Source of the DNA: Azolla caroliniana | Lineage: Eukaryota; Plantae; Polypodiophyta | Reading direction: 5' to 3' | DNA length: 64,000 nt | Assembly: GCA_043228905.1 (NCBI GenBank) | Contig: JBHGNT010000018.1 | Span: 930,001-994,000 of the forward strand | Shown: positions 1 to 64,000 of the stretch, piece after piece | How positions within the stretch are numbered: the first letter of the stretch is position 1 | Layout of the letters: each line of letters opens with the position of its first letter | Made by a program: the position numbers and the translations under genes | The notes under the pieces: generated by a model | Database searches by the model: none | What the model was told of the DNA's origin: nothing | Seen by the model: the letters and a program-made list of their open reading frames with translations, nothing else

Positions 1-278
1 TTCTTTTAACTTACATTTTACAAACACTATTCAGTATTTATTCACCTTTTGACAAGTATTTCTAATCAAGGGCAGAAATAAACTAAAGATTCATTCAAAG
101 TAAAGGCATCATAAAACATGCGCATCAGTGAAGAGAATCTGATGCTCACATGAGCACATCCTAAAAAAATCAGCAACATGCCTGACCAACTGGAGTATTA
201 CCTCACAATATTTGATGCCAGATAGCAGCCCAAAAAAGATCACGTTATTGCTAATACAAAAAAAAAATTTGGACATAC

Positions 279-3200
279 CTTACTGGACAATAATGTGGAA
301 GTTTATCCAAAATTTCCAGTTCTTCGAGTGTGATCTGATCGATCTTGTTCACCACATAAATACAAGGCATGTATATCCTATTGCCCTCAATCACATCAAT
401 CAAATCATCTGCAGTTGCATCATAGCGTAGAGAAACATCGGCATTATGGATTCTGTACTCTCCACAAATAGCCTTCACAGTGTCTAAATCTAGATGTGTT
501 GGAGTCACAGTAGAGTTGAAGTTGATGCCACCCTTCTCCTTCCTCCTGAATGTCAGATTAGGTGGAGTGGCATTCAGCCTGTAAAAGAGATGAACTAACT
601 TCTATGTTAGAACTACCCTTGTGTTAGATGGACAAGTCTTGCAGATGAAGTACAGATTTTAGACAGACATCATTTCCAAACCTAATGCCAAATCCTTCTA
701 GCTCCTTTTCTATCAGACGTTTGTGCGTGATCGGCTTAATAGCATCCAATACAATCAATATGCAATTGCAAGTTCTTGCCGTGCTGATAACCTATTATAT
801 CAAAAGATAGCAAATTAGGTACCTCTTGATTTTAGAATGTAACCAGAATGGCATTGCTTTATTTGACAGCTGGGCCTCACCTGCCGACCTCGGCCCTTGC
901 CATCTTTTGCACCTTCAATGATACCTGGAAGATCAAGAAGCTGCAGAGTAGCAACACATTATTGCATCATCAGATCAACTCAATCATAAGAATCTAGAGG
1001 TTGCTGGAAGAACTATTAATTTACTAAACTACTGAAAAATGACAGTGCAGACTGTTTGGCTGTGCCATTCAGGTTTTCTGATAGATTTATGAATCCTGTA
1101 GAATCGGAATATAATAGATATAAAATTTTCGTATTCTGCAAGTGTTATAAACAAAATGGGATATGATTGATGCAGATTCCAGCTTCTCAACTACTCTGAA
1201 CGTGCAACATTAGAATCCATTTCAGATGCAAGACACTTATATATGAGCAAAACTATGAAGTGCAATTTGTCTTGAAAATCAAAAGGATTGTTGCAGCAAG
1301 GTTTTCTAAAAACAAGCACAACTAAGGGTATGCCAGTTATCCTACAGAACATCAAAAAAATAGTGAGAAAACTTGACAGATTTGTTCACGTGATCGTCAA
1401 CTGGTTATATATTATTGCAAGCTGCAATTATGTGGTCAGGATAAATTAATAAAGAATTAATTACTGAATATGCAATCAATATTAGTAAAGATTATTAATA
1501 TTATCTCTTAATAGCTTCACGGTCTACCATGCAATGATTATGTTAATTTGGGTTTTTTGTCCATGGAGAAATTTGATGTTAATACTGAATGCTATTATGT
1601 ATTTCAATAGTCAAATATGTGCATATGAATTTGCAGTTTTTTTCTAATTGATGAGTAAAATGTTACTGATTATACAAGTAAAGGCTTCAAGCAGAATTTG
1701 TAATGCCTAAAGTAGTTTATAAATTTTTCTGTTTTTCTTTTTACTTTCTTCCTCTTTTTACAAAGACTGTAGGAAGCATAGGAAGGGGGCTTCTTTTTAC
1801 AAGGATGGAAGTTTCTCAAAATGTTAAGCCAGCCACTACAATCAGGGTATCACCTTTTCACGTTATTAGTCCCTTCTTTTTCAACAAAAAATGTAAGAAA
1901 ATTGTTGAAAACCTGGAGCTTGGCACCACGATAGTTGATGACACCAGGAATACAGGTCAAGGTTGTGAACTCGTATGATGCTACCTGCATCCAAGAACTC
2001 TCTTTTAAAACTGTATGCTGAAATGTGACATCTTATATAGAAACGATTCCAGAAATTTTAGTGTCAAGAAAATAATACATAGGACGTACAAAATAGACTG
2101 TTTAAGTAATGCCTAAACACAAACAAATAAAGCTGACGTTGAAGATTTGATCAAGCTAAAAATGTAAGAAACTTCTAATTGGTATTTAACCATAAAAGAA
2201 GTGAAAACATACCTAGCAACCATAGTTATTAAAGACACGTATTTTATGTGTAGAATACATTTTATAATATCTGAAGTATTTAACACACTCTAGATCTTAG
2301 AACTGCCATTTTCAAAATGTTTCACATATTCTACGTATTTAACAAGTATTTAATGTTTCCAAAAAAGTGAATAAAATAAAATAATAATTTGGCCCAAAAA
2401 CAATTGTTAGAAGCAATAGAATACGTATTTAACATATTCTATATATTTGATTTCTTTAACATACTTTATCTCTTGAATACCTATTCTAAGTATTTCAAAA
2501 AAAAGGTAGAATATTTTTAGAATACATAGCATACTATTGCATGCAACATACTCTACAACTACGCTAGGATCAAAAGGAACAATACCATTCACCAGAACTC
2601 TGCAAGAGACTCCTATATTCTATTCATCATATAATCTAGTATCAAACCCCCCCCCCCCCAATTCATTGCTCGTTAGTAACACATACCTTATTCATTTTCT
2701 TAATCACTTCCAAACCAATATAGGAAAAGGCAAAGCACACTGAGGAATGCAGAAACTCAATTATGTTTTGAGGAATATTTTATGCACAGAAATATATTAA
2801 TTAAGTTTCTTCTAAATTGTTAATAAACACATCTTTTATGTGTAGAATACGTTTTAGAATACTCTGAAGTATTTAACACATATATTTTCGAACAGCCATT
2901 TCAAAAGGTTTCATGGATTCTACATATTTAGCAAGTATTTAACGTTTCCAAAAAAAATTAAATATATTTAAAATTTGGCCAGAAAACAATTGCTAGATAC
3001 GATACAAATATAAAAGGTATTTAACGTATTCTATGTGTATTTAATCTTTAGAATACGTATTCTAAGATTTTTAAAAGAAGGTAGCATACATATTGTATGC
3101 TAAGAATTCTACAATGATGGTTTCTTGAATAATCAAATTCACAGGAACATATTGGAAATGTCATGGCTCTCTATGTTTTGTAGGTTTTCTGCAAAGAGCA

Positions 3201-5448
3201 TATGTTTTTACCTCTGAGAAGGTGCCTGTAAGTTTGTTTAGAAGAGTTGATTTGCCAACTGATGGAAAGCCAACAAGTCCTACTCTGGAATCTCCACTTT
3301 TTGTCACATCAAATCCTTCACCTGCACCACCACCACCACCCTTTGATGGAGGTGCCAAAATTTCCCTTCGTAGTTTGGCAAGTTTTGCCTGAAATAGGAC
3401 AAATTGAGCATATAAGCTAAAACCAATCAGAATTTACATTTGTGCAAAATCAAGTTAATGAATTGAAGAAAAAAATATTGTAAAAACTTTCTTTCACCTT
3501 CAAAAGACCCAAATGATGAGCTGTGGCCTTATTTTTTTGGGTCCTGGCCATCTGAAGAAAAAAAAATTGAATAGGGTTATAAACTCAAATTATGAAGAAA
3601 AGTATGCTAGGTTGATGCTCTTTTCAAGAATATTTCAAGAACAGAATTTCTTGTATAATCTAACGTCAAGTATACCATAAATATTCAGCAACTGGCAATT
3701 TACGACCCTATGGTAGTGCCAAATTGCAATCTTAATAGTCCAAGAAAAAATATGGATTTTCCAACTGTACGATTCGATTATGGAGAATATTTGCAGAGAT
3801 CCAGTCCATAGCCCTCCTAGTAGCATACTATATGCCTGTCTGTATCTCTAGAATCTATGTTGGCAGCGAGGGGGGGTTGTACACTTTAACCTTTCCTAGT
3901 AGTAGCTCTTCTCTGGATCTTTCTAGGGATATTCTTCTTACTTGTACAAGCGTTATACTTTGATCTTTTGGACTTAAGGCCACTTGGACATTTTTAACCT
4001 GTTCATGTTGTCCAAGTGGCTAAAGTGTCCACGTTAAAAAAGTGATATCCCAAAACCCTGGCTTTGGGGTAGAACTTGTATGAGCTCTCTCTGTCTCTCT
4101 TAGCTTGTCTATATCATTGCTCTCACTCATGTACACCTAGTTTGTCTACGCTCTCCGCCTCCTTTCAGTCTGTGCTTAATTAAATGATCTAGAGACATGT
4201 ACACATTACCATGCACTTAACAGCTAATTCAACTAAAATGGAACTTGGAATCAAAAGATGAAAGATGAACAATATGTACAGATAAAAAACAGGAACCAGC
4301 CGCAAAGGAATATGAAGACTTCCTGATTGGCTCAAGTTCCTTGCAATCCAAACAGCAGTGCATCATCTTCTTGGCTATGAGTATTGATACATCTAAAGTT
4401 AACTCCTTCTAATCTTTAGTCTTTTGTAGCTACTACCATAGCATTTCCAATGTAGGGGTTAAATTCTTCTAATTCATATTGTTTGCATGTATCTAAATAT
4501 ATTCAGATGATGGTGACACATTAGCTTTGTTCCACGTGCTTTGGAGACTCGGATAATTGCATACAACAATTTGGTCCTATATATCTTCAAAGTTCAAGGT
4601 ATTCATTGGACATAAAATATTATTATTTCGTGTGCTTTGCAGATTGACACAATTATGTGGATCAGTTTGTTCTTATATAGTATCAGGTTATACTATGGAT
4701 ATATGATATAATTTTTTCATGTGCCTTGCAGGTTTAGATGATTATGTGTATCAGTTAGCTCGTTTATACCATTAAGAACAGTAGTATAACCATAAAAGCA
4801 GCGCATTAAATGAGACTACATGATGTATCTTTGGCAAAAAGATGTCACAAACAGATGATTACACGTGCTGAGACCATTATTATTGCTTCTTCATAATGCT
4901 CTAATATGCTGCTAACAAGTTTCTGTTGAGACTGTAAGGCGATTTGTCAAATTTTTCATTTAGCTTCAGATCAAATTTCCTCACAATTTCATTTCACTTC
5001 TTGAATGGAAAGGAAACTTGACCAATTACTAAAGGAGACTATTTTCCTGCAATTCAGGATCCATAAGAAACTACAACTATTTGCTCATCTTTCCGAGACA
5101 GTTATCCCGCACAAATCTTGAGATCTCTCTCAATTGTAAGTAAATGAAACCTTGTATGGTAGCAAAATGCAGAAAGAAAACGTACTTATTCGAGAATTAA
5201 TTCACAAATTCTCTTCAGTTTGGATGCTTCTTTCGTAAAAAGTGCTAAAGAAATCGAAAGCAAAAAAAAAACAGAGAAGAGAAGAAACGAAATAAATCTC
5301 AGAATCTCATGGAAACTTTACCTATAACGCTAGCTGGAAATTTTAAAAAACATCAAACGAAAAAGAATAGAAAAAAGCAGAAACTGAAGAGAATATTGCG
5401 ACTGACCTCGTCTTCGATGTCTTTGATCTTCTGCATGACGGTGGCCAT
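279..5448 (-). CDS. DRG1: Developmentally regulated GTP-binding protein (OBG/DRG family, DRG1-type; Arabidopsis DRG3-like); 3' exons lie beyond the window's left edge
   Basis: GT-AG exons 5448-5407, 3551-3498, 3388-3212, 1984-1913, 940-881, 791-682 and 578-279 join in frame: [41 protein letters not shown]...GFPSVGKST (G1)...YEFTTL (G2)...DLPG (G3)...NKID (G4). The TGS-domain C-terminus is not in the window. Confidence 0.95.
2190..3115. mobile_element. Two tandem copies of an AT-rich dispersed (MITE-like) repeat in DRG intron 3
   Basis: Blocks ~2230-2550 and ~2830-3110 share long motifs (ttttatgtgtagaatac...ctgaagtatttaacaca; attctac(g/a)tattta(a/g)caagtatttaa). A reverse-complement copy lies at ~53350-53480. 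TIRs and TSD were not resolved. Confidence 0.5.
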
Positions 5449-5689
5449 GGCGCCGGATCACGTCTGCTTCGATATGCTTTCTTCCTTTCTTTCTTCTGCT
5501 TCTCGACGAGGAAAAAAATGGGGGGCAACAAAACAAAGAGAGAGGAGAGGGTTCTGGAGCTTCTGCAGTTTTTATTGATTTCCTATTGATACCCTCCTCC
5601 ATCTCTTCCCAGTTTTTACCAAAAAGAAACAAACAAAAATACCCCAATGTATTATTTCTCAAAAATTCTCGAGCTAATATAGTGAAAGC

Positions 5690-5900
5690 AAGACACTAGC
5701 TAAGTTGTTGGCGTGGCCCGAACACACTAGCTTGTTGGCTTGACCTGACCTGACCTGACATGGTGGCGTGGCCCGAACACACTAGCTTGTCGGCTTGACC
5801 TGGCTTAACCCGACCTGGCCATGAGACATGCTAGTTGAGTTGTTGACTTGACCTGACTTGGCCTAGCGTAGCTTGGCCTGAGCTGTTGTCGACCTTGCTA
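5690..5900. repeat. Short tandem repeats in the DRG/ROS3 divergent intergenic region
   Basis: tggcgtggcccgaacacactagcttg occurs twice, and (tgacc)n runs are interspersed. Confidence 0.7.
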
Positions 5901-6084
5901 TCACTCTCCACGTTCTTTTTATAAACCTTCTTCTCTTTGTATATTTCTCAATAAATATATGGCTAGCGTATATTTGAAAGCACGCACTAATTTAGTTGTT
6001 GTCTTGCCTTGGCTTGTTGTCGAGCCGGACCCCGTTGTTATTCTCTTCACTTATTTATTAGTGGTAATTAGTTTACCTTAGTGA

Positions 6085-6215
6085 TAATTTGTTAAATTAT
6101 TCACTCTATATCTTGGGTTCAAAACTCAAATTTCTCACCTCGTTATTACTCTATATATATCCTCTAAATATACTAGATGCCATCGTGGAATGTAGGGGTT
6201 GAACCCATGACCTTC
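6085..6215 (-). mobile_element. tRNA-derived SINE-like element, 5'-truncated copy
   Basis: The reverse strand reads gaaggtcatgGGTTCAACCCctacattccacgatggcatctag...gaggtgagaaatttg...gaacccaaga. It has a B-box and aligns with the copies at 43317 and 43541. Confidence 0.6.
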
Positions 6216-7104
6216 TCTCTCTCCCTCTCTTTAAAAGAAGTCACCAAGAACTTCCACACTCTCTCTTGGAGTCATCTCATGTATCTTTAGATGTGCTCCC
6301 TCCCAAAACTAACATTGCTTTGTGGATAATTAATTGGATTGTTTGGGCATGAAAGTGTACATATTGACCATAACACGAGTAAACCTTGTATTGGAGAACA
6401 AGTAAAGCATGGATAGGATCCTTAAAACATAGTATATTCGATATATAAATGCCAATATACTTGAAGGAGTTTGTCATGGTCATAGATTCTCCATGTTGGG
6501 TAAAGCTTAGATAAATCTTTTGTTACTTTGTTGAAGTTTAGGAAGCAACGGTACCACATTTGGGCTTTAGCATGGCCAAATGTTTTTTAGTGATGTCCCC
6601 ATGTTTGAAATAAATTCAACTAGAAATAGTATGGTTGAACATTGTTTGCTAGGGTTTAGGGTTTCTTTGTTTTTTAATGAAATTCTCGTCATAATCCTTT
6701 TCGGAGGCTTCCTTCCACGTATTGCAATACTTTGGTCTAGTGTTGCGAGCTAAAAACCTCAATTAAACTTTTCAAGCAATCTTGACATCGGTTTCCAAAC
6801 ATGCAAATTAGAAATTTATTCTCGTCATTAGGTCTCTCTTTACCATCGGATTGGATGTTGGGCACAATAGATCATTTAGGTATCTCAAAATTATTTGAAC
6901 GATTTGGTTGGCTTATTTTATTCAATTACTTTCTAAGACACAGATTGATTGTCCTAAATCCAATGAAAAAAAATTCCACTCAGATGAATTGCTTCATTGT
7001 TGGGCAACTGTCCTGTGTTGGATCCAAGTAGAGAGAGTGACACAAACGTAGAAATATTAGGAATTCCAAATGCTCTCGGAAGAGGCAAGGCAGCAAAAGG
7101 AACG

Positions 7105-7235
7105 TCAGGGGTATTTTAGGGAAATAAAATAAACACAGGGGCATTCTGGGAATTAAAGAAAACGAAAAGGGCATTTCAGGGAAATAAAGAAAATGGAGGG
7201 GTATTCGGGGAAATAAAGAAAACTCAGGGGCAATA
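7105..7235 (+). repeat. ~30-bp degenerate tandem repeat (4 copies) just upstream of the ROS3 start
   Basis: A unit resembling ggg(c/t)attt(c/t)(a/g)gggaaataaagaaaa recurs about every 30 nt. Confidence 0.7.
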
Positions 7236-7276
7236 TGCATAGTCTGAGTTCACTAGCGGCAGAGACGAACAGAGAG

Positions 7277-10022
7277 ATGGAACAGAGGAATGACAGTGAA
7301 GATGGAGAGGAATCAGTGAGGATCCATGTCGGAGGTCTCGGTCCCTCTGTCATCTCTAGTGACCTTATGCAGACCTTCTCTTCCATAGCCACGGTTTCCT
7401 CCCTCGATATCATTCGCACCAAAGGCCGCAACTTCGCTTATATCACGTTCCGCTCTCCATCCCCACAGGCAATTAAACGCATCTTCACCTTGGTAAGTCC
7501 TTTTTCCATCCTGTTCTCTCCTTCTGTCTGTCTCTTGTCTCAAAGAATATTGCAAAACCAGAAGGAAAAATCACATTGTTTCCCCATGAATTTGAGGAAG
7601 GCAAAACTGCCAATATTCTTCGAACTGTGAACAACATTGGTAGGTTGGCCTCTGTATTGTGCGATAAGAATTTCACTAGGTTTTGTTGTTTTCACTACGA
7701 TAAGGCAATCTCGATCAAGAACCTGCTTACTTCACAGAAAACGTGTAACTTATCACTCAGTCTAATAGTGACATGTGCTCTATTTTGTAGTCAACATCAT
7801 TTATAAGTAGCTGTAGTAATGAAAATGCCTCAATCGTTGAACCGAGCAGCTTTCACACTTAGATGATCTCGATAAAGCCCAAAATTTGCATGTTATTGTG
7901 TGACTCTCGATGTTTGGAATAGTACTTTAGAAAACTCAATTGCTATTCTGAGTTGGGATATTTTTACTTCTTCATATAGACATGTTACTGTAACCATCAA
8001 TGCTGAAACCTCCAAAGATTATAATGACGAAAGCATGTCAAAAAGAAAATTTAAAATTTTCGAAGCAGCAGCAATGTGTTTGCCCTTGAAGTTTTCTTTG
8101 TTCTTTGAGTACTCGAGTGTGTTTGAAGCATTGTATGAAGCATCAAGCTGATTTGTTTCACCTGTGGTGTATCAATCTGATTTGGTTCATCCATGACGCA
8201 TCAATCTGATTTTGTTAGCTCATTTTTTCAAGTATGTTCATGTATTTCTTTTAGTATATACCTTGAAATGCTCACATGATTCATTAATCTGATTAAAGTC
8301 CTGCAATGATATCTAATTACGTGAATTGTATTGTAAAGTAAATGTCAAGTTACATTTAATGTTTATATAGGCCAGTAACTTCTCTTAGAAGCCATCATCA
8401 ACTTTAAAGGAACCATCATGGATCATGAAATCATCCTGCTCTTTATTGGAAAACTTACTCATTTAGGCATGCAACTTGTAAATGTGCAAATTCCTGTATG
8501 CGTATGGATGATTTTTATCCTTCTTCAGTACAATGGATGCGTATGGAAAGGAGGACGTCTTAAGTTGGAAAAGGCGAAACAATTTTACCTAGACAAACTG
8601 CGTCAGGAGTGGGAAGAACGTGATCTTTTGAATGAAAAAGAAGAGACAGAGGCTTCAAGAACTTCTTCCATAACTCAGACCAAGGGCTTACCGCAGCTTG
8701 ATCAATCTCGAGACCTTGAAATTTATTTTCCAGGATTAAGGAAGGTAACATAAAGGTTTTTGTTATATTTTTTATCATATTCTGGAAATTTAACATTACA
8801 TAAAACGTGTACGTTTGCATATGGATGTCTGGTTCTTATTACTTCTGCTTTTCTGTAGGATTTCTTTTGCACTAGATTGATTATATCTATTTGACGTTCT
8901 GGCTTACATCTACATACATCATGCATGCAAAGATGATGAAAACTATTAGGGTAAAGCAAAACAGCTATGATATTTGCTCATGATAAAGGTGAATTATTAG
9001 ATACATGATAAGTTGGTCAGTTCAAGGATGGGGTCTTATAAAAGGCTTACATTAACACCCTTCTTTACAAAGGTTCAATAATGTGGCAAGCATGCAGATA
9101 GCAAATGCCAGGATGATTGTCGGTTTTGACATATTTATATGCTGTTTATGGTTTACATCTTGTCCAGCAGACTCAATTTGTTCTATAATCTCCATCTCAT
9201 TGTAATCTAGTATCGTTTTATTGTTTAATTGTATCATTATTTCATTTCAGGTGAAGAAGATTCCGGTGAAGGGACTGGGAAAGCACAAACGCAGCTTTGA
9301 GCGTGTTGATCCACTGCCATGTTCTCTTTTAGAACTTTGCATTGGTGATGGAGATTGCAAGAGTGCTTTGTCAATCCAAGGTGACATGTAAAAAATATTT
9401 AACATGTTAATTAGATCTGAATGTGATTCAAAACACAAAGGAGAGTAGGTCCAAAACCACATATATGAAGGGAAGATAGAAGTAAAACTCGAAATTTAAT
9501 TTAGGAGTTTCTTCTCATTGGTTCTTTCTTGGTGCTTCAGGTATAGACAAGAAAAACACAGAAATAACGATGAAAGATGCTGACAAGATTAATCAATTTA
9601 AGAAAAACTCACAAAGAAAGAGAAGGGAGATGTCTGAAATGGAGACACAAATGATTGATATAGATGAAAAAGACAAATCTCCTTCAAGAAAGAGAATGAA
9701 GTTTTCCAGAGAGAAACAACCAGCAAACGTGAAATATGAATCTCAAGACCAGCTACGACTGAATATAACAAAGGAATCTACAAAGGAGGTACAAGAATGT
9801 CCCAGAAAAGAGAGTTTCACGCCAGAAAAGAAGGTGACTTTTGACTTGCAATCGAACAATGAGATAACAAATGATAAAGCCAGAGAAACTCCTGATACAA
9901 ACATGGTTAGAAGAGAGAACAACGAGCTGAGTAACTCAGATGCTGCAAACTGGTTTCAAAAAGGATCTTGGAAATCTCTTGTCGGGCAAACAGGGCGTAT
10001 TTCTTTCAGTGTGCTAGGTTGA
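7277..10022 (+). CDS. ROS3: RRM-domain protein REPRESSOR OF SILENCING 3-like (NOL8-related)
   Basis: Exons 7277-7492, 8529-8744, 9251-9380 and 9541-10022 are in frame; an in-frame upstream ATG at 7235 is an alternative start. Diagnostic motifs: VRIHVGGLG, RTKGRNFAY, YNGCVWKGGRLKLEKAK, IYFPGLRKVK...GKHK and C-terminal WFQKGSWKSLVG...SFSV, as recalled from plant ROS3. Confidence 0.85.
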
Positions 10023-13000
10023 TGCAGTTAGGTCAACATCGCTAGTTGAGCTAATATGAGCTTGCTTTAGGATTTATGACATTGCTTTTATTGAATCAGT
10101 CTAGAAAATCAGGTTTCAACAACACTGACATCATAGGTGTTCCAACAAACATAGCCGTTCTGACAATGTAGGTGTTACTGACAATTAGTGGTCTCAAATA
10201 CCACTTCCACAAAATCAGATAAATTGGGGTTGGAGAGTCGACAATGGCTGTCAAAAGGAACACGGACCTCATAAAGATGCATGGAGTTGTTTGAAGATTC
10301 TACACACTAAACAAAAATACTGTTTAGTCCACTATATTCAATCCCTTCCCTGAATGTTAATCAACTATGAACTTGCCTATGAATTAAATGATTTTGGATA
10401 GCATGACCTTAATGCAGAAGTATTTTACCAGTTATTAATCTGCTGTGAATGCTCTCAATGACTTCTTTGGTTGTTAGCGTCAATGCCCTAAACAACTGAG
10501 AATATTCTGCAAGGCCAAATTTCACCATTTCATTGACATTTATTGAAATCGTGAGGGTGAATTTTCTCCAGTCACTACTTCTTTGTTGATGTTATTTTCT
10601 CATTATTGTTTACTTCGCTGCAATTTTCTCATGCAAGATCCGGAGAGGAGAAACATGGAATATGAAATTTGTATGCAAAGTGTTCCTAATTTCTATATAT
10701 TGTCTTGTTGTGTTCAAGCTGCTTTGTTTGTTTAAACAAATTGGGTGAATGACTCTTAATTGTTGGATATATTTTACCAATTTCTTGATTGAGAGCTCAT
10801 AAATAAAATAAACATTGAAGGAAGGTACAGAAATTCTCTTGAAGATCCAATGTTCTCTTGTCTAACCATTCTTGATATTCATTGTTGCACATATTCACAT
10901 TGTTTTTGCTAGACATGGGAAAGGAACTAGGGACTTCGTCCAAGACAACTATGTAGATGTACTCCAACCATATTGAAATTGTAGTACTATTACAGCCATG
11001 CATACCCAACACACACCCTCCTTAGCACCTATGGTTGTGATATTGATATTGAGAATGTAGCATGGAGAGGACTAGTGCAAACAACATCTGCACTATTTTT
11101 GTTAATTAGAATATTGGGGATGAAGAACGTTTGCACTTCTCCTCTGAGGATTTGAGAACAACTCATACTATGATGTGAATAAGTCATGACCATTGGAGAA
11201 TGCTTCCCACCATCAAAATTGGTATATGTTCAACCAAAGTGTAGACTAATGCAAATACTATAGTTGAGGAATCTTACTAGGATCATATTCTAACTAGCAA
11301 CTAGATGAACCAACCTATTTATATGTGTAATAACTCCATTGTTGGATGTTGCGAAAGCTTATGTGCCGTGACTTAAGCCAGTGTGTGGACATTACTTCCA
11401 AGAAAGAGAGAATTTATGAATGCTTTTTTCCCCGAAAGGTTAAGAAAGCAAACAAAGTTAAATTTTAAGTAATTTCATTTGTTCACTTATGAGGCCCAAT
11501 TGACATAATAGAATACAAAGTTCTCATACTTAAGGAAAATGAGATTTATTAGTGATGTGGCCTCACTCTATGCTATTGTATGTAACCCACTCATAAGCAA
11601 AAATTGAATACAAATTTGGGCGAATATTTTGAGTTGAAGTGTGCATATCATATTTAATCTCTCCATTTCTAAGAATTAAGTGAGGTGAAGTATTAAGTGA
11701 TAAATACCTATGTCTATTAAGTCAATTGCATTATACATTATTACAATTCTTAAAAAATATCTTAACTCTTATGTCTTGATACATTCTAATTAGCCATACA
11801 TTATAAGCGGTGGAGTGAATGTGTGCAATGTTTGTGAAAGCTAAATACCTAATTAATTTGTTGGCATATATCAAAGAACAACAAATACACCGTCCAACAA
11901 CTTTGTAGAAACTCTTGCAATGCTCTTTTTAAAGAGGAGGGCCCATAAGAATATCCACAAGCTAAGCATGGCGTCATCTTTGAACCAAGAAGGGAAACTC
12001 TTTTGTAATGTTATTTTTGAGTCATGCGGTCATGTTTTTCGGTTCTTGAGGACATCAGAATATCATTACCATCACCATATCTCTAGCCCTCTATCTCTAT
12101 GTACGCATGACTTTTAGAATTGTGGCGGAATGAACGAAATAGTCTTTGAATGTCTAAATAAAAGGCTAAAAAATAACTCCTAAACAACCATTGAGCTAGA
12201 CTTACTATTGTCTTTTAATGCAAGTTAGGTGTGCACATGGTGTCCCCCACCTATATGTATAATATTACAATATCGTTTTTTGTTATTCCATCGTTTGTAG
12301 GAGATTGACAACTAGTTTTAATAACTATGACATGGAGTGTGACACTGGGACAAGTAACATCCAAGTAACTCTGTCTGTCATATGATGCCATCATCCATGT
12401 GATTAACATGGAACATTAGCTCTTTAACAAAATTGGAGATGCTTCAAATGTAAAGAAAATAGAATCAAGATTTAAAATTTTCTTCAGAAGAAGAGCCTCT
12501 ACACTTTCACGCATATTTAATAAATACATGTGAAGGAAAGCAAAATTAGGCAAACTAAACAAATAGCAAATATATGAAAACTTTCAATACTCACTTTTAA
12601 GGATAATCTCTTCAAAGTTGTTGTAATAAGGTCGTCCATCTAATGGAAATGCATCAAAGATTTATGTAGACAATGCGATAATGGTTTTTAAGTCGATAAG
12701 TATTGTAAATCATTATCGGCCTATTATGTGGATATAATCTATTAGAATATTCAAAATGTTACAAATCATGATCATCGTTAGGAAATCTGGACAAATTTGT
12801 ACGATGTTATGTCAAATCATGTTATAGTATATAACGTTGGAGTTAAGAATGTTGCAATCTAGATCTTTAATGAGGAGCGAGGCGATTTTTTTTTGTTAAA
12901 CGAATATATTCTCAAATTTGTTTGCTACTTACTTAACACACCCATCACTCAAACATCCATGTCCATGCAATCACTCACCCAATATCCTAATGTGTATAGA

Positions 13001-14675
13001 TGTTTATATGCTTAAGAAGCTATTCATACGCATAACAAAATTCCAGGTGCAATATAGTTTTGTCTCATTGAAAAACTATTTAAGACTTCCATCAATTTTG
13101 TTTCCCATCCAAGTCTACGACTTCTCTTTCGGAATTAAATGGTGGTACCCTATTAACTTATTTAATAATCTCATTGTTGACTCGTTAAGGTAAGTTTGAA
13201 ATGTGACAAAACCTCGATTCACCCAAAGACAAGGTAATAACTACTCATTGGTGAAATCTTAATGAGTTGACAAAATCACAAAAAAGGGGCTTAACTTGTG
13301 GCATATATGTGATGGAAGGAATTGATGACAATACAATATAAGCTTGTTTTCGACAATGAACAAATACGGCCAAGAACGATCATTAACCCTATTACCTGGG
13401 GATGGTTCACGTGGGGTACAATGATCTTATAATCGAGGGCACGTTGTATGATAGACCGAAATGAGTTGCACAGGAATATGGTTGACATTCCATATGCCAC
13501 ATGGGGTCCTTTCTCATTGATGAGATATATAGCAAGGGAGACGAATGAAGGAGATTTCGAGTTGTTCTGCGGAGGCCAATGTAAAAAGGCATGGTTTTTA
13601 TGGGATCCATGTCATGTGGCCAATAACATGGCCTATGATTTCATAAGATCGTTCTATATAATTGGGGGGGTGGTAATGGAGCAGATCAATATATATGACG
13701 AGATGAAAGAGCCTTATTGACCATGTGCCCATGGTCTCGACACTCCATGGTCTCGACACTCGGCCAAACATGTCCGTGGTGGTGTCTAAGGGATTCATTC
13801 CCATAGCCCAAGGAGACACATGGGTTCCTTCAACAAGAAGCAAGGAAGGAGATGGACCATGGCCTAATTAATGGCTTTCCTTCAACAAGAAGGAGACATG
13901 GCCATGGCCCACTCACAGACAGAGAGAGAGAGAGAGAGAGAACAGCTTGGCCTTTGAAGCTTTCTCCTTTGAATAGATCTCTGTTTATATATACATAAAA
14001 TATTGAAATAGGTAGATCCAGGGCCGGCACAGCACAGAACAGAGCAGAACAGAACAGAACAGAAGCTCTTCTTTCTCCTCTTCTTCTACATGAAATCAAT
14101 GAGTCTCTGAGAAGCTGGACCTAGAGCCAAATATTTTGTTGAGAAGAAGAGACAGCACCAGCAGCATCAGAGGAAGACGAATAAAGGAAGTAAATTGGTT
14201 TTGCAGATCAGGCAAAAAGGAAAATTTATTTTAAGAGGCCTCAAATCTAGGTTTACAGAGTAAATAAAGCTCCAGAAAAGACTGTTTGTTTAGGGTTACA
14301 GTGAAAGAAAGGTTCAGAATACGGTTACTGTGAGGTTTAGTTAATACTCAGCATTATTGGCTTCTTCTGTAGATCAATTAAGAAAAACATCAGAGAAAGG
14401 CTGCATTTTTTAGGGTTTCCGAAAATAGAGACTATCCAGAATTCGTTTACTCTGCAGATCAAGTAAGAAAGACTATTGCAGTTTTAGTGTTACAGAGAAC
14501 ATATCATACTCCATATATCCGTCACGGATAACCTAAGAGAATATCAGTGAAAAAGACTGAATTTTCAGATTTTCAGAACGAACCCAACTGTGTAAGAAGG
14601 AGAGCCTACATCTTTAGGATCGCAGATAGCAAACCCAATATTCAGACCTTGGTTTCTTATTCTAGGGTTGAAAAT

Positions 14676-17600
14676 ATGGCAAGTTTTGCACGAAGTTCTA
14701 GCTCAAGCGTGCGACCACCACCCAATAATCATCAAATTGATACTGTGGAAGGTCTACCTTCTCCTTTCCAAGAATTAGGTATGGAGTTTTCTAGAGAAGA
14801 GCTAAGAGAAACAGGTTATGAGATTTTTGCCTTAGCTTGCAGAGCAGCTTTTGGTTCTTCTGGAAGCAACATTGTCAAAGCAAAAAGTAGCTTAAATTTT
14901 GTATCACAACCTCCCCAAAAGACGCTAAAATCGCATGCTGCTAGCTCTATCAAGAAGGCTCTTGGATTGCCTTCCAAAAGGAGTAGTGAAAATGATAAAG
15001 AGAGAGAGAGGGAGAAAGAGAAGTCGCCAGTTGATATCATTAGGATGCAAATGGGCATCTCAGATCATACTGATACTCGGACAAGGAGAGCTTTGTCTCG
15101 AACAGCTGCTGGCCAGGTATGTACACAAACAATGAATTCTATTTAGAGTTTTTGCCATTGCTGCATGATCCATGGTGTAGGCTCGATCTCTGCGCCTGAA
15201 AAAGATTACCATTTGAAAAAAGGACACCCCCCCCCCCCCCTGCCCGTTGTGCATGGTTGCCTTTATGATCCATGAGCTCAGAGTAGTGTTCCGAAATATA
15301 CGTCCATATGATGGCTTTGCAAGGATTTTTAAAGTTATGCTACCGAATTTATACATCTTAAGATCTTTATCTCCATAATACGAAATTTAGATATTGAGTT
15401 TCTCTAGAATTTGTCTTAAAAATTTCTATTCAAGTTCAGTTTTCTTTAAGCTTTAGCATTTCTCTTTGTTGTACACCAGGCGGGAAAGAATGTGGCTATG
15501 GTACTCCTCCCTTTGGAGCTTCTGCAGCAAATTAGGCTTGCTGATTTTGGAGATGTGAGAGAGTATCAACTGTGGCAGAAGCGTCAATTGAAGGCCCTTG
15601 AATTAGGTTTGCTTCTTCATCCATACATTAGCCTGAGCCAATCTGATAATGCTGCCCAGCAACGCCTGAGGAAAATCCTACATTCTAGCTTAGAAAAACC
15701 ATTAGAAACAGGGAAAAACTCAGAAAGTATGCAAGCCCTTAGGAGTGCAGCTATGAGCTTAGCAAGCAGAACTGATGGTGGTGATGATGGGAAGAAGCTA
15801 GAAGTTTGTCATTGGGCTGATGGATTCCCTTTCAACCTTCATCTATACCAGACGATGTTATCTTGCTCGTTTGATAGAGCTGATGAAACAAATATTATAG
15901 ATGAGGTTGATGATGTTATTGACGTGTTAAAGAAAACTTGGGGAATCCTAGGCATTACTCAAGCATTGCATAATGTGTGTTTCATGTGGGTACTCTTCCG
16001 CCAATTTATTGTGACTGGTCAAACTGAAGTAGATTTGCTGAAGGCCACCGAGAACCAGATGGGTGAAGTCACAAACGATGCCAAGGAAACGAAAGATCCT
16101 CAATACCTTTCAGTTTTAAGTACTGTTTTGACTTCAATACAAGCATGGTCAGAAAATAGATTATTTGCCTATCATGATACTTTCCCTACTGGAGCAAATG
16201 GGGCTATGGAGAATTTGCTTCCGGTTGCATTGAATGCTGCAAAAATCTTACATGAAGACATTGCCCATGAGTTCCGACGCCGGCGGAAGGAGGAAATAGA
16301 TGTTAGCAGCAGTAGAATAGAGCTGTATGTCCGATCTTCTCTGAAGACTGCATTTGCACAGGTGCATATTTGAGAAGTTTCAAGAGTCTTTTCAGTCTTT
16401 TCCTGATATATACTTTGTTGGTCATTAATTAAGGCTGGATTTTAACCATGTTAGGCAATGGAGCAAGCTGATTCGAGAAGAAAATCCATGAATAGGAAGG
16501 GGCCTACTCCAGGACTTGTTGGTTTAGCTAATTGTACAATAGAATTGATAAGGGTTGAAAGAGAGAAGTTCAGCCCTGTGCTGAATAAATGGCACCCATT
16601 AGCTGCAAGTCTTGCTGCTGCTACTCTACACTCTTGTTTTAGCCGAGAGTTAAAACAGTATTTATCTGGTGTAAGTATTTTCACTGCCGAACTAACAGAG
16701 GTCTTGCAGTCAGCAGATCAGTTAGAGCAAGAGCTTGTGCAAATAGCAGTTGAAGGTGCTGTTGATTCGGATGATGGTGGTAAAAGGATTATTCGAGAAA
16801 TGGTTCCTTTCGAAGCACAGACTACAATTATGTCTTTATCACGGAGCTGGATGCAGGAAAAGCTCAACCATCTTCGTGAATGGATTGAACGAAATGTTAA
16901 TCAAGAGGTAACAAGAATTACTTTTCTCATGGAACATGGATATTTAGGCACATTAAGAGTGTTTGGTCGTATCTTCTTTCCTCAGGATTGGAATCCCCAA
17001 GCATTGCGGGAGCATTATGGTGCTTCGATTGTAGAGGTTTTCCGGTTGATTGAAGAGACTTTAGATTCCTTCTTTGCACTGCCCATGGCGGACCCTTCTT
17101 TGTTGCTTCCTGACCTGGTGCTAGGCCTAGATAGGGCACTACTCCGTTATGTAGTTGTCACAAGGAGTGGTTGTGGTAAGGCATCTAATTTGGTTAAAAT
17201 TTAATTTGAGGTGCTGGTGTTACTAATCAGGTTTATGAATTATAGCTTCTGAAAATGTTGTGTTACCTATTTACAGGCTCTAAGAAGGATATAATTCCAC
17301 AATTTCCACCACTCACCAGATGCAAAGAAACCAAGCTTCATTCAAGCTTTGGCGGATTGTGGAAGAAGAAAGACAAAAGTCCAACTCCTAACAGAAATAA
17401 AGGTCAAGAAAATGGCAGGCACAAAGTTGGATCTTTATCATCCAAGATATGTGTTCGTATCAATACCTTGCACCACATTCAGACACAAATTGATGCTCTT
17501 GAAACAAGAATTGCAAATGGCTGGAAGACAAACTCTGGTACTACGAAAAGCAGTAAGAAGGGGAGCAGGTCTCAAACTCAACCTCCACCTCAACAGAATG

Positions 17601-18277
17601 GCACTCATCTTCGATTTGAACAAACGCGCACAGGGGTTCAAGAGGCCATCCCATTGCTTTGTGAGATAGTTGTATATCATGTTGTTTTTCAAGATCTACG
17701 CTCAGAGTTTTGGGAAGGTTTATATTATGGGTCTGTTGCCCAAGCTCGGATAGAGCCAGTTATCCAATCACTCGAGTCCCAACTGGTTTTTATGTCAGAG
17801 ACCATACACGAAAAACTAATAACACGTTTGATTTCCACCTTGATGAAGGTTAGCTTTGAGACATTACTAATGGTAATGCTTGCAGGGGGTCCTGGTAGAG
17901 TTTTCTATGTTAATGACGCTGAAATGCTCCATGAAGATTTCAATGCTTTGAAGGATCTTTTTAAAGCTGATGGAGAAGGCATACCCAGTGATGCAGTTGA
18001 AAAAGCTGCTAGGGTTGTGACTCAAGTTCTTCCTTTGTTTGCTTTAAGCACGATTGATCTCATACATAACTTTAGGCAATCTTTGCTAGAAGCACAAGGC
18101 CAAAATTCAAGTAAGTCTAGGATGCCTCTTCCTGAAACCACAGGTCAGTGGGGCCCAACTGATGCTAATACTTTGTTGCGTGTTCTCTGCCACCGGTCTG
18201 ATCCAGCAGCTTCCAAGTTTTTGAAGAAGACATATGATCTACCTAAAAGTGGTTCAGTGATATATAATGCCAAATAG
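14676..18277 (+). CDS. DUF810 / Munc13-homology (unc-13-like) protein, PATROL1-related family, intron-poor clade
   Basis: Exons 14676-15116, 15480-16361, 16455-16907, 16986-17175 and 17277-18277 are in frame. Motifs: LPSPF...ELRETGYEIF, LLPLELLQQ, CHWADGFPFN, LLMVMLAGGP, GQWGPTDANTLLRVLCHRSD...SKFLKKTYDLPK. Confidence 0.93.
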
Positions 18278-20215
18278 AGTAAGGTTCAGTTTTGAAATGT
18301 GAAGTACATATATCATCTGCGAGGTATATATTCCACAAGGGGTATGTTTGTAGAAGGCAGCTTTTGCCGCATTTGTATACTTTTATGAATCATATCCCAT
18401 GAGCATTTATGGACTTCTTTGCTGATATGGTTATGAAGACCATGATTGAGACAACATTTCTTCAAACTCAGACAAAGTTGTTTGGAAACTGAGCTTTTGC
18501 ATTTATAGCCCGGGAGAATTGTCTTCCATTGTGAAGAGTAGTTTCTGCTGTGCTGCAATATCTTGTTGATACAAGTAAAGAACCAGGACAGAAGACGCTG
18601 ACATACTAATGCCAACAAGCTCATGGTTTTCTGATTGGGCAAAATCAAGTCTCCAATTAGGGGTTTTTTAGTGATGCATGCGCTGAGTAACTGAATGCAT
18701 TTCTGTTTATCTTGTAATTCACATGGAAGAATATAGCAACAGCAATTGAAAATCTGTTAAAATGTAATAAAATAATCTTTGATTATTTTGGTTGCTATAG
18801 ACGTTGGTATTGTATTTATACATGACATATAATTCAAAATACAGTTTTTTGTAATAATTCAAAAGCATTAAAAACAAGCAACATTTTTGCAGAGCTTTAA
18901 ACCATTTTCAAAAGTACCATTTCAGAAGATACGGTTATATCTTAATATAGCTTCTTCTGAAACAGATAATTGAATTGTATGTTGTGTGGTGTTACCATCT
19001 CTATTCTTAATTTGCAGCTTCCTGGTGCAGGATTATGTGAAAATTGTGTTTTTTTCTCATCGTATTTGTTCATCTTGAATAAGTTGATCTCGTAAGATTC
19101 ATTGAGATAATTCTGAAATAGGTAAGGCCTATGATGTGTTTGGGACCTAAGAAAGTTTTAATTGTTACATTCAATCCATTGATAATAACATCAAATAATA
19201 TTTCTCACTTTTTGGTACCGCATGGGTTGACGGTTATTGCTAGCTAACATGTTTAGTTTGATAGACTGTTTGTAGCCACCCATGTAACATGAGTACTATA
19301 TCCATTTACCTGCACATGTATATGGCCATGTATAGGACAAGAGCACTGGATCTGTCTATGCAATGCAATGATGGTAGAACGAAATTTTTTTTGCCTTCTG
19401 TTATCAGAGAAGTGCACATAGTTGGCCTTCTGTTATCACTTGATAGCTGTTGTAGGGACAACTTTTGGTCAAGAAACGGTGTATTATGTTCAATTGGTTT
19501 TCAATTTCTACCACCTTTGCTGCGTTTTTATACAATGCAAAATTCAAGTTCTTTTCGATGGTTTGTGCTGTTTTGTTGGGGTACTTTGGTATCAGTGTGA
19601 TTTCTTTAGGAGGGATACAAAGATTTACCTTATGAAGTCATGCGTCCACCAAACAGCATCAATGAAAATGATTCTCAAGTCTACTGTACCAGATATTCCA
19701 AAATATCATGTAAACCTCTACCTATACTCAGACCATTGATACAGGGTACGTGTGCTAATTGGAACATAATCTAATCCACATGTATTGTTATCCACATGAA
19801 TACATCCAAAAAATAGAGTAAAATTTCTCTATAATCCACTAAGGCAATAATAATTCAAGATTTAGAAACAAAGTGGCCTCTGCACCCAGGCATAAATCCT
19901 TCTATATGACAATATTTCATGCACCAGAATTATACATATGTGGTGTAATTTGTACACTGACTAGCGCTAATAGTTAGCAAAACCGGCTAAGACATAAATC
20001 CTTCTATATGACGAGATTTCAAGCAACAGAATTGTACACTCATTAGACCTAATAGATAGCAAAAAGGGCCAAGACTGTGTATAAACAGTCATATTTGTAG
20101 AAGCAAACGATATTATGGCATTTGCAACCATCCAAACCTAATCCTTGTGTATGCATAAAATTGATGAATAAATGGCAACAAGATCTAAATGGTGTGTTGT
20201 TAAAGCCTAACCCGA

Positions 20216-21905
20216 TCAAGGCTCAGATTGATCACTGCATAGTACAAGAACCCCGTGCTTTTCACAGAGGGCTTGCTCCTGAACAGCATTCACAGCCATG
20301 CCATAGCTATACCGAAGAGGCATGGCACCCCAAAGACGATGGAAATCAGTGATACAATCACCCCTCCTCTTTCTATGTTGCTTTTTTGCACTCAATGCTG
20401 AGGTGCTCACCAGGTCAGCAGCATCAGACTGTACTGAATTGCGCGTATCACCATAGTCCCTTAGCTTTCCTTTTACGAGCAATGGCCCTTGGTTTGAGCT
20501 ATTAGCCACAACAAAATTCATGGCGATGTCTTCACAGTTGCGTTCTTGATCAATGTACTCTCTGATACTAGGAGGCATTTCACATGCATATTTATACAAA
20601 TAGTCCGTTGCTAGAACCATAGATTTTGTGAGCATGATAGAGTACCTGTCAGAATTTCATATAATATTAGCCACCAAGAAATTCATTGCAATAAATCTTC
20701 ACATTTGCTTTCTTTATCAGCATATTCTCTGATACTATGGCATTTCACATGTTTAGAGTACAGGTTAAGTATGTAGTATAATACCCCACGACAAAACTCA
20801 TGCCAAAATATTCAAAATTCCTTAATTAATAAACATACATTATGATACCATAGGGCACCTCATTGCCATTATGATACAAATAATCTGTATCTGAAATTAT
20901 GATTTTATGAGCAAGATACAGTAAATTCATGTGAATTCATGGTTCCTTTCTTTATCGACATACTCTCTGATACCATACAGGATTTCACGTGTATAGTTAC
21001 ATAAGTCATTTGTAGTTTCCTTTTCATTACCACCATATTTCTGATACCATGTGTAACTATACAAAATCATCTGTACCTTTACTTTCTTTATAATCTCCAG
21101 CGCATTTCACATGTACAGTCATACAAAAATGTAGCTTTATCCTTTCTTTACCAAGACACTGCCTGATTATCATCCAAATATGTATCTTGATTGTCCTTTA
21201 AGTACATACTATACATTCGCATGTGGAGTTAAACAGAATGTAACTTTCCTTTCCTAAAAAACACGCTCTGTTATTTTTACCTTCTTTACCATCAATCAAT
21301 CTGTAGCTATAACAGCCACAGGTCTTGTGAGCAATATAGATCGAAGAGTACCTGTCAGGATGAATGGTGTAGATCCATGACTTCATCTTCAAGTGATATT
21401 CGTGTGACCGAGGGAAGAATCCTACAATTCGGTCTTCATTCTGCTTCCAGATCTGAAATGCAAGCTTCAGATCATCGAGGTCCATGGTAATATCGTCATC
21501 ACAGACCAACACGGCCCTTGTTCTGATATAAGAACGAGGAGAGAACCGTTCATTGAGGCTAGAAGAGGTCTGTCTGACGAGAAACACGGGCGATCCGAGA
21601 GAGACGAAGTCGGTTTGATTGAGAAGCATCCATGGGGTGGATGTATTCCCCCACAGGATATAGATGGAATGAACGACGGGAGAGACGGAGTAAGCGCGAG
21701 CGATCTGCTTCAGGAGAGAGAGGCGAGCTTCGGCGAATCCACTGATGAGGACAGAGATCTGATCGGAGATGAGCTTCCACGGGGGAGGGTAGAGGGTTCT
21801 GTCACAGAGATCGAGCCCTGAAGAAGAAGAAGAAGAAGAAGAAACAGAAGAAGGAAGAAGAAGGAGAAGGAGAAGGAGAAGGAGAGGCCATAGCCATGGG
21901 GCCAT
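20216..21905 (-). CDS. Glycosyltransferase family 64 (exostosin-like; At1g80290/C3-type), with N-terminal signal or anchor
   Basis: Exons 21905-21352 and 20645-20216. Motifs: SDQISVLISGF, SLNERFSPR, AVLVCDDD (DxD), RIVGFFPRSH, DRYSIMLTK across the junction, RNCEDIAMNFVVA, RGDCITDF. Poly-Leu N-terminus. Confidence 0.93.
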
Positions 21906-22100
21906 GGAGAGCTTCTAAGACATTTTATGTATAATCTTACTTACCGTTAAGAAGGAGGAAGAAGCCATAGCCATGGGGCCATGGGAAGCTTCTAAGACAA
22001 TTTATGTATAGTCTTACTTAGTGTTAAGAAGGAAGAAGAAGAAGAAGCCATAGCCATGGGAAGCTTCTAAGACATTGTTATGCATTCTTACTTAGTGTTA
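21885..22100 (-). repeat. Three ~75-bp tandem copies spanning the GT64 start codon, followed by (GTGTTA)n
   Basis: gccatagccatggg...agcttctaagaca..tatg...tcttactta..gtta recurs at ~21887, ~21964 and ~22047. Confidence 0.85.
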
Positions 22101-23929
22101 GTGTTAGTGTTAGTGTTAGTGTTAATGTTAGTGCCTACGTGTATGTGTGGAAATATGGACATAGTTAGCATCCATGAGATGGGGTACATATTTCATTGGA
22201 TAAGATCGAGACATGGATAAGATCGAGCCCATGTCTGGGAGTTTAACTCAAGTTCTCTTAGTTCTGTTACTTCCAATAATTCATCGTCGTCAACCTCCAG
22301 ATCGGAACTTCCTTTAGCATCACCAATTTGCATAAAGAGATGTGAACAAGCATCATCGATCAATTGAGTGGTTTTGTGATGAATGGGTTGTGGCCATGGC
22401 TATCTATGAGATTTGATATGGTTTGGTACATAAATGGATATGGCTAGCTAGGTTTATCTATCGGGGTTTTGCAAAACAATATCATCATGTCATGTTTTTT
22501 TTAAAACCTTAGAGGATATCACTTTTTTATTTTGGCAATTGATGAGTTTGGACAATGACATGTAAAGCATTGGAAATTTTTTACGTTTTTATAAGATGAC
22601 GTGAAACCCCGAAAAGGCCCGCTCTATCTAGTTGTCAAAACATTAATGTAAACATGTTGAATTTGTGGTAGACGCTACACCAATTATCTTCAAATGCGAA
22701 TGTTACTCATAAATAGTGTCGTGTTGTGTTGTTGTTCAAGGTATCATGCAATGACAACATTAAAAGGCCTTCATGCGGCCATTATATTAGGACAATCAAA
22801 GCAAATTAGGTATATCCCTTGTCAAACTTCATTATGATAACGTGTTTTGTTTCTTGATTTCTATTAAGGTGGATAATGAAAGCAAAGGTAGCTCTTTTGA
22901 ACTACGTTGCCATCACTTTCAACGTTAATTCACTCGTATGATAACAATGCTAATGGATTATTGAGTAATAATAGACTAAATGGACGTCCTTATATCTAGA
23001 GTTATTGCATGAGAACCTTCTCGTGAGTATGCCTTGGTTCAATGGATCATGGAGCTCACTATTCCATTCCAAGTTTTATGTGCGAAAAAGTCTAGTTCAG
23101 GTTTTTATGGGAAGGTCTTTTTATGGTTATTAGCTCGCTAGCATGTCTAGTTCTCTAATTCTATCATCACTAACACGTTAATGTATGTTGGCATGAATGT
23201 GTGCTCCTACAAGGATCCATATATTCTTCACACAAAATGTTCTTTCTATGTATTGACTTCATTTTCAATGAGTGTATCATCAACACAAAGTGCACACATG
23301 CACACACATTCGAAGATAAGTTAACTGATCCAAAATGTTGCGAAACAATGAGGGTGTTGGGACGTGCAACGAGCACACAAATAACACGACATGACCTCTA
23401 CCACGCCGATGATTTGCATCGTACCAAGGCTTGCTTCAATTATTATTAGCATTATATCGATGTAATGCCAGCCTGCGGTAAGTGCCAATTCGAACACACA
23501 CATGCACACACAAGTAGCGAGGAATCATAAAGAGCATGATTGGAACCAATGCACCACCGTCACATGATGCACATGATGTAGGATAGATATCACAGGTCGA
23601 TATCTTTAGCATCCATAGAGAGGCCTTATATTGATCCATTGGACCTAGATAGATAGATACGGGCCACACGAGAGATTAGCCGACGGGACATGGATCGATG
23701 GGAGGTAGCTCATTCCACGATGTAATTCGTGAGTGCGTGTTTCGGAGATCAATCTCTATACATATGTATGTACAGATTTGGGTGTGTGTGGTCTCTAAAA
23801 TCCAGAGGTTTTCTTTTTCTTTTTGTGCTTTTTCACCTTTTTTGGGGTGGGCCTGTGTGTGTGTTGGACATGTTTTGAGTGTAGAAACAGAAAACAGAAA
23901 ACAGAAACACAGGAAGGAAAGGAGGAGAA

Positions 23930-24180
23930 GGAGAATGGCGATGGCGATGGCGATGGCGAGGAAGGCGACGATGGAGGAGGAGGAGGGGAAAAGGAAAGAA
24001 GAAGAAAAGGAATGAAAGAGAAATTGTAGCCAAGAGAATCGGGGGGGGGGGGGGGGATAGACGCCTGCTACTACAGACAACACACACAACACAGAGAGAG
24101 AGAGAGAGAAACAGACAGACAGACGAAGTTGAAGAAGGAGAAGAAGTAGGAGAAGAAGAAGGAGAAGGAGAAGACGACAA

Positions 24181-24211
<31 letters not shown>

Positions 24212-24300
24212 TTTCTTTTATTATCGCCAATCTATTCTATTTTCTTATCCTTTACTCCAATACATACACATACATACATTATACATACATACATAGATAT
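23930..24300. repeat. Microsatellite cluster: (ATGGCG)n, poly-G, (GA)n, (CT)n, (TACA)n, upstream of the MDAR4 leader
   Basis: Simple repeats read directly from the sequence. Confidence 0.85.
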
Positions 24301-24349
24301 ATGTACGTATGTCTATGGGTTTGAGGGCCCCCCCATCTCCCTCTCCCTG

Positions 24350-30737
<6,388 letters not shown>

Positions 30738-33500
30738 GAGAGGTGAATTGAAACTTTTTTTTTTCTAACTGCATCAGGAATGAGGTTCACGCAAGAGCAA
30801 AAAAAGGTAGCAAACGGGTTGTTGGTTTTTGATTGATTCTGGATCTAAATTCAAGAATGGGTTTGTGTCGAAAAAACGAATGTAAAGTTAAGGTGGTGAT
30901 GACCTATGCAAAAAAAATGTAATACTAAACAATTATGGGCACTACGGGTTTTTATTTGATTAGTTATCGATTCATTTTTTAAACCAACTCTGTATTGTGA
31001 CGTTGTGAATTATATTTTGACTGTTTATTACATCATGTATTGATTGGATTGTTATGTTCCTAGTTATTCACGTTTCAGAATTATAAATGACTTCTTCAAT
31101 CTGACTTTGTTCTTGCTAGTCTCTGTTCACACCTGTTCATATTAACAAATGATTTGTTCCAGTAAATGATTCAGTATTAGAACAAGCTGAAATTCCACCA
31201 ATGGATATGATTCCATTTTTGGACAACCAGTGCTTCCCTTTGAAAGAACTTTAGAAAGGTAGCTGGGTATGCATCTAGGACAATTCATGAGCCATTTTTA
31301 GACATGGGGATAGTACATTTTATTTTGCTTTGTTAGGGGTCGAGATTTCCAAGTCAATTTAAATGGAGTCACAATACCAAACCTAAAGCATAAAAACAGA
31401 TATAGAGCAACTCATTATGGTGAATGCAGTGACCTAGTATTTGGAAGCAATAGGTTGTAATGTTGTTGTACCTTTTGGGGTATGAAGAATGTAAAGTGCT
31501 AACTAAATATATTTAGTAATCCATATTAGAGTCTACATATGCACTTGCAATGCAAGTTGTTATATGCTTTGTGAGTTTTTAAATGTTGCTAGCAAATTAG
31601 CTTGGACATGGTGGTGGAATGAACTATGAGTGTTGTTTGGGTTTCATTGCACTCTTATCACCATGAAGGGAGGGAATCATTAAGAAAATGATTTTTTTGG
31701 AAGTGGTGTCTGTTAAAAACAAGTATAATTTCTTTGCACTTAGAGTTTTCTTTATAAGGAAGATAGCGATGTCACATAACATGAAGTCACTTGTCATTTA
31801 TATAGTGGAGATCAACATGCGCACTTGGATGAATAGGTAGGTATTCAAGGTAAGGGAAACAACCAAGGATTTGTCAATGCATGCTTAGAGACTAATTTTA
31901 CTAAATTGGGAAAATGATGAGATTATGCTTGTAATGTCTTTTGTTAAATATGAGCTCATAATCATATCAACATGTGATGAAGCACATAAATATACTTTAG
32001 AAATCCTATAATTACCAAACTTTATCTAATATAACGTTTGAGAGAAATTATGGAAGTATGCTTGTCCATTTTTCAAAATTACCAAAATATCCCTTGGTAT
32101 ATATTTCATTACGTTGGTTCCAAAATGGGTATCTTGAAATTGTTGGATTAGAAGCTTAATTCACTAAAAACAATCCGATTATGGGCATGTCTTAGGTTAG
32201 TTGGATTAGAAACTTAATTCGTTAAAGTTTATGCTTCTTAGTAGAAATTGGGCATTAAGTTTTTTTTTTTCTAGTTAGAAAATGCCCTAATTGAGATACT
32301 ATGTTTTTTAATTTGCTAATGTACTTTTTTGGGTTTAGGTTTTGATTGTAGTATAGTAATTGGTTTTTAATTTTGTGATTAGGACCTCAATATGGGATAT
32401 ATGGAAGTACTAGTGAAAATAAAGAGGAAAGCTTTCAAAATCATGTCAGTACATGTGATCACATTTATAAGATTTTTTCCGATTGCAAACCCTTCTCTTG
32501 TTTTTAATAAAATCCAATGTGTATAAGCATATTTTCTCTATTTTTGGAAAATATGCAAGCATATCTTTAGAACCTAATATGTATAATAAACCTCTATATC
32601 TATAAGCAAACCCCTCATGTTTATGGAAACTCCATATCACAACCCCCACTCATTTTTAAACGAACTTTGATATCTATAAACATATATTTGTGTAGTTTTT
32701 AGAGCCAAAATCCGTCCCTCCTTTAACATTTTGAACTTTGCTCACTTGATGAAACTTACAAAATATCATGGATCTCAATTGTATGGTTACTTTTGGTGAG
32801 ATTTGATATAGAAAACATGTTTTCTTGCGCTAAACTCAAGTATATATTATTACAAAGATCCTACATAGAATCATACATAGCTCCTATCATTATATAATAT
32901 ACTACTATGTAAAGTGATTGATTCATGAAAATTTTGTTGGGGACAAAAGCTTGAGTTTGAAGTGACATTTGGAACACAAAGATGCCAAGTGTTCTTAGGA
33001 AGTTATGACAAGTATATAGGAAATGAATAGAGATCCTTACACAAATGATAGCACTATAGAGTTTGCTTACTAAAATACACTACTGTTGAAGGCATGATAC
33101 ACACATAATATCAATATCATACAGTATATTATGGCTGTTTAACATATGGTAACATGATAATTATGTGTATGACATTATAAATGATTCTTTTCTTTGATAA
33201 GAAATCTAGAGCATGGAGAAAAGTGCAAAAGTAGAGACCCCGCTAGGAAAACCTTTATAATAGCATTGTATAGATTGTGTTATTTAGGCAAAGCGGCAAA
33301 CATTCGCATGTTTGGGTGCAAGGACACCTAATTTGCATTTTTGTTAGAGGTTCATTTCGTGAATCTTAAAATGCATGGTTTATGAGGGGCTACATCTTTC
33401 TCATTCATTTATGTTTTGCTTCATGTGTTATTATTATTTTTCTATCTTTCAATGTAGTTCTTGTTATGTAGAAAACATTTGGCCAAGCAATTGTGGTACC

Positions 33501-36500
33501 ATGCCTACAACAAATGATGTCGTCTCACGACCAACATTTGAAGTGATATTTTTCGGTAAGCAGATTTCTGTAAACATTATTAGAAAAGCATTAAGCACAC
33601 TAAAAAAGAATAAATGATGTTGTCTCATGACCAACATTTGAAGTGATATTTTTCAGTAAGTAGATTTGTGTAAACATTATTTAGAAAAGCATTAAGCACA
33701 CTAAAAAAGAACAAGTTTTTACCAACCATGTAAATTTCTGCTTGTCTTGAAGACTATCTAATTAGAGCCTTATTGTGGAAGGACATTTATTTTTCATATT
33801 CCATGGGGATAATCTCCATTTTTACGTCATGAAAGTTGATATGAGATGTTCTAGAGAATTCCTAAAGGAGTCCAACGAATCAATCTATCAACTTAGTGAA
33901 GAAAAACATATGCCTTTCAAGTTTTGGAGGGTTTCTTGGGTGTGATATGAATCAAAACGGTCAATAGATGGATGCCCCCATCCTTGCCCATAAAACCACG
34001 TACACGCACACGCACACGCACACACCACCTCTTGTCCTCTCTTGGTAACTATAAACTACCACGCTCACCATTATACCCTAAACATTACTTATTTATTTGC
34101 TTTTGAATAAGCTACATAAACCATATTGAAGAGCCCATATAAATAATTGGACGCCCCCACTAATTTACTCTTCAATATGTTTATGTTGTAGTCGTTCCAC
34201 TCTATTTATTGCTAGTAAAACTATGTTAAAGTAAAAGTAGCTTGTTTGCTTTAATGAATTGATCAAGCTTGCATGTATATTTCACATAAATCTACAGCCT
34301 TAATATCTACCTTTAGAGTTCTATACCATCTCCCCCCCCCCCCCCCAAAAAAAAAAAAACTACATTCCCATTAGTTAGGAGATTTTTACATAAAGAATAT
34401 ACAAGAATCAGGAATCAACCTCTGCCCGAGTTTAAGAATATGAGACTGTGTACATTTAATGTAAGAAGGTATCTAGCGTTATAACGTAGTGGCGGTGGCG
34501 TTCAACGAAGGGAAGGTGGGAGGAGAGTAGGAAACAACTAGTGTGAGGGCTGGTAGTTCCACCTCGGGTCATTTCCTCCTTGTGTCACCATCGGCGTGTT
34601 CCTCCATTTCAGCTAAAAGCGGAAGTGGGTAGTGACCACGTCGTCGGAGTAGCTGCAAACCTCGTCCAACTGCCCTCGTAGGTAGCTGATAATCGTGAAC
34701 CCAAATATCCATGATCAAGCTTTATACCATCTTGTTAATAGTGTTGTTTTGTTTAGGGTTTAGGGTAATGGCTATATTTCTAAAGGTTTTCTCACTAAAA
34801 CTACATTTATTGTTCTAGTTAGCATAGCTTGAAGTTAATGTTGAATAGTGTTAACCAATTTGAAGCTAATGCTGACTATTAACTTATTGAATTACATGAT
34901 TATGTAATAGACCTAGATGATACCTTGTATCCTCCAAGCAATGGCCTTATGCGAGCATGTGTGGATCACATAAGAGGTTGGTTTGATCTTAATTAGTCTA
35001 TAAATGTATTATTCATCGGCATACAAATATTTCAAATTTGTTCGATCAACATATTCTCATCCTCATTGCACACATGTATGATTCGCTATACTACTAGAGC
35101 ATTATATATGCATCAAGAAACCGCCTCATTGCTCATAAATGATCGACGTCTAATAACATGTACTATACCTTTTGTATAAATTGTAGAGAACAAAACACAA
35201 AAGTACCTCTAACATTTGGCATATTTATGAGGACACTTATAACTTCAAACTTTTACCATAATGCTTATCTATATGCAGTATTTTGTAGGCATACCCTATT
35301 CAGAAAACTCAAGAATATGAAACATGTTAGGGGTATTTTGTGTTTTTTTTCGTAAATGTAGTGTGTATATTTGTGTATTCATGATGGTTTGTTTTTGGAA
35401 CCTAGAATATCTTGTCCAAAATCTAGGATTCAAGCTTCCCCAAGCTGCAAAGTTTAGTGCTGACCTATATGCAACCTATGGCTCTACTTTGGCTGGCCTT
35501 GTGGTAAGAATCAAGATTGTCCAAAGGACCATGTTGGAATATATAAATGTCTACCCTTATATTCTCAACCTTTAAGCTACTTTAACAACTAAAATCAATT
35601 TGATATTCAAAACATTTAAAGATTTTAGTTTGGGAATTCTTTCAGGCTAAAGGATACAAGTGTGACTATATTGAATACAACAGGTTTGAATTAGATCCTT
35701 TACAGTTACGTGATAAAAACAATCTTTTGAACATTGTTGTTTAGATTTGGTTTAATCGCGTCCCTATTTGTTAGATTTATCCATGGAAATTTGCCTTATG
35801 AGGTGCTACAGCCTGACCCAACTCTAAGAACCTTGCTTTTGAGCATGCCACAAAGAAGGATAGTGAGTGGGCATAAATAAATATTGGAAATGATCCATAC
35901 GGATGGAGAATAAGTTGGGCATAATTAGTCATCTTCATTTCACACTCTTGAGAGTAGATTTGTTATTTAGGTATTTACAAATGGAGATAAAGATCATGCT
36001 CACACGGCATTGACAAATATGGGAATTAAGGATTGCTTTGAAGAAGTGATATGCTTTGAAACCCTTAACTCTTTGACAAACAACTTCAACAATTCAAAGC
36101 CAATAGTTTGCAAACCCTCAATGGAGGCATTCAAACGTGCAATCGAAATTGCAAAGGTCGATGCGGACAAAATAGTATGTATTTGCAAAGGCCTTCAAAC
36201 CATTGAGTTCCACATACTAACACATACAAAGAATTAACCAAATGCATGCTTTGCTTATTTGAGAACAATCATATATAATTGGTAATTGATAATGGTCATT
36301 TCATAAATAACATAGTAACGTTACTGCACTCCAATGTTTCATGATAACTTTCTTGTTTTTGCATCAAATTGATCCTAATTGTTTCGACTTCTTTCATTCA
36401 TAGCTTTTTCTCGATGACAATTTGCACAATATTAAGACTGCAAAAGCTGCCCGCATGTGGACTTGTGTGGTATTGTTATCTTAAACTAAATTTTGCTTTA

Positions 36501-36762
36501 AAAGTTTGGACAGTTGTAGTTATGCCAAGATATATATATTTACTTATGTTTGGAATCATGTTTAATAAAGGTTGGAACAAAGGAAAAAGTGGAAGGGGCT
36601 GATTATGCTATAGAGAAGATCCAGGATGTCAAGCAAGCAATACCGGAAATATGGGATACAAGGAAAACTCTATCCATATATGCCATCATTAGAATGATTT
36701 GCACATTTATCATTGCCAAATTCCAATCTATCTTCGGCTCTCCAAGAAGAATGTCTTTCTAA
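33501..36762 (+). CDS. HAD-like hydrolase (SDT1/pyrimidine 5'-nucleotidase-like, 'ripening-related' family)
   Basis: Exons 33501-33555, 34911-34976, 35406-35503, 35646-35683, 35775-35862, 35971-36174, 36404-36469 and 36571-36762 are in frame. Motifs: FDLDDTLYP (I), YGSTLAGL, VFTNGD (II), CKPS (III), FLDD (IV), IPEIW. The exact C-terminus is less certain. Confidence 0.88.
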
Positions 36763-37168
36763 AACTAGCAGCATATTGATGATTTATCTATGTATATAAT
36801 AATAAAAAAACTGTCAGCAGTTGTTGAATATTTCTTATAATTTGTTAGTAGTTACTGCAAACATACTGCAGGAGCGTTTTAAAGGACCTCGGTCTGCCTC
36901 CTTTGAGCAGCAAAAGAGGGTTCCTTACACATATGTTATGTGTGTGTGAAAAGAGAGAGATATTGATTTATTTGTTAAATTAGGTCTTTGTCCAGACATA
37001 CAGACAATCAAATGGGACCGTCCATTAAGATTCATATCCTTGGGACACTCAATCGGTGGTGTCAAGGCCTTTCACATCATCATTTAGTCTTAATGCTTGG
37101 TGACACTCTTTTCATATAAGCAAGGCCTACATGCACCTTACTTGCTGTTTTTTTTGGTTCTTTGATCT

Positions 37169-40100
37169 TTACACATTGATGCTGTTGATGATGCATTCAA
37201 GGAAGCTCTTCATTACTGATACTGCTTCTTTATCTAGAAAGCACAAAACAGCAAAACATGTTGATAAGCTACTCTGACCTATACATAGCACTTAAAATTT
37301 AGAAGTTTTAAGGGTATTGATATCTGTTTTATCAATCAATCTAGCAAAACATGTTGATAAGCTACTCTGACCTATACATAGCACTTAAACTTTAGAAGTT
37401 TCAAGGTATTGATATCTGTTTTATCAATCAATCTATCAATCTACGTATCTTTCAATCAATCCATCCATCCATCAACATCTATCTATCAATCCATCCATCT
37501 ATACCTATCTAATATATGCATGTGTGTATCTTATGGAACATAATGTCTCATTAAGGTTACCGAGCTTTGGTACAGTATGCTTTGCCCCATGGCGTATCAC
37601 TATGGGGTCTTTGAAAGCCAGCACAAGCTTTTCATTGGCAGGTTTCAAAAAGTCGTTTTCACCTGGAATTCACATTGTCTTCCAATCAATTCATTATAAG
37701 CTTCCCATTTACCTATTTCATAAAAAAAAAATCCATTTTGCTTTAGCTCAAAACCACAAAATCACTCAATCCATCACTTTCACCTATTAAATGCACAGAC
37801 GGGCAGTTGATAGGTTCAGAATAGCAATCTTTCCATTGATGGTCACCAATAAGCATTCCGCCAGAGATAATAATAACGCAACGCAATGGTGGAAGGGATG
37901 TGAGTGCTAGACCCTGAATGAAACACCCATAATAACCATAGCAAAAAAGAAGTTAGGAAAAAAAACATTGATGTATGCAGATGAGAAACAATTTCTCATA
38001 TACTTTTACCTGTTGCTGCATACCTGCAAGCGCCGCTGAGAGAAACGCACCCTACAAAAAATTACATAGATAGATAGAAAATGAGAAAAATAAATAAAGA
38101 AAGAAAGATCAACATCTTTGAAAGAGGCTGAAATGGCCTACGAGACCCAAACGAGAATTACATATTAATCTTTTGTGAGTAGTAACTTCAACATTCAACA
38201 TTATAATTTTCTGCTGTACATATTAAGAAGAAGTGTTGCATGCATGTGTTACCATATCGATGTTTACAGTAGACAAATTACATTAGATTAGAATGTATGG
38301 CTGTGAGATTGAGATATAGCGTGTGAGCGATCAGGAAGATCAAGCTCCTCAACAGAGGTGCGTGATTGTAATTAACATATACATAATCATATCAATCAAT
38401 ACAACTTACCTATCAACATCTTTGATTGGTTGAGAAGTGTGATTGTAATAAACATATACATAATAATATCAATCAATACAACTTACCTATCAACATCTCT
38501 GTTTTGCTGAGGAGCATGATTGTAATCAACATATACTAATCATATCAATCAATACAACTTACCTATCAACATCTTTGATTGGTTGAGAAACGTGATTGTA
38601 ATAAACATATACATAATCATATCAATCAATACAACTTACCTATCAACATCTCTGTTTTGCTGAGGAGCATGATTGTAATCAACATATACATAATCATATC
38701 AATCAATACAACTTACCTATCAACATCTTTGATTTGTTGAGCATGATTGTAATCAACATATACATAACCATATATCAATCAATACAACTTACCTATCAAC
38801 ATCTTTGATTATTGTAAAGCTTTATTTTTACCTGATTGGAACTTTTGTTAGTAGCATAAACATGAGAAATTTACCTGAGAAAATCCGAGTAGTCCATCGA
38901 AAGGGCCATAAGTTTCCATGTAATTGCTTATGAAATCTATGCATTTGTCCAGATCCTTGAATGTGTTAACGTCTCCATTCTACAAGCGGAGAAGGAAAAA
39001 GAAGGACGTCTTACAAAGCACAAGTTGAATTATTGAAGAATGATGACTCTAGGGGATTGACAAAGCCTACCCTTTCACATTGAAACCACTCATAATAAGG
39101 TGGGTCAAAGAAACCTTCAACGCTGGATTTTCCACGAGCATCAAATGGAGCATTTGGAAAGACCTGCAAACATTCATTTCTCCTCCTCATAAAAACCCTA
39201 AATTTGAGTGAGTGAGTATGTATGAAAGGGAGCTGTTGCAATGAGAAATTCAAATCTGAACCTATACAACACATATACTTATCAAGCCACATATTAGAAC
39301 CCGAAATCTAATCAGACTAGATATAATGTTTATTTATCATCAAAGTTTGTAATGCAGATAAATTTAAACACATGCAAACATCACCCCCTCTCTATGATAT
39401 AACTCTTATTGAGGGATAAAAGAAGATACATGGAAGTCTTTTAAGAGGCCAAAGTGATCTATGAGACCAAATGGGAGATTACATCTTAAAATGATGAAGG
39501 GAGACTGAATATTACCCATCTATGGAATGGGAATCTGGGATTGAGCCCGTTATAAGGGTCAAACTCGGTTCTCTCAATTTTATGACAAGTTTGCTGTTAC
39601 AGTCCAAACCACATTGATTTGAATTTATTGCAAATATATATTTATCATCAAACCAGAATAATACCGATTCAATCAAGCATTTGATTAGTTTGGGCTAAGG
39701 CTGAATGTTAAAATATCGAAAATGATGAATGACTTTGGATTGTTGACGCTACTTTAAAAAACTATTTGTTAGACATGATCCTCAACCTAAAAAAAATCAA
39801 TCAAAAAACTCTCTAAAAATCTAAAACTAATCAAACCACAACATCAAAGAAACTTGAATACCAAATGAAAATCTAACCAAAAACCTCATTTGTCCACTTA
39901 AAGATAGCTTCAATCTAAACCCTGAATCAAACAAATCCTATGTACTCTCAATCCAAACCTAAATAAAAAAATCATAGATATAGAAGGAAGCACTCCAAAG
40001 TAACGCTGGTTTTTTCTTTGATTTCATCAAAAGGGTGTGAAATGAATTAAATATTTAATTAACTAATTTAAGTATATATGAAAGAGGACATGCATGGGCC

Positions 40101-40262
40101 ACCGCATACCAGGTCATGAGACTGAAGAAGGGAGGAATCCCATTTGGAGAGCTGGGCTTGTAAAATGCTCCCACTGGTCCTGGATCCATGGAGGCACAGG
40201 ATTCGGAGCTTGCTGTGGTGTTGATGCAGAGAGGGAGGAAGAGGAGAAGAGGAAAGATTCAT
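37169..40262 (-). CDS. Serine hydrolase FSH1/OVCA2-like esterase (alpha/beta hydrolase)
   Basis: Exons 40262-40110, 39163-39071, 38979-38875, 38051-38010, 37913-37784, 37662-37561 and 37233-37169 are in frame. Motifs: RILCLHGSRTS, PPYYEWFQ, GPFDGLLGFSQG (nucleophile Ser), GENDFL (Asp), KHTVP (His). Confidence 0.92.
37250..37433. repeat. ~92-bp tandem duplication in FSH intron 6
   Basis: agcaaaacatgttgataagctactctgacctatacatagcacttaaa...atcaatcaatcta occurs twice. Confidence 0.9.
38360..38812. repeat. ~77-bp minisatellite, 6 copies, in FSH intron 3
   Basis: acaacttacctatcaacatc occurs at 38401, 38478, 38554, 38631, 38708 and 38784. Confidence 0.95.
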
Positions 40263-41276
40263 GGCTACAGCTTCTTTCTTCTTTCTTCTTTCTTCTTCTT
40301 CCTATTGAGATTTATCACTATGATGAGATGTGGTGCTTTTTTATGTTTTGCTTTTCTTATGGGGTGTGCGTGTTGCTCGTGTATGAGGTCTAGCGATCGA
40401 ATCGCAGGGGCACGGACGGTGCACGGTCCGTAGCCGAGGCCCCATGCGATCTGCACCGTCCGATCTACATAATAAGAAAAAGTGCGGGCTCAAAAAAAAA
40501 GCTAACAGCCCATTGTCACCTCATGGTGACAAGCCCCCGACTCAAAATCTTTTGACATCATAAACTTCACAAAAAACTTAAAAAGCTATATGTAAAAGTA
40601 ATAAATTGAAAGTGAATGGTCTAGCGATTGAAGTTATTCTTTGGATTTGATAGGTGTTAGAGTCCGAATCCTCTGTCGCATGGCAAGAAGAGGGAAGGCT
40701 CATTTTGCTTGTTGCTCTATTTTTGGGGTCTTTTTGGTTTCCTTCTTCGACTTCCGACTTCTTTCTGTTTTAGGGTTTCCACACTTGATTTTAGGGTATG
40801 TAGTCACTTTACACTTCATTTTTACATTTAAGGGCCCCCAATAGTGGTATTGGATTCAACACCTTAATGATTAAATGTGGTCATGGTGTCGTAATAGTCT
40901 AAAAGATATATCTTTTATATATCATGGTGTGTAGTGTGCATCATCCCGTGGAATGGTATCATAGATAATCCAAATTATTCCTTAGGCAAAATGGCATTGA
41001 ATATGTGAAGTACACTCTCAAGATTTGCTAATTACGTAGGTAATATCGAGCAGGCTTTTACTCTTGTGCACTACTGGGTATTAAATCACGTGTGTAACAA
41101 AATTTTTGGCCTCAAACGCAAGCCACAATTTGGTTACATTTTTATTAAGGTGGCAAATCTTCCATGTATTTAGAATTGGTCTTTTGGAGAAATAATTAGC
41201 AAAATGTTGTCCTCTTAACACCCTCTTTCTTGTATGCGATTACTTCTCATCCTCTCCTTGCTTTATACTTGCAAGG

Positions 41277-41391
41277 TATAAATTTATTATCATCAAACAC
41301 TTAACCATATGTTGCATAAATTTATTATCATTAAACACTTAACCATATGTTGTATAAATTTGTTATCATCAAACACTTAACCATATGTTGT
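41277..41391. repeat. ~39-bp tandem repeat, 3 copies
   Basis: ataaattt(a/g)ttatcat(c/t)aaacacttaaccatatgttg occurs three times. Confidence 0.85.
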
Positions 41392-41579
41392 TGATTGTAC
41401 TGTTGTGCCCTAGTATATAACTAAACATTTGCAAACTTTGATTGATGCAACTGAACTTTTTGCTAAATAGTTGTCATATTGAACGTTTGTTTTTTTGTAA
41501 CTCTTAAGATGCTTCTTTTCATAATTCACTGATGGCATTCCAAACAAGATTGTTCTCCATCTTAGATATCCTCTAATGT

Positions 41580-41891
41580 GCAACATTCGTGCCAAAGATC
41601 AATCAAGTTGAGAACTTGAAATTTAAGATGAAAAGCTTATGTATTGGGAATTTGTAAAGACTGTGGCCTATGCATGGATTGCTGCTACAATAGCGCAATC
41701 AAATTTACCCTATGATCCTTCTAATCGGCATCGAAGCAACATTCGTGCCAAAGATCAAGCAAGTTGAGAACTTGAAATTTTAGATGAAAAGCTTATGTAT
41801 TGGAAATTTGTAAAGATTGTGGCCTATGCATGGATTGCTACTACGATAGAGCAATCAAATTTACCCTATGATCCTTCTAATCAGCATCGAG
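41580..41891. repeat. ~157-bp tandem duplication
   Basis: caacattcgtgccaaagatcaa...atccttctaatc.gcatcga occurs at ~41581 and ~41737. Confidence 0.9.
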
Positions 41892-43207
41892 CCCTTACCA
41901 ACACTTTTGTTCAAGTAAAGTTAGTTGTTACCATTTTGGGATATGTTTGATTGTCAATTTAATATGCTAACTAACTCTCATGTTCCCTAAGTGAAGTTAA
42001 CTCTCATAATTCAAGGGCTTTTTCTTGGTTCTTTGACATTACACCATGGATATAATCTATCTATGGATCATCATCAGCCAACACAAGAAGAAACATGACA
42101 CAATAACACATTCACAAAATTTCCAAACTTAGCAGGAAACATTGGACATCACTTTGGAATTTCCAAGATTAAATAGACATAGCAAACAACTACAGTTAAA
42201 TTAAAGAGTGCCCGAGAAACTATATATAACATTTCAAAATTTCCACATGAAAGATCCCATATTAGCATGTAAAATAAATTCCCATGTACATACAAATTTA
42301 CAATCTCTCTGGAGTACTAGTATATCAATACTGTGTTGTTCTCTCCACTACCAGAAGAGCAATTATACTGGCGTGAGTGATTGGAAAACAATGAATCCGA
42401 GGCAAAACGTACAAAAAAGTTCAGATATCAAGAGGGGAAGTAATCCAATCCAATCCAATCCACTTAAATTTGCTTTTAAAACAAACTGAATGATGATTCT
42501 AATGAAAAATTTACTCAATGTGCCACATAATCTATACTTGCAAAATTATGTATTGATATATAATAATACATTATTGATTTAACTGAACCAGTTGACGAGG
42601 ATAAGAATCACACTTAGAAACATACCCTTCGGTATACATATATATGTACATATATGCATCAACAATAAGTTACATACATGCGGTTTGCATTGGTGGGAAC
42701 AAATGGGGATGATTAATACATTGTGAATCATGCATATCATATGGCTGGTTCTAGGGACAACAACAAAATGATGACGGAGTTAGTATGTCGAGTTGTGGCT
42801 AAAGGTTGGGGCTCCAAGAGAGTTCAAAGCAAAATCAATGTTTTTAACATTCACAAGAGATCAATCAATTGTTGTGAGACAGTGTGTCAACGAGAAATCA
42901 ATCTTTTGAACATTCACGATACAATTGCAATCTATGACATTATGACATAGCCCATATGACTTTTATGCTATAGTCTCACAAAATTAGACCACACATCCAA
43001 ATTTTTGCTAAGATGGATGTGTTACCCATAGGAGTGTACGGGGCGGTCTAAGGGTGGAACACGATGATGTGGTTTATGTGTATGTGTATTAACACGTGCA
43101 CATTTATGTGCATGTGTAACGGTCATATTATGTAACCGTTTTATTTTGATGTATTATATAAACCCCTTATGGGGTATGCAATGATATACATTTTTCCCTC
43201 TCACATT

Positions 43208-43208
43208 T

Positions 43209-43256
<48 letters not shown>
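43208..43256. repeat. Compound (CT)n(CA)n microsatellite
   Basis: Read directly from the sequence. Confidence 0.95.
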
Positions 43257-43258
<2 letters not shown>

Positions 43259-43316
43259 AACCCCCTTGGGAGAGGGGTGGAGCCGTTCATGGCTTCACCC
43301 CCCCCACTCAGTAATA

Positions 43317-43480
43317 GGATGTCGCTCAGTTGGTAAGGTCGCCCAATGGAGACTCGAAGTCATGGATCAACCCCTACATTCCACAATGGCATCTAATAAA
43401 TTAAGAGGATATGTATGGAGCAATAGAGAGGTGAGAAATTTGGGTCTTAGAACCCAAGACCTCGAGCTACTAGTTTAATA
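43317..43480 (+). mobile_element. tRNA-derived SINE-like element
   Basis: ggatgTCGCTCAGTTGGtaag (A-box-like), then catGGATCAACCCctacattccac (B-box-like), then a non-tRNA tail shared with the other copies. Confidence 0.6.
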
Positions 43481-43540
43481 ACTTACCGTTGGGTAAGGTA
43501 ATTATGATAAAACAAGATACGAGATAGAGAGAACCTAAAT

Positions 43541-43670
43541 GGATATAGCTCAATTGGTAACGTTGCCCAATGGAGACTAGAAGGTCATGGGTTTCCCCCA
43601 CATTCCATTGTGGCATCTAGTAAATTAAGAGATATGCATGGAGTAATAGAGAGGTGAAGAATTTGGGTGT
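43541..43670 (+). mobile_element. tRNA-derived SINE-like element, second adjacent copy
   Basis: ggataTAGCTCAATTGGtaa...gaaggtcatgggtttcccccacattcc...ggcatctagtaaattaaga...gagaggtga.gaatttggg. Confidence 0.6.
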
Positions 43671-46306
43671 CAAACAATCTTGGGAAGGGGATGCATGTAT
43701 GGGACCAATTTCCCTTGGTGTCCAAATTGCAGATTAATTGCCAAAAGTGTCCCTTCATTTGATGTAGTAAGAGGGACAATTTGGAAAGTCTAGGGTGTCA
43801 ATGATTGGGAAAGGGCTCTACTTTTCGATATTTCGGGATATCCATTGGGCATGAATATTGTTCCAAATGGCCAATTTACTGAATGGATGACTAGTAAATC
43901 ATGGGAATATTGTTAGAAGTCACCAAATCTAGGCAGGCCTAAAACTTTTTGTACAATGTATATGAAACCCATGACATTATATTTATTGTTGTTGCTACCA
44001 TGAACCAATAAAACTTTGCATTTTGTTTTGCAACCTATGTAGCATGATCGATCGTTATAAAAGCTCGATTGTATCGTGACCTCAAACCCTTCTAAATTGA
44101 TTGTAAATTGCTTGAAACATTTCCATCTTTATGCATTAAAAATTCTGTATATGCTAAACAACAAAATTTCTAGCTTGAAAATCTGAGCACTCGGGCAAAA
44201 ATGCAAAATTTGTCTTAATTTTGTAGGAGACGAGAATCAAATTTGTACATCTAAGTGATCGGTTGTCTAGTGGTTTCCATGCGGGACACAACCATGTTTT
44301 CAAATTGAAAATCTGAATCCTACGAAGAAGTTGCAAAGAAATGAAATTTAATGCTAGGATTTTGAGCCCACAATACGAAAGTTTGGGAAATCTGATGCGC
44401 TATTGACCAAATGACGTTCACATTTAGGCAAACAAAATTATGTGAGAGGGAAAAGGGAAATTTTTAAATACAAACCTTTGGGAATTTTAATTAATTAAGG
44501 TTGGATCATCAAGTAAATCCAATTAATCGAAAGTCTATCGCCTTGGTAGCCCGATTATTTGAAAATCGATCATTTTAGGAAATTTGTAAATATATTGCTA
44601 CTTGATATTTATAACAATTTGTTAGGGGCTTCACGTAATTCAATTATCCTAAGGTCCAAAGCTAATCCCTAGTAAATTAATATCTAGCTAATCCATTCTC
44701 ATTCTTAGCATATACATCCTTCACCTAGCATTTGATTTGGGCCATTGTGAAAAACCATTTGTATTAGAAATCCATGTGCCCTTCCCAAGGCTATATAAAG
44801 TGTTTGCTATATTCTATTGTTACCGCTTTTGAGGAACTTTTCTACAACAACTTCTCTATACGTAGCCTAGTTTGTGTCAAATATTGTTGCTTGTTCATGC
44901 AACAAAGTCTCCTAATTGAACTATATCCTCTATACTAGCAAAACTGATGTCATCATAGTCTAATGGTAGATACATATATTGATTTTCAAAAGGTATAAAC
45001 CTAGAGTAGCCAAAGAGCACCAACTTTCTTCAAATTTTAGAGAACCACTTTCTTTGACTTCTTTCCATTCAAAGATCTTTGGGAAACTCAGATACTCTCA
45101 CGTCTACTTATACTTTTCTGGTCTTTGACAGCTTCTCATGTGGGGTAGCAAAAGGGATATTTTTCAAAGCAACTTTACTTTCTCTATTCTTCTAACATGC
45201 TGTCAATCGCATACATGTGGGAACTACTTTATGTTTCTACACTTTTGAGTGATGGTAGGGGTCACTACTTAATTTTCTACTTTATCGAGAGTCGCTAGGG
45301 GTTCACTGCACAACACAGAACTCTCGAGTTTAGCATTTAACTTTCACTTCCACATAGTCGTGCGTGATTTGGTAACATCTATATACCAATTGCCAAATAG
45401 CTTTAAAAATATGGATTTCTCAATGGGAATCCCATTAATCAATGACTTATTTGTAACTTTCACATGTCACGATTTTCTCTATGTGCATGTGGGGGCACAT
45501 ACATGATTTGGGAATGTTTCAACTGAAAATTACAGAAGAATATATGTATTTGACACATGTTTGGCAGAGTATTCATATGATAAGATTAACCAAATTGACA
45601 TAGTAACACAAATAAAGATTAACTCCTTAACCATTGACAATGCCCAGAGATGCAATCAGAATGATTTAGAATACATGGAAATTGATTCAATTCTATTAAG
45701 ATACATTAAGCCACGAGATATAGTAGAAATGATAGCCAAATAAACCAGTGAAATCAATTACAATATTTATAACGTTTTAAACAGGCAATAACATGGCTCT
45801 AATGAAATATCAAAGCAATTGCAAACAATCATAATTGATGACATTCAATTCCCTCGGGTTAAGTCCAATATTTGATGTATACAGATTATTGTTTTTTTTG
45901 ACAGGGGGGAAATCAATGTTAACCCATGGATTAAAAAAATGCTGTGAAATTTGTGATCAAAACCTTGAAATATCAAAAGGAGCTCCAAAAATAAAACCCT
46001 AAACTATCAATAGCAAGTTCAATAAAACCCTGAAAAAGGCCTAAAATATCAGATGGAATTTCAATAAACCATGAACTAAACCAACCACAAGATAAGATAT
46101 GAGATTTCAAGAAAACCCTGAAAAAGAGCTCCAATAAAATCCTGAAAGGAGGGGGGAAATATCATATGAAACTTCAACAACGTGTGGTTAATCAATTGAT
46201 GACTATACATACAACGAGCATGAAAACCCCATGCATGAAAAAGAAACTAATGAAAAACTGATACAATTCATAAAGCCTCTATATAGAAGTGATTAAATTT
46301 TAAGAA

Positions 46307-48160
46307 TCAAGTTGATACATTCACCTTCACAGCCTTCGCCAATTTCTCGACAGGAACAGTTGGGATATAGGTTGCAAGAGGGAAATGGTTGCCCTTGAGG
46401 CTACCAACAATTTCATTGAATTTCTCAGCACAGAAGAGCGTGGGTGGAGAAGCAAAATGAACAGCCAGAGGCGCATATGGTAATTTCAAAAACTGCTTCC
46501 ACACAGCATATGTTAACTTTTCTGCAAAAGGCTCATAGGTAGCATAATAGGATTTCGCTGTTTCAATTAAACCATTCGTCTGAAGATCTGATACAACTGA
46601 TTTCACTATTTCGGGTACTTGTTTGGCAACTCCATAAGCTTGATAGGACCGCACTTTCAATGATTGAGGAACAAAACCTTCTGCCACTCCCACAACATTA
46701 TCCACCTTCTCAAAAAAAATCAACAATATTAACTCAGTGACTCTAACATATAGGATATCCGAGAAGTATAGTGCAAGCCAGTGATTTCAAATTACAGTAT
46801 TGTATACAAGAAGGAATTCAAAAGTATGGAATTTAAGAAGGAAACTATAAAACACAGATAATTAAATTTTATAGCAACGTAGTAAGAATTAGCAAATATG
46901 TATCAGCCAAATAGACTTTGAAATAAAAGAATTGCTTAAAAAGAATATATGTTTACCTTTCGGTCAACAAAGAGCAATATTTCATATGGTTTTCCCTCTA
47001 TTGTTTGATAGAGAGGACCGATCACTGTTCTCACAGTGCTCTCTACACACTGCACACCAGGTTTGAGTGGCCCTGAGCTATGCTTTGCAAATTCATAGAT
47101 ACCAGCTACATACTTCGTAGCTTTATCAACTACTATTTCCACTACACCAAGATACTTTGGTCCTGTTTTCAGGGACTGTAAAATCAGAATTCAGAGAAAA
47201 ATCCTCAGTGTGTAACATGCAACCATGAAAACATTCAGATCATTCTCGTTTCAGAGCTGAATTATTTATTATAGTCCACGTGCACAACATTAAAAGATGA
47301 GTGCGGAATTGAAGGATCAACTCGGCATGAAAAGACGTAATCACAAAATCTCTTTTCTGGAATGTCAAGTTGAATAATGAAATGTTCCTGTAAACTGAAA
47401 ACGTTATCAAATATCCAAGATTATGCATGATATGGTGCGTGAGCATATATATTCGTCATAGAACATATATTAGTCAGGAGAAAGAAACAGAAAAAATTAA
47501 GCTTTCATAAACAAACAAATTAGGTCTATCAATGCCGACTTATGCATTGAAATGCTCACTGATACATAGAACCTTGTGTTTTAACTAGCTTGTGCGAGTA
47601 TCAACATTCAAACAGTTACTTCATCATACACTATCGACATGCAGAAAGAGAAGTACAGAACCTTGGAAATTAGAGGAAGTAATATCCAAAAAACCTCCAT
47701 AGACTTTATTGAAAGATACATGGTCCCTTAGTGAATTCCTTGTATTGACACTCGAACAATTACAAGCGAAATTCAACATGCAGCAAAAGATAAGCGTATA
47801 ACATGGAACTAGATAAGAGAAAGAACGAAGCTAGGAACAAATAACTGATGAGAGGAAAGAAGAGAGCTAGAACAAGGAAACACGGTTTCTTCAGAGAATT
47901 CCTTGTATTGACACTCGAACAATTCGAAGCGAAATTCAACATGCACAGGAAGAACGAAGCTAGGAATAAATGAATGATTGGAGGAAAGACGAGAGCTAGA
48001 ACAAGGAAACAGAGAAGAAAGCTTAAGACAGGGAACAGTAGAAGAAAGGAAGAAGCTGAACACAGTGAACTGTGGAAGAAAATACATAAAAAAAAACAGA
48101 AAGAAAAGCTCTGTATACCTGTGGAGCTGCGGAATCGGCGATTGGTGCTCCGGGGGCCAT
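46307..48160 (-). CDS. LDAP: REF/SRPP-family lipid droplet-associated protein (LDAP)
   Basis: Exons 48160-48119, 47175-46957 and 46705-46307 give 219 aa. Motifs: KYLGVV, YEFAKHSSGPLKPGVQCVESTVRTVIGP, LLFVDRKVD, YEPFAEK, YIPTVPVEKLAK. Confidence 0.92.
47730..48010. repeat. ~163-bp tandem duplication in LDAP intron 1
   Basis: gaattccttgtattgacactcgaacaatt...gcgaaattcaacatgca...agaacgaagctaggaa...gagctagaacaaggaaaca occurs twice. Confidence 0.85.
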
Positions 48161-48513
48161 GATTAGAGGGGGAAAGTGAGGAAGGTGCAGGCACGTTCAG
48201 AGGTATCAAGGGAAAACAAAGATCGCAAAAAGCACAATGGAAGGAAGAAACAGAAGAGACAGAAACAGAAAGAGCTGGAGTGAGTGAGCGAGTGCCTGCA
48301 CAATTGGAGAAGGAAACAGACGAGATGGAACGACAGGGAACGTCTGCAGGAGCGACGAAGAAAGGAGAAACAGAAAGGAACGAACGAACGAACGACGAAG
48401 AAAGAAGCGTAACAGAAAAGGAAACGCTCGCAAAAAAAGGAACAAAAGAAACTGTACAGTAGTGTGAGGCGCCATTGTTGCTGTGACCTCCCGAAGCTCC
48501 GAGGCTCGGCAAT

Positions 48514-48820
48514 CCGAGCCTCACGCTCGGCCCGAAGGCCCCTTCCGGAAGGTTCTCCCCGTCTTTCTGTGATCTCTGCCGTGGCTTCCGAGAATCAGGC
48601 TCGGCCCGATGGCCCCTTCGGGAAGCTACTCCCCTTCTTTCTATGGTCTCTGCCGTGGCTTCCGAGCCTGAGGCTCGGCCCGATGGCCCCTTCGGGAAGC
48701 TTCTACCCGTCTTTCTATAGTCTCTGCTGTGGCTTCCGAGCCTCAGGCTCGGCCCGAAGGCCCTTTCGGGAAGCTTCTCCCGCTTTTCTGTGGCCTCTGC
48801 CGTGGCTTCCGAACCTCATC
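48514..48820. repeat. GC-rich 74-bp tandem repeat (~4 copies) with internal palindromes, upstream of LDAP
   Basis: Units start at 48514, 48588, 48662 and 48736; a partial unit starts at 48809. Confidence 0.92.
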
Positions 48821-49039
48821 CTGCGTCTGGTACTTTCTGGAAGCTTCTCCATATTTATTTTATATTAAATTAATTATTTTATTTTGATTTTCCAGCTGAA
48901 TATATTATACACAATATGCTCCTCGTTCAGAGACATTCGTTTTAACTAAATGCTTCTTCTTCCTTTTTGTTTTTCTCGTTTCTATGAGAGACATTCGTGG
49001 GAGACATATGAGAATGTCTTTAGGAAATGGTAACGCCTC

Positions 49040-49272
49040 GGCTCGTTCAACAGTTTGGCGGTTTGAAAGTTTGGTTCAGTTTGGTTTAGGCTTGAGCTCA
49101 AACCTAACCGAACCGATCTCGGCCAACCCAATTAAGGCTTAATCGGCTTTACTAAATTGGTTCCTAAACCGGTTCGGTTCAAGTTTGGAAACTCCCCAAC
49201 TGGTGAAGCCTAAATTGGTTAACCGGTTTGGTTTGGATAAGGACAAACCGGTTCAACAAAAACCCAACCGTT
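49040..49272. mobile_element. AACCG/CGGTT-rich non-autonomous DNA-element-like segment
   Basis: Dense aaccg/ggtt(c/t)gg motifs in both orientations, typical of plant MITE or Helitron subterminal arrays. Ends not resolved. Confidence 0.35.
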
Positions 49273-52200
49273 GCTGATTCCTAAATGTCTCTCTACGGAA
49301 ATATCTGGGGATACAAAAAACCGACGAAAATTGACTCTAGCAAAACAACCTAACACTTGGACCTTTATGTGATCGGCCATACTAGGTGTAGACAAGTGAA
49401 CATATGACTTGTCAACCTTCACCTGCCATGACATTACCATTCAAAAATACGCATGGGTGAACACGTAATGACCTGAACACCTGACCCTTATATGACTGAC
49501 CTTACCATGTGTAGACAAATGAACGCATAACCTTTCGGCCTTCGCCTACCATGACATTACCAATCGAAGTTACACATGGGTGAATGCATGACCTTTTGGG
49601 CTCCACTTGACGACATTACCAATTGAGCTACGTCTACATGGCATTTCTGGCCCAACCCACCCTTATATTACATTGCCAATTGAGCTACATCCGCTTGGCC
49701 CCATTCACAAGGCAACATTATGGCTTAAGTTTGGATAACCTTACTAGTTGAGTTGTAATGCGCAAGCATCTAGATTCCATTTGGCAACCTTGTCAATAAA
49801 TTTGCTAGGATACTATCGACATGTCCTAGTCAAAGCCGTAATTTCTCGAACAATACAAATCATTCTTTCTCTTTCTCCAATGCTATGGGTGTATCCTTAT
49901 TGCGATCAAGTTTAGTTAGCCCATGTACCCCAACTCAAAATCTTACCCATTTGATAGTCTTACTAAACTAGTATACATATAGTTTGATTATCTCATCTAG
50001 ACAAGCTTATAATTTTGATGTGTGTGTGTATGTGTGAAAACACACAATTATAAATAATTTCTGTGTAAAACACTACAATGGTATCATAACTTAGTGGTGT
50101 CACATTGGGGAAAATATAAAAGACCTTGGCATTGCTCAAATAGTGAAGTAATGGAACCATCTTAGTACATTTGGAAGGATGATACATCCCGTACTCTTTC
50201 TTTTAACATTGCAGAATAGGGATTTTTTAAGAAAAGGCAAGAGATAGGTTTTCCCCTTACATGTCGTTAGGATTCTAACACTTCTAAATATCCCATTATC
50301 TACATGTTTTATCTCATCTGATGCATAGTCGTATCCACATATAACTAACTACATATACATTTAGTCTTGGGATATACTCAAGGCAGTAAGTAGTACATCC
50401 TTTAATAAAATCATATGGACTCAATTAGACCTTCATCCTATCCCTTGGCAATACATATTCTTATATACTTACGTTAGATCTTGCTCGATATGTGAGTCGA
50501 AATGTTGCACCTATTACCCAAACACACTCTAAACTTGCCATTGGGAAGTAACCATGTAATTGTATCTTTCGTGCCAATGAGATTTTGTTTTTGTATCATT
50601 CAAGAGAACAAAGCCTCCTACCTTATCAAGATTTTCTTAAAAATATTTTGGATTTGTTCCCAAATGCCAATACTCAACGAAACCTCCTTGAGGTGTGATT
50701 ATTCCATCTAAGAGTCGTTCATTGGAGTTGTTTTACTAGCTACCGAACATAATACAAAATCTATCCACCAATTTTATTTTCTCTAACTTCTTGGTCAATC
50801 AAAAGTTCTTAGGATATGTTAAAATTCCTTGATAGTGCATACTTTCAACATAGGTTTGCTAACATGTTTGATTGTCATGATACATTGCTGCGAATACTTC
50901 AAATTCACATCTAGAAATCGTGTCTAATTTTTGGTGTAAAACAACAAACATTGCAATGGAATGAAGGATAACATGTCCAGAACGACACACTATATTCTTT
51001 GGATTGAGAGGTTTTCACTAGATATATTTCGTTGGTGTTTATCTATACCCATTACTAATGTTATAACTTAATCCTGCTTCCAATTGATATGCTTCTGGAG
51101 TTCTTCATCAAAATCGATTAATTTTAATTTACAACATAAGCAATTTTTACCTTCTACATGGAAAGCTATTATGTATCGTTTAATAGTTTTTATCATCTCA
51201 TTGGATAGGTTATGATACTTTATGAGTATCATGTGGATGAGTAAATCAAACTCTCGTGTAGTTGGTAGGACCAACAAAGTTGAACATTACTTGCCCTATG
51301 AGATACTAGGGTGCATGTCAAATGCTATTACTACTCACTTAATGAAAAGTCTACGTAAAATTTTGGAGCACTTATGATACACTTACACTACAATCTACCA
51401 TCACGCATGCAATGAATATATAACAAGATACATTCTCCCTTCAATCATGAATCAAAACTTCATGATTGTGATGTCTCACTTAGTGCTTGTTGGTGTGTTA
51501 TCCATGTGAAAATGCTACACAATACACAAGGAGGTCAACATGTGTTTGTTCATTACAGGACATCAATATAAATATGATTAGAAGAAAAAGCAAGTAAAAT
51601 GAGAGTCTTTTTATTGAACATTGCCAAATTCCATGCAGAAGTTTTAAAATTTCTTGATGTTATTGGAACGAATCAAAAGAGAAAAAGAATTATAAAAGTA
51701 TTCTAATGATTAGAAAAGCGCGTGTATGTATGCCTGCTTGGTCAATAAAGTGATTCTTTACCCTTGTGAAAAGCAAGAGTAGATAATCAATAAGATCTCT
51801 CTCTCTCTTCCTTAGCATTAACGTAGGAATAGAAAATTGTGTGAAAGTGACTCGAAAGCATCATAGGTCATGACTCATAACAATGTTCTCGGAAACACCT
51901 CTCCCTCCAACTGGATATGCAGGCCGAAGTTAGGAATTGCATGCAATGGTATAGGGACAATTGTAGGTCAATGCAAAAATAGAGATAAGAGAGGCAGATT
52001 TTATATCATCCACGAGAGGCCAAAATATGTGATCTGTAGGACAAGTTTGAGGTCGGAGAGAGGATCAAACTTCGGAGAGATAGATAGATAAATTTATTAT
52101 TAATGTTCTTATCTCTCTCTTAAACTAAATACGAAGGCCAAACATAGATATGCTTGGTCTAAGGAGAACACAATTTTCAATTAGAAATCCAAGTCCATCC

Positions 52201-52419
52201 AAAGTTTAGTCTAAGGTTCCAAAGAAAAAATCAACAACTTTCTATGGTTACATTGGTGTCAAGCTGATAAAATGATAAATAATTGACAAAATCGGCAAAG
52301 GGAATGTTAGAGGTTAAATGATGTGATTTGATACTAAACTAATGAATAGTTGTACCAAAATGTATGGTTAGATCTTTTTATGTGTCTCATCGATGGATGG
52401 AGATTGAAGATATATCATT

Positions 52420-52760
52420 GATCTTAGCATATCCCACTAGGATTCCACATGACTTGGTTACGATTCAAACTACATAAGCCATGTCAAACCTCATGTTATC
52501 AATGGTATACATTAGACAATCCTCCTTGCTCACTCTTATGTTGGTTGTCCTCAATGTACCCAAACATTTAGCCACACTCATGTTGAACCACTCAAGTACC
52601 TCGATGATGTACTCGTCTTGAGATAGGTAAACTCATCAACTCTTCTCATGTCGAGTGTTCAATTGACATGTTGTTCACATATAGGATGAGAAGAAATTGG
52701 CTATTGTCTTTTGCATCAATTTGATACAAGTCGGAATGCCAAGCGGCACTAAGTGTTCCT
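52420..52760 (-). mobile_element. Highly decayed Ty1/copia reverse-transcriptase relic
   Basis: Reverse-strand fragments FLLILYVNNM (cf. LLYVDDM), YLSQDEYIIEVLEWFNM, SKEDC and LMYTIDNMRFDMAYVV (cf. LMYAMVCTRPDIAHAV), with deletions between them. Confidence 0.6.
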
Positions 52761-53519
52761 CCTATCCCTTTCTATAAACTTGGGGAGGTAGAATTGCCAT
52801 TTAGAGCCTTAGTCCTTAGTCAACCTGTAATCATAACAAAGCATTGCTCCCCTTGTAATAATCATTAATAGAATTGTGTTTCTAATAAACCATTGTTGTG
52901 CCATTGTACTACTTCCCATTTAACCAATTATGTTTTACTCCTTGTTCTATCCCACCATTATTTTCACCTTGTGGTGTTCACCATGTGTTAAGCACTCCTC
53001 AATACAGCTCACAAGTACCTAAGGAAGTTGAATTCCATGTGTGTCTTAACCATAACCATTTGGTATTTCCATTGACCTCTGTTGATTGGCAACCACTAGC
53101 ATTGCAATTCTTCGTGAGCCAAGTCATTTGACAACAAACAATGGTAACCATGTCAATAAAAAATGAATCTTTTCCGTATCATCATACACTACAATTAGGG
53201 CATAGATGACACATCCAACATTCAAGAGTCTAGCACCAACAAGTCAAGTTGACCATTCTTCGAGAAACACATTGTGGAGTTATCGTTGGACTCTATGATG
53301 GCATTTACCATGTCTAAAAAATATGAGATGCAAACCTTTGGTTAACTAGAATACTTGCAAATATGTAAAACTTGTTATATGCCATTACTAGTACTTAATT
53401 TTTTTGGAAACTTAAAATACTTGTTAAATACGTAGAATACGTGAAACATTTTAATATGCCAATTCTAGAACTTGCTCTAAGACAATATTCACGTTTAGTT
53501 TTACATGATGGCACCAACG

Positions 53520-53980
53520 CAACATCATGTATTATTCGCAATACAATGGATTGGCTAAGTTGATGAACAAAATGCTGTAGAGAATTTTGAGTACAATTGT
53601 AAATAAAAACTACATTTGAATGAAACTAGATGCTCTGTTTGACACTTTAGTGCATTTACGAGGTATAAAACAAGCATTTTGGTGACATGGTTTCGTATGG
53701 AGTTTCAGCCTCAAAGTAGTCACTCTACTCGAATCCCATGTTTGAAATTTTGCTCCTTCAAGTGAAGTTTAAATACTCACTATTTGTTGAGAACTCAAGA
53801 GATGTTGCACTGCAAGATTCTACAATGTCGTCCCAAAGTATATGTTTCAAAGTATTCCAAAACATGTGGATGCAATATCATTTATTATCCACAATCTAGT
53901 GGATTGGCTATGTCGATAAACAAAACACATCGGAGAATTCTAAAGACGATTATAGACAAAAACTACACTAACTAGCCTGT
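53520..53980 (+). mobile_element. Two decayed Ty3/gypsy integrase-core fragments
   Basis: YYSQYNGLAKLMNKML*RILSTIVNKN at ~53530 and YYPQSSGLAMSINKTHRRILKTIIDKN at ~53880. Both resemble the integrase YYPQxNGxAExxNKTL motif. Confidence 0.6.
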
Positions 53981-56900
53981 TGTAGGGATAAACTTGCTCG
54001 TCATTCAACCTCCTTTGCACCAATGTCTTCCTGTTCGTGGTTGAGCTCATTCTAGAATCTTTGGGTTCATTTTCTACTTTGAAGTGTGCATTGTACATGA
54101 GTAGACAAGCATTGGGCCTCTATTTGTAGGTGATCATGATCACGAGTGTAAAGATAGTTTGTAATTTTTTTTGCCGAGTTAGGTCTCATACCCACAAACT
54201 TCGATATTAATTATATAGGGTCCACTAATAGATTGAATGCATATGATTGAATACAAAATGATTTTTTATATTTATTAAAGTATCAACTCATGACCTTTAA
54301 ATTAGATTATATTACATCAACGCTATTCCTCACACCACACATACTCAAATGAAATCAAGTGATTTTATTAATCAAATACTAGTTTGCACTTGGGATTTCG
54401 ACCCTCTAGAGAATTTGTAAGCCATGTTGCTATTGATTTGATCCTTGTTTTGTTTCAACTTGTTTCATCTTGTAGTGTCCATTTTGTGTATTAAGTGCTG
54501 CTTAATATGGTTTGCAAGTAGCTAAGTACGACATTCCTAACTAAGCCCAATTCCATGTGTCCTAGCCACAACAATTGGTTTACTACTATTCATCTATGTC
54601 AACTAGCAACCACAACATCACATGGCGATTCCTAGTGGCAACAACCACAATGACCATCACCTTGCACAATAGGATAACAAACTTACCAAGTCACTATACC
54701 CTTCATCAGTAATATACCTTTATGGCATTAATATGCTCATTAGATTGATAAATTTTGCAGATCCATCAATTAACACCTTCACAATGTCGAGCATATTTTA
54801 GTGCTAAAATCACCAACTAAATTTATTCACTTTCATCTCATATTCAATTAAACCATGTCGTCATCTTTTGCAATCACATCCTGCTATTAGCCTAGAAATA
54901 AATTACTTTTCATCTTAATTCATACTTTCTTCAACTGTGGTCACACTAAACACACCTTCAAAGCATAACATATATGATGTGACTACCACCCAAAGCCATA
55001 ATTCAAGGTTTCAGAACTTGCTTTGGTTTGGGAACCTTAATGATAGACTCTAATGTGATATGAAATCCTCAATAAGTCGAATCTTGAATTCACTAATTTT
55101 CATCAAGCTTTAAAACACTTTTGTTGCTAACACAACTTAGCCATGTTCATGAAGTGTGCTGGGTCAGAATTAATCAGCATTTGATATAATGTGTTGTATG
55201 AAAACCATATTTCATACATCAATCAAAATCAATGAAGAATATGCATCCTTAGCTCTCAATATAGCTTTAGATTGTTTTTCTCATATTTGAGCTAACTCAC
55301 AATGAAGGAAATGGCTCAAAAATCATTAATGGCAATATCTACATGTTCATCATAACATCCTCAGTTTTTCAATCGACCACCTTGATGACAATCTCTAGAA
55401 AATTTTGAAAGATATAGCTAAACTTTACCGCCTTCATATTGCATTGCTGAACTCCTGATATTACAAAGATTTATCATCAAACACAAACTCACAATGATGG
55501 AAGTGTCTTGAAAATCACTTCTGACCAAATATACATTTTCATCACATCCTGAGTTATTTTAGTAGCCTTTTATACATTTTCATGCTGTCTTTGGTATTTG
55601 GGTGTCTATCTACACAAAAGATACCCTCTTGATATTCAATTCGTACCAGAAGCATCTGTTAGAAATCTGCCTTGCTTTTAATACTGTGCATCCTTTTCAG
55701 TAAACTGTGAGCTCTCCCACTGTATATAGATATCTTTGTCTTGCCCAGAAAATCCACACATTCTCAATGAATTATCAATCCATTGAGTCATAGCTGTATT
55801 TTTTAACGTAAAATTAGGTCCAATCATAAATAGAGAATCTAAAATATTAGGAACATGTAACAAAACCTTGGTTTATATCTGTCTATGTCATGATGCTTCT
55901 GTTCCCTTGCTGTTCCATGCCGCAACTTTTCTTTCAGTCTTGTCCCTCCACTACTACTGCAACTATATGTTGATTAAAAAAAGAAGTGTGAAATCAGTTT
56001 TTGTTCCAAAGGAAAGATATTTGCAAATACGTTGGGCACTTGGGAACTCAAGAATAAAGCTCCATATGAAGGATTCAAGTATCATAACAATCAAAGAAGG
56101 AACTTAAATGGATAAAGATAGAGGCGTTTTTCAAAAAAGTAAAAAAAGCAAGGCGTGGATACGAAGATTTAGATAGATAAAAAAGCTCGTTACTTCTTCC
56201 TCCGATACCCAAATTTCGAAAGAAAAGATTCATAAAAAAGCTGATGAGAGCTTTCCAAAAATAGTGATATAAAAAAATACCTCACATAGACTCAAGTATA
56301 TTTACAAAAAAAGGAAGCAAGAATAATGCAACCAAAAACCTATAAATAGGAGGGTATTCTTAGCCATAGGAAGGGAAGAAAGAAGAATAGAAGGTCTACA
56401 AGAAGTGAGAGGAGGCTTGGTAGAAGAAGGAAGGAAGGAATAAAGGCAATTGTCATTTAGAGTCATAGAAAGAAGAGTTCTTTGGAGTTGTGTTTGTATT
56501 TGGAGTCTAAGAAGTTTGTCTTGTTCCCCTAATAGTATAATATAACATTATTTTCTCTTCCTCTCCTCTATCTTCTCTCTATCTCCCTTCATCAATAAGA
56601 AAAAAATACGCACTGTTTCAAATATGGCAATGAATGCTACCTTCTGTGTGCATCTTCATGCCTTCTCTTTTTCCTGTGGCATTTTCTTGACAATCCTCTT
56701 TCACCTGATCTCTCCACACTATCTTTGTCATGCTTGCGATATTCACCTTGCTTTTTACTCCTGCCAAAAGAAAAAGTAATTATAGTCACTAATTCTACAA
56801 CTGCCAAAAGAAAATATTGCAAACATGCTAGACATCTACACTATAATTCAACTATCATACTCTAAATGTTTGAGCAAAGCAAATTATTAAAAAAAGAACC

Positions 56901-57849
56901 AAGATTCTAGACAATGCATCAAAACATAAAAAAGGAATGGGACTAGAGAGACTATTCAGTGATATAGATGATAGAGCTATATTGATGGAAAAAAAAACTT
57001 TTATCTCTAATGAGCAATCTTTTACCAAATTTACATTGGTCAGCATAATGACAAGAATATTTGAAACTTCTTTCACTCACCGAAGCCTTGAGCACCCAAA
57101 CAACTAGGAGTAACTGAAAGAACATAGCCCTAGAAAAGAGAATAATACAAGAACTAAGACGCCCCGTCACTGGAATTAATATTTTAACGTTATTCAGATA
57201 AAATAAGCCTCAAAAGCTGAAACGATAGGACTGAATGTCATCACTTGTCATTTTAGTTACACATGACGGCGATCATATTCCCTTATACACACTGACTTGC
57301 TGGTTTTGCAGAGTTCTGGGTACTTGAAATTGTCCAGTCATTTCAGTACATGCACCCCAGGCATCTTGAATAGGTTCAAGAGAGATTGACAGAGAGCCAC
57401 ATGAGTATATCCAATAAACTGGCCAAATAGAAGTGTGCAATGGAGGTCAAAGAAGTAGACATGACGAATGGGAAGTTTCTCTGAGGAACACTCTCTAGGG
57501 ACACGGTGCTGCCACACTTGGACTGTATCATTAGCAAAATGCTACATATATAGGAAACCAAAGAGCTACAAACTAACAAGTCAAAAGCAAAGTATGCAAA
57601 GAGGTGATTAAAAATAGACAAGCAAAAGGTCAACCTCTGCCTTGCTTGCTTAATATCCGCATTCTTGCCCTCCAAATTTTTCTGCAAGGTTTACTTAAGA
57701 TACTATTTGACCTAATCTCTAATGTCGGCATAATTTTTGTGTTCCTGCCTCTCCATCCCTACCCTCTGTGTTTTTCTGCAAGGTTTACTTAGCATAACCT
57801 CTCCAACCTAATCACTGCTGTCCTAGCTAAGGAATATCATAGACTCAGA

Positions 57850-58480
57850 ATGGATAGCAAGTGAAGATTTGGATCTCAAAATCCATGAAGATAGACCAGA
57901 TCAATGGAGGCCCTGGGTAGTGCCCAAAGGGTGCTTAAGGCACCCAAAATGCACATTCCATGGATGTCAAAGAAGGAAAGGCAATGTCCAACGCCATTTG
58001 ATCACACAAGAGGTCAATCATATGGGAGTTGATATACTAAGAGCCTTAAGAGGAAATGCAAAAAGAGATAGAGAAGCAGAAAATAAAGTTACATGCCTCT
58101 GTAAAGGAAGAATTATTAGACGCCATACAAAAAGACGTCACAATCTTCGTAAAGAAAGAACTCAAGGATAACATCGCGTAGTAGCTAAAGGATGAAATAT
58201 CATCAAATTAGGCCTAAGTAGTAGCTATTAAAGTCAATTTACAAAACGGACAAGAGACAATGGAAAAATGCATCTCCACACTTCAAGACAATAAGGAACT
58301 GCAGACATGGGCTGAAATAGTCAAAGATGCCAAAGTTCCAGTCGAGCATGCTAAAAAAGAACTTAAAGTACTGTTACGAGACTTCAATGCACAAACTATG
58401 GACGAACAAACAACATTTTGACACAAGCAAGGCTATGAATTGGCAGAAGAAGTTGGTCTAAAGCGAGAATATAGGACAAT
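57850..58480 (+). mobile_element. Possible LINE relic (ORF1-like coiled-coil and APE endonuclease fragment)
   Basis: The + frame near 58220-58420 reads ...ELQTWAEIVKDAK...KVLLRDFNAQT, resembling the LINE endonuclease 'ILLGDFNA' motif. Short and degenerate. Confidence 0.35.
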
Positions 58481-58614
58481 CGTGATTGACTGTTACTTTC
58501 CTAAACTATATGGCTCAATCCTAGAGTCAGGCCCACCAAATGAGTTGGAGGCTCTAAATCCCTGTGGAATCCCTTTTCTAAATTCTAAATACCCTTATTC
58601 TCCTTCCCTCTGGA

Positions 58615-61300
58615 GCTGCGGTGACTTCAAGCTTCTTCTCCGTTATGAGCTCCCGAATATGATGAAACCGTGCCTCAATATGTTTCGTTTTCGCATGGTA
58701 GACTGGATTCCGAATGAGGTGTATTGCGCTTTGTGAGTCGCAATGTATGGTTTGTGTTGGATGACCGATTCAGCTTGTAGCCAAAAAATCAACTGAAAGT
58801 TGGTGCAGCCAGATTGCTTCCTTCGCTACTTCCGACACGGCAATGTACTTAGCTTCTGTGGTCGATAGAGCCATGCACTCTTGTAATTTTGATCTCCATG
58901 ATATGGCGCCGTCGCCATAGGTAAATACATAACCTGTTGTCAACTTCCCATTGTCTGGATTGCCAACATAGTCGGAGTCAGTGTAGCCATCGACTTTGGT
59001 CAGATTTGCTGATCCGAAAGTCAGTTGTACATCTTCGGTTCCTCTTAGATACCTGAAGATGTGCTTGATGGCCTCCCAAAGCTTCCGTCCAGGTTTTGAC
59101 ATGTACCGGCTAACAACTCCTATGACATATGCAAGGTCAGGTCGAGTTGCCACCATTGCGTACATGAGACTTCCTACGGCCGATGTGTAGGGTATTCCGC
59201 TCATGCGCTTTCTCTCCTCTTCTGTGGATGGAGTCTTTGTCTGATAGTCAGAATGATGTCCGAAGCGGTGTTGGTGTTGGCTTTGCGTTCTCCATATTGA
59301 AGCGCCTCAACAACTTTCGGATGTAGTCGGACTAGGAGAGCCAAAGGCTCTTTGCTATCCAATTTCTCTCTATTCGCATGCCCAATATGTGTCGGGCTTG
59401 TCTGAATTCCTTCATCGTGAATTTGTGCTTTAGTTCTCCAATCTCTTCTTGATTGCTCCTTGCAATGAGCATGTCGTCGACATATAGGATCAGATAGATT
59501 CAGTACTCGTCGGCCAATTCCCGAGTGTACATACATGGGTCGAAGTTGGGTCGGCGGTAACCAAGCTGCTGAATGTAGGTATCGAATTTCTGATACCACA
59601 TCCTTGGCGCTTGTTTTAAGCCATAAAAGCTTTTCTTCAGTCGACATACGAGGTGAATTTCCTCCCTCATCGCCATGAAGCCTGCCGGTTGAGACATATA
59701 GATGTCTTCTTCCAAGTCTCCATGTAGGAAAGTTGTATTGACGTTCAATTGCTCAAGCTCTAGATCTTCAGTCGCCACGACTCCGAGTCGGAGTTGAAGA
59801 GTGATCATCTTGACTACTGGTGAGAAAATCTCGTCGTAGTCGACTCCATGTTCTTGTTTGAATCCCTTGGTGACGAACCGAGCTTTGTATTTGGGCTTCT
59901 CTAAATCATATACATTTTTGTATCGGAAGACCCATTTGCAGGGCCACGGCTTCCTTCCAGCTGGTAATTTGACCAGCTCCCATGTCTTGTTTTCCTTGAT
60001 CGAGTCCATCTCGGATTTCATGGCTTTTTGCCATTTTTCGGCATCCGGAGCGGCTATAGCTTCCTCGTAGGAGCTTGGTTCGCTTGCATCCGTGTAGTTG
60101 ACGTAGTTGAGGTTCAGTTGATAGATCCCTTTGTCGGACAGGTATTGTTTGAAGGCTCGGTAGGTGTATTCACCCTAGATCAGCTGACTCCCATCGTTAG
60201 AGTAGTGGGCTTTTGCCGATTAGTCGATGGTGAGTCCCATCGTTTTTTGCTGAATGTCCTCATGAAGGACTTGGCCAATTGTTTCGTCCAGGTTCAACTT
60301 TGGGCAGTTGTTGGCGAATGTTGTGCAAAATAGCTCCAAACTCGTCTGTAAATTCGGAAGGAGGGCATGGTCTTTAACTTCTTCTTCGAAGTTAATCCCT
60401 TGAGAGGAGAGCTCGTACAACACCCGGCTGAAGGTGTTGATGTGAGAGGTCGCAGGATTTGTGTCTCATCTTCATATTGAACAGTTGTCGGATCAATATG
60501 AGCTTTGATGAGGACTTCTTCTCATAAATGGCCTAGAGCTTCTCCCACAGGGTAAATGCTGACATCTCTTTGGCCATGTTGAAGTAGACGTTCTCGGCCA
60601 GATACATTCAAATGGTTGACCAGGTTATCTCGTCCAGGGAGCGTCATTCATCTGTTGTCATCGAGGCTGGCTTGTTGTGCCGTATTGCCACGATTTGATG
60701 CCGGATGATCAGTACATCCTGCATCATCTCCTTCCATAAGGCAAAGTTTTTGTCGTCAAACTTTCGGATTTCTACTCCTATACCGGATGTTGAAGCCATG
60801 TTCTGTAGGAAGTGAGATTGTTGGCCTGGTCCTTTCCTTCAGTCGATTCTTCTCTTCTCAGGTTTTGTGTTGTTGTTGCTGCCGGATTGTAAGTCGTTCT
60901 GATACCAATTGTTGAGTGTTGCAAAATAGGATTGAGGACCTATTAGTGAGTCTAGCAAACAACGCAAGTAGTGATTGAGGTAGAGATGTGCACTGTGAAT
61001 ATATTCAGGAGAATGAAAGTAGAGAGTTGCACATATGAAGAGAGAGAGAGAGAAAGAGAGAGATGTGCTCAAAGAAAGACAATTTACATTAACCTCTAGA
61101 TTAACCTCACTTATATAGTTAGGGTAATTTAGCCCTAACTATGAGGACGTGTTCACACTAGGATACAAATGGGCAGAGTGGGACTTTTGGCCCAGCACTC
61201 CAGCTCCTCAGATGGACTACAAAAGACAATTAAATGCCTTACAAACATTTTTCCCAGACAAAAGTTTGTTGGTAAACCTATATAAAAGTAATGTTGTTTA
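58615..61300 (-). mobile_element. Ty1/copia LTR retrotransposon, defective: 5' LTR, PBS, gag, integrase scrap, RT, RNase H; 3'-truncated
   Basis: The LTR ends ...tcaaCA at 60910 and is followed by the PBS tggtatcaga (tRNA-iMet type). Gag ATG at 60799 (IRKFDDKNFALWKEMM). RT motifs: WELVKLPAGRK, YKARFVTKGFKQ, LKKSFYGLKQAPRMW, LYVDDM. RNase H motifs: GYTDSDY, SWRSKLQ, CDSQSAIHL...TKHIE. Many frameshifts and stops; no 3' LTR seen; 5' LTR start is approximate. Confidence 0.93.
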
Positions 61301-64000
61301 ACACCACTCAATCATGGGTCAGATCAGAACCAGAATTCTTCTTGTGAGAGGAAAAAGTGGCATGCACAATCCTACTCATACCTAGAAGTAACATTCATAT
61401 GGCCTCACTTCCCTAGGGTTGCCTATGCTCAATTTTCTCAGGGATATGCAGCTCTTGGTGCTCTTGAAAAACAATGAGCACATCTATAATTCCAAGAACC
61501 ACAAACTAAATTGTAGTTATTTGATACATTTGTCGCAATGACTATTCTCGACAAAGTAGAAACCCTAACAAAGAAAATAACTTGAAAGATTTGGTGAGAT
61601 ATTTAGTCTCGATGATTGCCCCCGTGATAAGGAGCAAAGCATCAGTGCCCCATGATATAATTCGGACACAGATGGTTGCAGCCCCAATAATCACCAAGAC
61701 ATTACTCCAACCAGTGGCCGGTACCCAGCAGCTTTGGGAGCTGCCTAAATGAAGGTACTCAAGGTTGGCACTTATGTCATCAAAACAACTTGCTGAACAT
61801 AGGGATAATCATTGTTGGTATGTTGAAACGCAACAATGGCAGCATTCACATGGCATAAGCACAAAGTCACTATCCCCATTCCAATATAACTTGGGACTGT
61901 CCCATTCTAAACATGACAAAAGCAGAAATGAAAAGAGTAATCTGAGCTGATATTATGAAATAATGGAATAGCATGGATCAACCCCACAACATCTCTTGGT
62001 AGCAAGATGGCCCACTATAACACAAACTTTCTATATGCATCAGAGGATGGATTTATACTTGGGCCCTCTTATATGGATATACATCTACGTCATGCATGCA
62101 GTGTGATATGGCAGCTGCAGACCTCTTCATGTCAGTTAGACATTGTGGTAGGCAGATATGCATGCACACCTCTGGCCTCTGGAAAATAGAATTTGCCAAT
62201 TGTGTCACCAGGGTGTGGAATCTAAAGAGCACTATTTTTGTCACTGCACTTTTTTTTATAAAATAAGGGGAAGATATCATTGCCCTCTAACCAAAGCTTT
62301 GGACTATTTTTGCCACTGCACTTTCTTTATAGAATAAGAGGGAGATATCATAAGAGAGTGCTTGGGGCTGACTAGAGCTCAAGGGATGCAAGGAGAAGTT
62401 GTTGATGAACAACAATACAACCACACAAGCTCATCAACAAAGAACAATCACAACTTTCTTTGTTCCTGTCACTCCTACTCATGCTACAAGTCAATCAAGG
62501 GCTACACAAGTGGACTCCACCCCAGCACATTGCGAAAGGGTTGGGTTACAACAGATTGGGCAATAGCAATTTGTTGTGTATGTAGACCACCTCATGGATC
62601 GTGATCTTCCCACCCTTGTCATCGACAAATTAAGGCAATTATCTCCCACCATTTCAGGTGCCTCCTGCACTTCAGAGGTTTCTCCATTTTGGATCAACCT
62701 ATGCTAGAGATATTTCGAAAACAAAAATTATAATTTATCTGTCTTAAAATCTTACATGTCAATGTGATTCTCTAGACACTTCTATTTTTATTCAGTTACA
62801 CTTATTTTGATATGTTGTTCTCAAAGACAAGACAACATTTTAAGATGTAATATCTTGTTTGATTTATAGGCCATTCTGGTCTCTTAAAAGATGTTATTAT
62901 ATCTTTCTTTTTTTCTGACACATATATGCTGAAGATGTGATACCCCAACCATAGTGTCACAACAAACTTATATTTGAAAGAGATGCCCCATAATATGTCC
63001 AACATAAAAAAAGAAACAGAACTTCATATATCATTAAAAATTAATGTTTGCTTATTTGCAAAATTATGTTCACACAACTATCTCACCAATGTATATAATT
63101 ATTTTATATTTTATGGGCACAGTAGGCTTTTATTTAAGAAACAGAGGAACACCTGTCATGACGATGATGATGTCTCTCCTTTCTTGCAGATTCCCTCCCT
63201 TCCATTAAGCTGTCTTCACAGGAACTACTTTCACTTTGATGTCTTCTCTTTCTGCAAAATAGAAATCCAATGAGATGACAGACTTCATGAAGCATATCAT
63301 TACAAATATGTCGTTAGTGTACCTCTTGTCACATTTGTGCCTCTGTTTGGTACCATTTATACTAACTACATCCCCTTCTACTGGGCTGACTTTAGGATAT
63401 TGTTCACGATTTTGCCTAGCCCCACATAAAAAGTAAATATTCAGAGATCATCCACTGGGCAATCTTAATCATAGGATCAGTGTACATAATTTCTATGCAG
63501 CATCTACCAGTTGTAATCTTTGCATGTAAAATTCACTGCATCCCTGTCAATTGAGCTCTCCCTATCCAGACTGTATGACATGGTTACAACCAACAATAAA
63601 TAACTTTAAAAAATGTACATTAATAATACCCTGATTATAGACAACTAGAGGAACATATTCACAAGGTTCTACCTCTTATCACGAATTTTGTGATACCTCC
63701 CGTCTTTTGTGCTTTTCCTTCCTTCGGAACCATCATCACTATTTGCATTTTTGTATCGCCTTTCCCAGCAGATATGTTCAAACAATTCAGGAATCAGTAT
63801 CAACAAAGATATTAGAAGATTGACTGACGTCACCTAACTAGATAAGCTTGACTATCAGAACAAATTATACCACCCCTTGCTTGAGCCATTATTTCATGTT
63901 CTAAAATGTACTCCTGAGCCATGTTTTTCAATCATCAACCCTAGAGTACATAAACAGCTCTGACACCAACACATTTTGTACACTAGAATAAAAAAACTCA

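Follow-up and report, generated by a model that had tools for sequence, protein, structure and literature searches.

A 706-nt intron of a fern GT64-C3 gene, composed largely of decayed copies of its own exon and likely derived from a tandem duplication

GT64 gene and its intron

The window, a 64-kb stretch of DNA, contains on its minus strand a gene with two coding exons. Exon 1 (21352..21905) and exon 2, which includes the stop codon (20216..20645), both match the Pfam domain PF09258 (Glyco_transf_64), at positions 2-127 and 134-240, respectively. Joining 21905-21352 to 20645-20216, with the intron removed, gives an open reading frame of 327 aa. The start codon is a predicted one; the same protein start, MAPWLW, is found in the close relatives P0001 and P0002. 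The spliced protein aligns end to end with its fern orthologs without a gap at the intron site.

The nearest named proteins are those of Adiantum (69-76% identity), and the best named matches among the many returned by a fern profile search are GT64 C3 proteins. The gene is a predicted member of the GT64 C3 clade, a call that rests on the names of the matches, the tree having no EPC1 or GINT1 rows. In this tree of 33 rows the window protein joins P0176 and P0307 in a group (100/100) that has a long stem (0.35) and nests with the Adiantum proteins in a 99/98 group; therefore the host is a fern. The window protein has the same PF09258 domain as the Arabidopsis glycosyltransferase family protein 64 C3 (P0115) and groups with the fern orthologs.

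Homologs from lycophytes, liverworts and other sources, P0158 (Diphasiastrum), P0159 (Riccia) and P0160-P0163, are 645-1095 aa long, and their GT64-C3 domain is followed by long extra domains that look glycosyltransferase-like by eye. Ferns and seed plants have the short form only. The region of the start codon in the window gene is triplicated by a young tandem repeat of 77 nt (21878-22094, 2.9 copies, 84% matches), the second local duplication in this gene, which leaves upstream ATG codons with short frames and donor-like GTAAG motifs. The surrounding frames were assigned by eye, and we take them to be an RNA-recognition-motif gene (7217-10022), an UNC-13/DUF810-type gene (14532-18277), a monodehydroascorbate reductase (29943-30737), a rubber-particle or lipid-droplet protein (46307-46786) and a Copia-type reverse transcriptase remnant (58770-60174).

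The intron (20646..21351, minus strand) is 706 nt long, has GT-AG ends and lies in phase 2 within the Arg codon of the DR|YS motif; it is delimited by the reading frame and by the exact skip described below. A 14-nt direct repeat, found by sequence search, spans both the donor (21345..21358) and the acceptor (20639..20652). As had been stated in the first-pass annotation, its two copies are identical. They are the only ones in the whole 64 kb. The AG|GT lies inside the direct repeat at both splice sites, as the Rogers model of intron gain predicts. In the unspliced reading, the frame is shifted by a 7-nt insertion and ends with a stop at 21198; the read-through peptide with the same start occurs in P0001, P0002 and P0016, three protein calls of relatives that run into the intron. 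Both exons stay open, and the sequence between them is full of stops and indels.

Exon copies within the intron

Local alignment of the spliced coding sequence with the intron gave five matches: 20762-20665 (score 103, 79/93 identical), 20936-20786 (score 99, 104/151), 21051-20937 (score 64, 75/104), 21340-21293 (score 39 in the free search, 34/45) and 21127-21102 (score 36, 22/26). The controls were 1000 dinucleotide shuffles, with a mean of 30 and a maximum of 48, and 174 other 706-nt windows, with a maximum of 39. The similarity of intron and exon proposed in the first-pass annotation is thus far above that of shuffled sequences, and the positions given there are right to within about 10 nt. 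The source is the start of exon 2, a segment of 146 nt from Tyr-Ser-Ile to Val-Ala-Asn (20500..20645, minus strand; 62% A+T); the limits proposed earlier, 20501-20650, are corrected accordingly. Against exon 1 and the remainder of exon 2, the intron scores only 20. No echo of their own coding sequence was seen in three control introns from outgroup loci.

The intron was divided by eye into seven segments, C1-C7, in the direction of transcription. C1 (21293..21351) is the donor-anchored copy of the exon 2 start, which had been noticed before as lying directly after the donor; in fact, the first 7 nt are followed by the frameshifting 7-nt insertion. When anchored at the donor, this copy scores 36, a value reached by 0/5000 shuffles and by 0/3283 sampled real GT sites. 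The 5' part of the intron thus reproduces exon sequence from downstream of the site, again as the Rogers model predicts. C2 (21137..21246) is a faint copy missing from the earlier list; its score against the exon is reached by 37/300 shuffles, and against C5 and C6 by 0/300. C3 (21078..21136) is a short sub-repeat drawn from the unit's middle part (exon score 36, 0/300 shuffles). C4 (21018..21077), another short sub-repeat, scores 39 against C5 and C7 (0/300; against the exon 46/300). C5 (20937..21017) covers the middle of the unit (score 70, 0/300), C6 (20786..20936) is a nearly full-length unit (score 99, 104/151), and C7 (20665..20762) is the 3' part of the unit, nearest to the exon in both place and sequence. 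Five of the seven segments match the exon directly at the level of 0/300 shuffles, whereas C2 and C4 match only other copies at that level. A profile made of the exon and three copies also finds C1 (E 0.011) and C3 (E 0.034), no other part of the window giving a better match.

The copies are 68-79% similar to the exon. C7 is in frame with exon 2, the frame running through, and its end lies 165 nt from the corresponding motif of the exon. C6 may span the intron-free junction, against which it scores 30, as compared with 29 against the acceptor. Since the intron body matches the local exon and has no other copy in the window, it does not show the pattern of a transposon-derived (Introner-type) intron.

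Two further ideas were tried and rejected. Raw mismatches are fewest at the second codon position (p 0.02), as if the copies had once been translated, but this falls to P = 0.058 after control for base composition. The C6|C7 boundary has exact echoes of 7 and 8 nt that could mark it as a copied old acceptor, but for the whole linker 1033/5000 shuffles are as good, and C5 is an equally good match to the start of C7.

The 3' end of the intron

A linker of 19 nt (20646..20664, minus strand), with an in-frame stop and without a pyrimidine tract, separates C7 from the acceptor. Nine of its final 10 nt agree with the end of exon 1, including an exact match of 7 nt, a likeness equalled by 45/7549 AG sites and by 28/1210 CAG sites. 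Over 25 nt this likeness is not significant, 1107/5000 shuffles being as good.

The repeat unit ends right after the exon codons GCT AAT, and this creates the motif CTAAT (20666..20670), whose A lies 22 nt upstream of the acceptor and is the predicted branch point. CTRAY is the branch-point consensus. By chance it occurs in the same distance range at 575/7666 AG sites. No pyrimidine tract precedes the acceptor, the last 30 nt of the intron being 43% pyrimidine.

Proposed scenario

For the most part, the intron is made up of copies, now decayed, of the coding sequence of its own gene, and it was probably derived from tandem duplication of an exon segment of about 165 nt containing AG|GT, so that the first AG|GT became the donor and the last one the acceptor, with no change in the protein. 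In this scenario, the ancestral fern gene would have been unbroken at the site, with Arg-Tyr coded by AGG-TAC. Slippage or repair would have duplicated in frame a segment of 55 codons around AGG-TAC, and the first GT could then be used as the donor and the last AG as the acceptor. The 3' end of the duplicate would have set the codons GCT-AAT 22 nt before the second AG, providing a ready-made branch site. Further whole units and shorter sub-repeats may have been added by unequal exchange or slippage. Finally, the copies would have decayed, and the 7-nt insertion and stops would have deprived the unspliced RNA of its coding capacity.

The array of copies was built up in several steps, not by a single duplication. 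In this respect, the tandem-duplication birth suggested in the first-pass annotation has to be modified; the copies, the flanking repeat and the distant outgroups agree with it. The intron fits the AG|GT duplication model of Rogers; that mechanism is already established, and the fern gene adds an example.

Homologous genes and alternative origins

A metagenome scan yielded 11 loci, nine of which cover the site, L006 and L008 stopping short of it. The nine loci come down to about six lineages, with three moss-like loci that are nearly identical, Arabidopsis (L004, 99% to P0115) and four others that are angiosperm-like. The label moss-like reflects likeness to proteins that group near Riccia and lycophytes. 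None of these nine genomic loci has an intron at the DR|YS site, in agreement with the earlier expectation for outgroups, and none has AG|GT there. In the moss-like loci, two other places are occupied by introns, 146 and 135 nt long as measured in L007, and these loci are therefore genomic. Nine further moss-like protein calls run intact over the site, their break coming at the second moss intron. In the angiosperm GT64-C3 loci there is either no intron or an intron at another place, whereas the fern gene, whose activity is predicted, has the DR|YS intron. Two single-exon GT64 genes are reported for cotton in the available text of PMC11440917; we infer that they belong to C3. A search of prokaryote genomes gave no match.

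Some of the outgroup introns deserve a separate comment. In the legume-like GT64-C3 genes (L005, positions 1065-1274; also L011 and P0178), a separate 210-nt intron interrupts the Arg codon of F-R|Y, some twelve codons downstream of the fern site. This intron has no echo of its own exon (346/500 shuffles score as well) and is probably an independent gain. The second moss-like intron (L007, 3152-3286) corresponds to a point 4-5 nt beyond the unit's 3' end (about 20495 in the window), at a place where the fern gene is intronless. This may be a coincidence; a link between the end of the unit and this intron has no sequence support.

These comparisons bear on the possibility that an older fern intron at this site was later filled and overwritten by duplications of the exon 2 start. 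The outgroup DNA compared is all moss-like or angiosperm, and the final 19 nt of the intron are only weakly exon-like. In grasses, loss exceeds gain about sevenfold, and apparent plant intron gains often turn out to be repeated losses once taxa are added, according to the available text of PMC4256211. Moreover, P0176, P0307 and P0308 (86% to exon 2), which come from three contigs, are each called from the first Met just inside exon 2, which suggests that this sister group also has an intron at the site and perhaps shares the one described here. However, exon 2 has been copied into the donor and the 55 nt that follow it, so that an old intron would need to have lost its entire 5' end, and 0/9 outgroup loci have an intron here. 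In addition, the proteins searched include no exon-1-only or exon-2-only calls at the identity of other ferns, a weak argument, as such contigs may be missing. On balance, an older intron is improbable.

Equally doubtful is a single templated insertion (repair filler, a concatemer or a piece of cDNA of the same gene) between the halves of a 14-nt target-site duplication, which would still be an intron gain. It would account for a flanking repeat of exactly 14 identical nucleotides followed by the 7-nt insertion, and for copies that are rearranged and unequal in length. On the other hand, the last unit stands in exact 165-nt tandem register with the exon, the codon states differ among the copies, suggesting different ages, and no poly(A), terminal repeat or second copy of the intron body was found within the window. 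Tandem duplication of the exon segment is thus the preferred origin.

Splicing and presence in related taxa

Eight of the 24 listed sequencing runs were compared with the locus; the comparison used assembled contigs only, and the run types are guesses, no run being recorded as RNA. An exact 706-nt skip with GT..AG-compatible ends and exon-only cover was found in X9, X6, X7 and X10 (4/8 runs, from four studies), so that the predicted junction is present in assembled transcript-like contigs; the position of the joint can slide within the 14-nt repeat. X9 is labelled 'DNA?'; from its size and exon-only cover, we infer that it is transcriptome-like. A contig of X15 has a loose end at 20652 that reads by eye as the end of exon 1, and another, of lower depth, covers most of the intron (20786-21374) and may be unspliced RNA or DNA. 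The intron is present, and the joined form absent, in X5 and X11, DNA-like runs of relatives; the X11 contig spans 20150-21813 with 90 differing letters and 33 gap letters relative to the window. X12 has no contig over the locus. Internal AGGT sites occur at 21282, 21078 and 20860; no second splice joint was seen in the examined contigs, which drop rare forms.

In principle, the skip between the 14-nt repeats could come from a template switch, a jump in the assembly or a deletion allele, with the genomic copy a broken gene, and the guessed run types, the use of assembled contigs only and a joint ambiguous over 14 nt leave some room for this, but it is hardly credible, as four runs, each from a different study, show the skip and no other form, as the skip has GT-AG ends, restores the 327-aa frame aligning end to end with fern orthologs, and joins two open exons while the copies are full of stops and indels, and as DNA-like X5 and X11 lack the joined form. 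Splicing of an intron made of exon copies remains the preferred reading.

Over 20150-21563, several of the runs X5, X7, X9 and X10 contain two haplotypes that differ by about 4%, which points to hybrids, polyploids or mixed samples.

Age and order of copying

Residues were considered derived if shared by the window protein and P0176 and absent from at least six of the ten other fern proteins. Of the 16 copy codons scored at such residues, 10 are nearer to the derived state and three to the ancestral one, with three ties; therefore the copies postdate the split from those other sampled ferns. P0019 also has the Ser-Ile of the window protein, but its place in the tree is among the other ferns, and the shared residues are taken as convergence. 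The copies also keep states since lost by the window exon, namely Thr at unit codon 20, as in the X10 and X15 allele, and at codon 31 one of Val type. The intron is likely to be a late acquisition on the long branch of this fern group, made before the divergence of the close relatives.

The event is old, not fresh, judging by the 68-79% similarity of the copies to the exon, as compared with about 95% between the window and a relative's contig over the locus. Thus the first-pass description of a rarely caught, still-legible birth holds as regards the legible source; the event itself is not recent, and the mechanism has been published, plant cases included.

At unit codon 26, C5 and C6 have Gly, as do 9/10 ferns, whereas C7 has Ser, like the exon. 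In the stretch common to the exon, C5, C6 and C7, three informative sites, read by eye, group C7 with the exon, and no site favours a different pairing. This is a thin hint that there may have been two rounds of copying.

A more detailed and tentative reading, which we consider possible though rather less probable than its rejection, treats the intron as a layered record. There may have been one in-frame duplication of 165 nt, its length selected as GCT-AAT fell at branch-point distance from the new acceptor. At least two rounds of growth would have followed, leaving older 5' copies with Gly (GGT) and AGG-Arg codons and a youngest copy that shares Ser (AGT) with the exon, and the working acceptor would have hopped downstream. 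If this reading is true, the locus would document how an AG|GT intron was born in a conserved land-plant enzyme, a precise and fixed event, common to multiple species, that could be rebuilt step by step.

Comparison with known intron gains

The source of most gained introns is untraceable, and most apparent plant gains may be repeated losses, as stated in the available text of PMC4974935 and PMC4256211. A review of the Rogers model, as far as its text is available, counts 188 events, including ones in Arabidopsis and Oryza, many of them imprecise (PMC3443670).

The closest parallel is the ATP2A1 intron, whose gain was re-enacted in cells (PMC3265369). In ATP2A1, and probably also in the fern gene, a coding AG|GT gave rise to the donor in its first copy and to the acceptor in its last; in both the protein is unchanged, and a branch-like motif comes from the duplicated exon. 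In the available account of ATP2A1, however, the origin was inferred from paralogs before re-enactment in cells, and the segment has a pyrimidine tract, whereas in the fern gene the source is legible along the intron, several copies are present and there is no pyrimidine tract. The introns of SPOG_01682 and of SOCG_00815, both from fission yeast, also span several tandem units of exon sequence, but these are 24-nt units with AGGC in repetitive genes with partial EST support, as described in the portion of PMC3629103 that was available; the fern unit is about 165 nt long and lies in a conserved enzyme domain. The potato RdRp gene PGSC0003DMG402000361 is likewise a case of a plant nuclear intron formed by local tandem duplication. 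According to the available part of PMC4974935, the duplicated stretch there ran across an intron-exon boundary already present, took over the acceptor signals of that boundary and gave the gene an additional exon, whereas in the fern gene a single exonic AG|GT probably supplied both splice sites and the protein was left without any addition.

Among the titles of the largely open-access literature searched, none was on an intron gain in a fern or in a GT64 gene; lists of plant cases may be given in supplements. The fern gene is likely an unusually legible case of a known but rarely traceable mechanism: in several related taxa, the sequence of this conserved gene reveals the source, the two splice sites and a candidate branch site. 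It adds an example and not a principle, the mechanism being already established, and offers a concrete plant substrate for re-enactment as done with human ATP2A2.

The window is rich in tandem repeats of 70-160 nt, in line with the proposed duplication. Recent arrays at 33512-33711, 38360-38810, 41580-41890 and 48513-48818, with units of 74-156 nt and 87-94% matches, show that local duplication is frequent in the host genome.
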